A stretch of DNA of 64,000 nt from Bacteroidota bacterium (GTDB taxonomy: Bacteria; Bacteroidota; Bacteroidia; Chitinophagales; Chitinophagaceae): assembly GCA_947448725.1 (NCBI GenBank), contig CANFOM010000012.1:6622-70621 (forward strand), written 5' to 3'. Made by a program: the position numbers and the translations under genes. Below the pieces are notes generated by a model. That model was not told the DNA's origin, did not search any database, and saw nothing but the letters and a program-made list of their open reading frames with translations. Below, piece by piece: positions 1 through 64,000 of the stretch; the first letter of the stretch is position 1; each line of letters opens with the position of its first letter.

Positions 1-1
1 C

Positions 2-271
2 TTGAATGGGAAAATAGCCATTGTAGCAGGGCCAATTGTCTACGGAATTGAAGCACTAGACAACCCTGAATTAGATAGTTATAGTATTAACGCCACAACC
101 ACATTGCAACTAAATTATAAGCCTAATTTACTAAACGGTATTAATACCATCACGGGAGTGGCTAAATCAGCTGACAACAAAGTGGTCAATTTTACTGCAA
201 TTCCATTTTTTTCAATAGGTAACCGAAATGTAAGTTCCCCCTATAAGGTTTGGATGTTCAATCAAAAATAG
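2..271 (+). CDS. 3' end of a GH127-like (beta-L-arabinofuranosidase/DUF1680 family) gene; the 5' part lies outside the window
   Basis: The frame is open from the window edge to TAG at 269-271. The C-terminal pattern IPFFSIGNR..PYKVWM resembles the conserved GH127 C-terminus as I remember it. Confidence 0.45.
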   Translation: MNGKIAIVAGPIVYGIEALDNPELDSYSINATTTLQLNYKPNLLNGINTITGVAKSADNKVVNFTAIPFFSIGNRNVSSPYKVWMFNQK

Positions 272-277
272 TAAGCA

Positions 278-1270
278 CTAGTCTTGTGGGTAAGTCAAGC
301 CGCCCTTGGCTCTCACTTGGTCTAATAATTTTATTAATACGAGCGACTCTTCAAAACTCATTAGGTCGCTCTCTATTTTTCCAGCCAATAAACAATCTGT
401 TGCATGTTGCGCTTCGTATTCATAGCCAATGCCTTTTGTTTTTTCTACTTCAATTAATTCGTAATTTTTACCTCCATCTGTCGAAAATTGGATCGTACCA
501 GAGGGCTCATAAAAACGCTGCGTTAATTTGATATTTCCTTTGGTCCCAAATATTTGTAGGTCAATGGGGATATTGGCTTTGAAAGTAGAAAACAACTGCG
601 CCACTGCGCCATTGTTGTAGTGAAAGGTTATCGCACATTGTTCATCTGCCCCAGAGGCATTTGGAACCATGGCCACTTCCATATCATCTGGATTGCCTAA
701 AATATGCAAAGCAAAGAAAATATTATAAATTCCAATATCCAATAAAGTGCCGCCACCCAATTCAATTTCCGTAAGGCGTTTATTAGAATCTGCACTTGTC
801 TTAAACCCAAAATTTGCCTGCAGGGCCGTTACTTCCCCTATTAATCCTTGGGCTAATAGTTCCTTCAATTTAATAAAATGTGGCAAAAAACGAGACCACA
901 ATGCCTCCATTAAAAAAATCTTTTTTTCTTTAGCCAATTGTATCATTTCAATTACTTGCTTTTGATTGATCGCAAATGGCTTTTCACACAATACTGCTTT
1001 ATGATGTTGTAAACACAATAAAGTATTTTCATGATGCAATACATGCGGTGTGGCAATGTAAATAATGTCGATATCTTTATCCTCCACCAACTGCAAATAA
1101 GAACTATACCTTTTTTCAATGGCAAACAAATCTGCAAAAGCATCTGCAGTTTCTTGTGTTCGAGAACCTACTGCTACCAGTTTGGCATTTTGAACATATT
1201 GCAAATCGGCTGCAAATTTTTTGGCAATACTCCCTGCACCCAGAATACCCCAACGAATTATTTTTGACAT
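278..1270 (-). CDS. Gfo/Idh/MocA family NAD(P)-dependent oxidoreductase (cytoplasmic type)
   Basis: 330-aa ORF. N-terminal Rossmann motif WGILGAGSIAKKF. EKP motif (LCEKPFA) typical of the family. Confidence 0.85.
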   Translation of the reverse strand: MSKIIRWGILGAGSIAKKFAADLQYVQNAKLVAVGSRTQETADAFADLFAIEKRYSSYLQLVEDKDIDIIYIATPHVLHHENTLLCLQHHKAVLCEKPFAINQKQVIEMIQLAKEKKIFLMEALWSRFLPHFIKLKELLAQGLIGEVTALQANFGFKTSADSNKRLTEIELGGGTLLDIGIYNIFFALHILGNPDDMEVAMVPNASGADEQCAITFHYNNGAVAQLFSTFKANIPIDLQIFGTKGNIKLTQRFYEPSGTIQFSTDGGKNYELIEVEKTKGIGYEYEAQHATDCLLAGKIESDLMSFEESLVLIKLLDQVRAKGGLTYPQD

Positions 1271-1413
1271 AGCTACTTAATTTATCCTATGATATAGAAA
1301 CTTAAAGATACAAAACGAAGTAATGAGAAAATTAGTAATTTTAGGTGTAAAACTTGAAATAGATTGGAATTTTATTATATTTAATACTGAAGTATTAACG
1401 TCTCCATCCACTT

Positions 1414-3339
1414 ATGAAAAAATACATTCAAATTGGCTTTATAGCTTTTATAACGTTGATGCAATTGGCTTGTTCCAAAGCAACTCCTTCCAGCGAAACC
1501 ACCACCCCTCCTATTCAAGTTGACAATGGAGTGGATGTGCCTAGCGGCGCCAATGATGGAGTTAGTTTTTTAAATGCAGGAAAATCGGTCATCTTTAATT
1601 TGTATGCCCCTAAGAAAAAATCGGTATCGATTATTGGTGATTTTAATAATTGGAAAACAAGTACTACTTATAACTTAAAAAATTCTAAGGATGGAACAAG
1701 ATGGTGGATCCAAATTGACAATTTAGATCCTACTGTGGAATACGCTTACCAATACCTCATTGATGGTAATATTAAAGTAGCAGATCCATATACAGAAAAA
1801 GTACTTGACCCTAATAATGATTATAATATTCAAAGCTCCACCTATCAAAATCTTAAATCTTACCCTTCTAGTTTAGCTACAGGTATTGTTAGCACTTTTT
1901 ATTATAATCAACCTGCTTATAACTGGCAGGTATCTAACTTCAAAAGACCAGAACCAAAAAACTTAGTGGTCTATGAATTACTGGTTCGTGATTTTGTTGC
2001 GGCTCATGATTATAAAACCATTAAAGACACGCTTAATTATTTTGTAAGGTTAGGTATTAATGCCATTGAACTAATGCCAATCAATGAATTTGAAGGCAAT
2101 GAATCCTGGGGTTACAATCCTAATTTTTATTTTGCCCCTGATAAATATTATGGTACTAAAAACGATTTAAAAGCATTGATTGACGCCTGCCATCAAAAAG
2201 GAATTGCCGTTATACAAGATATCGTTCTCAATCATTCTTTTGGTTCTTCTCCCATGGTTCAAATGTATTGGACTGGGCAGGTACCTAGCTCAGACAATCC
2301 TTGGTATAATGCTGCTCCAACACATCCCTACAATGTGGGCTTTCAATTTAATCATGAAAGTTCTGCAACAAAATACTTTACTAAAAATGTACTCAAATTT
2401 TGGATGACCGAATACCATATGGATGGATTTAGATTTGATTTAGCCAAAGGATTTACACAAACCAATACAGGAACTGATGTAAATGCTTGGGGCAACTATG
2501 ATGCTTCCAGAGTTGCTATTTGGAAAGAATACAATAGTTATATAAAATCTATAGATCCCAATTTTTATGTGATTCTTGAAAACTTTGCCAGCAATAAAGA
2601 AGAAGAAGAATTAACCAGCTTAGGCATGATGACCTGGGGCAATATGAGCTTTAACGGCGAACAAGCTACTATGGGTTATAATGATAGTGGCGGTTCTTGG
2701 GATTTAAGTGGATTATTTTATAACAATCGAAGTTTAAGTAACCCTTATGCACTGGTTGCGTATTTTGAAAGCCATGACGAAGAGCGGCTACAGTTTAAAA
2801 ATGCAGCTTATGGAAATAGTAATGGCAACTACAGCATCAAAAGCTTAGCAACAGGCTTAAAAAGAAATGAATTGGGTGCTGTATTTATGCTATCTGCCCC
2901 TGGCCCAAAAATGATATGGCAATTTGGGGAACGGGGTTATGATGTAAGTATTAATGATGCTGGAACAGGAGGTAGATTAGGCAATAAACCTCCTCGTTGG
3001 GAATACATGTCAGACATCAATAGATTGGCGTTATATAATTTGTATTCAAAAATGATCAAACTTAAAATAAATAATCCTGTATTTACCACCACTAGCTTTA
3101 CCTATAATTTAGCCAATGCATTTAAATCAATTTTACTAGATGGTAAAGAGGGTACTTATTTGCAAGTGCTGGGTAATTTTGGTGTAGAAAATAATACAAG
3201 TGTGGTGGCCTTTCCAACTACTGGAACTTGGACAGATCAATTAGACAATTCGACTATTAATGTTAACCAACTCAATTATGCTATTACTTTAGCCCCTGGA
3301 GAATATCATGTATACAGTAATCGAAGTTTGATTAAATAA
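1414..3339 (+). CDS. GH13 alpha-amylase family lipoprotein with an N-terminal E-set/CBM48-like domain
   Basis: 641-aa ORF. Lipoprotein signal (..MQLACSK). GH13 regions VIQDIVLNHS, GFRFDLAKG and FESHDEERL. Confidence 0.85.
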   Translation: MKKYIQIGFIAFITLMQLACSKATPSSETTTPPIQVDNGVDVPSGANDGVSFLNAGKSVIFNLYAPKKKSVSIIGDFNNWKTSTTYNLKNSKDGTRWWIQIDNLDPTVEYAYQYLIDGNIKVADPYTEKVLDPNNDYNIQSSTYQNLKSYPSSLATGIVSTFYYNQPAYNWQVSNFKRPEPKNLVVYELLVRDFVAAHDYKTIKDTLNYFVRLGINAIELMPINEFEGNESWGYNPNFYFAPDKYYGTKNDLKALIDACHQKGIAVIQDIVLNHSFGSSPMVQMYWTGQVPSSDNPWYNAAPTHPYNVGFQFNHESSATKYFTKNVLKFWMTEYHMDGFRFDLAKGFTQTNTGTDVNAWGNYDASRVAIWKEYNSYIKSIDPNFYVILENFASNKEEEELTSLGMMTWGNMSFNGEQATMGYNDSGGSWDLSGLFYNNRSLSNPYALVAYFESHDEERLQFKNAAYGNSNGNYSIKSLATGLKRNELGAVFMLSAPGPKMIWQFGERGYDVSINDAGTGGRLGNKPPRWEYMSDINRLALYNLYSKMIKLKINNPVFTTTSFTYNLANAFKSILLDGKEGTYLQVLGNFGVENNTSVVAFPTTGTWTDQLDNSTINVNQLNYAITLAPGEYHVYSNRSLIK

Positions 3340-3380
3340 AATGGTAAAATTATGAAGAAGTTATTTATAAATGAATACTT

Positions 3381-4391
3381 TTAAATAAGAGCTGCTATTT
3401 TCTTAGTCTCCACTAAAAAGCCATCATGCCCATAATTGGTTTCGATAATAAAGTGCTGCGATTGTTTAATATTTTGGTGTAAAAAAATTTGATCTTCCAA
3501 AGGGAAAAGTAGGTCTGAACTTAAACTTATCACCAGGGCATTTGCCTTTATGATGGCAAGTGCATTTTTCACACCCCCTCTTCCCCTACCAACATCATGC
3601 AAGTCCATCATTTTTGAAAGTAAATGGTAAGAATAAGCATTAAAACGATTGGCTAATTTTTGTCCCTGATACTTTTGATAAGATATAGCCTTATGTTCAA
3701 ATTTTAGTGCATCTTCTATATTGTCAACATCATCCAATTGATTTAGATTATAAATTTCAGCACTTCGATAAGATAATAAAGCAATACTTCTTGCTAATTT
3801 AAGGCCCTCTCTACCAGCATCTGTAGAGCTTGTTTTCCAACTTGAATCATTTTCTATCGCCCATCTTTGAGAGGTATTGTATGCAATCCCCCAAGGTGAA
3901 TGTTTTGCATTAGTGGCTAATGGAATAATTGTTTCAAATAAATTAGGCTCTATAATAGCCCATTCTAATAATTGCTGTCCACCTAAAGAACCTCCTATTC
4001 CTATTTGAATGGAATTAATTTTTAAATGCTCTTTTAATAACCGAAAAGCTTTTACCACATCTCTATTCGTAAACAATGGAAACTCATGATAAAAGGGTTG
4101 ATCTGTTAAAGGGTTTATAGACAAAGGCCCAATACTACCATAACAACTTCCTGGAATATTTACACAAATAATATATTTTGTTGCTACATTAAACTTAGAA
4201 CTGCCTTCTATTAAATTGTTCCACCAATCAAAAGGATTGCTGTTTGCGGTAAGTGCATGAAAAATCCAAACTACATTATTGCGCTCCACATTTAGCTTAC
4301 CAAAACTATGATAGCCAAGATGAATGCCCTCTAGCTTCTCCCCACTTTCCAATTCAAATTCAGCAGCTGATGTAAATAATTGATAACTCAC
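3381..4391 (-). CDS. metX: Homoserine O-acetyltransferase
   Basis: 336-aa ORF. Alpha/beta-hydrolase nucleophile elbow GGSLGGQQLLEWA and overall MetX-like pattern. Lies immediately downstream of metY on the same strand. Confidence 0.85.
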   Translation of the reverse strand: MSYQLFTSAAEFELESGEKLEGIHLGYHSFGKLNVERNNVVWIFHALTANSNPFDWWNNLIEGSSKFNVATKYIICVNIPGSCYGSIGPLSINPLTDQPFYHEFPLFTNRDVVKAFRLLKEHLKINSIQIGIGGSLGGQQLLEWAIIEPNLFETIIPLATNAKHSPWGIAYNTSQRWAIENDSSWKTSSTDAGREGLKLARSIALLSYRSAEIYNLNQLDDVDNIEDALKFEHKAISYQKYQGQKLANRFNAYSYHLLSKMMDLHDVGRGRGGVKNALAIIKANALVISLSSDLLFPLEDQIFLHQNIKQSQHFIIETNYGHDGFLVETKKIAALI

Positions 4392-4405
4392 TTCATATAA
4401 ATTAA

Positions 4406-4435
4406 ATCATCCGCTTGAAAATTCAAACGGATGAT
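4406..4435 (-). other. Intercistronic hairpin between metY and metX
   Basis: ATCATCCG..(14 nt, itself partly self-complementary TTGAA/TTCAA)..CGGATGAT, an 8-bp outer stem in the 72-nt metY-metX gap. The U-tract on the coding (-) strand is weak, so it may be an RNA stability or attenuation element rather than a full terminator. Confidence 0.3.
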
Positions 4436-4463
4436 GTGTTTTGTTTAGATTATTTAGTTGCTA

Positions 4464-5807
<1,344 letters not shown>

Positions 5808-6043
5808 TTATTTTGTCTACTATTTTTATAGACTATTTGATTAAAAAAATATTTTCTTTATATAAATGATTCATAGCCCTTTTAATACCTATTGTAAAGT
5901 ATTAAGGAACTCGCACAAAGAAAAGGTGGTTATTTTACATTACCAAATTAAAGTCTACTTATTTTGTAGACTTTAATAAAAAAGAGAGATTTTTTGAATA
6001 CTAACTATAAAATTCGTGAAATTCAATGTAACCCTTGATAATT

Positions 6044-8458
6044 TTACTCTATATATTTAACCACGCGGGCTAGCTTTCCATTGGCATTGGTGCCCTCTAA
6101 TACAATTTGTAATTTTTTACTTATATCATTATTGTAAAATTCAATTCTAATCCTTGGATTGCGTTTATTAGTTAACACATAAGGATTCCAATATAAGGTG
6201 GTTCTATTATCTTCTTCAAAATTTTCAGACGGCTTTTCGTAATCAGGATTAAAAAATTCTTTAAAAACAGAATAACCTCCTAAAGCAGCGTATTCCATTC
6301 CTACACTTTTGATATTTTTCCCTTTATTGTTATTGCCGCGTTTGGTATATATTGCAATGGCCCCTCCACTTCCACCACCAGCCGAACCAAAAAATGGAGG
6401 TCGAATGGCTTTGATGTAAGCAATATCAGCAATAGAAATATTTTGCACCGATTCTATAGGGGTATTAAATTCATTTACAAAGAAATCAGTTTTAGAACCT
6501 CTCCAGGTGGCAGAAGCTTGTGAACCATAAGCCATAATATTCAAACCTGGCACTTTGGATTGCAAATAGGTCAATACATTCATGGAGCCAAGCGCACTTG
6601 GATCGTTGGTTAAATCAAAGGAAGTTCCATCTCCCCCTGTAAAAAAACCAGTAGCATATTTTTCATCCAGTAACTGAATAGGCGATTTCGTTTTTGACTT
6701 TACCACTACTTCTGTTAAAGTGATAGAGGCTAATAATTTTTTTTGTCTTTCTTGTTCCAACAAAATAAAATTTAATTTAGCCCTAGCCATACTATCACTC
6801 CAATTTCGAACAAAACTACCTGCATCTATTGGTGATTTTTTAAATTCTTGTTTCAATAACCCATTTTCAAAATGCACTACGGCAATATTGTTCAATTTTG
6901 ATTTACTATTAACCCCATAATAGATTCTTGAAGTATCATAATAGAAAACAGACTTGTCTTCGAAACTTCCATCGCTTAATATGGGTATAAATAGCATTTT
7001 ATTACTACTGTCTCTGCCATTGATAATGATATTTAAAAGAAGGTCATCTGAGAATTTTATGTTTGCGTTGGCATACACTTTCCCTGAAACTTTCATAAAA
7101 TCAGTTTCTTTAGGATAAGTGGGCACTGGCAAAATACCTGCTTTAACTTTATCCCAATCAAATTTTCGCCATCCGTTGGTAAGCATTACTAAATCTAAAT
7201 GCGCCGCTACGCTATCTGCATCACTCGAAAAATAATAAGCAGGATGGTATACTTTACCGCGAATATCATTACTCAAAAGAAAATCAGAATAGATGGTTTG
7301 TTGTTCGGGCAACACAACTGAAGCGTCTGTAATGGATATAGACATATTGGATTCTGTGGTATCCTTCACCATTATTTCAAGTACATTTTTGCCTCTTTTA
7401 GCTGTATTGGCTACTTGCACGGATAACATCGCATTATACTCATGAAGGCGATTATTAATCAACACAATTCTTTCGGCTAAAGGAATCCAATCATTTGTAA
7501 ATAAAGAAAACTGTACCACACCGGTAGGTAATTCTTCAATGGGTAATCCAGCTTTCTGCAAAAGGCGTTCCTCCCCTTTAAATTCAACATTATATAGTAA
7601 GTGTTGATTTTGATGTACCAATAATCTCAAGTGCTTAAAATTTTGGGGGACTTCCGCAGTTCGTTCTACTTGAACATAAGCTTTCTCTACATCCATACTA
7701 AGCTTCATAATAACACCCTCTTTATTGGCAGCCATTATAGGAGTAATACCTTTTTGCGCATTTTCGTCTGTCCAATTAAGTTGATACTTTTCTCCAGCCA
7801 CTGGTTTTAATTTAAAAGTGCCCATGCCATCATGTGCTATTTTTAAAGTATCCAACACTTTGTTTTTATCATTAACTAAAAATCCTTTTATAAATACAGG
7901 TATCCCAAAGCCATTGGTAGCTTTAAAAGCTACTTTGCTATTTAATCCATTAACCAAAACGCCGCCTTCTGGAAAAACATCTACCCTTGTTTTGGAGGTA
8001 GTGATTGTTTTTGTTTTAGCTATCGAACCATCATTAACAGGAATATTTTTTTCGTAAATAAATATACTATCGTCATTCAACATCCAACGTGTAAAGGCTT
8101 TTAAACGAATAAAGTCGCCTTTGTAATTGGGCGGCACTTCAAAACTTCCCTTGGCAGATGATTTTAATAAAGGGGCAACTGTTTGCTTGATATAATTCCC
8201 ATTAGCATCATACCAATTAACATAAACGTTCTTGCTTAAACTAGTCCATTCTAATCCTGATAAAACATAAAGTTTATAAAAAATGGTTTCTCCTTTATTG
8301 TACATGGTCCTATCGAAATGAATATGCATTTTTTCGAGTGGCAATTGCTGTTCATATAAGTTTATAACAGAATCATATATTTGTGCCTGAGTCTTTTCTG
8401 CATAAAAAGTCATCAATAACAATACAAAACAATTCAAAAATATTTTTTTCATCTTCAC
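6044..8458 (-). CDS. Secreted 804-aa protein with a C-terminal TonB-receptor plug-like domain but no beta-barrel; function unknown
   Basis: Signal peptide (..FYAEKTQAQ). The C-terminal third (LTEVVVKSK..VLTYLQSKVPGLNI..ADIAYIKAIRPPFFGSAGGGSGGAIAIYTKRG) looks like a plug domain. The N-terminal two thirds are unrecognised (possibly MG2/Ig-like). Confidence 0.5.
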   Translation of the reverse strand: MKMKKIFLNCFVLLLMTFYAEKTQAQIYDSVINLYEQQLPLEKMHIHFDRTMYNKGETIFYKLYVLSGLEWTSLSKNVYVNWYDANGNYIKQTVAPLLKSSAKGSFEVPPNYKGDFIRLKAFTRWMLNDDSIFIYEKNIPVNDGSIAKTKTITTSKTRVDVFPEGGVLVNGLNSKVAFKATNGFGIPVFIKGFLVNDKNKVLDTLKIAHDGMGTFKLKPVAGEKYQLNWTDENAQKGITPIMAANKEGVIMKLSMDVEKAYVQVERTAEVPQNFKHLRLLVHQNQHLLYNVEFKGEERLLQKAGLPIEELPTGVVQFSLFTNDWIPLAERIVLINNRLHEYNAMLSVQVANTAKRGKNVLEIMVKDTTESNMSISITDASVVLPEQQTIYSDFLLSNDIRGKVYHPAYYFSSDADSVAAHLDLVMLTNGWRKFDWDKVKAGILPVPTYPKETDFMKVSGKVYANANIKFSDDLLLNIIINGRDSSNKMLFIPILSDGSFEDKSVFYYDTSRIYYGVNSKSKLNNIAVVHFENGLLKQEFKKSPIDAGSFVRNWSDSMARAKLNFILLEQERQKKLLASITLTEVVVKSKTKSPIQLLDEKYATGFFTGGDGTSFDLTNDPSALGSMNVLTYLQSKVPGLNIMAYGSQASATWRGSKTDFFVNEFNTPIESVQNISIADIAYIKAIRPPFFGSAGGGSGGAIAIYTKRGNNNKGKNIKSVGMEYAALGGYSVFKEFFNPDYEKPSENFEEDNRTTLYWNPYVLTNKRNPRIRIEFYNNDISKKLQIVLEGTNANGKLARVVKYIE

Positions 8459-8794
8459 TTAGTTTTTCGATCGCTTATAATTATCGACTTGCCAAAGTTA
8501 GGTATTTGTATAGGATAGCGCCTTAAATAAACAAGCAGATAGGTTGGATAAGAATTATCAAGATGAAATTAAAATATTCCACAATAAAAACCACACAAAA
8601 ACAAAGGATAAAATAAAATAGAACCGATAAAGTAAGGCCTTCCGTTAAATGTTCTAAGAAATGATTATGCGATGGAAACTAAGCATTTTCAGTGCAATAG
8701 AAATAGAATTATAATTTATATTAGATTGATTTACAAGCATTTATAATAAAGTGCAAAATAACTCCCCCTTTATAAGCTATACAATCGGATTGGC

Positions 8795-9475
8795 TTAGGC
8801 AGCTATAACAACTGCTTTTAATTCATATATATCATCAAAAATATAATTGGGATTGGCGGCTAATAATTGAATCTTAGTATGTGCCCCTGTAGTAACTGCA
8901 ATATTGTACACACAACCCGCATTCCTTCCTTCTTCTATATCTATGGTAGAATCTCCCACTTTTATAACTGATGCTGCATCTTGAATATTCATTTTCTCCA
9001 TGGCATATAATATCATGTCTGGCATGGGTCGGTTGTTATTAACATCCGATGAGGTAACTAGTAAATCAAAATTAACACCTTCAACCCAATTTAGTTTTTT
9101 AACTAGAGAAGTAGCAGTGGCTTTATTATAGCCTGTATTTAAAACCACTTTAATACCTAAGTCTCTTAATTCCTTAAATAGTCTTTCTGTATTTTGGGTA
9201 GGAACCACTGTCAAATTTTCATAAGCTGTATCAAGAAGAACCAAAAAATCCTTAAACACTTCTTGAATAGTATCCTCATTAAGAAACATATTAGTTCCCA
9301 CTAAGGTGTCTTTAATTGCTTGCAGCTTTTCCTTTCCTGCCCCCCACTTTAAAACTTCTTCAAAAGTAACGTTAGGACATTTTTTTTGTATTGCCTTATG
9401 TAAAGTATGATACACCACATTGCCTTCATCTACAGTAGTTCCAGCCATGTCAAAAACAACCATTGCTATTTTCAT
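8795..9475 (-). CDS. Phosphonatase-like HAD hydrolase (PhnX-like, TIGR03351-type)
   Basis: 226-aa ORF. HAD motif I is FDMAGTT, with Ala at nucleophile+2 as in phosphonoacetaldehyde hydrolase (FDWAGTT) rather than the DxDGT of phosphatases. Motif IV is GDSTIDIEEGRNAG. Last gene of the phosphonate cassette. Confidence 0.75.
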   Translation of the reverse strand: MKIAMVVFDMAGTTVDEGNVVYHTLHKAIQKKCPNVTFEEVLKWGAGKEKLQAIKDTLVGTNMFLNEDTIQEVFKDFLVLLDTAYENLTVVPTQNTERLFKELRDLGIKVVLNTGYNKATATSLVKKLNWVEGVNFDLLVTSSDVNNNRPMPDMILYAMEKMNIQDAASVIKVGDSTIDIEEGRNAGCVYNIAVTTGAHTKIQLLAANPNYIFDDIYELKAVVIAA

Positions 9476-9479
9476 AAAA

Positions 9480-10028
9480 TTATTTTAAAGATGATTCGAT
9501 TGCATTAGTAAATGATTCAATTGGAGGACTTACTAGATTCGGATCTTTTGCCAAGTCATCCCATCTTCTTAATGCTACCGCATCTTTGTAAAATTCATTT
9601 TTCTCAAATGCTTCTACTTCAATCTGATCCATTACACCCCCTTGAAATTCCAAACTAATTTTTGAAGGTGCCGATAAAGCTTCATGATAACCTGGCTCCG
9701 TCGCACATAAATATCTTTTGGCCTGGACATGTAATTTAACAGGTTCCACTGCACCCAATTTAAAGTGTTGAGTCAAATACTTCTCCCCTAGCAATTCATG
9801 CATATCATCAATACCATTATCACTTGCATCATCGGGTAAATCATGTAATAAATGTCCTATATCATGTAACAAAGCAGCAGTAACTAATTCATCAGTCGCA
9901 TAATGTATTCTTGCTAATTCGGCACATTGTAAAGCATGTTCTAATTGAGTAACTTCCTCGCCACCATACATGGAAGAACCATTATTTTCAAAGAGATCTA
10001 ATATTTGTTGTGTAATTGGATGTAACAT
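9480..10028 (-). CDS. phnZ: Phosphonate-degradation HD-domain diiron oxygenase (PhnZ type)
   Basis: 182-aa ORF. Ligand pattern H..HD..H..H..D in YGGEEVTQLEHALQCA, AALLHDIGH, MHELLGEKYL, LHVQAKRYL and RRWDD. This closely matches my memory of PhnZ/TIGR03276. Confidence 0.8.
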   Translation of the reverse strand: MLHPITQQILDLFENNGSSMYGGEEVTQLEHALQCAELARIHYATDELVTAALLHDIGHLLHDLPDDASDNGIDDMHELLGEKYLTQHFKLGAVEPVKLHVQAKRYLCATEPGYHEALSAPSKISLEFQGGVMDQIEVEAFEKNEFYKDAVALRRWDDLAKDPNLVSPPIESFTNAIESSLK

Positions 10029-10037
10029 AAAATTATA

Positions 10038-11165
10038 TTAAAGGTTATTAATCATTTCTTCTGCAAAACCAAATGACATGGTCATGCCATGACCCCCAAT
10101 ACCATTTAAGATATATACTCCTTTTTCAGGATTCAAAAACAAATCAGGAGCGCCATTTGTCATAATTGGATAAATCCCATTCCATGATTGTGTCATTTCC
10201 CATTCATCGATATGAATTAATTTTTTAAGATAATCTAATATCATATTATTTATCTCTATTTTATCAAAGGGCTCAAAATCTAATGCATATTCATGCGAAT
10301 CTCCAACAGTCAATTCACCAACATTATTTTGAGAAACCATAACATGTATCCCATATTTTAAATAAGTTGGAATTTCAGACTCAATTTTCATTCTTAATTT
10401 AGTAAGCGAAGAAGAAGCAGTAAAACTTTTATAATGCAGCAATGACAAGCCACCACAAATAGAAGCTCCAATTCTGTAATCTGGATCTTTATGCTTAAAA
10501 CGCATCATTTGTAGTTTTGTTTTTATTATTGGCTGTGCTTTAAAAATTTCTGGATATAAGGTTTCAAAATCAGCGCCAGAGCATACACAAATAATATCTG
10601 CTTCAAATTTTAAATTATTTGAAAATGCTACATTGCTTTTAACACTAGTGATGGCTGTACCCCAAATAAATTTAACCTTATACATTTCAGTTAAATAAGT
10701 TGGTAATTTTTTGATGCCTTCTCTTGGATCTATAATAGTCTCCTCTTCACTTCTAAGCGCCCCCAATAAACCTTCCCCATTAATCCCTTGATAATTATTC
10801 AATACCGCTTTAGCATCCATAATCGAAACTGGTCTGTTTTTGGCTTTGAAAAAGCTGCCAATCTCTTCCACAACCGTCATTTCTTCTTGAGAATAAGCTA
10901 AATGCAAACTTCCACAAGCATTGTATGGAATATGCGCTGCATCTAAATATTCTAGCCAAATTTCTTTGGTTCTAACTGCCCTATCATATAATTTACCATC
11001 TGGCTGCCCTACTGGCCAAAGCATTCCAAAATTTCTTACGCTTGCACCTAATGAAAATTGAGATTTTTCTATGACTGTAACTTCATAGCCTTTTTGGGCT
11101 AAGGCTCTTGCTGTGGCAAGTCCCAAAATACCTGCGCCAACTACTATGGCTTTTTGACTATTCAT
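10038..11165 (-). CDS. DAO-family FAD-dependent amine oxidoreductase of the phosphonate-cluster-associated clade (TIGR03364-like)
   Basis: I place the start at MNSQKAIVVGAGILGLATARALAQKGYEVTVIEK (GxGxxG directly after the Met). This ATG overlaps the upstream stop as ATGAATAG. The ORF-track start at 11210 adds 15 non-conserved residues inside the upstream gene. Confidence 0.75.
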   Translation of the reverse strand: MNSQKAIVVGAGILGLATARALAQKGYEVTVIEKSQFSLGASVRNFGMLWPVGQPDGKLYDRAVRTKEIWLEYLDAAHIPYNACGSLHLAYSQEEMTVVEEIGSFFKAKNRPVSIMDAKAVLNNYQGINGEGLLGALRSEEETIIDPREGIKKLPTYLTEMYKVKFIWGTAITSVKSNVAFSNNLKFEADIICVCSGADFETLYPEIFKAQPIIKTKLQMMRFKHKDPDYRIGASICGGLSLLHYKSFTASSSLTKLRMKIESEIPTYLKYGIHVMVSQNNVGELTVGDSHEYALDFEPFDKIEINNMILDYLKKLIHIDEWEMTQSWNGIYPIMTNGAPDLFLNPEKGVYILNGIGGHGMTMSFGFAEEMINNL

Positions 11166-12423
11166 ATGTATATTTTTTATACTTTTTATTAAAATATAAG
11201 AGTGTCGCAATACTAACTAAAGTGCCAATAATTGACAAAATTAATACACCATTACTATAAAAATTTGTCCAACTTATTGAAATTCCCATTGAGCTTTTTA
11301 AAATAATAACAAAAACGCTTGCCAAATACCCAAAGGAATCTACTAAGTACATGAAATAACCTACATTTCCTTTTATTTTAAAGGTTGCAATCATGCGATC
11401 AAATAGTATACAATTAAATGGTATATACCCCATATACAATCCAAGCCCCACTAAAACTATCCATAAATAGCCAGATATAATGTGTTGTAAAAAGAGTAAA
11501 GTGCTTATTCCGCAAATTACAAAACCTGCCAAAATGATTATTTGCGCTATTTGAAAAGCTAATTTATTATTATTGATATAAATCATACTTGCAATAAGAA
11601 TAAGTACACAAAATGCAATAGGAATTTCAGTGGCTGTAAAAATGGCTGCATTTTTACCATAGCCTAATTCTAACCAAATATCTGCAGCGAAATTGTCTCT
11701 TATATCTCTAAAAAGTGTAAGTAATATATAAATAAAAATAAATGAAATCAACCCAAAAGAAAATAGCTTAAAAAAATGTTTCCTTTCATTGCTATTCATG
11801 GGTACTCTCAAGGATTTCTCTTCCGTTTCAAAAGCAGTAGGATGTGGTATTTTTTCTAGTAAATATATCAATATAATTACGGGGACTAAAAATATAAGCC
11901 CCGTATAAAAAGGGATCCACTTTTCTTGCAGCACATATGTAAGTTGAAGCCATTTTCCAACAGTTTTAACAAACCCAGAAGAAACTATAAAACTTACAGC
12001 CATTGTCGCCCCAATAAAATCGGATGTTTTACGGCCTTCTACAAAGGAGAAAATCAAGCCCCATAATACTCCCAAGGGTAGGCCATTGAAAAATAAGAAT
12101 ACTATATTCCAAGGAGATTTAAATAATGGGAATAATAACAATGGAATAAAAGACAAAATAATTAACATCAAAATAGACCAGCCTCTTCCGACTTTGTTCA
12201 ATTCTGAGATAAATTTAATGCCATAAAATTTACTTACAGTATACCCCAATACCTGTGCAATAACCAAAATATTTTTATAATCAACCCCAGCTATTTTTGG
12301 TTCATCCATGTACAATCCAATGGTAAATGGTTTTCTAAAAGCGTACACACAAGCATAAGTTAAAAAACATATTACGGCTATATAGATAGAAATTAATATA
12401 CTATTTATCTTCTCTTTTTTCAA
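11158..12423 (-). CDS. Polytopic inner-membrane permease (MFS-like; I recall this family as DUF5690)
   Basis: 421-aa ORF that is hydrophobic throughout, with roughly 10-12 TM segments by eye. It shows translational coupling (8-nt overlap) to the FAD oxidase gene. Confidence 0.6.
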   Translation of the reverse strand: MKKEKINSILISIYIAVICFLTYACVYAFRKPFTIGLYMDEPKIAGVDYKNILVIAQVLGYTVSKFYGIKFISELNKVGRGWSILMLIILSFIPLLLFPLFKSPWNIVFLFFNGLPLGVLWGLIFSFVEGRKTSDFIGATMAVSFIVSSGFVKTVGKWLQLTYVLQEKWIPFYTGLIFLVPVIILIYLLEKIPHPTAFETEEKSLRVPMNSNERKHFFKLFSFGLISFIFIYILLTLFRDIRDNFAADIWLELGYGKNAAIFTATEIPIAFCVLILIASMIYINNNKLAFQIAQIIILAGFVICGISTLLFLQHIISGYLWIVLVGLGLYMGYIPFNCILFDRMIATFKIKGNVGYFMYLVDSFGYLASVFVIILKSSMGISISWTNFYSNGVLILSIIGTLVSIATLLYFNKKYKKYTYE

Positions 12424-12446
12424 AATATTTGCATTGTATAATAATC

Positions 12447-12480
12447 AAGAAAGAGTCCCAAATACTTGGAACTCTTTCTT
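12447..12480 (-). terminator. Hairpin in the SusD-permease gap (possible attenuator or partial terminator)
   Basis: AAGAAAGAGT (12447-12456) pairs perfectly with ACTCTTTCTT (12471-12480) across a 14-nt loop. On the coding (-) strand it is followed by UGAUUAUUAUAC, which is only moderately U-rich. Confidence 0.4.
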
Positions 12481-12528
12481 TTTCGATTACTCGTTATAAA
12501 CAATATAAACCCCCATTTATATTTACTT

Positions 12529-14109
12529 CTATTGAATGATCCACATTTTAGCATTAATATCATCTTTCCCACTATACTGAGAAGTAAGTGCAGAAGTTAA
12601 ATTTGCTTTATTAGTAGACAATTCTGATGATGGATATTGATAACGCAAAGGAATGATATTGCTATTTCCAGTACCAGGGCCCGCATCAAATGCAGGAACG
12701 CCTGTTCTTCTCCATTGATAATAACCTTCTAAACCAGAATTACGAGCTAGTGCTAAATAACGTTGGGTTAAAATTTGATTTAAACCTGAAGCTGTATTGT
12801 CCCCAGCATATTTAACTGCATCTTGATTGAAATAATCTGCAAAACTAAAATTAACCGTATAGTTAACATAATCCCCAGGTGCAGTTCCTTTCAAGAAAGA
12901 AACTGTATTATTGCCATCAACAATACCATAAAAAGCAAACATCGCTTTTATTCCTTTTTGGTACCAATCATTTGCCGATCCACTGATCCAACCACGATTA
13001 ATGGCTTCTGCAATATTCAAACACATCTCAGGATAGCCTACTAAAAAGGTATTTTCTCCAGTAAAGCCATCATAATAACGCTTACGACCAATTGGAGCTA
13101 TTTTAAGAGCCACAATTTTTCCACCTAATACAGACATGTCTTCGCCAGCACCACCGCCCACAAAAGATTTAAAAGACGTGTCAGCAAAACCTAAACCACG
13201 AGCAGGATCAGCTACTTTCATGGCTCTTAAATCTTTCAAACTACTCAAAGTATTTAACCAAGTTGATGCAACACACAAACGCAATGCATCATTACCATAG
13301 TTATTTTTATTATTTGGATAATAATTGTAAGATGAGTTGTAAACAAATTCCCAGTTATCAGACAATTCAGACATGATAGGATACTTAGCAGGATTTCCAA
13401 AAACGTCTGAAAATTTTTGCTTGATGTTTAAATCTGCATCATTCGATTTTTTACTCAAATTAATTAGTAGTCTTAATTTGTAGGTATTAACTACTTTTTG
13501 CCATTTCTTTAAAGCAGTCAAAGGATCAACACCCCCAGATATTTTTTCTTGGAAATAAAAATCTCCTAATAAAGCTGTATTTGAACTTGCTATCAAGGAA
13601 GCTAAATCAGTATTAGCATCTTCTAATAATTTGAAAGCTTGAATAAATACCTGTTTTTGACTATCATATTTTGGAGTAGGATTAGCCAATCCTTTCAAGG
13701 CTTCTGACATTGGTATATCCCCTACTTTTAAACTCATACCTACATAAATATAGGCTTTGAAAAATTTAGCTAATGCTCCATAAGGAGTAACTCCTGTAGA
13801 TGCTTTTGCTGCTTCTTTTTCCATTGCTGCTATATTTTCCAAAGTGTTGTAATCTAAATTCGCACTACCACTCCAATATTCATTCGTACCATAATAGGTA
13901 TAGGTAGATAGGGTATATTGCCCAAATTTATCTTCATCACCTGCCGGGAAAACCATTATGTTATTTTCGATTTGTCTCAACAACAAATAGGCTGGTACGG
14001 AAGTAGGCTGATTTGGATTTTGAGTATACTTCTCAAATGTTTTTGTACAACTACTTGCAGCTATTGCAATGACTGCAAAAAATAGCGCTATTAATTTATT
14101 TGTTTTCAT
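12529..14109 (-). CDS. SusD/RagB-family nutrient-binding outer-membrane lipoprotein
   Basis: 526-aa ORF. Lipoprotein signal (AIAASSCTK). Located 33 nt downstream of a SusC-type gene. TPR-like helical composition typical of SusD homologues. Confidence 0.8.
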   Translation of the reverse strand: MKTNKLIALFFAVIAIAASSCTKTFEKYTQNPNQPTSVPAYLLLRQIENNIMVFPAGDEDKFGQYTLSTYTYYGTNEYWSGSANLDYNTLENIAAMEKEAAKASTGVTPYGALAKFFKAYIYVGMSLKVGDIPMSEALKGLANPTPKYDSQKQVFIQAFKLLEDANTDLASLIASSNTALLGDFYFQEKISGGVDPLTALKKWQKVVNTYKLRLLINLSKKSNDADLNIKQKFSDVFGNPAKYPIMSELSDNWEFVYNSSYNYYPNNKNNYGNDALRLCVASTWLNTLSSLKDLRAMKVADPARGLGFADTSFKSFVGGGAGEDMSVLGGKIVALKIAPIGRKRYYDGFTGENTFLVGYPEMCLNIAEAINRGWISGSANDWYQKGIKAMFAFYGIVDGNNTVSFLKGTAPGDYVNYTVNFSFADYFNQDAVKYAGDNTASGLNQILTQRYLALARNSGLEGYYQWRRTGVPAFDAGPGTGNSNIIPLRYQYPSSELSTNKANLTSALTSQYSGKDDINAKMWIIQ

Positions 14110-14142
14110 ATTTTTTTATTTTTTTAAACAATTATTTTTATT

Positions 14143-17100
14143 TTAGAAAACAATGTTTAAGTTAATACCATAACTACGTGTAGTAGGCGTTTGTAAATTA
14201 TATTCCTTACTATTACCACTATTGTAATCGCGACCAGAATATTGGTCAATATCCATATCCTTAAAACGATCTGGGAAGAAATACAATAAGTTACGTCCAA
14301 CCAATGAAATATCAACTTTAGAAACAAATGATTTCTTACCAATCAATGACTGAGGCAATGAATACGTAATAACTATCTCACGTAATTTTCCATAAGTTTT
14401 CGAAACTGAAGTATGTTCAAAGTCATTAAAGAAACTACTTACATAATCTTGAATATAATTCACAACCCCTGTATTTTTAGCAAATTGTAAAGAACTTAAA
14501 TTAGTAATCACACCAGTTACGGGGTCATATTTAATTGCTTGGCCATTTGAAATTTGTACCCCCTCGCCTACATAAGTTCCTTTAAATCCTTTATCATTGT
14601 AATGCGCTGCTTCGTATGCTCTAGCTGCACCCACTGCACCTTCTGCAGTAAAAATATTAGAGCCGCCTTCAATACCTTTTCTCATTACACGGTCTTGAAC
14701 TACACCGCCCACTTTACCATCAAATTGGAAAGAGAAAGTAAAAGCTTTATAATTGAATTTATTGTAAATAGACCAGCTCCAATCTGCATCTGCATGACCT
14801 ACATATTGTGCTTTTGGCAAATACACTGGATAACCAGCGCTGTTATTAATTACTTGCCCATCAGATGTTTTCGCAGTAACACCAGAATAAATTTTATCTA
14901 CTCTATCACCTTGGTGGAATTGGTAACTTTCAAAATTGCTTGGCAATTCTTTATAGGTTTCTGTAAAAGTTGACCAGTTAAGCATCACATCCCAGTTTAA
15001 CCCTTTTGCAGATCTTAATGGAGAGCCTGTTAAAGACAATTCAGCCCCTTTTACTTGTGTTTTAATAGCATTTGTAGTAAATGCAGTTATACCTGTAGTT
15101 TGTGAAATTGGGAAATCTCTAATTCCAGGGCCATTGATATTATTAAAGAACGTTGCTGCTAAACCTAATCTATTTTTCAAAAATTTGACATCAAATCCAT
15201 ACTCTGTACTTGTTACTTGAGAAGATTTAATATTAGAGTCAATAGCATTCAAAGGAGCACTTGCGCCAGTTGAACCATTGTATACTGTGTTAATAGAATA
15301 CGCTGGATTAGATAAAGAATATGATGGTCCACCGTAAACACTTACATATGGGTTTCCGTATCCAACAGGATAACCCGCTGGGCCAATATATTGTTGAGTA
15401 TTAGGTGATTTTGCAGATGCATAACTTGCTCTCACTTTTAAGAAGCTAATAATTTCAGGCATTTTTACATAATCTGAAATAACTGATGCTCCAGAAATGG
15501 ATGGATAGAAATAGGTATTATTATTAATTAACAAAGTAGAACTCTTATCTACTCTTCCAGTAGTTGTTAAAGTGAAATACTTACCAAATTCAACTCCTGC
15601 TGAATAATAAGAACTCAATACCAACATGTCAGAATGGAAATTGTATGCTTTAACAGCATTCAATGAATTAGCAAATGAATACAATCCTGGTACGTTTAAG
15701 TAATCAGTAGTAGTAAAACTAGACTGATAAGTAAAGTTACGGGCATTCACACCACCTATCGCATCAAACACAATACCATTGGTAAACTTATGATTGTATT
15801 TTGCTAAAGCTTCTACGTTATTATCAAACAAAGAACGAACGTCTTCTCTATAATCACCGCGGTTTAATTCACGACCATAAGGGTGAGCAGAATAAGGCAT
15901 TTGCTCAGTTCTTAAAACGTTATTGGCACTTATATTGGTTCTTAAGATAGCTTCAAAATCATTGTTAGGCTTATAAGACAAAGAAATATTTCCTGTAACA
16001 TCATTTTTATAATGACCACGCAACCACTCATAACTCATAAAATAAGGATTGTGGTAACGTTGGTATTCAGCAAATTTAGACTGAACCCCTTCTTTGCCTG
16101 GTTGCCAGTAGCTTTTCATATCATCTACATTCCAATCTGCACCAGTCCAAATGGTCATAGAGTAGATAACACTATTAGGGCCATAAGAAACATCTGGCGT
16201 ATTAGGAGAAAATTGGCGATTGTAATTTAAACTACCGTCAATTTTAAATTTGCTAGATAGATTATAACTCGCATTCAAATTAAAATTAATCGTATTTAAT
16301 TTTGTATTTGGAATGATACCTTGTTGAGTGGTATTGCTTAAAGACATACGTACATTAGAACGATCGGTAACAGAAGAAAAACTTAAGTTATTAGTAGACA
16401 ATACTCCTGCTTGAATAAAACGCTCCAAATTATTTTTACCCACTGGTAAATAAGGAGTTGCTTTACGAACACCCGTAACTGGATCAATTGGACTATTCCA
16501 CTGAGGAATTAATTGGCCGTTTAAAGCTGGTCCCCAAACATCATAGTCCCCATCATTGATTCCACCACCTTTACCATCGCCAAATGCATATTGAGAATAG
16601 TCACCACCGCCATATAATGCTTGTGATTTAGGTAAAGCAATAAATCCTTTATCTACTTGTGTACTAGAATTAAATTCAATAGTATACCCTTTATCGTTTT
16701 TCTTTGCTCTTTTGGTAGTAATTAAAATAGCCCCATTTTGTGCACGGCTTCCATAAATTGCTGTTGCAGCCAACCCTTTTAGAACGGTATAAGACTCAAT
16801 ATCATCTGGACTTAGATTCCAAGTATCAGAAGTTACTGGGATACCATCAACCACATATAAAGAAATATTGTACCCACGTAAAGAAACGTTAGGCGCTGCT
16901 AACATTTCACGATTAATAGCAACATCTAAACCAGCGACTTTACCTACTAATCCATTGATTGGATTGGGTTCTCTCGCTTTCACTAAATCGGCACCCTTTA
17001 CTTCTTGCACAGAGTAACCTAATTTTTTTACATCTTTTTTAACCCCCAAACCAGTTACCACCACATCTTCTAATTTATCCACAGCAGGAATTAATTTTAC

Positions 17101-17388
17101 TAGCAATTCAGTGCCATTAATAACGACCTGTGAGGTTTGAAAGCCAACATAGGAAACCGAAATAACGACTCCTTTAGTTGCACTAATGGTAAAACTACCG
17201 TTTGAAGTCGATAAGGTGCTTTTACTGTTTTTGACAGATATAGTTGCACCTTCAATTGCATTTGATGTAGTAGCATCAATTACTTTACCACTTACATTCA
17301 AATTTTGCGCATGTACCTGAAATGCAAAGCAGATAAGTGCTAGCGGCATCATCAGGTATTTTAATAATTTGATTTTTTCTTGAATCAT
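14143..17388 (-). CDS. SusC/RagA-family TonB-linked outer-membrane transporter
   Basis: 1081-aa ORF. Signal peptide, N-terminal carboxypeptidase-regulatory-like domain (VSGKVIDATTSNAIEGATISV), plug (GLDVAINREM..RGYNSL..VVDGIP), and the terminal beta-barrel motif ending in ..NLNIVF. Confidence 0.9.
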   Translation of the reverse strand: MIQEKIKLLKYLMMPLALICFAFQVHAQNLNVSGKVIDATTSNAIEGATISVKNSKSTLSTSNGSFTISATKGVVISVSYVGFQTSQVVINGTELLVKLIPAVDKLEDVVVTGLGVKKDVKKLGYSVQEVKGADLVKAREPNPINGLVGKVAGLDVAINREMLAAPNVSLRGYNISLYVVDGIPVTSDTWNLSPDDIESYTVLKGLAATAIYGSRAQNGAILITTKRAKKNDKGYTIEFNSSTQVDKGFIALPKSQALYGGGDYSQYAFGDGKGGGINDGDYDVWGPALNGQLIPQWNSPIDPVTGVRKATPYLPVGKNNLERFIQAGVLSTNNLSFSSVTDRSNVRMSLSNTTQQGIIPNTKLNTINFNLNASYNLSSKFKIDGSLNYNRQFSPNTPDVSYGPNSVIYSMTIWTGADWNVDDMKSYWQPGKEGVQSKFAEYQRYHNPYFMSYEWLRGHYKNDVTGNISLSYKPNNDFEAILRTNISANNVLRTEQMPYSAHPYGRELNRGDYREDVRSLFDNNVEALAKYNHKFTNGIVFDAIGGVNARNFTYQSSFTTTDYLNVPGLYSFANSLNAVKAYNFHSDMLVLSSYYSAGVEFGKYFTLTTTGRVDKSSTLLINNNTYFYPSISGASVISDYVKMPEIISFLKVRASYASAKSPNTQQYIGPAGYPVGYGNPYVSVYGGPSYSLSNPAYSINTVYNGSTGASAPLNAIDSNIKSSQVTSTEYGFDVKFLKNRLGLAATFFNNINGPGIRDFPISQTTGITAFTTNAIKTQVKGAELSLTGSPLRSAKGLNWDVMLNWSTFTETYKELPSNFESYQFHQGDRVDKIYSGVTAKTSDGQVINNSAGYPVYLPKAQYVGHADADWSWSIYNKFNYKAFTFSFQFDGKVGGVVQDRVMRKGIEGGSNIFTAEGAVGAARAYEAAHYNDKGFKGTYVGEGVQISNGQAIKYDPVTGVITNLSSLQFAKNTGVVNYIQDYVSSFFNDFEHTSVSKTYGKLREIVITYSLPQSLIGKKSFVSKVDISLVGRNLLYFFPDRFKDMDIDQYSGRDYNSGNSKEYNLQTPTTRSYGINLNIVF

Positions 17389-17446
17389 AAATATATTTTT
17401 TCAGTTTTGAAGGCACAAGATAAAAGCATATATTTTTTAAAAATTA

Positions 17447-17458
17447 AACACTAGTGTT
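17447..17458. promoter_or_regulatory. Perfect 12-bp palindrome AACACTAGTGTT in the divergent SusC / phosphoesterase control region
   Basis: Read directly from the sequence. It lies 59 nt upstream of the SusC start codon. Function unproven. Confidence 0.3.
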
Positions 17459-17622
17459 AACAAATTATTATGTTCGCTTTAACATTTAGTTTTATAACAT
17501 TGCTTAATATTCTGGTAACAATTGGTTTACGATTTGGTAACAAATAGGCAAATGCTTAATAATATGTTCACATTGAAAAATCAATTGAATATTTAATTTG
17601 TGGGACAATTCAATTTAATTCA

Positions 17623-20328
17623 ATGAAGATCTTATTTACATTATTCCAATTAATTTTAGTATCCAATTATTTAGTTGCTCAAAAAAGTTATAATTACTTA
17701 TCTGTTCCAGGTGACCAAGAGTATACTACCATCGATAAAAATAATCACACTGTATTGCCAAGTGGGAGATATATTAAGCCAGCAGGCTCTACTATTCAAA
17801 TTACACATGACCCTTTTGGAATGGCCGTTTCGCCAGATGGAACCAAAACAGTTACCTTGCATGATGGTGTAATTACAATTATAAACAATGATAATTTAAA
17901 AGCCGTTCGAGTTCCTAGTTATGATAAAAAAATTGACACTATTTTAAAAAAAGGGTCTTTTTTGGGAATCACTTTTGCTGGAACCAATAATGATTTAGTG
18001 TATTTAAGTGCTGGGGATGCGGGTGCAGTAATTGTTTATGATATTAAACAATATAAAAAAATAGATTCTATTTCATTAAATGGAACTATTAATGGAGAAG
18101 CATTTGATGATAGCTTTACTTCCGATATCATTTACAATGAAAAAGAAAATGAATTATTGGTTTTAGATAGAGGTAATTTTAGATTGGTAAGAATTGATCT
18201 TACAACAAAAAAAATAAAAGCATCTATTAAAACTGGACGTCAACCTTTTAATTTGGCCTTAAGTCCAAACAAGGAATTCGTTTTGGTGGCCAATGTAGGA
18301 ATGTACGATTATCCTGTGCTACCAGACCTCACCAAAGAAAATTATGATACACTATTATTGCCTTGGCACCCCTATGGCAACAATACCAAAGAATCTATTC
18401 AAGGAACAACTTACAATGGCAGATTTGTCCCTGGGGTAGGTGACCCTTTATCTCCAGATGCCATGAGTGTATTTAGCATTGACTTAAATACAAACAAAGT
18501 TATTGATAAGTTTAAAACGGGTTATCAAATTGGAGAGATGATCGAAGGCGCTGAAGTAGTGGGAGGAGCAAGTCCAAATTCGATTGCTATTGGAAATAAT
18601 TTTGCTTATGTATCCAATGCCACCAATGACAATATTTCAATCATTGACTATAAAAATCATAAAATAATAGGCAGCATTCCTATCAAATTAAATGACGCTA
18701 TAGATCATTATAGAGGATACCTCCCATTTGGCATTGCCATGGCGAAGGATGAAAAAACATTGTATGTGGCATTATTAGGCTTTAACGCAGTGGCGGTAAT
18801 TGATCTTGAAAAAAGAAAAACCATTGGATTTATTCCAAGTGGTTGGGGTACATCAAAAATAAAATTAAGTAGCGATGAAAAAGATATGTACGTTATCTCT
18901 TGTAGAGGTTATGGCGCAGGGCCTAATGGAGGAATAGGATTTAAAAAACCTGATCAAGGTACCTATATTGGAGACATTCAATTAGGTACTTTCCAAAAAA
19001 TTCAAGTACCTACATTGGAGGAATTAAAAGTCTATACAACTACAACTTTAAACAATACCTATAAAACAATAACCAAATTGGATGATATAAAAAATCCATT
19101 ACCTATCAAAGCAGGCATTCGTAAAAGCCCTATAAAATATATTGTTTACATCACTAAAGAAAATAGAACTTATGACGAAGTGTTAGGTCAATTAAAAACA
19201 GGCAGAGGTGATTCTAGTATAGCAAGGTTTGGAAATCATGTAAGAATGGGCTTTCAAAGTAAAAGTGCCGTAGGATATGATATTACTCCCAATCATGCAA
19301 AATTGGCACAAGAATTTGCTTTTTCAGATAATTTTTATTGCGACGGCGATGCCTCCATACACGGACACCACTGGATGATGGGTGTGATACCGAATGAATG
19401 GGTAGAGACTAATTCAAGTGTAAGTAAATCTGCAAAAATATTTTCAAAAGCTTCAGGTAGAAGATTCCCTGGCACTACAGGCAGTATCGATCCAGAAGAT
19501 TATGCAGAAAGAGGTGGTTTATGGGAGGCCCTTGAAAGAAAAAAAGTACCCTTTTATAATTTTGGAGAAGCCAATGAAACGGCACATAATAGAGAAGAAT
19601 GGAATGATACTGCTACAGGTGGCGCACATGCTGTAATGGTTCCTATGCAAAAAGCATTATGGAAAAATACGAGTCATAATTATGCAGGTTTTAATTGTAA
19701 TATTCCAGATCAATTTAGAATGGAGCAATTTGAATCCGAGTTTACAAAACTTTGGTTAAGCAAGCATAAGGAAATACCTCATCTAATTACCATGCAAGTG
19801 CCCAATGACCATACGGCAGATCCAAGACCTAAATTCGGATATCCCTACCATGAATCCTATGTAGCAGACAATGATTTAGCGGTAGGTAGGATTTTGCATT
19901 TCTTATCTAGAACACCTTACTGGAAAAATATGTTGGTAATTATTACCGAAGATGACCCTCAAGGTGGAGTTGATCATATAGATGCGCATAGAAGTATCTT
20001 AATGCTGGCAGGCCCTTATGTAAAGAGAAATTACACGTCTAAGACTCATGCAAATTTTGGTTCAATACTTAAAGTGATTTATAATATTTTAGATGTGCCC
20101 TATGTAAATCAGTATGATGCCACAGCAAGTTTATTGGATGATTTTTTTACAGACAAACCAAATTATAAGCCCTATAGCTTAGTTTTTCCTTCCAAAGAAA
20201 TATTCAATACAACCAATGCAATGAAACGTTATAATCGAGACATAGATTGGCGAAAAGTTGAAAAAGGGCCTGATATGGATGACGAGGATGAAATTAGAAA
20301 AGCACATTATAAAAAAGAAAAGAAATAA
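17623..20328 (+). CDS. Secreted beta-propeller (YVTN/YncE-like) fused to a PF04185-type phosphoesterase (phospholipase C / AcpA acid phosphatase family)
   Basis: 901-aa ORF with a signal peptide. The N-terminal half has lactonase/YVTN-like repeats (P.G.A.SPDG... / P..IA......YV.N). The C-terminal half has IVYITKENRTYDEVLG (compare ENRSFDHYFG) and ITEDDPQGGVDHIDAHRS. Confidence 0.75.
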   Translation: MKILFTLFQLILVSNYLVAQKSYNYLSVPGDQEYTTIDKNNHTVLPSGRYIKPAGSTIQITHDPFGMAVSPDGTKTVTLHDGVITIINNDNLKAVRVPSYDKKIDTILKKGSFLGITFAGTNNDLVYLSAGDAGAVIVYDIKQYKKIDSISLNGTINGEAFDDSFTSDIIYNEKENELLVLDRGNFRLVRIDLTTKKIKASIKTGRQPFNLALSPNKEFVLVANVGMYDYPVLPDLTKENYDTLLLPWHPYGNNTKESIQGTTYNGRFVPGVGDPLSPDAMSVFSIDLNTNKVIDKFKTGYQIGEMIEGAEVVGGASPNSIAIGNNFAYVSNATNDNISIIDYKNHKIIGSIPIKLNDAIDHYRGYLPFGIAMAKDEKTLYVALLGFNAVAVIDLEKRKTIGFIPSGWGTSKIKLSSDEKDMYVISCRGYGAGPNGGIGFKKPDQGTYIGDIQLGTFQKIQVPTLEELKVYTTTTLNNTYKTITKLDDIKNPLPIKAGIRKSPIKYIVYITKENRTYDEVLGQLKTGRGDSSIARFGNHVRMGFQSKSAVGYDITPNHAKLAQEFAFSDNFYCDGDASIHGHHWMMGVIPNEWVETNSSVSKSAKIFSKASGRRFPGTTGSIDPEDYAERGGLWEALERKKVPFYNFGEANETAHNREEWNDTATGGAHAVMVPMQKALWKNTSHNYAGFNCNIPDQFRMEQFESEFTKLWLSKHKEIPHLITMQVPNDHTADPRPKFGYPYHESYVADNDLAVGRILHFLSRTPYWKNMLVIITEDDPQGGVDHIDAHRSILMLAGPYVKRNYTSKTHANFGSILKVIYNILDVPYVNQYDATASLLDDFFTDKPNYKPYSLVFPSKEIFNTTNAMKRYNRDIDWRKVEKGPDMDDEDEIRKAHYKKEKK

Positions 20329-20329
20329 A

Positions 20330-20743
20330 CTACAAGCCCTCAAAAGCTTTCATCATAAAAATGGCCGTTTCGCCAAATTCTTTTCCTTTGTTCATTCTGT
20401 CAATGGCGGCTCTTTCGTAAGCCAATTCTTCGGTTTGCGTGGTAAGTATCCCAAATATAATTGGTGTGGTATGTAATGCAGATAATTGGCTTATACCATT
20501 GGTCACATATTGACAAACATATTCATAATGATCCGTATCGCCTTTGATGATAGCGCCAATTACAATGATAGATTTATACTTTCCTGTACTTATTAATTTA
20601 TTGGCATACACAACGGTTTCCACCGCGCCAGGACATTCAAATAAAGTAAATGGACTCTTTACTTGTTTCAAATAATCAATACAGCCTTTTTCTAATAAAT
20701 CGGTGATTTCTGGATTGAATTGAGCTTTTATAATTGCTATCAT
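20330..20743 (-). CDS. ribH: 6,7-dimethyl-8-ribityllumazine synthase (short form, 137 aa)
   Basis: Motifs CPGAVETVVYANKL, GAIIKGDTDHYEYV and IFGILTT match the RibH core. It lacks the usual N-terminal ~15-20 residues. Confidence 0.8.
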   Translation of the reverse strand: MIAIIKAQFNPEITDLLEKGCIDYLKQVKSPFTLFECPGAVETVVYANKLISTGKYKSIIVIGAIIKGDTDHYEYVCQYVTNGISQLSALHTTPIIFGILTTQTEELAYERAAIDRMNKGKEFGETAIFMMKAFEGL

Positions 20744-20754
20744 GATTTATTATT

Positions 20755-21954
20755 TTAATTGAATTTTAAAGTGTGGTGTCCGAATTGTATTTTATCAGAA
20801 AGGTATTGTTGATTTTGTTCGGTGGAGGTAACAGCCACTTGTAAAACATCAAAATTAAAATTTGCTTTTTTGAGCGCCTTTACTTTTTCAGGGTTATTGC
20901 TCACTAAACTAAAATTGTTTATGCCAGAAGCCTTTAACATCCAAATAGCATCAAAATAATTTCTGTTATCCTTAGGCAAGCCTAATTTTTCATTGGCTTC
21001 ATAGGTATTATGCCCTTGTTCTTGTAATGAGTAGGCAGCAATTTTATTGCCAATACCAATACCTCTTCCTTCATGTCCTCTTAAATAAACGATATAGCCA
21101 TGCCCATTTTTTGCAATCAAGGCCAAGGAGTTATGCAATTGTTGTTGACAATCGCATCTTAAACTTCCAAAAACATCTCCTGTTAAACATTCGCTGTGAA
21201 TTCTAACAATAGGTTTGTTTTGACTGGTGCGCATTGCAATTAATACCTGTTCTTTGCCTGTTAAATAATTTTCGAAAACTTCAATATCAAAATTGCCAAA
21301 TGAAGTGGGCAATGAGGATTTTGAAACAAAAAGCAAATGATTTTCTGTTTGATTTCGATAATCAATTATTTGCTGTATAGTAATTACTTTAAGTTCTAAT
21401 TTTTCAGCAAATTTAAAAAGGCCCTCTCTCCTCATCATATTACCTTCTTCATCCATTACTTCACAAATTATGGCAGCCGGTTCATGCCCAGTTAACTTAC
21501 ACAAATCCACTGCAGCTTCGGTATGGCCTTGTCTGGCCAATACTCCATTTACCTTTGATACCACTGGAAATAAATGTCCCGGTTTTATAAAATCATTCGG
21601 ATGGCTATTGGGATTTGCAATTTGAGCAGCGCTAATAGCGCGTTCTTTTGCTGAGATACCTGTGGTAATACCAAATGCAGCACTAGCATCAATGGAATCA
21701 TAGAAGGCAGTATGAAAAGGATCCAATTGATTCGATGGTACTGGAGATAAATTTAATCGATTGGCAATTTTAGCGTCAATAGCAATACATACCAATCCTT
21801 TAGCATTCGTTGCACAAAGATTTATTTTTTCTTGGGTGGCCGCATCGGCAGGAAAAACGATATCCCCTTCGTTTTCTCTAGACTCATCATCCACTACTAA
21901 AATTGGATTCCCATTTTTAAATGCCAATAAAGCATCCTCAATTGTATTAAACAT
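20755..21954 (-). CDS. ribBA: Bifunctional 3,4-dihydroxy-2-butanone-4-phosphate synthase / GTP cyclohydrolase II
   Basis: 399-aa ORF. The RibB part has DDESRENEGD and HTEAAVDL. The RibA part has RIHSECLTGDVFGSLRCDCQQQL and LRGHEGRGIGIGNK. Confidence 0.9.
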   Translation of the reverse strand: MFNTIEDALLAFKNGNPILVVDDESRENEGDIVFPADAATQEKINLCATNAKGLVCIAIDAKIANRLNLSPVPSNQLDPFHTAFYDSIDASAAFGITTGISAKERAISAAQIANPNSHPNDFIKPGHLFPVVSKVNGVLARQGHTEAAVDLCKLTGHEPAAIICEVMDEEGNMMRREGLFKFAEKLELKVITIQQIIDYRNQTENHLLFVSKSSLPTSFGNFDIEVFENYLTGKEQVLIAMRTSQNKPIVRIHSECLTGDVFGSLRCDCQQQLHNSLALIAKNGHGYIVYLRGHEGRGIGIGNKIAAYSLQEQGHNTYEANEKLGLPKDNRNYFDAIWMLKASGINNFSLVSNNPEKVKALKKANFNFDVLQVAVTSTEQNQQYLSDKIQFGHHTLKFN

Positions 21955-21955
21955 T

Positions 21956-22549
21956 TTATAGCGCTCTTTTATTTAATAATTTTTCAGTGTATTTAGCCAA
22001 TATGTCAAACTCTATATTCACTAAGTCCTTTATTTTCAATAAAGACATATTTGTTTTTTCTATGGTTACAGGGATGATACATAATTCAATGTCGTTTTCA
22101 ATAACATCATTAATGGTTAAGCTCACTCCATTAATGGCCACCGAACCTTTATACACTAAATATTTCGAAAAATATTCAGGTACTTGAATAGTGAAAAACC
22201 ATGCTTTTTCACCTGGTATAATTTTAGCAACTACAGCAGTAGTATCTACATGACCTAACACATAATGACCTCCCAAATAACCTGTGGGCTGCATGGGTAA
22301 TTCAATATTTATTTTGGCACCTTTTTTATAATACTTTATAATTGTTTTATCAATACTTTCAGTGGAGACATAAAAAAACAAATTAGGCCCCTCTATTTTA
22401 GTCACTGATAAGCAAGCACCATCTATAGCAACGCTGTCTCCAATATTTACTTTGGAAACAAATTTTGAAGCTTCAATAATTAATTCCCAACCTTGTTCAT
22501 TCGGTATAATATCCGCGATGATTCCGTTTGATACAATTCCTGTAAACAT
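21956..22549 (-). CDS. ribE: Riboflavin synthase (alpha chain)
   Basis: 197-aa ORF beginning MFTGIV. Internal duplication with GDSVAIDGACLSV and GSVAINGVSLTI. Confidence 0.9.
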   Translation of the reverse strand: MFTGIVSNGIIADIIPNEQGWELIIEASKFVSKVNIGDSVAIDGACLSVTKIEGPNLFFYVSTESIDKTIIKYYKKGAKINIELPMQPTGYLGGHYVLGHVDTTAVVAKIIPGEKAWFFTIQVPEYFSKYLVYKGSVAINGVSLTINDVIENDIELCIIPVTIEKTNMSLLKIKDLVNIEFDILAKYTEKLLNKRAL

Positions 22550-22591
22550 TTGCGTATTTCTTGGTAAATTTGAGCTGCAAAGATAATCTAA

Positions 22592-23704
22592 ATGACTTCA
22601 AGGGACTATTTACATAAAGCTTTTTTACTAGCGAAAGGCGCAAATCTTAAACAGATTAGACCCAACCCATTTGTGGGCGCTATTGTGGTGTCTCAAGATG
22701 GTGAAATTATAGGGGAAGGCTACCATCAAAAAGCAGGAGAAGCCCATGCAGAAGTATTTGCCATCCAAGCTGCATTGTTAAAGAACCTGGACTTATCTGA
22801 AGCTACTTTATACGTTACTTTGGAACCCTGTTCACATATTGGAAAAACACCCGCTTGTACTGATTTAATTATTCAACATAAAATTAAAAAAGTAGTGATA
22901 GGTTCTTTGGATCCGAATCCATTAGTTTCAGGAGCCAAAAAATTATTTGATCATGGGGTAATTGTTGAAACCATTATCACCCCTGAAATAGTTGAATTAA
23001 ATAATGTATTTAATATCAATCAAATAAAAAAAAGACCTAAATATATTTTAAAATCTGCAACTACCATCAACGGTCAAATAGCAGATAGATTTGGGAATAG
23101 TAAATGGATTTCTAATGCTAAAAGCAGGGCCTATGTACACGAATTTTTAAGAGCGAGGGTGGATGCAATTTTAACAACTGCTAAAACAATTATGAATGAC
23201 AATGCTTCCATGAACATAAGATTGGAAGGTACAGCACCTACTGAGTTAAATTTAATTGTAATTGATAAGCATTTAGATTTATTAAAAAAAGAAAATGAAC
23301 AGCTCCCTATTTTTTACAAAAGAATAAATTCAAAAATTTACTTAGTAACTGATAAATCCTTTGAGGGTAAATTAAGAACCGATGTTGAACTTATCAAAGT
23401 GGATATGCGTAATAAAAAAATCGACTTAACTCAATTAAGTAGCCAGCTTTTAAGCAAAAATATTTGTGAAGTGCTTATTGAAGGAGGTGGTGTCTTAAAC
23501 GCTTCCATGATTCAAGAAAAAATAGTAGATGAAGTATTTATGTTTATTTGCCCTAGTATCAATACGGATAGTAGCGCGCTCAATGCATATAGTTCAAATC
23601 AAGTACAAAAAATGGATGAGTTAATGAAATTATCTTTGTTAGAAACGAAAGTTTTTGATAATGATATATTACTAAAATATAAAGTGTTAATAACGAAAAG
23701 CTAG
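22592..23704 (+). CDS. ribD: Bifunctional diaminohydroxyphosphoribosylaminopyrimidine deaminase / 5-amino-6-(5-phosphoribosylamino)uracil reductase
   Basis: 370-aa ORF. Deaminase zinc motifs HAEVFAI and LEPCSHIGKTPAC. C-terminal reductase domain. Confidence 0.9.
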   Translation: MTSRDYLHKAFLLAKGANLKQIRPNPFVGAIVVSQDGEIIGEGYHQKAGEAHAEVFAIQAALLKNLDLSEATLYVTLEPCSHIGKTPACTDLIIQHKIKKVVIGSLDPNPLVSGAKKLFDHGVIVETIITPEIVELNNVFNINQIKKRPKYILKSATTINGQIADRFGNSKWISNAKSRAYVHEFLRARVDAILTTAKTIMNDNASMNIRLEGTAPTELNLIVIDKHLDLLKKENEQLPIFYKRINSKIYLVTDKSFEGKLRTDVELIKVDMRNKKIDLTQLSSQLLSKNICEVLIEGGGVLNASMIQEKIVDEVFMFICPSINTDSSALNAYSSNQVQKMDELMKLSLLETKVFDNDILLKYKVLITKS

Positions 23705-23882
23705 AATCAAAAATGCTTCTAAGAGTACCCTATTTCAACGATTTAAGGAAGATAACTAATTGATTATTAAGATTATGTGGGCTAACCAAAACATATTGAT
23801 AAATATTGCAAGGAGCTGATAGCAGAATTTTTATGATATTATTGGAAAAACTATTAAATTTAAATACAACAAAAATAAAAAA

Positions 23883-24185
23883 ATGAAAAAGTATCTAATG
23901 CTGTTTGTAGTGGTTTTATCTTTTACCGCTGCTCATTCTATGGACAAAGGAAAATGGACTGGATTTATTGGTGATGATGATTGCGGAAAAAAAGGCAATA
24001 ATAAAGGACACGCAGATTGCGCCAAGAGCTGTATCAAAGGTGGTGCTAAACCTGTTTTTGTAATTGGTGATAAAGTTTATAAAATTAGCAACCCTAAAAA
24101 AGTAGATAGTTTCATCGGCGATGAAGTAACTATTACTGGAACTCTTACAAACGATGTATTAGAAATCGAAACAATTAATAAATAA
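23883..24185 (+). CDS. Small secreted 3-Cys protein; function unknown
   Basis: 100-aa ORF with a signal peptide and the motif DDDCGKKG..HADCAKSCIKGG. Lies 3 nt upstream of the next gene. Confidence 0.5.
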   Translation: MKKYLMLFVVVLSFTAAHSMDKGKWTGFIGDDDCGKKGNNKGHADCAKSCIKGGAKPVFVIGDKVYKISNPKKVDSFIGDEVTITGTLTNDVLEIETINK

Positions 24186-24188
24186 AAT

Positions 24189-24689
24189 ATGAATAAATTT
24201 TTCCTATCGCTGTTTTTTGTAGTTATTTACTTAACTGCTTGTAATAATCAAACCAATAATATTGGAAATACGAAATCAACTGTAAACTTGGATTCCTTAG
24301 CGTCTATTGCTGCTATCCTAAAAGCCGATAATGCATGGGATAGTGTGTCAGCACTAAACTCTGCAGATGGTTGGTTAAGTTTTTATACCGATGATGCCAT
24401 TATGATGCCGCCCGGTGAGAAAGTTTGTTTAGACAAAGCCTCTAGAGCCGTTTCTATAAAAAATATGTTTGCCACTCCTGGTGCAAATATGAGGTTTCAA
24501 GCAACCAAAACGGAAGTGGCTAGTTCGGGAGAACTTGGTTACAGTACTGGCGCGTATCAATTTAAATTTAAAGATGCAACAGGAAAAGATGCTCTTGAAA
24601 CTGGGAAATTCTGCGAAACCTGGAAAAAACAATCCGACGGTTCTTGGAAATGTATTGCTGATATTTGGAATGCAGATCCTGCAAAATAG
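24189..24689 (+). CDS. NTF2-like / DUF4440 (SnoaL-like) lipoprotein
   Basis: 166-aa ORF. Lipoprotein signal (YLTACNN). C-terminal WKKQSDGSWKCIADIWN is typical of DUF4440-type proteins. Confidence 0.6.
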   Translation: MNKFFLSLFFVVIYLTACNNQTNNIGNTKSTVNLDSLASIAAILKADNAWDSVSALNSADGWLSFYTDDAIMMPPGEKVCLDKASRAVSIKNMFATPGANMRFQATKTEVASSGELGYSTGAYQFKFKDATGKDALETGKFCETWKKQSDGSWKCIADIWNADPAK

Positions 24690-24732
24690 TAGCGATAAGA
24701 TTACTATTAACTCTTACTATTTTTAATAGCAT

Positions 24733-24770
24733 AAAAAAGGGACTAACTTAAATGGTTAGTCCCTTTTTTT
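24733..24770. terminator. Bidirectional rho-independent terminator
   Basis: A6 tract, stem GGGACTAAC (24739-24747), 7-nt loop, stem GTTAGTCCC (24755-24763), T7 tract. Lies between convergent genes. Confidence 0.8.
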
Positions 24771-24786
24771 AATTAGAAGATAAGTT

Positions 24787-26226
24787 TTAGCTTCCTAATT
24801 TTATTACAAAAGTACTCAAGGACTGTTTCGAAATTGAATAGCTCAATTGATGATCCTTAACCATACTGGCCTCTATTTTTTTACAATCCTCCGAAGGTGA
24901 AGTGCGGTATAATACTGGGGTAAAAGTGGATTGAGTAAACTTACTCAAGTCAATTTTTATAGGCTTATCCGTGTCTGAGGTATTAAGTAACGCAATTACT
25001 AATTCATTCTTCAAAGGATCTAAAGCCGCCAACACTTGATCGTTCCCAGTTTCAATCATAGTATACCCACGCTTAAAAAATCGGGTAAGCTGCATTCTTA
25101 CATAATAATTTTTTAATATTTCATAAGTTTGGCCTTTAAAATCGCATATCAACAAGCCCCACTCTTTATTCCCTTCTTCCATTAATTGCCAGTCTATCCA
25201 AGCAGAGGGTTTCATATAACGCAGATCGTTGAAAATCTTTTGAGTAAATAAAAGACTGCTTTGTAATGCAATACCGCCATCAGGACCTGATTCTGAAACC
25301 CAAAGTGGTTTTCCAACTTCAGCCACCAATTTAGCTACATTTACCCTCTCTTCATTTGTGCCCGCATAGGTATGGGTATTTAAATTAATGACTTTATCGA
25401 AAATTTTATTGTCAGCTTTATAAATATTCATCACTGTCAAAAACTGATTTAAATTAGTTTCATCTGAAACAGCTAATTGCGTAGACAGGTTTGAATTTTT
25501 TAATACTGGATATAAAGTATTGATAACATTCATTTGAGACTGCGGCTCAAAGTGACAACCTTCCTGTGACCCTTCATAATACCAATATTGTGAAAAGGAT
25601 TCATTGAAAGGTTCTAGGGTTCTAAATTTTACACCATAATTATCATAATAGTGTTTACAAACGTCTACTAAATAATTTGAAAAAGCTAAGTAGTTTTTAG
25701 GATCTAAGTTTTCTTTAGTGTTTCTGTCCGCACCTGCACCAGCAGAACAACCACTAATGGTCATCCAATAAGGGGGAGAATTTGAGAAGGCCTCGAAGAT
25801 GGCATCGGAACGAGCGTCTTTTATTTTTAATAAAATATTTCTTTGTGCTTTGTCTGCATCCCAATTGTAAGGGGCTGTTGCAGAAGCTTTAAAACCTTCC
25901 ATTTCGGCACGCTTCCCTTTTCCGCTAGTCATATGTCCATTGGCATGTGCAGGATCATCTCCTCCACCAATATTATAACGGAAGATGTTCATATTCAATT
26001 TATCCGGATTGGTAAACAAATCAATAATGGTATTCACTTTTGTTTGATCCCAGGCACCCACTTGCCCAGCCCACCAGCATAAGGAACTTCCCCATCCTTC
26101 TATAGTTTGATAAGTTTTACTTGGATCTATAGTAACCACTTGCTCAGAAGGAGTTGCCTCTGCTTGTTTGGTTGTACAATAAATAGTGGATGCTAGAATA
26201 AGGGTTAAAATAAGTACTCTTTTCAT
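24787..26226 (-). CDS. Glycoside hydrolase family 30-like (glucosylceramidase/beta-1,6-glycanase fold), secreted
   Basis: 479-aa ORF with a signal peptide. N-terminal IEGWGSSLCWWA and overall GH30-like pattern (EPFNE.., SESGP). Confidence 0.7.
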   Translation of the reverse strand: MKRVLILTLILASTIYCTTKQAEATPSEQVVTIDPSKTYQTIEGWGSSLCWWAGQVGAWDQTKVNTIIDLFTNPDKLNMNIFRYNIGGGDDPAHANGHMTSGKGKRAEMEGFKASATAPYNWDADKAQRNILLKIKDARSDAIFEAFSNSPPYWMTISGCSAGAGADRNTKENLDPKNYLAFSNYLVDVCKHYYDNYGVKFRTLEPFNESFSQYWYYEGSQEGCHFEPQSQMNVINTLYPVLKNSNLSTQLAVSDETNLNQFLTVMNIYKADNKIFDKVINLNTHTYAGTNEERVNVAKLVAEVGKPLWVSESGPDGGIALQSSLLFTQKIFNDLRYMKPSAWIDWQLMEEGNKEWGLLICDFKGQTYEILKNYYVRMQLTRFFKRGYTMIETGNDQVLAALDPLKNELVIALLNTSDTDKPIKIDLSKFTQSTFTPVLYRTSPSEDCKKIEASMVKDHQLSYSISKQSLSTFVIKLGS

Positions 26227-26268
26227 AAGATAAATTTAAACTGACTAATTAAAATAAATATAAATTAT

Positions 26269-27372
26269 TTAAAAAGTAAAATCAGGTAGGTCTATTTTAA
26301 TACCGCCTTGCATGGCCGATTCATGAGCAAGTATTCCTACACAAGTAATATTAGCAGATTGTTTGGCATTAGGGAAAGGTGCTCTATTTTCATTTAAAGC
26401 ATTTAAAAACTCGTTCACTAAATGTGGATGAGAACCGCCATGACCCGAACCTTGAATAAAGGATAAATGTTGATTGCTATCCTCGTCATATACTCCCTTA
26501 GTGGTAAAGGATTGAATTTCTTTAGGTAATAAATGAGCATAGTCGGGAACAGCAACACGTTCGGGTATTTCGCCAACATGTATTACAGGTTGTTCGTGTT
26601 CCACCTGAGCCCACTCAAAACTTTTTTTAGAGCCATACACATCAAAGCTTTCTCTGTATTGTCGAGCGGTGTTAAAAAGAGAACGCGTTACTTCTCCAGC
26701 AATATCAGAATTTCTAAATTGTATATGACAACTTTCTACAGCAAATGGAGAATTGTATTTTGAAATTAAGTTTTCATCAATTCGGCCCGATCCCACACAG
26801 GAAACAGAGCTGGCTTCTTTGCCAATTAATCCAACAATAGGACCCACGCAATGGGTGGCATAATGCATTGGAGGCAAGCCTTCCCAATAGCCTGGCCATC
26901 CTGCCATTTCTTGTTGATGGGAAGCACGGATAAATTGTATTTTACCTAAGTCTCCTTTGGTAAATAATTCTTTTACAAATAAATATTCACGACTAAACAC
27001 CACCGTCTCCATCATCATATAGGTTTTGCCACTTTTTTGAGCAGCTTCCACAATTAACCTACACTCTTCCACCGTAGTTGCCATTGGAACTGTACAAGCC
27101 ACATGCTTTCCAGCATTCAAGGCTTTAATAGTTTGTTCGGCATGACTTTGAATGGGTGTATTGATGTGCACTGCGTCAATGGCAGGGTCTTTTAATAGTT
27201 CATCATAATCCGAAAATCTTTTTTCAATATTAAACGCATCTCCAATAGCCTTTAACTTGGCTTCATCTCTTTGACATATGGCATACATATTAGCCAATGG
27301 ATGTTTTTGGTAAATAGGAATAAATTCAGCACCAAAGCCTAATCCTACAATAGCGATATTCATTTTTTTCAT
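26269..27372 (-). CDS. Gfo/Idh/MocA family oxidoreductase
   Basis: 367-aa ORF with IAIVGLGFGAEFIPIY Rossmann start. Lies 5 nt downstream of the TIM-barrel gene. Confidence 0.85.
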   Translation of the reverse strand: MKKMNIAIVGLGFGAEFIPIYQKHPLANMYAICQRDEAKLKAIGDAFNIEKRFSDYDELLKDPAIDAVHINTPIQSHAEQTIKALNAGKHVACTVPMATTVEECRLIVEAAQKSGKTYMMMETVVFSREYLFVKELFTKGDLGKIQFIRASHQQEMAGWPGYWEGLPPMHYATHCVGPIVGLIGKEASSVSCVGSGRIDENLISKYNSPFAVESCHIQFRNSDIAGEVTRSLFNTARQYRESFDVYGSKKSFEWAQVEHEQPVIHVGEIPERVAVPDYAHLLPKEIQSFTTKGVYDEDSNQHLSFIQGSGHGGSHPHLVNEFLNALNENRAPFPNAKQSANITCVGILAHESAMQGGIKIDLPDFTF

Positions 27373-27377
27373 ACTTT

Positions 27378-28238
27378 TTATTTAAATGTTTTTTTCATAA
27401 AATCCAATCCTTGTTGAGCAAATATTTCTTGGCTAGCTGCTAGTGGTTTCCAAATACAAACCGCTTCCGCTAATTGTTGATTCATGGGCGTGAAACTTTC
27501 TAAACTAATCATCCCTTGATAATTTATTTTATTAAGCCCAGTTGCGTAATCGTTCCAAGGCGTTATACCCGTACCAGGTATTCCTCTGTGATTTTCGGAA
27601 ATTTGCATATGAATTAAGTTGTCACCTGCTTGCAAAATAGCCTCCAGCGGATTTTTTTCCTCAATATTCATATGAAAGCTATCTAAACTAATTTTTGCAG
27701 CTGGATGATTGATTTCTTTAACCAGTTGGCAAACATCTGCAGCACTGTTTACTAAATCAGATTCGAAACGGTTAATGGGCTCAATCGCCAATTGGCAATG
27801 ATGTTGCGCTGCCATCTCACAAGCGATGCGCACATTTTTTACTGCCAAGTCCCACTCTTTTTTTCTATCAACGGGCGATAACATTCTACGCTTACCCACT
27901 GCCGAATACATAGGACCAGCCAAAAAATTGGTATCCCATTGATTACACAATTTTAAACAGGCTTCAATATAATCAAAGCACTCTTGATGAATGGCTGGGT
28001 CATTACTGGTTAAATCTCTCGAGGTACCAAAAGCGCCACATACCACCGCTGTTAAATTATACTTGCGTAAAGCATTTGCTACTTTTTCAGCATCAATTTG
28101 CTGGGGGTCTTCCACAGCAATTTCTATTGCATCATATCCCAATTGTGCCACTTTTTCAAAAATAGGCTCAATACTTTGTGTAGTAAATGGCGAAACAAAT
28201 AACCAACTACTTACCCCTAATTTATATTTTCCTGACAT
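27378..28238 (-). CDS. Sugar phosphate isomerase/epimerase (xylose-isomerase-like TIM barrel)
   Basis: 286-aa ORF. Family pattern ..YDAIEI.., ..LAIEPINRFE.., ..HMQISENHRG... Confidence 0.8.
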   Translation of the reverse strand: MSGKYKLGVSSWLFVSPFTTQSIEPIFEKVAQLGYDAIEIAVEDPQQIDAEKVANALRKYNLTAVVCGAFGTSRDLTSNDPAIHQECFDYIEACLKLCNQWDTNFLAGPMYSAVGKRRMLSPVDRKKEWDLAVKNVRIACEMAAQHHCQLAIEPINRFESDLVNSAADVCQLVKEINHPAAKISLDSFHMNIEEKNPLEAILQAGDNLIHMQISENHRGIPGTGITPWNDYATGLNKINYQGMISLESFTPMNQQLAEAVCIWKPLAASQEIFAQQGLDFMKKTFK

Positions 28239-28244
28239 GAAATA

Positions 28245-31151
28245 TTATTTAGCAACCACTTTCATGACACCATTCATATTACGCCAATGACCTGGAAAAG
28301 AACATATATAAGGAAAGTCTCCAACATTATCTGGTACATTAATAACCATTGTATATGTTTTTTGAGGATTCACTAACGGAGTAGCATATAAAACCTCCCC
28401 CATCTTTGGTGTATAATTTAATTCAGCACCTCTTGGATCCATCGCAATTTTATCTGCAGCAGCACCAACTCTTTCCTTTGAACCTGGTCTTAAAATTAAT
28501 AAGTTGTGTTGCATGTAATCAATATTGATAAAATTTATCTTTACTGTGGTGCCTGCTTTAACAGTAAACTCTGTGACATCATATTTCATTTCGTTTTTAA
28601 TTACTGAAATATTTACTGTTTGATCAATGATAGTAGCCACTACATTTTTTTCTTTACTCATTTTTAAATGCGTGCCTCTTGCCGATCTCAAAGCCATATT
28701 AATCCATTTATCGTCGGCGTTTTCTTTCACTTTTAACATCTTATCCAAAATAGCATAAGCTTCAGCAGATGGCTTCATATCGGCAATCGCAATGACTGCT
28801 GCTAAACGCACTCTATAATCTGCATCTTCAAACACCTTTGCATTTTGATATGCTTTTAATGCAGTGGGTAATGCCTTAGTTACTTCCACTGCCGCTTTAC
28901 GAACGCCACCAGATGGATTGCTTAATGCTTTAGTTGCCGCTGCAATAGCACTTGCATTATTTTTTAATAAGCCTAAACCATGTAAAGTCCATAATGCATG
29001 AATCGCAGGTGCATTAACACCAGCAGCATCCACATTACTTGTATTGATTATTTTAATTAATGCTGGTGCAACAGATATGTCTTTATTTTCAACCAATAAT
29101 CTTTGTGCAGTGGTTCTCCAAAACATATTATTATTGGATAAGGCTTTTAATAAGCCCGCTTTATCATTTTTATCTAGACTGATGGGTGCATTCACCGGGC
29201 CATCCTTATACACTAAGCGATAAATACGACCGCGCTCATGATCTCTTAATGGGTTGATATGTGCATTACCCTTGCCATTTTCAAAACCTTTAGGTGTTGG
29301 GTTGTGTTGTATGATAAAATCATACCAATCCGTGATCCAAACATTCCCGTCAGGACCCACTTCTGATTGAATAGGAGCAAACCATTCATCCGCACTGGCC
29401 ACTAAATTCCAACCATCTCCTTTTTCTTTAAAACCAGAACCTACTTGCTCAATATAATTTTTATGTATCAATCTTCCGGTAGGCTCAGCTACCATAGCCA
29501 CTTTATTCCAAAAATCAGATGGATAATTTCTAGCAGTGTAAATACTTTGTCCAGCTGCTGCTGTAAAACCACCAAATACATCTACCTGTCTTAAATTTTT
29601 TGTAACCACATGCATTGCATAATGCGCATCAATTTTTTCAGTGCCCGATTTTTCTGGGTATACCTTTTTTAATACTCTCTTTGGAATACCAAAAAATACA
29701 CTATGCGTATTATTAGCAGTGGAAGCAAAAACATCAAATTCCTCCGAGAAACCTAGTCCCCAAGTATTATTGGTAGTACCTCCTAAAAATTCTATATCAT
29801 TTACTTTTTTTGTATTGGGTTTGAAGCTATAGATACCCATACTAAATGTGGTGGTATCTTTTCCTTTGACATTTAAATATCCAGAATAACCTACGGTGCC
29901 CCAAATTTTATTATCTAATCCATACCTTAAATTAGAAGGTCCTGCATGGGTATCAGTAATGCCCCAACCTGTTAAGATGGTATCTTTGATATCTGCTTTG
30001 TCATCGCCATTGATATCTTTTAAAAATAAAAAGTAAGGCATTTGTGCTACAACAATACCCCCATCTGAAAAAGTGAAACTAGTAGGGATATTTAATTTAT
30101 CTGCAAAAACAGTCGATTTATCGGCTTTGCCATCGTTGTCTGTATCTTCTAAAATAATAATTTTATCTTGCCCTCCTTCTTTATTTTCTCTCACTTCATT
30201 TGGATAATCAACTGTTTCAATTGCCCATAAACGACCTTTCTCATCCCAATTAATATAGATAGGATTGATGATCATAGGTTCAGAAGCAAAAAGTTTTAAA
30301 TCAAAACCTACAGGTACTTGAATAAGTGATTGAGATTCTACTGGATTTAAAGCCCCTTGATATTTAGGAGCTGGATCACGCTTCTCATAATTAGGAATGA
30401 TTGCATCCGTATAAGTAGGCTCAGCAATTTTAAAAGCTGCTAAGTTGGCTAATGCTTGATCATTGACTGCCCATAAAATTCCATTCTCCACCAATTGTAA
30501 AAATTGAGGATTGTTAAAAGTAATATCATCGTGGCCATAAGCAGTATAAAACACTCTTCCTTTTCCAATATTTTGTGTCCAAGTATAAGGTTCGTTTCTG
30601 TCCCCTTCCTTGCGCTCAGTAATCACGTTAATATTAGGACTTAAAAGGGTATGAATATAAGTTTCATCTTTAGTAAAAAAGGGAAGTACATTTTTCAATA
30701 ACGGGTTAGTGTTATCTTTAAAAATAGAAGGGAAAGAATCTATTCCATGTTTTTGAAATTGACCTCCAATCATTTCAACCACTTCAGGTGAATTTCTAAA
30801 ACAATACGAACCGCAATGCAATGGTATAAACCCTTTTCCATTTTTTACAAAATCCAACAAAGCTGTTGCATGCTCCTTGCTAATGGTATCGTAGTTGGCA
30901 TAAAGAATTAAGCCGTCATAAGGCTTCAAAGTTTTTTCGTTTAAGTCATTTATATCTGTAGTATAAGTGATATTAATTCCTTTTTTAAAATACTGTTTTG
31001 CTAATAAACTAGCCAACACATCAGAATTATGATGTTTGCTTGTATGCCCTAGAAATAAAAGCTCAAGACGTTTAGGCGATTGAGCAAATAACTGAGCAGA
31101 AATTACAAGGAACGTAAAAAGCGAAACAATTTTTTTTAACGACCAATTCAT
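28245..31151 (-). CDS. Four-module periplasmic protein: ThuA-like domain + PVC-type putative membrane-bound dehydrogenase domain (TIGR02604-like) + HEAT repeats + C-terminal azurin-like cupredoxin
   Basis: 968-aa ORF with a signal peptide. ThuA-like GKGFIPLHCGSY..GKGRVFYTAYGHD. Dehydrogenase-domain pattern LFASEP..GRLWAIETVDYPN..DTDNDGKADK. The type-1 Cu ligand set is HNLLI plus CSFPGHWRNM (28275-28304), with the azurin spacing C+5=H and C+9=M. Confidence 0.75.
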   Translation of the reverse strand: MNWSLKKIVSLFTFLVISAQLFAQSPKRLELLFLGHTSKHHNSDVLASLLAKQYFKKGINITYTTDINDLNEKTLKPYDGLILYANYDTISKEHATALLDFVKNGKGFIPLHCGSYCFRNSPEVVEMIGGQFQKHGIDSFPSIFKDNTNPLLKNVLPFFTKDETYIHTLLSPNINVITERKEGDRNEPYTWTQNIGKGRVFYTAYGHDDITFNNPQFLQLVENGILWAVNDQALANLAAFKIAEPTYTDAIIPNYEKRDPAPKYQGALNPVESQSLIQVPVGFDLKLFASEPMIINPIYINWDEKGRLWAIETVDYPNEVRENKEGGQDKIIILEDTDNDGKADKSTVFADKLNIPTSFTFSDGGIVVAQMPYFLFLKDINGDDKADIKDTILTGWGITDTHAGPSNLRYGLDNKIWGTVGYSGYLNVKGKDTTTFSMGIYSFKPNTKKVNDIEFLGGTTNNTWGLGFSEEFDVFASTANNTHSVFFGIPKRVLKKVYPEKSGTEKIDAHYAMHVVTKNLRQVDVFGGFTAAAGQSIYTARNYPSDFWNKVAMVAEPTGRLIHKNYIEQVGSGFKEKGDGWNLVASADEWFAPIQSEVGPDGNVWITDWYDFIIQHNPTPKGFENGKGNAHINPLRDHERGRIYRLVYKDGPVNAPISLDKNDKAGLLKALSNNNMFWRTTAQRLLVENKDISVAPALIKIINTSNVDAAGVNAPAIHALWTLHGLGLLKNNASAIAAATKALSNPSGGVRKAAVEVTKALPTALKAYQNAKVFEDADYRVRLAAVIAIADMKPSAEAYAILDKMLKVKENADDKWINMALRSARGTHLKMSKEKNVVATIIDQTVNISVIKNEMKYDVTEFTVKAGTTVKINFINIDYMQHNLLILRPGSKERVGAAADKIAMDPRGAELNYTPKMGEVLYATPLVNPQKTYTMVINVPDNVGDFPYICSFPGHWRNMNGVMKVVAK

Positions 31152-31287
31152 AGGATTTATTTTTAATAAGATTTACCAATTAAAGTATTCAAATATTTTG
31201 AGCATTAAATATATTGAAAATAGTCTAGCTAAAGTGTAAAATTTAAACTCCTTTAAAAGAAAGTAGTGGGACCGGCCTTAACCTATC

Positions 31288-32703
31288 TTACTGATTCACA
31301 ATAGGTTTATTGTCGGGGCAGAGTTTTTCGGACTCGTATTTCAATATGGTCTCGTATAACTTATTTCTCAAATTTGAAAGTATTTTAGCATACTTAGGCA
31401 GCCTTGCAAGGTTATGCTTTTCCAATGGATCTTTCTTTAAGTTATAAAGTTCTTCTGGCGCTTTAATATACTTATAATGAAAATACTTCCACTCGTTAGT
31501 TCGAATTCCTTCGCTGGAAGGAATAGCGGGCAATTTCCATAAATGTTCTATTAAGATAGAATCTCTGGAAGCAGTAATATTTCCATTTTTTAAATAGGGC
31601 ATTAGATTAATTCCTTGATAATTTTTGGGAGCTGGTATACCTGCTAATCCCAAAATGGTTTTACTAATATCAATATTAAGGGCCATAGCATCAATGGTGG
31701 CTGGCCGATGAATTCTTGGATCGTAAATAATTAAGGGTATTCGAATGGAAACATCATACATCAACCATTTATCTGCTAGTTGACGATCTCCTAAGAAATA
31801 ACCATTATCACTCATTACAATAATAATTGTATTGTCTTCGATTCCTTTTTCCTTTATTTGTTTTCTAATAAGCCCAATTTCGTCATCAATCTCAGTGATC
31901 ATTCGATAATAACCCTTTACCATATTTTGATATTTCTCAGGATTGTCAAATCTCCACTTCCATCTAGTTCTATTAAAACCCTCTCTTACCTCTTTAGGCA
32001 ATTGGTTAAAATAAATCGAGTCTCCCATAATAGGAGCAGGTATAGTTATGTTCTTATAAAGACTATCGGATTTTTGTTGCCAATAATATTGCTCTAATGA
32101 TTCATCATGGCCATGGGGGGCACTAAAAGATACAGAAAGACAAAAAGGTTGATCCGATGGCGCAGACTTTATAAATTCCAAAGCTTGATAACCCGAGTAC
32201 CTGGTAAGATGCACACTATCATTTCCTATTTTTTTATAAAAATAACCTGCTCTATTGGGTGACTCTCCCCGATCATAGAAATCACTCTTATTAAAATACT
32301 GACTGGGCGTATCCATCGTTACCCCTAATTTTCCAAAAAAGCCAACATAATACCCATTGTCCTTTAATATTTTAGGATACATGATTTCGGCATAAGGTTG
32401 TTGTAATCTTGGTTGTTGAAAAGTATAGCCATGTGTGCGTTCATACAAGCCAGTTAATATGGAAGCCCTGCTGGCAGCGCATATGGGTGTAGTTGAAAAT
32501 GCATTTTTAAAATAAGTTCCTGCTTTAGCCAATGCATCCATTTGCGGCGTGATGATCCTATTATTGCCAGCTACGCCTAATGCATTCCAACGTTGATCAT
32601 CTGTAAGTATAAAAATAATATTCGGCCTATTATTTTGAGCAAAAATAACAACAGGCATCAAACAAAAAACAAAACACCAGTATCGAAGCTTTGAATAGTT
32701 CAT
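31288..32703 (-). CDS. Formylglycine-dependent sulfatase (arylsulfatase family), secreted
   Basis: 471-aa ORF with a signal peptide. Metal site IIFILTDDQRWN. FGly motif TPICAASRASILTG (C-x-A-x-R). Confidence 0.9.
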   Translation of the reverse strand: MNYSKLRYWCFVFCLMPVVIFAQNNRPNIIFILTDDQRWNALGVAGNNRIITPQMDALAKAGTYFKNAFSTTPICAASRASILTGLYERTHGYTFQQPRLQQPYAEIMYPKILKDNGYYVGFFGKLGVTMDTPSQYFNKSDFYDRGESPNRAGYFYKKIGNDSVHLTRYSGYQALEFIKSAPSDQPFCLSVSFSAPHGHDESLEQYYWQQKSDSLYKNITIPAPIMGDSIYFNQLPKEVREGFNRTRWKWRFDNPEKYQNMVKGYYRMITEIDDEIGLIRKQIKEKGIEDNTIIIVMSDNGYFLGDRQLADKWLMYDVSIRIPLIIYDPRIHRPATIDAMALNIDISKTILGLAGIPAPKNYQGINLMPYLKNGNITASRDSILIEHLWKLPAIPSSEGIRTNEWKYFHYKYIKAPEELYNLKKDPLEKHNLARLPKYAKILSNLRNKLYETILKYESEKLCPDNKPIVNQ

Positions 32704-32709
32704 AGAAGT

Positions 32710-33543
32710 TTAATTACTTCCTTGATATAGAATAGGATTCAATGGGGAATTAACTGTTTCTCCAATGATAGCACCTGGGCACCAGGTATCCCAATCGTTT
32801 TGTTGATTTTTATTTTCAGGCGCTTTTAATTTCATATCCTTGTCCATGTAAATAATGGTCATCACTTTTCGCATTTCATTGCTTTTATTGGGACCTGCTC
32901 TGTGATACAGCCAGCCTTTATGAAAGCTTACCTCTCCTAAATCAAAGGGTTCTATGATATGTGAAAACCCTTTTGTTTTTAAAGCGTTTTCTAAAAATTG
33001 TTGGCTCTCATCACTTATTTCTTTATCTCTACCATCTAGCAATTGATCACTTCCGGCGCTGTATTCCAATGGCCCCCATGCCAATGGCGTAATTTGCAAT
33101 GGTATCCATGCAGTAACCGTTTTATCGGAGGCTAATGGCCAATAATACTGATCGGCATGCCAAGGAGTATGCCCACCACTTGGTTCTTTATATAAAGCTT
33201 GATCATGGTAAAGACGAACGCCATCTACCTCCATTAATTCAGTAGCAATTTTTGCTAATTTTTTTCCAAATACAATTTCTTTTACTATTTCAGAATTCTT
33301 CCAAATATTCATTATCTGTAAAAAAGCTTTGCCATAGGTATCTCTTTGCTCCATGGAAAGCACTTGTTTATTAAGTGCATTTACTTCGCTAGTGATAACC
33401 ACATTTAAAAAGTCAATCTCTTCTTGATTAAAAACATTTTTTAATTTAATGAAGCCATTATTCCTGTAAAAATTAATGTCTTTTTCAGAAAGCGAGTAGC
33501 TCTCGTTCATCCACTTGGCTATAGCCTCAGGCACTTTGTTCAT
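32710..33543 (-). CDS. Phytanoyl-CoA dioxygenase (PhyH) family Fe(II)/2OG oxygenase
   Basis: 277-aa ORF. HxD facial-triad context (TPWHADQYYW) and a distal His (FHKGWLYHRAGPN). Lies 6 nt upstream of the sulfatase gene. Confidence 0.7.
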   Translation of the reverse strand: MNKVPEAIAKWMNESYSLSEKDINFYRNNGFIKLKNVFNQEEIDFLNVVITSEVNALNKQVLSMEQRDTYGKAFLQIMNIWKNSEIVKEIVFGKKLAKIATELMEVDGVRLYHDQALYKEPSGGHTPWHADQYYWPLASDKTVTAWIPLQITPLAWGPLEYSAGSDQLLDGRDKEISDESQQFLENALKTKGFSHIIEPFDLGEVSFHKGWLYHRAGPNKSNEMRKVMTIIYMDKDMKLKAPENKNQQNDWDTWCPGAIIGETVNSPLNPILYQGSN

Positions 33544-33702
33544 ATGCTTTTGTTTATTGGTAGCTAAATTTAATAAAAAAATATATTAATGGCACCATAT
33601 TATATCAACTATTTCAACAAAAAGATTATTAAAATAAACTAATTTCAAGTTTGAGTTGCAATGCTTCCTGCAAACCCAATGAACGATTTGTTTAATTGAA
33701 AT

Positions 33703-34215
33703 TTGTATATGATCTTATTTGAAACAGAAAGGTATATAGTAAGGCGTTTTACAACGGCCGACAATGAGGATTTTTATCTCATCAATAGCCATCCAGATGT
33801 GATGAAGTTTATTCGCCCAGTAAAAAACAAACAAGAGTGTGCAATATTCTTAACTGAGAATATTCAACTTTATCAAGACGATTCTATTATTGGCAGGTAT
33901 ATGGTTATTGAAAAAAAATCAAGTTTATTGGTAGGCATTTTTTCCTTTTTATACCTTTCGGATAATTTAAATTATCATATTGGCTTTGCATTGCTTCCTG
34001 CCTTTTGGGGACAAGGAATTGCGCAGGAATTAGTTCAACAAGGTGTTGGGTATTTTTTTGAAAACACTTCTAAAAATGAATTATTTGCCATCACAGACGC
34101 TGCCAATAAAGCATCTCAAAATGTTTTGCTAAAAACAGGCTTCCTAACCGCCGAAAACACCCTTGAAAAAGAGCGCTTACTCGACTTGTTTGTTATAAGA
34201 AAAGAGGCGCTTTAA
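33703..34215 (+). CDS. GNAT family N-acetyltransferase (RimJ/RimL-like)
   Basis: 170-aa ORF with acetyl-CoA motif FWGQGIAQELV. The start could be Met1 or Met3. Confidence 0.75.
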   Translation: MYMILFETERYIVRRFTTADNEDFYLINSHPDVMKFIRPVKNKQECAIFLTENIQLYQDDSIIGRYMVIEKKSSLLVGIFSFLYLSDNLNYHIGFALLPAFWGQGIAQELVQQGVGYFFENTSKNELFAITDAANKASQNVLLKTGFLTAENTLEKERLLDLFVIRKEAL

Positions 34216-34384
34216 GCTTACTACTAAGCCGCTAAGGCATTGGATTAGGCAGTAGCTAGCCAATACCCTATAAATAATGCCCAAATTCAAATAAAATTTG
34301 AAATCCTAATAAAAAATAGTTTTATCTTCCAATACCAAATTTTGGACTTCTTTCTAATAATATTAAAAAAATAAAAGATTTAAG

Positions 34385-35800
34385 ATGATTGTATTTAAAA
34401 GAGGCATTCTTTGTGCATGCCTGATAGCAGCCAATGCGTTGGCTATTTCGGCACAAAATCAGCAGGGAACTGCTATTTCCCTCAACAACTTAGATGCGTT
34501 TCGCGCATCGGGTACCAACTGGTCAATCGGTTCTGATGCAATTGCGAATCCTAATACAAAAGGATCCATGAAAGCCATCGCAGGAACAGGGGTTCTGGTA
34601 GACGTACTCAATCCAAAAGACAATAAAGACATCCTCACCAAAGAAGAATTTGGAGATTTTGAATTGGAGCTAGATTTTATGATGGCAAAAGAATCTAACT
34701 CTGGTGTGTATATTCAAGCTCGTTATGAGGTGCAACTATTTGATAGTTGGACTAAATTGCATCCTGAATTTTCTGACTGTGGTGGAATCTATCAACGTTG
34801 GGATGATGCGCGTGGTAAAGGGAATGAAGGATATGAGGGAATTGCCCCACTTAACAATGCTGCTCGTGCACCAGGCTTATGGCAACACCTTAAAATAAGA
34901 TTTCAGGCCCCTCAGTTTAATGCTGCGGGAGTAAAAATTAGAAATGCACGTTTCCAAGAAGTGTATTTAAACGGTGTACTTGTTCAATTACAACAAGAAG
35001 TTACTGGACCTACCCGCTCCTCTGCTATAGTAGAAGAGAAACCATTGGGTCCACTTATGCTACAAGGAGATCACGGCAATGTGGCATTTCGTAATATTCA
35101 ATATAGACCCTTGGTTGAGCCTAAACAAAAAAAATCTGGGGACAACCCGATTCTAGTAAAGGCAGATGGTAAACCTTATTTACTTAGAAGCTTTATCAAT
35201 TATGGAGATAAAAAATTGACCCATGTTATTTCAGGCGGCTATCCTAATCTTTTAAATTTTTCTTACGACCTTAAACAAGGCGCACTCTTACAAATATGGA
35301 GAGGAGATTTTATGGATGTTACTGAGATGTGGTATGAGCGTGGCGAGCCTCAATTAGCAAAACCTTTGGGAAGTGTAATTACATTATCAGGAGCTCCTTC
35401 ACTTGCAGTCATTAGCGACCCTGCCAATGCCTGGCCTGATTCAATCGCCTTTGATGATTTAGTAAACAAGGGGTATACATTGGATAAAGATCGCTTTCCT
35501 AGTTTTGAATACGAATTTAAAGGCATCAAAGCCACCGATAAAATATCGGCACCCACTGCTAATTCCATCGTTCGTGAAATAAATGTTTCCAATGCTCCTG
35601 AAAATTTATATGCGAGAGTTGCATTTGGAAAAAATATAGAAAAAGTTGGTATGGGCCTTTATAGCATAGATGATAAATCTTATTATTTAAAACTTGATGA
35701 TGCTATTAAGCCTTTAATTCGTGAAACTGCTCACGGAAAAGAAATGTTAGTACCTATCGCCAATAATTCAAATTCACTAACTTATTCTATTCAATTTTAA
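34385..35800 (+). CDS. DUF1080 (3-keto-disaccharide hydrolase-like, concanavalin-type) domain protein with an unassigned C-terminal half
   Basis: 471-aa ORF with a signal peptide. DUF1080 pattern FELELDFMMAKESNSGVYIQARYEVQLFDSW ..HGNVAFRNIQY. Confidence 0.7.
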   Translation: MIVFKRGILCACLIAANALAISAQNQQGTAISLNNLDAFRASGTNWSIGSDAIANPNTKGSMKAIAGTGVLVDVLNPKDNKDILTKEEFGDFELELDFMMAKESNSGVYIQARYEVQLFDSWTKLHPEFSDCGGIYQRWDDARGKGNEGYEGIAPLNNAARAPGLWQHLKIRFQAPQFNAAGVKIRNARFQEVYLNGVLVQLQQEVTGPTRSSAIVEEKPLGPLMLQGDHGNVAFRNIQYRPLVEPKQKKSGDNPILVKADGKPYLLRSFINYGDKKLTHVISGGYPNLLNFSYDLKQGALLQIWRGDFMDVTEMWYERGEPQLAKPLGSVITLSGAPSLAVISDPANAWPDSIAFDDLVNKGYTLDKDRFPSFEYEFKGIKATDKISAPTANSIVREINVSNAPENLYARVAFGKNIEKVGMGLYSIDDKSYYLKLDDAIKPLIRETAHGKEMLVPIANNSNSLTYSIQF

Positions 35801-35853
35801 AACCCGTGCTACTCATCGGAGTGCAAATATTTTAACACCGTAATCTTTGAATA

Positions 35854-37938
35854 ATGACAATCAATAAAAAAATTATAGTTCTAAGTCTTTCTTTGTTGAG
35901 TATGCTTACAAGCATGCTTCAAACTCAAACCCTTCATGCTCAGGTTAAAAAAGACACGACTACTCGTATCCAAAAAGAAGAAGATTTCTACCCCATCAAA
36001 ACAGTTCAGATCCCTGCGGATGTGATTCTTGAAGTAGGTGGTATGGCATTTATGTCCAATGATCAGCTAGCTGTATCCACACGTCGTGGAGAAGTATGGA
36101 TCATATCTAACCCTTACATGAAGAATGGTCAACCACCCGTATATCGTTTATTCGCTCAAGGAATGCATGAAGTACTTGGATTAAATTATATTAATGGTGA
36201 CCTATACCTAACTCAACGTGCCGAACTAACTCGCTTACGTGATTTAGATGGTGATGGTATAGCGGATGAATACAAAACAGTTTATTCTTGGCCACTTTCT
36301 GGCAACTATCATGAATATGCCTATGGCCCAGTATTGGATAAAAACGGTGACATGGCAGTTAATTTAAACGTAGGTTGGATTGGTTTTGGTGCTAGTTTGT
36401 CCAAGTGGCATGGCTGGACCATCAAGATCAAACCTGATGGAACCATGAAACCATTTTTAACCGGACTTCGTTCTCCTGCTGGATTTGCGTTGAATGATAA
36501 AGGGGATATGTTTTATGCAGAGAACCAAGGAGATTGGGTAGGTTCGGGAAGTATTACCGAAATGGAAGAAGGAGATTTCATGGGTAATACCGCTGGACTA
36601 AGATGGGCTGCTGAACCAGGAAGTCCAGTTAAACTAAGAGTAAGCGATATTCCAGATAATAGTGAACCCAAATATGATGTAGCTAAAAGAGTTCCAGGAC
36701 TTAAAACTCCATCAGTATGGTTTCCTCATACCATTTTAGGTATTTCAACATCCGGTATCATAAGTTATGAAGACAAAGGAATTTCCACCCCTTATCAAGG
36801 TAAGATGGGACCTTTCTATGGCCAACTATTTGTAGGTGATCAAGGTCAAAGTAAATTGATGCGTGTTTACTTGGAAAAAATAAAAGGAGTGTATCAAGGA
36901 ATGGTATGGCCTTTCCGTGAAGGATTTTCTTCTGGTATTCTGAGAATGAATTGGGGATCTGACGGAAGCATGTTTGTTGGAATGACTTCTCGAGGATGGA
37001 GTTCGACAGGTGGTGGTCTTTATGGATTACAAAGATTAGAATGGAATGGAAAAGTTCCTTTTGAAATGAGAACCGTACAAGCAAAACCTGATGGATTTGA
37101 AATTGAATTTACAGAAGCTGTGGATGAAACAACTGTCAAAAACCCAGCCTCATGGGCATTGTCTAGTTTCACTTACCAATATCATCATCAATATGGAAGT
37201 CCTGTTATTAATCTTGGCGCTTGCCCTATTAAAGCCATTGAAGTTTCTGCAGATCATTTAAAAGTAAGACTAGTAGTAGATAGTATGCGATTGGGTTATA
37301 TACATGAAATTAGAGCAGCAGGTGTTCGCTCCTCAAATCAATATGCATTGCTTCATAACTATGGATATTATACACTTAATAATTTCCCAGATGGAGAAAA
37401 CTTAGTAATTAATGCAGATAATAAAGTAGCCCTTCCTTCTACTATGGATCATCACCACATGATGATGGAAATGCCAAAAAGTAAAGCTTCTGACGACAAA
37501 TCAGAATCGAATAAATTAAAACCAAGTAGTAAACATCAAACTAGACAACCTGCAAGTTGGACCAAAGGCCCAGATCAAGTTTTTGAAATTGGTACAAAAC
37601 CAGGTCTTAAATATGATCAAGAAGCGATAAGCGTAAAAGCAGGGTCAAAAGTAAAACTCATTTTCAATAATAATGATGACATGCTGCACAATTTAGTTAT
37701 CACGCTTCCTGGCACCGCCGATAAAGTGGGAAGACAATCATTAGCCTTGGGACTCAATGCAGAAAAATTTAATTATATCCCAACGACTACGGATATTTTA
37801 TTTCATACCATACTATTGCATCCTAAGGAATCTGATACTATATATTTTGTAGCTCCTACAAAACCAGGTGATTATACTTATATATGTACTTATCCGGGAC
37901 ACTATATAGTCATGAGAGGAATCTTAAAAGTTTTTTAG
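35854..37938 (+). CDS. Periplasmic beta-propeller dehydrogenase-like protein (sorbosone/glucose dehydrogenase-like fold) + His/Met-rich linker + C-terminal azurin-like cupredoxin
   Basis: 694-aa ORF with a signal peptide. Propeller-type DLDGDGIADEY. Linker MDHHHMMMEMP (37444-37476). Cu ligands HNLVI plus CTYPGHYIVM (37885-37914). Confidence 0.7.
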   Translation: MTINKKIIVLSLSLLSMLTSMLQTQTLHAQVKKDTTTRIQKEEDFYPIKTVQIPADVILEVGGMAFMSNDQLAVSTRRGEVWIISNPYMKNGQPPVYRLFAQGMHEVLGLNYINGDLYLTQRAELTRLRDLDGDGIADEYKTVYSWPLSGNYHEYAYGPVLDKNGDMAVNLNVGWIGFGASLSKWHGWTIKIKPDGTMKPFLTGLRSPAGFALNDKGDMFYAENQGDWVGSGSITEMEEGDFMGNTAGLRWAAEPGSPVKLRVSDIPDNSEPKYDVAKRVPGLKTPSVWFPHTILGISTSGIISYEDKGISTPYQGKMGPFYGQLFVGDQGQSKLMRVYLEKIKGVYQGMVWPFREGFSSGILRMNWGSDGSMFVGMTSRGWSSTGGGLYGLQRLEWNGKVPFEMRTVQAKPDGFEIEFTEAVDETTVKNPASWALSSFTYQYHHQYGSPVINLGACPIKAIEVSADHLKVRLVVDSMRLGYIHEIRAAGVRSSNQYALLHNYGYYTLNNFPDGENLVINADNKVALPSTMDHHHMMMEMPKSKASDDKSESNKLKPSSKHQTRQPASWTKGPDQVFEIGTKPGLKYDQEAISVKAGSKVKLIFNNNDDMLHNLVITLPGTADKVGRQSLALGLNAEKFNYIPTTTDILFHTILLHPKESDTIYFVAPTKPGDYTYICTYPGHYIVMRGILKVF

Positions 37939-37970
37939 TAGTCTAACATTAATATAAATAATACCTAATT

Positions 37971-38822
37971 ATGAAATTTATTTTGCCTTTTTTATTATTA
38001 AGCACCCTTACTGTAATTGGACAAAAGCCGAGCAAAGAAGCTTGGGAAAGCATGTTTAATGGTAAAGATTTAACTGGATGGACACCCAAAATTAGGTATG
38101 CCGCATCCGGCGATAATGTTAAAAATACTTTCAGAGTCGTTGATGGTAAACTAGCTGTTAGCTATGATCAATATGATAAGTTTAATGAACAATTTGGTCA
38201 TTTATTTTATAATAAAAAATTCAGCTATTACCATATCAAATTAAAATACAGATTCATAGGCGATCAAGCAAAAGATGGACCAGGTTGGGCCTATCGAAAT
38301 AGTGGCATTATGATACATGGGCAATCGCCTGAATCTATGGGCAAGGATCAGGATTTTCCTATTTCCATTGAAGTACAATTACTTGGCGGTAATGGAAAAG
38401 ACAAACGCCCCACTTGTAATTTATGTACACCTGGAACCAATGTCGAAATGAATGGAAAATTATTCAAGCCTCATTGTATTAATTCAACATCAGAAACTTA
38501 TCATGGAGATCAGTGGGTTACTGCCGAAGTAATTGTATTAGGTGATTCTATTGTACAACATTTTGCTAATAATAAAATGGTACTATCTTATCAAAAGCCA
38601 CAAATTGGTGGCGGTAATGTAAGCGGACAAGATATTATTTATGGTTCCGAAGGTCAACTATTAACCGAGGGATCCATTTCCTTACAAAGCGAAAGCCACC
38701 CTGTTGAATTTAAAAGTATTGAAATTTTAAACTTGGAGGGTTGCATGGATCCCACTGCTAGTAATTACAAAACTTACTATATCAAATCCAAACCAAGCGA
38801 TTGTCAATATTCTAAAAAATAA
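37971..38822 (+). CDS. DUF1080 (3-keto-disaccharide hydrolase-like) domain protein
   Basis: 283-aa ORF with a signal peptide. Pattern W..MFNGKDLTGW, YRNSGIMIHG, IEVQLLGG and SESHPVEFKSIEI. Confidence 0.75.
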   Translation: MKFILPFLLLSTLTVIGQKPSKEAWESMFNGKDLTGWTPKIRYAASGDNVKNTFRVVDGKLAVSYDQYDKFNEQFGHLFYNKKFSYYHIKLKYRFIGDQAKDGPGWAYRNSGIMIHGQSPESMGKDQDFPISIEVQLLGGNGKDKRPTCNLCTPGTNVEMNGKLFKPHCINSTSETYHGDQWVTAEVIVLGDSIVQHFANNKMVLSYQKPQIGGGNVSGQDIIYGSEGQLLTEGSISLQSESHPVEFKSIEILNLEGCMDPTASNYKTYYIKSKPSDCQYSKK

Positions 38823-38825
38823 ACA

Positions 38826-38870
38826 AAGGCCGAAATAAAATAAGCAATTAACTATTTTTATTTCGGCCTT
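38826..38870. terminator. Bidirectional terminator hairpin with a perfect 15-bp stem
   Basis: AAGGCCGAAATAAAA (38826-38840) pairs with TTTTATTTCGGCCTT (38856-38870) across a 15-nt loop. Lies between convergent genes. Confidence 0.75.
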
Positions 38871-38895
38871 AAACTACTTAAAAGTTATTTTAAAA

Positions 38896-39720
38896 TTAGA
38901 ACTTAGAAAATATTTTTATCAATTGCTTCCCAATAAGTTCATTTCCTTTATCTGAAGGATGTAAGCCATCGTAAGTCATATTAACCGCTTCCACTGGATA
39001 AGGGTACTCATCTTTTTCAGCATTAAAAGGAATATCTATAAAATCAGGGTAAGGATAATTTTTATACAAGCCTGTTGCAGGATCTTTTAGGCGTTTAAAG
39101 TTCACAAGCTGTTGATGATCCATCCCTTTAGCATGGTATAAATCTACCACCGAAAAATGCTCGTATTTTGCAATGGCCACTACGGCATCCGCAAACTTTT
39201 CTAACAGTTGGCCATTTTTATCTTTGTAAGATCCATAAGCATTGTTTTTAAAATTACTAAAGTATACAAAATCTACCCGCTGCATTGGCGTAATTAAAAT
39301 AATTTTCGCATCGGCATTTAAACTGCGCAATTTATTTACAATGGTTCTAAAGGCACCCTGCACAGTTGAATTTCCAGTATTATTTTCATAATCACTAAAG
39401 TTACCGAGTGGCTTACCACCCCACCAATCATTGGTTCCTAAAAAAACAGAATACACATCTGCTTTTGCCAAACCAAGTTGATCAATTTGAGTAGCAATTT
39501 GAACAGCCGTCCAGCCATTATGGCCTTGATTGGTATAATGAATATTGGGCAATTTTTCCACTACCCTAGTCATATAACCCTTAGTAACGCGATTACCTGT
39601 TTCATCGGCATGTTCATTCAAATAAGTGATGGAATCGCCAATGGCTACCCAAGAAATCTCTTTGGGCGTAAAAGAAAATTGGAACACAATGAAAGTGGCG
39701 AGTAGAAGTAACTTTCTCAT
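38896..39720 (-). CDS. SGNH/GDSL hydrolase (esterase)
   Basis: 274-aa ORF. Block I AIGDSITY, block III GTNDW, block V DGLHPSDKG. Confidence 0.8.
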   Translation of the reverse strand: MRKLLLLATFIVFQFSFTPKEISWVAIGDSITYLNEHADETGNRVTKGYMTRVVEKLPNIHYTNQGHNGWTAVQIATQIDQLGLAKADVYSVFLGTNDWWGGKPLGNFSDYENNTGNSTVQGAFRTIVNKLRSLNADAKIILITPMQRVDFVYFSNFKNNAYGSYKDKNGQLLEKFADAVVAIAKYEHFSVVDLYHAKGMDHQQLVNFKRLKDPATGLYKNYPYPDFIDIPFNAEKDEYPYPVEAVNMTYDGLHPSDKGNELIGKQLIKIFSKF

Positions 39721-39857
39721 TTAGCCTTTATTTAGTTTTTAAAAAATATTTTATTGCCTAGTTGCCAAAATTGATAACAAAATGCAGTTGTAAGTTCTCA
39801 TAATATTCTAACAATCCATCAAAATAGTTAGTATATTTATTACTATAAATTAATTCT

Positions 39858-41381
39858 ATGAAAAAAATAACACTTGTCTTCATGCTACTAGTGAGCTTTG
39901 TTTTTTGTTCGCCATTTTTGCGCGCACAAAATGGCTTAAAAGACTCATTATCAATTCCCTTAGAAGAAAAATCAGTTACACATCATGTGGTTACCATTGA
40001 TGGCAAAACCATCAATTATACCGCCACAGCGGGTGCCCTAATTTTAAGAAATGACCAAGATGAACCCATTGCTTTTTATGGCTATACAGCCTACACAAAA
40101 GATGGACAATCTGAAATGGACAAAAGACCAGTCTCTTTCTCTTACAATGGAGGTCCAGGTTCCTCTTCTATGTGGTTGCACATGGGCGCTATGGGGCCAA
40201 AACGAGTTGTATTAAATGATCCTTATGACAATCGTCCTCCCCCTTATAAATTAGAAGACAATCAGTTTTCAATATTAGACGTAAGCGATGTTGTTATGAT
40301 AGATCCAGTAGGAACTGGTTTAAGTAAAGCCATTGGCAAAGCTGCTAATAAAGATTTTTGGGGCGTAGATGGCGATATCAAATCGGTAAGTGGTTTTATT
40401 AAACAATATATTAACGAGAACAATAGATGGAATTCTCCAAAATACCTAATGGGAGAAAGCTATGGCACCATGCGTAGTGCAGGCGTGGCCAATTACTTAC
40501 AAGAAAATTTAGGTATTGCAGTAAATGGAATTGTATTAATATCTACCGTATTGGATATGCGTACGCTTACTTTCCAACAAGGAGATGATATTTCTTATAT
40601 TTTAAATCTTCCTACTTATGCAGTAGCTGCTTGGTATCACAATAAAATAAATAATAAGCCAAAAGAAATTGGAACTGTTGCAGAGGAAGCCAGAAAATTT
40701 GCTGCTGGAGCTTATGCAAGTGCCTTAATGAAAGGATCTGATTTATCTGACAGTGAAAAAGAATCTATCGCAACTCAAGTAGCTGCTCTTACAGGATTAA
40801 GTAAAGAATATGTTTTAAAAGCAAACCTACGTATCAATGAACCTCAATTCACCGAAGAACTTTTAAGAAGCGAACATTTAACAGTTGGAAGATTGGATGC
40901 AAGATACAAAGGCATCAATCAAAATTTATTAAGTGAAGGTTCTTCTTATGATCCGCAAAGTGCAAATATTAGCCTACCCTATATTGCTACTTTTTCTGAT
41001 TATTACTACAATGAATTAAAAGTGAGTAAAAAATTGACATATAAAACTTCGGCCTATTCTACGCCTGGTTTTAATTGGGATTGGAAACACGATAAAAATA
41101 ATAATGGTGACGCAGTTACACCCAATACAGCGGTTGATTTAGCCGAAGCAATGAGTCATAACCCTAATTTAAAAGTATTGGCCTTGAACGGATATTATGA
41201 TTTAGCAACTCCATTTTTTGCTGCAGAATATACATTTAAGCACATGGGACTAGAAAAAAGAATTCAAGATAATTTTACATTAAAATATTATGAAGCGGGG
41301 CATATGATGTATATCGATCCAGCTTCTGGCAAACAATTCAAAAAAGACATTGTTGCGTTTATTAAAGAAACTACAAAATAG
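39858..41381 (+). CDS. Peptidase S10-type serine carboxypeptidase, secreted
   Basis: 507-aa ORF with a signal peptide. Motifs YNGGPGSSSMW and GESYGT, with a C-terminal His context EAGHMMY. Confidence 0.8.
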   Translation: MKKITLVFMLLVSFVFCSPFLRAQNGLKDSLSIPLEEKSVTHHVVTIDGKTINYTATAGALILRNDQDEPIAFYGYTAYTKDGQSEMDKRPVSFSYNGGPGSSSMWLHMGAMGPKRVVLNDPYDNRPPPYKLEDNQFSILDVSDVVMIDPVGTGLSKAIGKAANKDFWGVDGDIKSVSGFIKQYINENNRWNSPKYLMGESYGTMRSAGVANYLQENLGIAVNGIVLISTVLDMRTLTFQQGDDISYILNLPTYAVAAWYHNKINNKPKEIGTVAEEARKFAAGAYASALMKGSDLSDSEKESIATQVAALTGLSKEYVLKANLRINEPQFTEELLRSEHLTVGRLDARYKGINQNLLSEGSSYDPQSANISLPYIATFSDYYYNELKVSKKLTYKTSAYSTPGFNWDWKHDKNNNGDAVTPNTAVDLAEAMSHNPNLKVLALNGYYDLATPFFAAEYTFKHMGLEKRIQDNFTLKYYEAGHMMYIDPASGKQFKKDIVAFIKETTK

Positions 41382-41423
41382 TTTTACTATCCTTTAACTT
41401 TGATGAATGAATTGAACAAGTCC

Positions 41424-41456
41424 AAAAAAAGGCCTCTAGCAATAGAGGCCTTTTTT
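41424..41456. terminator. Bidirectional rho-independent terminator
   Basis: A7 tract, stem GGCCTCT (41431-41437), 6-nt loop, stem AGAGGCC (41444-41450), T6 tract. Lies between convergent genes. Confidence 0.8.
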
Positions 41457-41457
41457 A

Positions 41458-43032
41458 TTAATTTAATTTCTTAAAATCAAGATCTTGAAAATCAAAGCTA
41501 AAATCAGTGAGCGGAGAAATAGCATTCATTTTTATTCCAGAAGGTTTGCCATCTTTATCAGTGCTAAACATCACAAAAGCATCTGCATCCATACTTCTGT
41601 CAGTCCAACGAACAATGAGTGTGTTGCCTTTATAGGAGAATAAGGATCCATTTAGTTTAGGCGATCTCTTAGAAACTAACCATGGCTTCCCGTCTTTTAT
41701 AGAAATCTCTACCTCGCCAAACCACGGATCGATGTATTTACCCAAATATGGTTCAATATTAAAAACGCCAGCACTTTTTTTAGTTTGCTCAATAATTGTA
41801 TTGGCAACTGCATCGTTTATTTTTTTTGCTTCTGCTTTACCTTTAGCTACACGATCGGCAAAAAACTTTACCCAATCCTGCCCTTTTACGCCTAAATAAC
41901 CATCTTTAATGGTATTACTGATGGCACTAAAAGCAGCTCCTATTTGTTGATTGGTAAGTACTATTATTCCTAAATTAAGTTCAGGTATCATTACCACTTG
42001 CGTAACTATTCCAGCCAATCCGCCCGTATGGGTTATTTGTTTGTATCCTTTAACATCGCTCAAAAACCATCCAAGTCCATAGGCTGCAAAATGAGTATTG
42101 TAGGGCGCTATGGTTGTTGCTCCAATAATGGTTTGAGGACTCCACATTTCTTCGTGAACATTTTCACTAAATAAAGTTTGCTTTAACCCTTCTCCGTATT
42201 TGCCATGATTCATTTGCAAAATCACCCACTTGCTCTCATCTACAATATTACTCCAAATACCCCCCGCCGCGTTGGCAGATTCGCTCCAATCAATATCAAT
42301 CGTTTCTACTTTCCCATCAACAGGTGCATGAGGTCGAATACTATTGGTATTGTCTTTTAACCGGGCTACAGAAGCAGCACTATTTTTAAACCCAAGTGGC
42401 TGCATTATTCTTTTTTCAATAAAATCTTCCCAGCTACTACCAGAAACCTTTGCTACCACTTCCCCTGCAACAATGTATAAATTATTATCATAATCATATT
42501 TAGTTCTAAAACTAGACACTTGTTTAAGGTATCTTAAATTATGAATGATGTCTTTTTTTGTAAAATCACTTTGATCCGGAAACATCATTAAATCGCCTGC
42601 TCCTAAACCAAGGCCACTCCTATGTGTAAGTAAATCACGAATAGTAAATTCTTCGGTGACATAGGGATTGTACATTTTAAATTCGGGAATATAGTCAGTA
42701 ACCTTATCGTCCCATTTAATTTTTCCTTCATCTACCAACATGCCCAATGCTGCTGCTGTATAGGACTTACTATTGGAAGCAATACCAAATAAAGTATACT
42801 CATCTACCTTTTTACCTGTTTTTAAATTGGCAATGCCGTATCCTTTTGAATGAATTAAATGCCCATCCTTAATAATCCCTACAGCAATACCTGGCACATC
42901 AAATGTTTTTAAAGTTAGTTCCACTAATGAATCTACTTGTTTGCTTGATAAAGTTTGAGCATTGGCCGAGATAGTAAATAGTATCAATAAGCTACCTATA
43001 CTAAATGCGAAATTCCTAATTGATTTTTTCAT
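41458..43032 (-). CDS. Serine hydrolase of the beta-lactamase / class C family with an extra C-terminal domain
   Basis: 524-aa ORF with a signal peptide. S-x-x-K motif (IASNSKSYT), YxN-like region and HTGG triad equivalent. Confidence 0.85.
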   Translation of the reverse strand: MKKSIRNFAFSIGSLLILFTISANAQTLSSKQVDSLVELTLKTFDVPGIAVGIIKDGHLIHSKGYGIANLKTGKKVDEYTLFGIASNSKSYTAAALGMLVDEGKIKWDDKVTDYIPEFKMYNPYVTEEFTIRDLLTHRSGLGLGAGDLMMFPDQSDFTKKDIIHNLRYLKQVSSFRTKYDYDNNLYIVAGEVVAKVSGSSWEDFIEKRIMQPLGFKNSAASVARLKDNTNSIRPHAPVDGKVETIDIDWSESANAAGGIWSNIVDESKWVILQMNHGKYGEGLKQTLFSENVHEEMWSPQTIIGATTIAPYNTHFAAYGLGWFLSDVKGYKQITHTGGLAGIVTQVVMIPELNLGIIVLTNQQIGAAFSAISNTIKDGYLGVKGQDWVKFFADRVAKGKAEAKKINDAVANTIIEQTKKSAGVFNIEPYLGKYIDPWFGEVEISIKDGKPWLVSKRSPKLNGSLFSYKGNTLIVRWTDRSMDADAFVMFSTDKDGKPSGIKMNAISPLTDFSFDFQDLDFKKLN

Positions 43033-43059
43033 ATCGAATTATTATGATGATACAATATT

Positions 43060-45426
43060 TTATAAAATTACTTCCATTCGCTTACCTGTAAAATGCACTG
43101 TTTTTACAGTGCCCTCAGGAATTAGTTGCACTTTAAATATACGATCAGGAACCTGACTAGAGGAACCTTTTGGTGCACCCAATTCAATAGTGAGTTTTTT
43201 TGCTTTATCGTTCCAAGTAATATGCGTCCAAGTAGCTTTACCTTTTAAGTAATCCTGACTGATGCCATCATCTTCATACAATGTAAACTGGCCATCAGCA
43301 CCAGGATACACTTTTAAAGTAGTAGGCTCTTTCACCACTTCTGCAGTGTATTGCCTAATTGGATCAAATGGAATAATGGCACCAGCACGAACATAAATGG
43401 GCATGGTACTTAAATCTACTTCAGGTTTAATAGTTTGCCCACCTGTTTGTTTTGTATTTGTCCACCAGTCGTACCAATCCCCTTTTGGAAGATATACTTC
43501 ACGAGTAGTAGCTCCTTTTTCAAAGACAGGCGCAATCAACATATCTCGACCCCATAGGTATTCGCTACCCATGTTTTTCACTTGTTGGTCATTTGGATAA
43601 TGCAACCATAAAGCCCTCATTAAAGGCATTCCAGTATTACGTGCTTCCCAAGCCAAAGTATAAGTATAAGGCAATAGTTGGTAATGGAGTTCTGTATATT
43701 TTTTGGTGATAGGTTCAATGGTGGGATTGTTCATCTCCGTTTGAAGAATATTTCTTTTATCATCAGCAGTAGGCGTATTGCTATTATTGTTCTCACGCGG
43801 TCCCATATCTTTTAAACCCCAACCCCAAGGAAGGGTTGTCATCCAAGTTCTTCCATGTGATCTAAAAGAGGCACAGAAGGCTCCGAACTGATACCAACGC
43901 GCATATAATTCTCCGGTTTTTTCAGCGTTAGCATAAAATCCTCCTATATCCGATCCCCAAAAAGGAGCTATGCTTAAAGAATAATTAATCCCTACAGCAA
44001 CTTGACCTTCTAATGTTTTCCATGATGACTCTGTATCACCAGACCATACCCAACCACCCCATTGTGCAATACCAGGAAAACCATTTCTATGAAGACTCCA
44101 TGGACGAATTGTAGGATGGGTAGATAGATGGCCCTGATAATATAATTGATGACGCTTGATTCTTTCAAAAAGATTAAACCAATCTCCTTCATCGGGCCAG
44201 AAAGCATCTACACCAACATTTAAAAGATTTACGTGTTGTTGCCAGTAGTTCTTAATATGCGAATCATCTAAAATTTCCCCAGCTTTAGCAGGAATAGATC
44301 CATGAAGTGTTGGCAATTTATCTCTATCCCATGGAACCATATGTACAACAACTTTTGCATTGCGCTCATGCATTGCTTCAATGACCGTTTTAGGATCATG
44401 TTTAAAAACTTCTGGATTGAATTCAAAAGAAGGCTGCTTTTTATTCCAACCCTTTGGCGTAAAACCAGTGCCTAAATAAATTACTGCATCTAATGGAATT
44501 TTTTTTGCACGGAAGGAATCAATGATGCCCACCATTTGCGTGTCATTATCTAATGTTCGATGAGATTGCATATAACCCAGCGCCCATTTAGGCGGCATAG
44601 CAGCTGGCCCTGTGACCACAGAAAAATCTTTCATAAATTTTGCAGGGTCATGAGCATCAAAAACAAAAAAATCATATAAGCCAGCAACAATTTTATCAAT
44701 AGGAGGAAGCCCTTTACCTTGATTAAGACCCTGGTTGGTTTCGGTCTGTGGAATAATTTCCTTACCTGTAGGTTTCCAAGGAATAAATACCCCTTTTTTT
44801 TTATTTTGAAGATCTACTTGGACCCAAGGAGTAGCAACAAAAATTCCCCAACCTTCTGTTCCAATTAGCACTGCCGCAGGGTTACGAGAGCCATAAGCAT
44901 CACTCTGCCAACGTGGCTGCATTTTATGAAAGCGACCACGACGATCAAATTCAATAGGAAGATTGCGCCAATTAGCGCCTACTTCAGGCTTTGGTCCACC
45001 CTCACCCATACCTAATACTGGTTCATCATTCAATGGGAAAGACATATTCCCATCTTGATCAAAAATAATTTCTTGCACCCTTTCTCCTTTTGCATTTTTA
45101 ACCAATACTGCTAATGGATTAAACCTTACTTCAACAAGAAGTTTTCCCACTTGCTTCCTAACTACTTTACTACCCTCGCGCAAACTTATAGCAGGGGTAG
45201 GATAAACACGTTCGGCCACGCCAGGATTAAAAGGAAAATTATCTTTAAAACTGATAGGTTTTAGCGTAACACGAATACTGTTTTCTCCGGCAACCCTAAT
45301 ATCAAGTTGTGCCGGTTCACCCGCAGTTTTGATGATTTGTGCTTGTAAAGATGAGTTGCCCCAAAGCAAACATCCCATCAATAAAAACTTGTACAAATTC
45401 GAGGTAAAGTATTTTCTCCTATTCAT
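43060..45426 (-). CDS. Glycoside hydrolase family 31 (alpha-glucosidase/alpha-xylosidase type)
   Basis: 788-aa ORF with a signal peptide. Nucleophile region GVDAFWPDEGDW (compare YicI VDCFKTDFGE). RSHG.. acid/base region. Confidence 0.85.
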   Translation of the reverse strand: MNRRKYFTSNLYKFLLMGCLLWGNSSLQAQIIKTAGEPAQLDIRVAGENSIRVTLKPISFKDNFPFNPGVAERVYPTPAISLREGSKVVRKQVGKLLVEVRFNPLAVLVKNAKGERVQEIIFDQDGNMSFPLNDEPVLGMGEGGPKPEVGANWRNLPIEFDRRGRFHKMQPRWQSDAYGSRNPAAVLIGTEGWGIFVATPWVQVDLQNKKKGVFIPWKPTGKEIIPQTETNQGLNQGKGLPPIDKIVAGLYDFFVFDAHDPAKFMKDFSVVTGPAAMPPKWALGYMQSHRTLDNDTQMVGIIDSFRAKKIPLDAVIYLGTGFTPKGWNKKQPSFEFNPEVFKHDPKTVIEAMHERNAKVVVHMVPWDRDKLPTLHGSIPAKAGEILDDSHIKNYWQQHVNLLNVGVDAFWPDEGDWFNLFERIKRHQLYYQGHLSTHPTIRPWSLHRNGFPGIAQWGGWVWSGDTESSWKTLEGQVAVGINYSLSIAPFWGSDIGGFYANAEKTGELYARWYQFGAFCASFRSHGRTWMTTLPWGWGLKDMGPRENNNSNTPTADDKRNILQTEMNNPTIEPITKKYTELHYQLLPYTYTLAWEARNTGMPLMRALWLHYPNDQQVKNMGSEYLWGRDMLIAPVFEKGATTREVYLPKGDWYDWWTNTKQTGGQTIKPEVDLSTMPIYVRAGAIIPFDPIRQYTAEVVKEPTTLKVYPGADGQFTLYEDDGISQDYLKGKATWTHITWNDKAKKLTIELGAPKGSSSQVPDRIFKVQLIPEGTVKTVHFTGKRMEVIL

Positions 45427-45482
45427 AGCTAATGGTATTATTATTTAAATATTTATTCTATTTTTTAATAAAAATTACAAAT

Positions 45483-47408
<1,926 letters not shown>

Positions 47409-47429
47409 TTATTATTTTTTTATATTTTA

Positions 47430-49622
47430 TTATTTAATATCAAAAACGCTTAGCTCGTAAATTGACCAATGATATAAACTATCTGTTCCATTTTGATTGA
47501 CCCTAATATATCGGGCAAACTGTGTCGGAAAAGAAATTTCAGTGATGCCTAAAGTTCCAGCTCCAGTTGCTATAGGCTTGGTCCAATTGATACCATTATT
47601 AGAAACTTCAACTGAATAGTTTTTGGGTGAATCCCATAAAGCCCAGGTATTATCTAATTCAATTTTATTAAAGCGCTGTTTTTGTTTCATATCTAGTTTA
47701 AACCATTGACCCTTATATTGTTTTTGCGTAATGTCGCGCCAACCAGTCCAATGATCACCATCAATTGCATTATTGGCCGAGACTTGTATCGGAATTTTAT
47801 CATCTGTAAATAGGTATACGCTATCATTAACAGAGGCGATTGCGGTCCAGTTATTTTTATTAAGCGGAATTGCTGCTACATTATTTTTAGCAGGGGATTT
47901 TGGGGTATTTATATTTACGATTCCACTTGCTAAAAACTGCCAGTCGCCTGCATTTGTTTCGAACATAATATAATTTTCATCCTCGCCATAAAAGCGAACG
48001 TCTTTTACTTGATTTAAAAATTGTTTATCCCATATAAGCTTGCCATTGAGGCTGATGGTTTGAAGTTTAGTAAATGATTTTTTTGGAATTCCCACTACCG
48101 ATTTACTGAGTTTAGGGGTGTGAAGCTTAAGTGAATAATTATTATTTGTTTTAATAATATTAACTGATATGCTACCAATAATAGCTGGAACAACCACTTT
48201 AATAGTACGTAAAAAACTTTCTTTAGGCAGCACCTGAAATGTTTTCCAACCTGCTTCAATAGGCTTAATGCCCGCAATGGTTTGTGAGAGATTTATTACC
48301 GGAGGATTCCAACCATGATTAAGGGATGACCCCTCATCAAAAGCATCAATTCTGGATGCCCACCACCTATCGTAATGCTCCCAAAGTGTAGAAAAACTAG
48401 CAGGAATCATTGTTTTGTATCTATTAAACATTCTAAGTAATGCATATTCCTCTTTCCCTATAGTACAAAGTGCTTCAAAAACCCATCTATCAAAAAAACA
48501 GCTGGAGAAGGTTTTTTTAGTTAAAACAAAATCATAAATAGAATTCCACTTAGTTCGATCCGCTAAGCCTGCATTGATGGCCATAGCATTTGCCCTGTCA
48601 TCTGGCTCAGTAACTTGATCAGACATATAATAATTTCCCTTCCAATACTTTTTATCAAAAGTAGTTTTAATACTATCCATTTTAGTATTAATGATAATCG
48701 TGTCTGCTAAATGCCCTGTAACCAATGCCATCTTTTTTAGGGTACCCAAATCTATATACATAAAACATTTTTCAATAATGGCGACATCTTTATTTTCTTT
48801 CCCCCAATCAAACCATTGATTTTTCTTGCCAAACTGATAGGTATTAAACAAAAAGTTTTTTGTAGTCGAATATACCTTTTTGATAGAAGCAATATCACCT
48901 GTTTGTAAATAATAATACCATAAGCCATATTCACCTAAAAATTCTAACTGTTGTCCTGGATAAAATTTAGCATCTAAGGGTCTTAAAACTAATTCCTTAG
49001 CAAGTTGGTGGCTATTCTTATCAAATGCATAAAAACATTGATTTAACTCTGGGGTACCATCGCCCCAAAAGCCCACACGCTCTCTATCGGGACAGTCATA
49101 ATACCAATCTCGCATACACAAATAAGCGGTTCTCGCCCCTTTTTTCCAAAGAATATTATAGTCATTATCGTTGCACTCAAATGATCCAGTAAATTTAGTG
49201 TCATACCCTGTTTCACGATATTTTACCGATTTAACTACTGCGCCAGCAGGTATGGTATAAATGGCCCCTTCCCCACTGACCCAATTTTTTGCCTCATAGG
49301 TTTCGGAACGTTTTTTTGCAACAAAACTTTCAGTTGGTGTTAAATAAAGTACAAGTGGATTACTTGAATTTAAATGAATTGTTTTGCCTTGTGCATTTTC
49401 TACCTCTATCCATGGTTGAAAATGGCAATTGTAAGGTAATTTTCCTACCAATGTCCAAGGAACAGAATCAGTATAGGGTAGTGTTTTATTAAGTGATACA
49501 TATTTTTTTAACCCATAGTTTTTAATAGCAGGATGGGTAAAGTTGTCATTTGTTTGCGCATACCCAGTTAAATGTAGAAAAAAAAGTAAAAATGAAACAG
49601 GAAATAGGATCTTAAAGGACAT
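47430..49622 (-). CDS. GH78-like six-hairpin glycosidase (alpha-L-rhamnosidase family) with a C-terminal F5/8 type C (discoidin/CBM32) domain
   Basis: 730-aa ORF with a signal peptide. DCPDRERVGFWGD matches the GH78 catalytic-domain signature as I recall it. C-terminal NAIDGDHWTGWRD..WFKLDM is discoidin-like. Confidence 0.6.
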   Translation of the reverse strand: MSFKILFPVSFLLFFLHLTGYAQTNDNFTHPAIKNYGLKKYVSLNKTLPYTDSVPWTLVGKLPYNCHFQPWIEVENAQGKTIHLNSSNPLVLYLTPTESFVAKKRSETYEAKNWVSGEGAIYTIPAGAVVKSVKYRETGYDTKFTGSFECNDNDYNILWKKGARTAYLCMRDWYYDCPDRERVGFWGDGTPELNQCFYAFDKNSHQLAKELVLRPLDAKFYPGQQLEFLGEYGLWYYYLQTGDIASIKKVYSTTKNFLFNTYQFGKKNQWFDWGKENKDVAIIEKCFMYIDLGTLKKMALVTGHLADTIIINTKMDSIKTTFDKKYWKGNYYMSDQVTEPDDRANAMAINAGLADRTKWNSIYDFVLTKKTFSSCFFDRWVFEALCTIGKEEYALLRMFNRYKTMIPASFSTLWEHYDRWWASRIDAFDEGSSLNHGWNPPVINLSQTIAGIKPIEAGWKTFQVLPKESFLRTIKVVVPAIIGSISVNIIKTNNNYSLKLHTPKLSKSVVGIPKKSFTKLQTISLNGKLIWDKQFLNQVKDVRFYGEDENYIMFETNAGDWQFLASGIVNINTPKSPAKNNVAAIPLNKNNWTAIASVNDSVYLFTDDKIPIQVSANNAIDGDHWTGWRDITQKQYKGQWFKLDMKQKQRFNKIELDNTWALWDSPKNYSVEVSNNGINWTKPIATGAGTLGITEISFPTQFARYIRVNQNGTDSLYHWSIYELSVFDIK

Positions 49623-49953
49623 AAATAAAGGTTTAATTAATTATTTTTAACCCAAGTACTATTAAATTTAACCAAAAATCACAATTAAAAAAAATAATAC
49701 TCTAATTGAATAAAGTGTTTATGATAGCTGGTAAAGAATAACTTTTGGGAGATGTTTGAATTTTTAAAATTGATTATATTTTATGAATTAAAAGGGTTTA
49801 ATATTAGCAAATATTAAAAATATTACTTACTTTAAAGAAATAAATAACCACATCAATGCATCCGTTATTTTTAGAATTAATCCAATCATATAACACATAA
49901 ACACTTATTTAATCATTGAAATAGACTATCCTCTATTTCTAAATCAAAAATGT

Positions 49954-50472
49954 ATGAAAAAATATTATACAATCTTAGCGCTACTTTTAACTAGTATTTT
50001 TTGTCAAGCACAAAGTCCAGAACAGAATTTAAAATCACTTGGCATAACCCTTCAACAACCCAATGCACCAATTGCTAACTATGTCAATTATGTTAGAACA
50101 GGAAACTTAATCTATTTTTCGGGATCAGGAACTGACAAAGCCTATGAGGGTGTAACTAAAGGAAAATTGGGCAAAGATGTAACAATTGAAGAAGGCAGAG
50201 AAGCAGCAAGACATACAGGAATTAATTTAATTGCTAGTTTGAAATATGCTATTGGGGATTTAAATAAAGTAAAAAGAATTGTAAAAGTATTTGGAATGGT
50301 CAATAGCACGGAAACATTTACAGATCAACCAAAAGTTATCAATGGATTTTCAGATTTAATGGTTGAAGTATTTGGGGAAAAGGGTAAACATGCAAGATCT
50401 GCAGTTGGAATGATTGCACTCCCAATGAATATGGCTGTAGAAATTGAAATGATAGTTGAGGTAGAAAATTAA
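49954..50472 (+). CDS. RidA/YjgF family protein with an N-terminal signal peptide
   Basis: 172-aa ORF. Signal peptide ending ..FCQAQS. RidA core (GNLIYFSG.., ARSAVG..LP....VEIE). Confidence 0.8.
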   Translation: MKKYYTILALLLTSIFCQAQSPEQNLKSLGITLQQPNAPIANYVNYVRTGNLIYFSGSGTDKAYEGVTKGKLGKDVTIEEGREAARHTGINLIASLKYAIGDLNKVKRIVKVFGMVNSTETFTDQPKVINGFSDLMVEVFGEKGKHARSAVGMIALPMNMAVEIEMIVEVEN

Positions 50473-50487
50473 TCCTCAATAATTATC

Positions 50488-51291
50488 CTAATAAATTGGT
50501 ATTTGTATCAATTTTGTTTGAGTGGTATGAGCCGAGAATAGGCCAAGAGCACCCCCGCTGATATTATTAGGCGGATTGGTTGGTGCAGTTCCTCCGCCCG
50601 GCCCTGCTCCACCTTGTTGACTCAGTGTATAATAATATACACTAGCCGATGCACTTATACATTGCATTTCTACCGAAACAATATCAAAATTTTTAATGGT
50701 AATATCTTTATTGCCATTATTTAAAGGGCGCTGATTAATCTTGCCATTATTTAAATTATCGTTGAATATGTTATAATTCTTATCTAAAGTATCATTGATC
50801 TTTTGAATAAATCTATAACTATTACCAAGTTCAAGTGGGTCTAAAAAAACCGGAATAATACTATATTGGTTTTTACCATTTACAGGAAAAATATTTATTC
50901 TTAGACTGTCTAAAGTTACTCTATAAGGCATTGTGCTTTGCGCAGTATATTTTTTCCCATCTACATTAACTTCTAAAGAATAAGTTCTTCCATATATCCC
51001 ACGAAGGAATCTTGTTCTGTAAATTCCACCACTTGAATATATTAGGGTGTCCTTAGGGCCGGTATTGTCGGAAATAACAATAGTCCCATTTTCAATAACC
51101 GGGTATATATTAGCTTCATCAAGCTTAATTGATCTGGAAAGTTTTACAAAATAAGGGCCTGTTTGATCCGTAATGTTTCCTTCAATAACAACCTTTGAAT
51201 CATTATCTTCTATGGGGAGCGTAATTATTTTATCACAACTTGCCAATAATAAAATTGAAGAAAATAAGTATAAATATATTTTGATGTGCAT
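50488..51291 (-). CDS. DUF4249 family lipoprotein (partner of the upstream TonB-dependent receptor)
   Basis: 267-aa ORF. Lipoprotein signal (LLASCDK). Lies 4 nt downstream of the receptor gene. This is the usual Bacteroidota TBDR+DUF4249 pairing. Confidence 0.7.
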   Translation of the reverse strand: MHIKIYLYLFSSILLLASCDKIITLPIEDNDSKVVIEGNITDQTGPYFVKLSRSIKLDEANIYPVIENGTIVISDNTGPKDTLIYSSGGIYRTRFLRGIYGRTYSLEVNVDGKKYTAQSTMPYRVTLDSLRINIFPVNGKNQYSIIPVFLDPLELGNSYRFIQKINDTLDKNYNIFNDNLNNGKINQRPLNNGNKDITIKNFDIVSVEMQCISASASVYYYTLSQQGGAGPGGGTAPTNPPNNISGGALGLFSAHTTQTKLIQIPIY

Positions 51292-51295
51292 CTAT

Positions 51296-53620
51296 TTAAA
51301 ATTTAAAATTATAGGTAATGCTTGGCACCCATCTAAATAAAGCTGTTTGGATAATCTGAGTTTTTGAATTATCTAAAGGATCATCTTGGAAGGATATTCT
51401 ATAAGCATTTTCTCTTCCATAAACATTATACAAGCTAAAGTTCCAAGAACTTTCTTGTTTTTTTCTATTTGTATTTTCATAGGTCACACTTAAATCAAGT
51501 CTATGGTAGGTTGGCATCCTGTTAGCGTTTCGGTTGGCATATTGGTAAATAGTTTGCCCTCCCAATGAATATTTACCAGTTGGGAAAGTAACGGCATTAC
51601 CAGTATTGTATACAAATACACCGGAAACAGACCATTTCGAATTAAGTTCTACAATTGTAACAATTGATATATCATGCGTTCGATCTTGCTTTGCATTATA
51701 CCAGTTACCCCCATTAATCCCCTCAATCTTTCTTTCTGTTTTAGATAAAGTATAGCTAATCCATCCAGAAAGTATCCCAATTTTCTTTTTTGCTAATAAT
51801 TCAAAACCATACGCACGTCCAATTCCATATAATAATGCACTTTCCACATCTGCAATAGTGTTAATATTGGTTCCATCTTTATAATCTAATTGGTTTTGCA
51901 TTGCCTTATAATATAGCTCTGCACCAAGCTCATAGGTGTTATTTTTAAAATTCCTAGTATAGCCTATACTAGTTTGATCCGCTAATTCAGGTTTAATATT
52001 ATAGGAGTCTCCTATCCATTGGTCCGATGGATTCGAAGCTGTGGCATTGCTTAGTAAATGTAAATGCTGAACATTACGAGCATAGGCTACTTTTAAACTA
52101 CTAAAATTATTGATCCTGTAATTACTGGTAATTCTTGGCTCGAGATTAAGATATGTTTTGCCGAATGCGCTTTTATCTAGTAAAATAGAAGATGTTTTTT
52201 CATTGCCATTATACAAATTATACACATCGCCACCCATAATTGAATAAGCAGATACTCTGAAGCCATAATCAAATGTCAGTTGCTGATTGACTCTAAAATT
52301 ATTATTAAGATAGATGGCATTCTCCAACCCATTTCTCCCTATTTTATTTATATTATTAATGACAGTACCGCTAAATATGCTTGGTGTGATAGTATGTAAA
52401 ATAGAATTAAAACCAAAACGAATTGTATTTTTTGGATTTAAGTAATAGGTATAGTCTTGCTTAATATTAGCGTCTATTATGTTTGAATTAACATTGAAGT
52501 TAGTCTCACCATTTTTTAAACCTACATTATAACTGTAGTCACTATAAATAAAGGAGGTATTTAAGAATAACTTACTATTAATAACTCTATTCCATCTTAT
52601 TGTTCCAGTTTTGTTGCCCCAATTAATTCTAAAACTACTACCTAATCCTAATTCATCTTTACCAAAATAACCGGAGAAATAAACTCTGTTTTTATCGTTT
52701 AGTATATAATTTGCTTTGGCATTAAAATCATAAAAGTATAATATATTATCTTTGAACTTGTCAGTTGCCTTTAAAAAAACATCAGCATAGGTTCTTCTTC
52801 CCGATAAAATAAAAGAAGATTTATCTTCTTGAATAGGACCTTCTATACTTAATCTGCTACTAATTAAACCAAGACCACCGTTAACGGTATAATTTTTATT
52901 ATTCCCTTCTTTCATCTTTACATCTAATACCGAAGATAACCTGCCACCATATTGAGCGGGTCCATTACCTTTAATTAAGGTGGCATCTTTTATCGCGTCA
53001 CTATTGAACGTACTAAAAAAGCCCAATAAATGAGAGGCATTATACACCGGTGCTTCATCAAGTAATATTAAATTTTGATCGGCTGACCCGCCCCTAACAA
53101 AAAAACCACTATTGCCTTCGCCAGCAGATTTCACACCAGGAAGTAACTGGATAGTTTTTAAAACATCTTTTTCGCCAAATATAACGGGCACTTTACTAAT
53201 GGACTTCATATTGAGTGTTTCCGTTCCCATCTGTGCCTTAACTAAATTATCATCTTTTCGTTTGGACTCTACAACAACTTCTGCTAATTGATTCTTGCTT
53301 TCTAAAAAAATAGGAATAGACAATGGATCATTTAATGAAATAGGAATTCTTTTTTCTTCATACCCAACAAAACTAATTCTTAAATCATATTTACCCTTGG
53401 GCAATGAAATTGCAAAAAATCCATATTCATTTGAGGTTATAACAACATTGGCTAGCTGATCAATTTTTATTACAGCTCCATTGATAGACTCCCCGCTGAG
53501 TTTGTCTTTTACAGTTCCGTTTACAGTAGTTTTTTCTTGCGCCTGAATTTGAAATGTAGATCCTATGATACATAAAATGAGGAGTACAATATATTTTCTA
53601 TTAATTAATAGCATTTGCAA
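51296..53620 (-). CDS. TonB-dependent receptor with an N-terminal carboxypeptidase-regulatory-like domain (non-SusC type)
   Basis: 774-aa ORF. Signal peptide, VNGTVKDKLSGESINGAVI, plug, barrel, and C-terminal ..ITYNFKF. Confidence 0.9.
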   Translation of the reverse strand: MQMLLINRKYIVLLILCIIGSTFQIQAQEKTTVNGTVKDKLSGESINGAVIKIDQLANVVITSNEYGFFAISLPKGKYDLRISFVGYEEKRIPISLNDPLSIPIFLESKNQLAEVVVESKRKDDNLVKAQMGTETLNMKSISKVPVIFGEKDVLKTIQLLPGVKSAGEGNSGFFVRGGSADQNLILLDEAPVYNASHLLGFFSTFNSDAIKDATLIKGNGPAQYGGRLSSVLDVKMKEGNNKNYTVNGGLGLISSRLSIEGPIQEDKSSFILSGRRTYADVFLKATDKFKDNILYFYDFNAKANYILNDKNRVYFSGYFGKDELGLGSSFRINWGNKTGTIRWNRVINSKLFLNTSFIYSDYSYNVGLKNGETNFNVNSNIIDANIKQDYTYYLNPKNTIRFGFNSILHTITPSIFSGTVINNINKIGRNGLENAIYLNNNFRVNQQLTFDYGFRVSAYSIMGGDVYNLYNGNEKTSSILLDKSAFGKTYLNLEPRITSNYRINNFSSLKVAYARNVQHLHLLSNATASNPSDQWIGDSYNIKPELADQTSIGYTRNFKNNTYELGAELYYKAMQNQLDYKDGTNINTIADVESALLYGIGRAYGFELLAKKKIGILSGWISYTLSKTERKIEGINGGNWYNAKQDRTHDISIVTIVELNSKWSVSGVFVYNTGNAVTFPTGKYSLGGQTIYQYANRNANRMPTYHRLDLSVTYENTNRKKQESSWNFSLYNVYGRENAYRISFQDDPLDNSKTQIIQTALFRWVPSITYNFKF

Positions 53621-53644
53621 AAATATAACTTTATTAACTTCCTA

Positions 53645-54355
53645 TTATTTAAAATATTCCATAATCTCATCGGCTATTAAATGATGGCCATTTTCATTGG
53701 GATGATTTACCTGAGACATAAAGTTGACTAAATCAAACCCTGCCTTTGTATTATTTTTAAAGAGTGAGTAAGTATCAACTAGCCCCACTTTGTACAATTT
53801 TGATAATTGTATGATTTGAGCTGCATGTTGGTCAAGAATGGTGTGGTCATCCTTGATATCAACTGTTTGGTCTGGACTGGGGGTTAATAGGATTACTTTT
53901 ATATTTTTATCCAAAGCAGCATGAATCATTTTTTCCCATGCATTTTTTGCGCGCGCTAAGCCAATCCCTCTGTCATTTAAGGCATAATCAATAAATACAA
54001 CATCAGGATGATGAATGAGTACCTCAGACTCAAATCTTTTTTCACCGCTTTCTGAATTTTCACCTCCAATGGAGGTATTGATAATATTCACTACCGTAAA
54101 TGGATATTGTGATTTTATTTGTTGTAAAACAAAATATGGATAGGAAGCGAGTGTATTAACTATTGGTGTTTTAAAATAACCCGCAGGAACTGAATGGCCA
54201 TGAAATACCAAATTGATGGTTCTATTTTTTGGCCATTCTTGCTTCATTTCGGCTTTAATTTTTTCTAAATAAAATACTTTGGGAGTAAGATCTTGACTTT
54301 TAAGCAATGTGCTTGAAAGTAAAATAAATACGACTAGTAAATTTTTTAGGTTCAT
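53645..54355 (-). CDS. SGNH-fold hydrolase (variant motifs)
   Basis: 236-aa ORF with a signal peptide. Block I reads HGHSV (GHS instead of GDS), block III is ALND, and block V is NHPNENGH without the usual DxxH Asp. Confidence 0.65.
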   Translation of the reverse strand: MNLKNLLVVFILLSSTLLKSQDLTPKVFYLEKIKAEMKQEWPKNRTINLVFHGHSVPAGYFKTPIVNTLASYPYFVLQQIKSQYPFTVVNIINTSIGGENSESGEKRFESEVLIHHPDVVFIDYALNDRGIGLARAKNAWEKMIHAALDKNIKVILLTPSPDQTVDIKDDHTILDQHAAQIIQLSKLYKVGLVDTYSLFKNNTKAGFDLVNFMSQVNHPNENGHHLIADEIMEYFK

Positions 54356-54492
54356 TCTTATAGGTTTAAAATGTGGTGTATTTTAAAATTAAGCTTTCTA
54401 TTGCATATAATTCTTTTAATCTGAATCATCTTCCAAAATTCACTTTAAAAATTTTAGATCACTAAACTACCAGTTACAACACAAACCAAAGA

Positions 54493-55404
54493 TCAATCTG
54501 GTTTTAATTTAATCTTGGTAAATATTTGTAAATGTGGTAGTGCTAGTACAGATAAGCTTATAAATAAAAGTGTAAAAATTCCAGAAGCATCATTACTATT
54601 GAGTGTTAGAAAAGTAATATATATAAATCCAAACCAAGCCATAATTGAAAATGGAGCAGCTTTTATAAGTAAACGCTTCCATCCATTGAAATCATTGGGC
54701 ATACTAAAAGTGATCCTTATTTTATCAAATGATAATAAAGAATGCCAAAAGCCAAAATAAAATGCAAAACAAAGCCAAAGAGGCATAAAAAATGCAAAAA
54801 TGATTAGCGTAAGCTGTTGTATAATGGAATAGTAATAATATTTGTTTTTTGAAAATAACTGTTCTTTAAAAAAGAATAAAATAAAATAAATAACAAATAG
54901 ACCAACTAATGTTAAGGGATAAATTTTTTGAGCAAGTGCAATCCATTGATTTTCATTAAAGGCAGAACGCTCCATTCTAATAAAAATTTGTAAGGCGAAA
55001 TTGATGTTCTTAGAAAGCAATAATAAAATCCATAATAGCCCAATTGTAGAATAAGCAATTTTATGAATAACTTTTTCTGTTTTGCCTAACCAATCAATTT
55101 CTCCAAAATGATAAGCAGTAATAAGTATAAAGATGATTAAAGCGGCAATGGGGAAAAAATACCAAACTAAAGCATACGCAATTATATTACCAATATATTT
55201 TAGAAGAAATATTTTTTGATTGCTTTCTGATTTATGTAAATATTGATCAATGTATAAATCTAAAGCCCCATGAGGAACTCCAAAAAGAATTAATACGACA
55301 ATTAAGAATGAAATTTGAGTGCTGTTATTTAAGGAAAAAACACTATCAATCAGAAATAAAATAAATGCAAATAATATTAAGTAGAGGCGAAGTTTGATTT
55401 GCAT
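54493..55404 (-). CDS. blh: Brp/Blh family beta-carotene 15,15'-dioxygenase (retinal synthesis)
   Basis: 303-aa polytopic membrane ORF. Conserved His set in GVPHGALD, AYHFGE, FWHS and ALPH. Lies directly downstream of the rhodopsin gene. Confidence 0.85.
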   Translation of the reverse strand: MQIKLRLYLILFAFILFLIDSVFSLNNSTQISFLIVVLILFGVPHGALDLYIDQYLHKSESNQKIFLLKYIGNIIAYALVWYFFPIAALIIFILITAYHFGEIDWLGKTEKVIHKIAYSTIGLLWILLLLSKNINFALQIFIRMERSAFNENQWIALAQKIYPLTLVGLFVIYFILFFFKEQLFSKNKYYYYSIIQQLTLIIFAFFMPLWLCFAFYFGFWHSLLSFDKIRITFSMPNDFNGWKRLLIKAAPFSIMAWFGFIYITFLTLNSNDASGIFTLLFISLSVLALPHLQIFTKIKLKPD

Positions 55405-55417
55405 GTATGTAAATTAC

Positions 55418-55448
55418 AAAAAAAAGGGGCAAGTAACCAACTTGCCCC
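55418..55448 (-). terminator. Rho-independent terminator between the rhodopsin and blh genes
   Basis: On the (-) strand: stem GGGGCAAGT, 5-nt loop, stem ACTTGCCCC, then U8. It begins 20 nt after the rhodopsin stop and ends 13 nt before the blh ATG. Confidence 0.8.
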
Positions 55449-55467
55449 ATTAAGTAATTATAATAAA

Positions 55468-56193
55468 TTAAGCAGCTTTTCTACTTAAGCTATAAATAAC
55501 CAAACCAAAACCGATTTTATTGACAGCATCTCCAATATTGTAAATAACGTTCATGTCAATTCCAATATTTTTGAAGCTAGCATACCATTGACCATCGGCT
55601 GTGCCAATTAAATATCCTAAAGGATAAATAGCCCAACCCACTAAAACGAACCATCCTAGTGCCGCATTAGCAGATGCTACTGCTGTGCCTGCTCCAGTGG
55701 CTAATTTCTTAACATCTCCCATCCAAACTTCATATACGATATAGAAGTAAGCGATAGCACTTAAAGTTCCCCATAATGTTGCTTGAGCTGGGGCGACAGC
55801 CTCTCCCCAATATCCTGTTACTAACATTACTACAGAAGCTAAAATCATTTTCCATAATAAACCTGTAGTACCGCCTGCTTTTTTTGTGATCAAATAAAAT
55901 TCAACACACATTAAAGGAACAGTCAATAACCAGTCTACATAACGGAAAAATGTAGGACTATCATGCGTCTCTAAATAGTAACCACGCATGTAGTAATAGT
56001 GAACAGCAGCAATAAAAGTGATTAACCCTGATACCAATACCGAGGTTCTCCATTCTTTACTAGTGTTGTTCAATTCTAAAAAGAAAAATACTGCCGCGGC
56101 CATCATGGCCATTGTGCCAACGAAGAAAGTGAAAGACACATAATCGGTCTTCGCAATCGCCATTGAAGCATCAAGAAGGAACAAATGATCCAT
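55468..56193 (-). CDS. Proteorhodopsin (light-driven H+ pump, DTE motif, green-type)
   Basis: 241-aa, 7-TM ORF. RYVDWLLTVPLMCVEFY gives D87/T91/E98, equivalent to D97/T101/E108 of the SAR86 GPR. M95 sits at the L/Q105 spectral-tuning site. His65 is in VHYYYMRG. The Schiff-base Lys226 is in IGDAVNKIGFG, with D222 as counter-ion. Confidence 0.95.
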   Translation of the reverse strand: MDHLFLLDASMAIAKTDYVSFTFFVGTMAMMAAAVFFFLELNNTSKEWRTSVLVSGLITFIAAVHYYYMRGYYLETHDSPTFFRYVDWLLTVPLMCVEFYLITKKAGGTTGLLWKMILASVVMLVTGYWGEAVAPAQATLWGTLSAIAYFYIVYEVWMGDVKKLATGAGTAVASANAALGWFVLVGWAIYPLGYLIGTADGQWYASFKNIGIDMNVIYNIGDAVNKIGFGLVIYSLSRKAA

Positions 56194-56730
56194 ATTGTTG
56201 AGTTTTGGTGAACGTAATTATTCACAACACTCCACAGTTCATTACGGCTGTCATTTATATATATTTCAATACATAAAAATGCAAAGCGATAGCAAAACAA
56301 TCGTTGTTTTTAAATCAAACAAAAGTTAAAAATAAAAATTAGAAAAAATGTTAAAAAATAGTAAAAATCTGAAATTTATTTTTATTTGTTTAAGCTAATG
56401 TCTAGAGATTATTTTCAATTCTTAAACAAAATTGTTGTCGCAAATTGCATACTAAAAAATTGATTGTATTATTAATGGCAATATTACACATGTAAGACCA
56501 ATTTGTAAAGATTTCAATAAACTCATAAAGTCCCACAAAGCAAAAATATGGTAATTTGCAAAACGTTTTATACCTCAAAGTTATTTATTTGGTTGTAAAC
56601 AGAATGTGATGATAAAGCGGCTCAAGTTGGTTGAATACTTAATTATAAACGTTCAATAGGTGTTTGTATCTTAATGGATTTTAATAAAACAATTTGCTAT
56701 AAATTTGTTTCCGTGGCAAAAAGGAAAATA

Positions 56731-56738
56731 TAATTTTG
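56731..56738 (+). promoter_or_regulatory. Candidate Bacteroidota -7 promoter box (TAATTTTG = TAnnTTTG) for the AlkB-like operon
   Basis: Perfect match to the TAnnTTTG consensus, 24 nt upstream of the ATG at 56763. The call rests on sequence match and position only. Confidence 0.3.
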
Positions 56739-56762
56739 AATACCATCAAATGATACAATAGA

Positions 56763-57353
56763 ATGACAATAAGTTTTCCAAATATCATAAATCAGGATGG
56801 GCAAGCACATTATTTTGGGATAATTATAAATGCTGAAGAAAATCGAAAATATTTTGATGAACTTCTCCACAAGATTGAATGGGTGAATGAAAATTTAATC
56901 ATGTTTGGTAAAGAAATAACAACCAAAAGAAAAGTAGCATTTTACGCAGATAGCAGGATTGATTATACCTATTCCAATAAAACAAAGAAAGGATTGGAAT
57001 GGACCCCCACGCTGATGGAAATAAAGCAAAAAGTTAGCGCTTATACTGGTTGCAATTACAATGCGTGCCTAATGAATCTGTATCATGATGGAAATGAAGG
57101 AATGGGTTGGCATTGTGATGACGAAAAGGAAATTATTCCCAATAGTTCTATTGCTTCTTTAAGTTTTGGGGCAGAAAGAAAATTTGCTTTAAAACACAAA
57201 GTAAGTAAGGAATCCCATTCTATTATACTTCAGAATGGGTCTTTATTAGAAATGTTGGGGAGTTTTCAAAAAAATTGGGTACACTCCTTACCTAAATCAA
57301 AAAAAATTACCAACTCAAGAATTAATCTAACTTTTAGACAAATGATTTCATGA
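56763..57353 (+). CDS. AlkB-like Fe(II)/2-oxoglutarate dioxygenase
   Basis: 196-aa ORF. HxD in GWHCDDE, a distal His in NWVHSLP, and the 2OG-binding RINLTFRQ (compare E. coli AlkB RYNLTFRQ). Confidence 0.85.
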   Translation: MTISFPNIINQDGQAHYFGIIINAEENRKYFDELLHKIEWVNENLIMFGKEITTKRKVAFYADSRIDYTYSNKTKKGLEWTPTLMEIKQKVSAYTGCNYNACLMNLYHDGNEGMGWHCDDEKEIIPNSSIASLSFGAERKFALKHKVSKESHSIILQNGSLLEMLGSFQKNWVHSLPKSKKITNSRINLTFRQMIS

Positions 57354-57505
57354 AAAATAGTCGACAACAAACTATAAAAAAGTCAAATCTCCCTTCCAAA
57401 AAATGCCTCCATTGCCAAAGACCATTTAATTGGAGAAAAAAATGGGAAAAGACTTGGGACGAAGTGAAGTATTGTAGCGAAGCTTGTAAAAAGAAAATAT
57501 ACTAG
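57350..57505 (+). CDS. DUF2256-type zinc-ribbon protein (51 aa); absent from the supplied ORF track
   Basis: ATG at 57350 overlaps the AlkB-like stop (ATGA). Translation: MKNSRQQTIKKSNLPSKKCLHCQRPFNWRKKWEKTWDEVKYCSEACKKKIY. The CxxC..CxxxC and F.WRKKW..W(D/E)EVKYCSE.C pattern matches my memory of DUF2256. Confidence 0.8.
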   Translation: MKNSRQQTIKKSNLPSKKCLHCQRPFNWRKKWEKTWDEVKYCSEACKKKIY

Positions 57506-57517
57506 CAATAATTTACC

Positions 57518-57787
57518 TTACCGCTTACTAATCTTATTCATGGTTATGGCTTTTTGTCTAGCACATTTAAAACGTTTTATAGCTGCGTTTCGTTTTATCA
57601 AATGCTTTTGACTCACCCCACTATTTAATCTCTTACGCCAAAGATTAAAACTATTACGTTTTAATTGGGTGCGCATCAATTTAATGGTAGCCGATTCTGA
57701 TAAACCAAACTGGATGGTGATTGCCTCAAAAGGAGTGCGGTCTTCCCATGCCATTTCAATAATTCTGTCAATGTCTATTATTTCCAT
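57518..57787 (-). CDS. TIGR03643 / DUF2805 family protein
   Basis: 89-aa ORF. DRIIEMAWEDRTPFEAITIQFGLSE..IKLMR..LK..SF.LWRKR is the family signature as I recall it. Confidence 0.85.
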   Translation of the reverse strand: MEIIDIDRIIEMAWEDRTPFEAITIQFGLSESATIKLMRTQLKRNSFNLWRKRLNSGVSQKHLIKRNAAIKRFKCARQKAITMNKISKR

Positions 57788-57821
57788 AGAATTTAAATTT
57801 TTACTACGCCCAACATTTTTT

Positions 57822-58523
57822 TTAAGAAGTCTTGATAGTACTCATGCCGCCATCTAAGTGTAAAATTTGTCCTGTCATCCAAGAGGATTTAGCAGACAAT
57901 AAAAATTCAATCATAGATGCAATATCTTGAACAGTACCTACTCTTTTTAGGGGATGTCTAAGGGCATTGGCTTCCATTTTTTGGTCGGTATTTAATAAAC
58001 TGGCTGCCAAGGGCGTATTGGTTAATCCTGGGGCTATGCAATTCACACGTATGGTAGGTGCAAATTCTGCAGCCAATGATTTAGTCAATCCTTCAATAGC
58101 TCCTTTTGAAACTGCTACTTGTGTATGAAAATTTAAGCCTGTTTGAACTGCCACTGTAGAAAATAAGACAATGGCGGGATTAGTCCCCTTTTTCAATTGA
58201 ACCAAAATAGATTGTATGCATTTAATCGCGCCCAATACTTGTAAATTAAAATCTGCACTAAAATCGGATGGGGAAATTCTGCCAAAAGGACGAAGCTGAA
58301 TCGCTCCAGGACAATACACTATGCCATCTATAGTTTCTGGTAAAAAAGAGAAGTCTAAGGATTCCTCTAATACATTTAATGGATGATAACTAATAAGATT
58401 GTTATCAGACACTGTTGGGTGGGTATGATAAGTGGCATATACCCTATTCCCTAATTGAGCCAAATGATTGACCGCTTCTAGGCCCATTCCAGAAGATCCG
58501 CCAATGATAATATAATTAGACAT
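57822..58523 (-). CDS. Divergent short-chain dehydrogenase/reductase lacking the canonical catalytic Tyr
   Basis: 233-aa ORF. Cofactor loop IIGGSSGMG. The region aligned to YxxxK reads VAVSK, and CPGAI replaces NNAG. The C-terminal IRVNCIAPGLTNTP is SDR-typical. Confidence 0.75.
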   Translation of the reverse strand: MSNYIIIGGSSGMGLEAVNHLAQLGNRVYATYHTHPTVSDNNLISYHPLNVLEESLDFSFLPETIDGIVYCPGAIQLRPFGRISPSDFSADFNLQVLGAIKCIQSILVQLKKGTNPAIVLFSTVAVQTGLNFHTQVAVSKGAIEGLTKSLAAEFAPTIRVNCIAPGLTNTPLAASLLNTDQKMEANALRHPLKRVGTVQDIASMIEFLLSAKSSWMTGQILHLDGGMSTIKTS

Positions 58524-58730
58524 ACTTTTTGTTTTATATGAACATTATAACATAAAAAACATAAAAAGGTTGTCTTAAAGAAAAGTAGTTTATAAAGGTT
58601 ATGGTTTGTGAAATAGGATGATGAAAGGGAATCATTTTAAAAAAAGAAAACAAAGAATTAAAAAGCTTAAACAAAAACTAATATATCCTGAAAATGCGAA
58701 TACCTTTAGTGTCTAAAAATATATATTGAA

Positions 58731-59468
58731 ATGACGTTTATAGTGCTATTTTTCTTGATACATTGGTTCATGTCTTTGTTTTTTCATACTTTTTTTCTTC
58801 ACCGATTTGCTTCTCATAAAATGTATGAAACTAGTAAAAATTGGGAACGTGTTTTTTATATTGGCACTTGGTTTTTTCAAGGTTCCTCCTATTTGGTTCC
58901 AAGAGCTTATGGAGTAATGCATAGAATGCACCATGTTTATAGTGATACAGAAAAAGATCCTCATTCCCCTCATTTTTTTAAAGATGTATTTGAGATGATG
59001 AAAAGCACTGTTGTGATCTACAGATCGTTTTTAGCGAATAACGACCTTCCAGAAAAAGAATTCACGAAAGATTATCTGCCTGTTTGGGAAAAATTAGACA
59101 AATTCGGACATCATATTATAACCAGAATAGTTTTTGCGATTTTTTATGTATCCATTTATTATTTTTTCGCTCCAAACCTTTGGTGGTACCTTTTACTACC
59201 TATTCATTTTTTAATGGGCCCCATTCAAGGTGCGATTGTAAACTGGTGCGGCCATAAATATGGTTATAGAAATTTTGAAAGTATTGATAAAAGTAAAAAT
59301 ACAGGCCCATGGGGCTTTTTATTACTTGGAGAACTATTCCAAAACAATCATCACCATGCAAAAAATGATGCCAATTTTGCAAAAAAATGGTTTGAAATTG
59401 ATCTTACCTATCAAATAATGCGTTTATTTAACTTTGTTGGAATCATTCAATTCAACAAAATAAATTAA
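58731..59468 (+). CDS. Membrane fatty-acid (acyl-CoA/acyl-lipid) desaturase
   Basis: 245-aa ORF. Three His boxes: HRFASH, HRMHH and NNHHH. Confidence 0.85.
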   Translation: MTFIVLFFLIHWFMSLFFHTFFLHRFASHKMYETSKNWERVFYIGTWFFQGSSYLVPRAYGVMHRMHHVYSDTEKDPHSPHFFKDVFEMMKSTVVIYRSFLANNDLPEKEFTKDYLPVWEKLDKFGHHIITRIVFAIFYVSIYYFFAPNLWWYLLLPIHFLMGPIQGAIVNWCGHKYGYRNFESIDKSKNTGPWGFLLLGELFQNNHHHAKNDANFAKKWFEIDLTYQIMRLFNFVGIIQFNKIN

Positions 59469-59858
59469 ATGACTATCGTATTATTTGATGGGGTTTGCAA
59501 TTTGTGTAATTCAACTGTATTATTTTTAATACAACATGATGGCAAGAATAATTTACACTTTGCTGCCCAACAAACTGATGCAGGAAAAAATATAATGCAG
59601 CAACATGCTATTTTAGCTGAAAATAAATCAGTTATCTTAATAAAAAACGAACTTGTATTTTATAAATCTGATGCAGTTATTGAAATTGCAAAACTACTAA
59701 CTGGTTGGCCACGTATTTTGAAATACACTAAACTTGTGCCAAAATTTTTAAGAGATGGGATTTATAACTTAATTGCAAAAAATAGATACTCCATATTTGG
59801 AATAAGAACAACCTGTATGACGCCTTCCAATAGCAACAGGGAAAGGTTCATTATGTAA
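59469..59858 (+). CDS. DCC-family thiol-disulfide oxidoreductase (DUF393)
   Basis: 129-aa ORF. N-terminal LFDGVCNLCN motif. The start codon directly abuts the desaturase stop codon. Confidence 0.8.
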   Translation: MTIVLFDGVCNLCNSTVLFLIQHDGKNNLHFAAQQTDAGKNIMQQHAILAENKSVILIKNELVFYKSDAVIEIAKLLTGWPRILKYTKLVPKFLRDGIYNLIAKNRYSIFGIRTTCMTPSNSNRERFIM

Positions 59859-60023
59859 AGCCCATTTTTAGAAAAAACCACTAACAAGTTTCATACCTAA
59901 TTAGTTTAACTTCAATTTGCAATCATGTTTTCCTTCTCAAAAACATAAAAGGACCCACGATTTAACGTAAGTCCTTAATTTTCATATTGCGAGACCGGGA
60001 TTTGAAGTTAACTACACTAATTA

Positions 60024-61709
60024 CTATTTTGATGCAGCTTTCTGGTATGTTACTATTGGAACATACCCTACTTCCATACCCTTTGGAGGCGTAACCAATA
60101 AAGCCGGATCAAGTGCTACCAATTCACCCATGGTAGGTGGAGCCATATAATCTCTATCAATAGGCCACTCTGCATGAACCTTTTCAATGAAAGCCTGTAA
60201 TTTATCTTTTTTGGCTTTGCTCCAGTTGTATTGTTGAAAGGATGGTTGATCTACAAAACGATACCAGGAATAAGTAACTTCAGAGCCGTCAATTAGCTTA
60301 ACTATATAAGGGCCTGCAGCAGCACCCGGATTTGTCCAGGCTCCTTTGCCTGGTGAAGTATAGGGCTCGCCCGATTTTGCCAATGTAAATTCTTTGTTCA
60401 GGAGATTTGTTGTGGCAGGCACCTCTGATACAGCTATTGCCACCAATTGATCTCCTTCATGCCTGAAGTATCTTGGAAAATTTCCAAATTTATCGGTTTT
60501 ACTATCCACCCATTTTAATCCCCAAACATTGTCGTTGTATACTTTTGTATCAAAGATTTTTTCTACTCCAGTTATTTTTTTACCATCCTGATCGTAACCA
60601 GGAGTTCGAGTTGTTAAGTTTGATTTCCACGCACCCTTTTCATCAAATCTTCCTGAGCAAGGATCACCACCATCTCTCCATACCTTAAAAGTTTCATACA
60701 ATGCTGCTTTAGAGTAATAAACTACATCTTGAACTAGCATGGTCCTACCCTGTTTGTCAACTGGAAATTGCAGTTGAGGTATTTTTGAATAGGTCACACC
60801 CTTTTCATCCTGTGACTCAAAACAAGGTACAGTGTTAATCTCCATGGCTCCTCCTCCCATATGTCCTGGTCTAGCATCAAGTCCACGTCCATAAATAAAA
60901 TCATAATTGAATAGCTTGCCAATTTTACTCCAAGTTTCAGGAATATAATAAGCTATCGGTCCTTTGAAATTGGCAGCGCTTAAAAAACAAGTCCAGCTTT
61001 GATCTCCCGTTGGTGGGTCATCATTTGTTGGGTCTGTAAAAGGTAAAGCCATGTATGTATACCCCAGAAATTTACCATTTGGATTGTCCTGGAAAGGCAA
61101 GGCATCTGGTGGAATTAGCAGACGATTGCTCAATTGAGCAATTCCCAAACGATTGTCAGGCAAAGCTTCAGTATCATAAAAAAATGACCAACCCGGCGAA
61201 CCAATTTCGTAATCATAACATTGTGGTGTTGCATTCATACTAAATTTTGGCGGACCATATCTAAATCTATTTCCGGCCCAATAACCAAGGCCACCTTCGA
61301 GGGTTTGAAAAACACTGCTCCATGTAGGGCCTCGGCTTGGCCAGTTGTCACGGGCAAGCGTACCAATGGGTGCAAGGGGTTTGTCTTTATTATCGGAATT
61401 GTCGGGAGTAACCCATGCTCCTGCCAAACCAATCTGAAAGTCCGCAATTGGTTGGGTAATCAATGGCCATACAGCAGAATAAAAACCCATTCCGTAACTG
61501 AAGTCAGATTGATCCGCTGGTCTGTCCGCATTATAGCTGATGTACCCATGCAGACCGTTGGTATGTTCTTTTATAATTCCAGGTCCTTTTTTTTGTGCTT
61601 TATCATCCTGTGCCTCAACCTGTTGGTAAGAAACTAGCATAAAAAAAGCAATAAAAGACAATTGAAAACACAAAGCCTTATATCTGCCATAAAAGAATTT
61701 ACATTTCAT
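60024..61709 (-). CDS. Orphan secreted protein; no family recognised
   Basis: Long ORF (571 aa from 61739). I prefer the Met at 61709 because it opens a signal-peptide-like MKCKFFYGRYKALCFQLSFIAFFMLVSYQQVEAQ. Its GC content is visibly above that of its neighbours. Confidence 0.6.
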   Translation of the reverse strand: MKCKFFYGRYKALCFQLSFIAFFMLVSYQQVEAQDDKAQKKGPGIIKEHTNGLHGYISYNADRPADQSDFSYGMGFYSAVWPLITQPIADFQIGLAGAWVTPDNSDNKDKPLAPIGTLARDNWPSRGPTWSSVFQTLEGGLGYWAGNRFRYGPPKFSMNATPQCYDYEIGSPGWSFFYDTEALPDNRLGIAQLSNRLLIPPDALPFQDNPNGKFLGYTYMALPFTDPTNDDPPTGDQSWTCFLSAANFKGPIAYYIPETWSKIGKLFNYDFIYGRGLDARPGHMGGGAMEINTVPCFESQDEKGVTYSKIPQLQFPVDKQGRTMLVQDVVYYSKAALYETFKVWRDGGDPCSGRFDEKGAWKSNLTTRTPGYDQDGKKITGVEKIFDTKVYNDNVWGLKWVDSKTDKFGNFPRYFRHEGDQLVAIAVSEVPATTNLLNKEFTLAKSGEPYTSPGKGAWTNPGAAAGPYIVKLIDGSEVTYSWYRFVDQPSFQQYNWSKAKKDKLQAFIEKVHAEWPIDRDYMAPPTMGELVALDPALLVTPPKGMEVGYVPIVTYQKAASK

Positions 61710-62025
61710 AACTTGATTTTTAAACAATGATGATATCATTAATACACAATAATTCCAACTTAGATTTTAATGATGCAAACACTCTACTAATATATACATT
61801 ATTCTATCAATTTTATGCAAAGGATGTAAAACTTAAATGTGAACTTCCTATTCCCGAAGGGAGATAACATAACAAGCTTAGTTAATAGTAGTATGGACGT
61901 AAAGAATAATAAAATAAATAAAGTATACAATATTTACGATCCTAAAACTCTTTTAGTAACTTTAGCTAAACAATAAAAGTAATAGGGATTCAATCATTTA
62001 AAAAATTTTATCTAAAATAATTTAC

Positions 62026-63387
62026 ATGCAAAAGCATTCTTCTCAAAATAGACGTCAATTTATACGTAACTCTTCCGCACTGTTAGCACTTTCTTCAATA
62101 AAATCTACTGGCATAGATCAATGGGCCATTGCGCCAAAAAGACGTGTTGCATTAATTGGTACTGGCTGGTATGGAAAAAGTGATCTATTTAGATTGATGC
62201 AAGTTGCTCCTACAGAAGTAGTAGGACTTTGCGATGTAGACAAACATCAGTTGCAAGAAGCATCAGAACGCATAAGCAATCGCATAGGCAACTCAAAAAA
62301 AATTCCACTTTACAACGATTATAGAATCATGTTGAAGGAACAAAAACCAGAAATCGTTTTGGTTGGAAGTCCCGATCATTGGCATGCGCTCCAAACAATT
62401 GACGCCATCAAATCAGGGGCACATGTATACGTTCAAAAGCCCATCAGCGTCGATGTAATGGAGGGTGAAGCCATGCTTGCCGCCGCCAGAAAATATGATC
62501 GAGTTGTTCAAGTAGGTACACAGAGAAGAAGTACACCACACTTAGTGGAAGCAAAAAAAAATATAGTCGATGCAGGGTTGCTTGGCAAAATTCATCATGT
62601 TGAAATTTGCTGCTACTATCATATGCGCAATGAAAGCAATCCACCACTTCAAGCAATACCTGATTTTTTTGATTATGACATGTGGACTGGACCCGCTCCG
62701 CTTCGCCCATTTGATGGATTACCGCACAGAGGATGGTGGCGTGCTTTTATGGAATATGGCAATGGCATCATGGGTGATATGTGCGTGCATATGTTTGATT
62801 CTGTGCGGTGGATGCTTGATTTAGGATGGCCAACAAAAATAAGCTCCACTGGAGGCATCTATGGAAATCATATTAGCAAAAGCAATATAGCAGATACACA
62901 ACATGCGATTTTTGAATATGAGGATTTGAATTGTGTTTGGCAACACAGAACATGGGGAACTTCTGCTGACCCTGAATATCCATGGGCTTTTAAAATTTAT
63001 GGAGAGAAAGGGACTCTTTCTGGCGACCCTATGAAATATGATTTTACTCCAGTAGAGGAAGGCAAAAAACTGCATGGCGATACCCTCTACGAAAGAGAAA
63101 AATATCCAGAAGACCTTAACGAAAAAGATATTGAACTACATGTAGCTTCGGCAACACGCATGCACATGAGAAATTTTATCGACGCCATTGATAATAAAAC
63201 TCGACCCGTTGCCGATATTGAACAAGGACATATTTCAACTGCCTGCTGTATCCTAGCTAACCTATCGATGCAACTAGGCAGAGCCTTACAATATGATCAT
63301 AAAAAAATGGAAGTCATTGGTGATCCAGAAGCTACAAAGCTGTTGCAACGCCCCTATAGAGGACCCTGGGAACATCCAATGCCCTAG
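62026..63387 (+). CDS. Periplasmic (Tat-exported) Gfo/Idh/MocA family oxidoreductase
   Basis: 453-aa ORF. Twin-arginine signal SQNRRQFIRNSSALLALS. Rossmann VALIGTGWYG. EKP-equivalent VQKPIS. Confidence 0.85.
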   Translation: MQKHSSQNRRQFIRNSSALLALSSIKSTGIDQWAIAPKRRVALIGTGWYGKSDLFRLMQVAPTEVVGLCDVDKHQLQEASERISNRIGNSKKIPLYNDYRIMLKEQKPEIVLVGSPDHWHALQTIDAIKSGAHVYVQKPISVDVMEGEAMLAAARKYDRVVQVGTQRRSTPHLVEAKKNIVDAGLLGKIHHVEICCYYHMRNESNPPLQAIPDFFDYDMWTGPAPLRPFDGLPHRGWWRAFMEYGNGIMGDMCVHMFDSVRWMLDLGWPTKISSTGGIYGNHISKSNIADTQHAIFEYEDLNCVWQHRTWGTSADPEYPWAFKIYGEKGTLSGDPMKYDFTPVEEGKKLHGDTLYEREKYPEDLNEKDIELHVASATRMHMRNFIDAIDNKTRPVADIEQGHISTACCILANLSMQLGRALQYDHKKMEVIGDPEATKLLQRPYRGPWEHPMP

Positions 63388-63469
63388 TTTTTTTAATATT
63401 ATCGTAGCGGCAACAAGGTGACACAAATTAATAAACCACTCAAGATACAATCGTCATCAAACCATTTTA

Positions 63470-63479
63470 GGGGGGGGGG
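63470..63479. repeat. G10 homopolymer tract
   Basis: Ten consecutive G read directly from the sequence. It is intergenic, 119 nt upstream of the Fic start codon. Confidence 0.9.
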
Positions 63480-63522
63480 TGTTTTCCTAACACAGAGGGT
63501 AAAATAGATGTTTAACCAACTA

Positions 63523-63595
63523 TGAGCCGCAAATTAATACTATTCGGCTCAAATTATTCGTATATTTGAGCCGATAAAGTAACCAAATCGGCTCA
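63523..63595. promoter_or_regulatory. Two copies of the inverted repeat TGAGCCG-N15-CGGCTCA (44-bp register) abutting the Fic start codon
   Basis: Half-sites are at 63523-29/63545-51 and 63567-73/63589-95. Both copies have 15-nt spacers. The second is extended to 8 bp (TGAGCCGA/TCGGCTCA). Confidence 0.55.
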
Positions 63596-63597
63596 TT

Positions 63598-64000
63598 ATG
63601 TATAACTGGCAACACAAAAATTGGCCTGAATTTAAATTTGATAGCACATCAATAGATAATGAATTGATGAAGTTCATGTTAAAAGCAGGAGAACTAAAAG
63701 GTATCATCTCTGCATTACCAGAAGCCATCAGTACAGAAACAATTATACAGATAATGGTATCTGAAGCAATCAAAACATCTGAAATTGAAGGAGAGATAAT
63801 AGATAGAATAGATGTAATGTCATCTATTAAAAAAAATCTTGGATTACATGTCTCACAAGAACCGAAAGATAAAAATGTAATTGGATTAAGTCAATTATTA
63901 ATTGATGTAAGAAATACTTATAAACAACCACTAACTGGAAGCAAGATTCTTCAATGGCACAAACTGCTTATGGGGAATAACAAAAGAATAAATGCAGGAC
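63598..64000 (+). CDS. Fic/DOC family protein with an N-terminal DUF4172-type domain; the 3' part lies outside the window (not in the ORF track)
   Basis: The frame is open from ATG 63598 to the window end. MYNWQHKNWPEFKFDS..SEAIKTSEIEGE matches the conserved N-terminus of DUF4172-Fic proteins. Confidence 0.75.
   Translation, partial: MYNWQHKNWPEFKFDSTSIDNELMKFMLKAGELKGIISALPEAISTETIIQIMVSEAIKTSEIEGEIIDRIDVMSSIKKNLGLHVSQEPKDKNVIGLSQLLIDVRNTYKQPLTGSKILQWHKLLMGNNKRINAG

What the first reader, a model, noticed from the sequence alone, without database searches (positions are those of the whole stretch)
56763..59858. Photolyase/cryptochrome companion genes are present next to the rhodopsin, but no photolyase is
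Seen in sequence: AlkB-like 2OG oxygenase + DUF2256 (plus strand) converge on TIGR03643/DUF2805 + an atypical SDR (minus strand). These are followed by a divergent fatty-acid desaturase + DCC/DUF393 pair.

Established knowledge (from memory of TIGRFAM/Pfam context notes and flavobacterial genomes): TIGR03643, DUF2256, an SDR and a 2OG oxygenase typically flank cryptochrome-DASH or photolyase genes, and they are light-induced in PR-containing flavobacteria.

Inference: here the set is detached from any photolyase and joined to the PR-blh unit. This suggests that these small proteins form a light-response or photodamage module in their own right. For example, it could combine oxidative nucleic-acid repair by AlkB, a zinc-ribbon/HTH-like pair as regulator or adaptor, and membrane remodelling by the desaturase. 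None of DUF2256, TIGR03643 or this SDR clade has an assigned function.
Basis: partly seen in the sequence, partly recalled or inferred. Interest (0 to 1): 0.65.

Follow-up and report, generated by a model that had tools for sequence, protein, structure and literature searches.

The report
Photolyase-companion genes stranded beside proteorhodopsin
Next to the rhodopsin of a freshwater Bacteroidota genome sit the small helper genes that normally ride in photolyase operons, joined here to an AlkB-type DNA-repair enzyme instead; this is a lineage-specific leftover of a known light-damage gene island, useful mainly as a lead to what these unstudied helpers do.

Summary
All eight ORFs exist at the stated coordinates and match the named families above curated cut-offs. 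No photolyase gene or relic lies anywhere in the 64 kb window.

- Across 80 Bacteroidota species, DUF2805/TIGR03643 lies within 5 kb of a photolyase-family gene in 31 of 40 fully flanked loci.
- DUF2805 usually sits directly upstream of a NewPHL-like photolyase. DUF2256 usually sits directly upstream of an FeS-BCP (6-4) photolyase.
- The SDR belongs to a clade that always lacks the catalytic Tyr.
- The window comes from a freshwater Chitinophagaceae-like clade, not a marine flavobacterium. In this clade the island also carries an ALKBH2-like dioxygenase overlapping DUF2256, a DUF3050 gene, a desaturase-DCC pair and often PR-blh.
- Some relatives (L113, L171) still hold the photolyases in the island. 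The window and about eight other lineages have lost them from it, and DUF3050 is a relic here.
- The remaining genes are under strong purifying selection.
- Likely counterparts in Dokdonia MED134 belong to its core light-induced gene set.

Whether this genome keeps photolyases elsewhere could not be settled. This is a new variant of a known neighbourhood, of moderate interest.

The parts
54493..55404 (-). blh, beta-carotene 15,15'-dioxygenase that makes retinal; downstream of PR
   Evidence: PF15461 at 125 bits and TIGR03753 at 140 bits. 85-97% identical in clade relatives.
55468..56193 (-). Proteorhodopsin with a D87/T91/E98 proton-pump motif, M95 at the spectral-tuning site and Schiff-base Lys K226
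   Evidence: PF01036 at 137 bits; motif positions. Word depth is 100-700 in two freshwater metatranscriptomes.
56470..56669 (-). Relic of a DUF3050 (PF11251, haem-oxygenase-like) gene. Codons 2-33 carry two stops, a frameshift follows, then codons 34-68; the remaining ~190 codons are deleted.
   Evidence: tblastn with the intact DUF3050 of L087 and with those of L007, L008 and L010. An intact copy sits between 2OG and PR in L007, L010, L087, L093, L113 and L171.
56688..56709 (.). Palindrome AACAA-N12-TTGTT overlapping a TAAATTTG (-7-like) box upstream of the 2OG gene; a candidate operator
   Evidence: Conserved as an inverted repeat in the divergent DUF3050/2OG promoter of L087, L088, L113, L171 and L010. 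Only 3 matches in the window against 1.7 expected, and none before SDR or the desaturase.
56763..57353 (+). ALKBH2-like Fe(II)/2-oxoglutarate dioxygenase, a direct-reversal base-repair enzyme
   Evidence: PF13532 at 111 bits. Human ALKBH2 (3s57) matches at E=1.4e-31 over residues 12-195. H117-x-D119, H174 and R186-INLTF-R192 are present. A transcript contig with 1 mismatch in 219 nt was found.
57350..57505 (+). DUF2256: basic four-Cys zinc-ribbon protein (C19, C22, C42, C46) with an invariant WRKKW motif; its start overlaps the 2OG stop by 4 nt
   Evidence: PF10013 at 74 bits. Alignment A3. 15 K/R against 4 D/E. Pfam places it in the TRASH clan (PMC4047054).
57518..57787 (-). DUF2805/TIGR03643: small helical protein with an HTH-like core (residues 6-56) and a basic tail (14 K/R, 0 D/E in residues 50-89)
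   Evidence: dN/dS is 0.03-0.08 against photolyase-less relatives in the comparisons with unsaturated synonymous sites.
57822..58523 (-). SDR of a clade lacking the catalytic Tyr (V136); S122, K140 and the GGSSGMG motif are kept. It lies upstream of DUF2805 on the same strand, 34 nt away.
   Evidence: all 24 DUF2805-linked SDRs have V or I at the Tyr site and a conserved FH[TAS][QSL] motif. Residue positions. L088's copy is 69% identical and also Tyr-less.
58731..59468 (+). Short SCD-type (delta-9-like) membrane fatty-acid desaturase with His boxes HRFASH (24), HRMHH (64) and NNHHH (205)
   Evidence: PF00487 at 46.8 bits. Weak match to mouse SCD1 (4ymk, E=0.0011) with the His boxes aligned. 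His-box positions. Transcript contigs found.
59469..59858 (+). DCC1-like thiol-disulfide oxidoreductase (C10-NL-C13), immediately after the desaturase
   Evidence: PF04134 at 89.7 bits; CxxC position. The DES-DCC pair recurs in L007, L008, L092, L099 and L172, and DCC alone in L093 and L113.

Best explanation
The region is a lineage-specific, photolyase-less version of a gene island that is built around photolyases across Bacteroidota.

The usual layout is (Tyr-less SDR)-(DUF2071)-DUF2805 -> NewPHL-like photolyase -> flavin reductase -> DUF2256 -> FeS-BCP (6-4) photolyase. In the freshwater Chitinophagaceae-like clade of the window, the island also holds:
- an ALKBH2-like dioxygenase translationally coupled to DUF2256;
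- a DUF3050 haem-oxygenase-like gene;
- a desaturase-DCC pair;
- in many members, PR-blh.

Some relatives keep the photolyases inside the island. In the window's lineage they have been lost from it or moved, and DUF3050 has decayed to a relic. The rest stayed intact and constrained.

Most likely function (inferred): a sunlight-damage tolerance set.
- AlkB-type oxidative reversal of alkyl or etheno base lesions. The homology and catalytic residues are shown; the substrate is inferred.
- DUF2256 is a small zinc-ribbon partner of direct-reversal repair enzymes: FeS-BCP elsewhere, AlkB here (inferred).
- DUF2805 is a small HTH-like DNA-binding partner or regulator that normally accompanies the ssDNA-specific NewPHL (inferred).
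- The Tyr-less SDR is an NAD(P)-binding protein of non-canonical chemistry (inferred).
- The desaturase and DCC adjust membrane lipids (inferred).

By analogy with Dokdonia MED134, the set is probably light-induced together with PR. Whether it works without any photolyase in this genome is open.
For: - Family assignments.
- No photolyase or relic in 64 kb.
- Photolyase within 5 kb of DUF2805 in 31 of 40 fully flanked species loci.
- DUF2805 lies directly upstream of a NewPHL-like gene in 24 loci. DUF2256 lies directly upstream of FeS-BCP in 14 loci and of a class I/DASH photolyase in 8.
- Islands that still contain photolyases plus PR-blh plus 2OG-DUF2256 plus DUF2805: L113 and L171.
- An independent lineage, L162, has PR and a CrtY-Blh fusion converging on an FeS-BCP-photolyase-DUF2805-2OG operon.
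- Decay signs: a DUF3050 relic in the window and an FeS-BCP truncated to 177 aa in L098.
- The same module occurs without PR or photolyase in L088/L089.
- ALKBH2 match with the full catalytic set.
- Tyr-less SDR clade.
- Purifying selection on all companions.
- Transcripts of 2OG, SDR and DES detected in situ.
- The Dokdonia MED134 core light stimulon contains three photolyase-family genes, an SDR beside a photolyase, ABC1 and adjacent hypothetical proteins.
Against: - There are no light, UV or alkylation expression data for this organism.
- No operator shared by the transcription units was found.
- The PR link is confined mainly to one PR clade.
- Fold and profile searches for DUF2805 and DUF2256 gave no significant match.
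- None of the best 150 DUF2805 representatives is a fusion.
- DUF2256, DUF2805 and blh had essentially no metatranscriptome coverage.
- The identity of the MED134 'hypothetical proteins' as TIGR03643 or DUF2256 was not checked by sequence.
- The genome may hold photolyases elsewhere. In that case the local absence says little about function.
Confidence: 0.6

Rival explanations
1. Pure relocation. The genome still encodes NewPHL and FeS-BCP photolyases at another locus. DUF2805, DUF2256 and the SDR act only as their accessories in trans. Their position beside AlkB and PR is rearrangement debris with no functional meaning of its own.
For: MAGs from the same study carry FeS-BCP plus a flavin reductase at unrelated loci near TatC. 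The island is reshuffled in almost every species.
Against: The 2OG-DUF2256 4-nt overlap and the convergent DUF2805 are kept over 60-93% 2OG identity while everything around them is shuffled. An AlkB-like gene also sits in a photolyase-DUF2805 operon in a distant lineage (L162).
Confidence: 0.3
2. Coincidental neighbours. PR-blh inserted into, or was retained beside, a variable region. PR, the AlkB pair, the DUF2805-SDR pair and the desaturase-DCC pair have no shared function or regulation.
For: Only 1 of 31 distant PR loci carries the module. No shared operator was found. PR transcript depth is more than 50 times that of its neighbours. PR has lower synonymous divergence than its flanks (pS 0.31-0.39 against 0.5-0.7), which is compatible with separate exchange of PR.
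Against: PR-blh next to photolyase or companion genes recurs in separate lineages: L018 and L020; L103, L113, L162 and L166; L171; L172. In MED134, PR and the photolyase-companion genes are co-induced by light.
Confidence: 0.15
3. DUF2805 (HTH-like) and DUF2256 (zinc ribbon) form a transcription-factor and partner pair that controls the light regulon, including PR. They are not repair accessories.
For: The top fold-search hits of DUF2805 are HTH DNA-binding domains, and it has a basic tail. DUF2805 is usually the first gene of the operon. In L171 it lies directly upstream of PR on the same strand. A conserved palindrome lies in the 2OG/DUF3050 promoter.
Against: The fold matches are not significant (E>=2.9). 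Conservation of 70-90% identity across a phylum is unusual for a dedicated regulator. DUF2256 is positioned like a translationally coupled enzyme subunit. No light-sensing domain is present.
Confidence: 0.1

Closest known systems
Light-induced photolyase/cryptochrome clusters of marine flavobacteria (Dokdonia MED134: MED134_10201-10226, MED134_14266-14276, MED134_03404-03409)
   Same: The gene families match: photolyase-family genes with a short-chain dehydrogenase, an ABC1 protein and small hypothetical proteins. In MED134 all are in the core light-induced set together with PR (10.1101/2023.12.25.573297, Table S2). The same families surround DUF2805 in 80 Bacteroidota loci.
   Different: The window has no photolyase in 64 kb. 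It carries an AlkB-like enzyme, a DUF3050 relic and a desaturase-DCC pair. It comes from a freshwater Chitinophagaceae-like lineage. The MED134 hypothetical proteins were not matched by sequence here.
Human ALKBH2 / E. coli AlkB (Fe(II)/2OG direct-reversal DNA demethylases)
   Same: The core is full length, with E=1.4e-31 to ALKBH2. The HxD...H iron triad and the RxNLTFR 2OG-binding motif are kept.
   Different: It scores far below the NCBIfam AlkB equivalog cut-offs (28 against 267 bits). It is translationally coupled to a DUF2256 zinc ribbon, which is not known for AlkB or ALKBH2. The substrate is untested.
NewPHL photolyases (Emmerich et al. 2020, PMC7736829)
   Same: The ~365-aa gene that usually follows DUF2805 has the FAD_binding_7 catalytic domain at its N-terminus and no N-terminal antenna domain. 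That is the inverted topology described for NewPHL.
   Different: It is absent from the window. Membership of these Bacteroidota proteins in NewPHL rests on domain topology only. The paper says nothing about gene context.
YacG/DUF329 and other TRASH-clan mini zinc fingers
   Same: DUF2256 is placed in the same Pfam clan (PMC4047054). It is a ~50-aa CxxC...CxxxC protein. From my own knowledge, YacG works by binding an enzyme, DNA gyrase. That is a model for DUF2256 as an enzyme partner.
   Different: There is no detectable sequence or significant fold match to any solved structure. The invariant WRKKW motif is specific to DUF2256.
Classical SDRs (FabG-like)
   Same: Rossmann fold, GGSSGMG dinucleotide motif, and the catalytic Ser and Lys are kept.
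   Different: The catalytic Tyr is replaced by V or I in all 24 members linked to DUF2805, and a conserved His lies three residues upstream. The enzyme cannot use the canonical Tyr-based mechanism.

Membership tests
AlkB family (PF13532, Fe(II)/2OG dioxygenase) | Pfam model above the gathering score | tested here: met
   111.1 bits against a cut-off of 31.2
AlkB family (PF13532, Fe(II)/2OG dioxygenase) | HxD...H iron triad and the RxNxTxR 2OG-binding motif | tested here: met
   H117, D119, H174 and R186-INLTF-R192, aligned with ALKBH2
AlkB equivalog (E. coli type; NF011930, TIGR00568) | Score above the curated equivalog cut-off | tested here: not met
   27.8 against 267 bits and 25.5 against 231 bits. 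It is an ALKBH2/3-like branch, not the E. coli AlkB orthologue.
AlkB family | Oxidative dealkylation of 1-meA, 3-meC or etheno lesions in DNA or RNA | not testable with these tools
   Needs an enzyme assay
DUF2256 (PF10013) | Pfam model above cut-off; four conserved Cys | tested here: met
   73.8 against 25 bits. C19, C22, C42 and C46 and the WRKKW motif are invariant in 34 sequences.
TIGR03643 / DUF2805 (PF10985) | Both models above cut-off | tested here: met
   106.2 against 66.55 bits and 109.8 against 22.5 bits
Helix-turn-helix DNA-binding proteins (as the fold of DUF2805) | Significant structural match to a known HTH domain | tested here: inconclusive
   The model has mean pLDDT 72. The best Foldseek E-value is 2.9. 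The hits are mostly HTH domains with 35-41 aligned columns at rmsd 1.5-3.2. The profile search against PDB found nothing.
Classical SDR | Catalytic Ser-Tyr-Lys | tested here: not met
   Tyr is replaced by V136; S122 and K140 are present. The same holds in 24 of 24 clade members.
Fatty-acid desaturase (PF00487), SCD/delta-9 type | Pfam model above cut-off and three His boxes | tested here: met
   46.8 against 29.7 bits. HRFASH, HRMHH and NNHHH align with mouse SCD1. It is below the NCBIfam DesA cut-off (112 against 400 bits).
DCC1-like thiol-disulfide oxidoreductase (PF04134) | Pfam model above cut-off and an N-terminal CxxC | tested here: met
   89.7 against 27.8 bits; C10-NL-C13
Bacteroidota photolyase-companion operon | A photolyase-family gene adjacent to DUF2805 or DUF2256 | tested here: not met
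   No photolyase in 64 kb. It is adjacent in 33 of 80 DUF2805 loci and 29 of 44 DUF2256 loci elsewhere.
Bacteroidota photolyase-companion operon | Tyr-less SDR upstream of DUF2805 on the same strand; DUF2256 in the same cluster | tested here: met
   SDR lies 34 nt upstream of DUF2805, and DUF2256 lies 12 nt away, convergent
Light-induced regulon | Higher expression in light than in dark | not testable with these tools
   Only two metatranscriptomes without light metadata were available. The indirect support comes from MED134.

The most novel reading that the evidence does not exclude
DUF2256 and DUF2805 are general small accessory subunits of direct-reversal DNA-repair enzymes. They would act as lesion- or DNA-targeting adaptors. 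DUF2256 pairs with FeS-BCP (6-4) photolyase in most Bacteroidota and has switched partner to an ALKBH2-like dioxygenase in this freshwater clade. The set therefore remains functional in genomes that have lost photolyases.
Probability: 0.2. Interest if true: 0.7.

Novelty: new variant of a known kind. Interest (0 to 1): 0.42.

Why it matters
DUF2256, TIGR03643/DUF2805 and the Tyr-less SDR are widespread. DUF2805 alone has 1,527 clusters at 50% identity. DUF2805 is 70-90% identical across the phylum in the loci sampled here. No paper held in the library assigns any of them a function.

This work gives concrete, testable pairings: DUF2805 with NewPHL-like photolyase, and DUF2256 with FeS-BCP photolyase or with AlkB. 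It also identifies a natural clade in which the helpers persist under selection without an adjacent photolyase.

That turns a vague observation that these genes are found near photolyases into defined interaction and phenotype experiments on how bacteria in sunlit water handle DNA damage.

If the genome simply keeps photolyases elsewhere, the locus is an ordinary rearranged island.

Tried and rejected
1. Shared operator. A k-mer enrichment over 50 upstream regions of DUF2805 operons gave only AT-rich, promoter-like words. The clade-conserved palindrome AACAA-N12-TTGTT in the 2OG promoter has 3 matches in the window against 1.7 expected, and none before SDR or the desaturase.

2. Structure.
- The DUF2805 model (mean pLDDT 72) and the single-sequence DUF2256 model (mean pLDDT 68) gave no significant Foldseek match.
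- Sequence and profile searches against PDB were also empty.

3. Rosetta-stone fusions. The best 150 of 1,527 DUF2805 representatives are all 59-178 aa.

4. Locating a photolyase of the window's own species.
- I queried with the closest intact FeS-BCP (L113) and looked up eight of its nearest clusters.
- None came from the four MAG accessions that carry the window sequence, so the question stays open.

5. Expression.
- The two later calls show presence of transcripts only.

6. Literature.
- No paper on the function of DUF2256, TIGR03643 or DUF2805 was found.
- Kimura et al. 2011 is not held.
- The NewPHL paper has no gene-context data.
- The marine-DUF correlation paper gives no useful lead for DUF2805.

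7. A second DUF2805 in L113 (7148-7417) was considered. It turned out to be the second half of a split flavin-reductase gene.

Full report
**1. The observation**

- Blh: 54493-55404 (-).
- PR: 55468-56193 (-).
- A 196-aa 2OG oxygenase: 56763-57353 (+).
- A 51-aa ORF: 57350-57505 (+).
- An 89-aa ORF: 57518-57787 (-).
- A 233-aa SDR: 57822-58523 (-).
- A 245-aa desaturase: 58731-59468 (+).
- A 129-aa DCC protein: 59469-59858 (+).

Pfam and NCBIfam place each above the curated cut-offs: PF13532, PF10013, PF10985 with TIGR03643, PF13561/PF00106, PF00487 and PF04134.

The 2OG stop and the DUF2256 start overlap (ATGA). DUF2256 and DUF2805 converge with 12 nt between their stops. SDR lies 34 nt upstream of DUF2805 on the same strand.

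No photolyase is in the window. None of the ten ORFs of 390-530 aa is one. tblastn with 84 photolyase-family proteins of three classes finds nothing at E<=0.01.

**2. Where the window comes from**

The exact DUF2805 protein is encoded on 21 contigs. They include four NCBI MAGs (GCA_947381085.1, GCA_947447445.1, GCA_947378195.1, GCA_947473075.1). Ten kb further downstream there is still no photolyase.

The nearest species are freshwater MAGs labelled Bacteroidetes, Sediminibacterium or Chitinophagaceae, with 84-88% identical DUF2805. This is not a marine flavobacterium.

**3. What normally surrounds these genes**

I clustered all ORFs of 80 species-level loci around DUF2805 and named the clusters with Pfam.
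- A photolyase-family gene lies within 10 kb in 48 of 80 loci. It lies within 5 kb in 31 of the 40 loci with at least 5 kb on both sides.
- The usual operon is (SDR)-(DUF2071)-DUF2805 -> a ~365-aa protein with only an N-terminal FAD_binding_7 domain -> flavin reductase -> DUF2256 -> FeS-BCP (PF04244) and/or a class I/DASH photolyase.
- The ~365-aa protein has the inverted topology described for NewPHL (PMC7736829).
- The pairings are specific. DUF2805 is directly upstream of the NewPHL-like gene in 24 loci.
- DUF2256 occurs in 44 of 80 loci. It is directly upstream of FeS-BCP in 14 and of a class I/DASH photolyase in 8, often with a 4-8 nt overlap.
- In Chryseobacterium-type loci the set is TetR-ABC1-DUF2256-PHR-PHR-DUF2805-SDR-MarR.

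The 2OG oxygenase is found in only 4 of the 80 loci, all in the window's clade.

**4. The window's clade**

The closest relatives (L007-L010) have no photolyase next to DUF2805. They have 2OG->DUF2256 converging on or near DUF2805, and then PR.

Look-ups centred on the 2OG gene show a conserved core of DUF3050 | 2OG->DUF2256 | DUF2805.
- L087 has PR-blh downstream of DUF3050.
- L088 and L089 have neither PR nor photolyase within 10 kb. They carry a 69% identical Tyr-less SDR next to DUF3050.

A scan of 80 metagenome loci centred on PR gave these results.
- All 6 loci with PR at least 94% identical and at least 3 kb of upstream sequence carry 2OG and DUF2256.
- Only 3 of 16 do so at 80-93% PR identity.
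- Only 1 of 31 do so below 80%.

Two relatives still hold everything in one island.
- L113: SOUL-DUF2805 | DUF2256<-2OG | DUF3050->FeS-BCP->flavin reductase (split)->NewPHL-like | <-DCC | DUF2071->PR->Blh.
- L171: DUF2805->PR->Blh | <-DUF3050 | 2OG | <-SOUL | FeS-BCP->flavin reductase->NewPHL-like->DUF2071.

Other arrangements also link these genes.
- L172 has Blh ... FeS-BCP converging on DCC<-DES<-SDR.
- A distant lineage, L162 (PR 67%, DUF2805 55%, 2OG 38% identical), has PR and a CrtY-Blh fusion converging on an FeS-BCP->photolyase->DUF2805->2OG operon.
- L020 has Blh-PR divergent from DUF2071-DUF2805-PHR-PHR, and L018 has a Blh-like gene at the head of the operon.

**5. Signs of decay**

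The 569-bp PR-2OG spacer contains the first 68 codons of a DUF3050 gene, with two stops and a frameshift; the rest is deleted (window 56470-56669, minus strand).

In L098 the FeS-BCP gene is cut to its first 177 residues.

The island has therefore been eroding in this clade. The window represents a state in which the photolyases are gone from it.

**6. The individual proteins**

*2OG enzyme.* It matches human ALKBH2 over its whole core (E=1.4e-31). It keeps H117/D119/H174 and RINLTFR. It is far below the cut-offs for the E. coli AlkB equivalog.

*SDR.* It keeps the glycine motif, Ser and Lys, but has Val at the catalytic Tyr site. All 24 SDRs linked to DUF2805 share this, along with a conserved His three residues upstream.

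*DUF2256.* It is a basic CxxC...CxxxC protein with an invariant WRKKW motif. Pfam puts it in the TRASH clan (PMC4047054).

*DUF2805.* It models as four short helices plus a long basic tail. Foldseek finds no significant match, but the list is dominated by HTH DNA-binding domains.

*Structural relatives and fusions.* Neither small protein has a solved relative by sequence or profile. DUF2805 has 1,527 representative clusters, and none of the best 150 is a fusion.

*Desaturase and DCC.* The desaturase has the three His boxes of SCD-type enzymes. DCC has its CxxC motif.

**7. Selection and expression**

The comparisons below are against relatives that lack an adjacent photolyase. Synonymous sites are near saturation, and dN/dS could not be computed for the most divergent pairs.

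| Gene | dN/dS |
|---|---|
| DUF2805 | 0.03-0.08 |
| DUF2256 | 0.05-0.23 |
| 2OG | 0.08-0.13 |
| SDR | 0.10 |

Two freshwater metatranscriptomes contain contigs for 2OG, SDR and the desaturase at depth 2-6. PR reaches depth 100-700. Blh, DUF2256 and DUF2805 are essentially uncovered. No light metadata are available for these runs.

In Dokdonia MED134, 15 genes are induced by light at all temperatures. They include three photolyase-family genes, the short-chain dehydrogenase MED134_14271 next to a class I photolyase, an ABC1 protein, and the hypothetical proteins MED134_14276, 10216, 10221 and 03409 (bioRxiv 10.1101/2023.12.25.573297, Table S2). PR is induced in the temperature sheets I read (10 and 18 °C). 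These are the same families my neighbourhood analysis recovers. I did not verify by sequence that the hypothetical proteins are TIGR03643 or DUF2256.

**8. What remains open**

I could not reach the other contigs of the window's genome. Eight of the closest FeS-BCP clusters come from other assemblies. Several show FeS-BCP plus a flavin reductase at unrelated loci. A photolyase elsewhere in this genome is therefore quite possible.

No shared operator links the transcription units.

**9. Verdict**

These are true photolyase companions, and here they are detached from photolyase and joined to PR-blh. They persist under selection in a clade without an adjacent photolyase.

However, the arrangement is best read as an eroded, reshuffled version of a known light-damage island, not as proof of a self-standing module.

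The most useful new leads are:
- the specific pairings DUF2805-NewPHL and DUF2256-FeS-BCP;
- the apparent partner switch of DUF2256 to an ALKBH2-like enzyme;
- the Tyr-less SDR clade.

Noticed in passing
window 56470-56669 (-): Pseudogene relic of a DUF3050 (PF11251, haem-oxygenase-like di-iron family) gene in the PR-2OG spacer. It has two in-frame stops, one frameshift and a missing 3' two-thirds. The gene is intact at this position in several relatives.
   Followed up: yes
window 55468-56193 versus L087, L092, L093, L009: PR is 96-98% identical across species whose flanking genes are 55-88% identical. Its synonymous divergence (pS 0.31-0.39) is lower than that of its neighbours (0.5-0.7). 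This fits either strong codon constraint in a highly expressed gene or more recent exchange of PR between lineages.
   Followed up: partly
window 57822-58523 and 24 related loci: Every SDR linked to DUF2805 has Val or Ile in place of the catalytic Tyr, and a conserved His three residues upstream. The clade cannot use the canonical SDR mechanism.
   Followed up: yes
window 56688-56709: Inverted repeat AACAA-N12-TTGTT overlapping a TAAATTTG -7-like box before the 2OG gene. It is conserved as a palindrome in the divergent DUF3050/2OG promoter of relatives. A second match (N10 spacing) overlaps the PR start codon at 56180-56199.
   Followed up: partly
window 60024-61739 (-): A 571-aa ORF with no Pfam or NCBIfam match, conserved directly beside the island in all MAG copies of this locus.
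   Followed up: no
L098 372-905: FeS-BCP photolyase gene truncated to its first 177 residues (PF04244 positions 2-174 of 224), about 3 kb from DUF2805. It is followed by a DUF1295 gene. This suggests photolyase decay in a close relative.
   Followed up: partly
L162 4426-6489: A 687-aa fusion of lycopene cyclase (PF05834) and Blh (PF15461) directly downstream of PR, converging on a photolyase-DUF2805-2OG operon.
   Followed up: partly
L177 103-2032: A DMRL synthase (ribH-like, PF00885) gene lies directly upstream of an FeS-BCP gene. GTP cyclohydrolase II and flavin-reductase genes also recur in the DUF2805 clusters. This hints at supply of a lumazine or flavin antenna chromophore.
   Followed up: no
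L088/L089 11059-11660, L113 1823-2680, L171 9261-9854: A SOUL haem-binding-family gene sits immediately upstream of, or close to, DUF2805 in several clade members that lack the SDR at that position.
   Followed up: no
window 53600-56300 in metatranscriptomes X1, X2: PR transcripts are abundant, but no contig covers blh just downstream. Retinal synthesis may be expressed far below the opsin, or the assemblies may have missed it.
   Followed up: no
window 1-50000: The rest of the window is a polysaccharide-utilisation landscape: SusD-like protein, sulfatase, GH30, rhamnosidase and TonB-dependent receptors. It also holds ribBA (20755-21954). Nothing there is related to light.
   Followed up: partly
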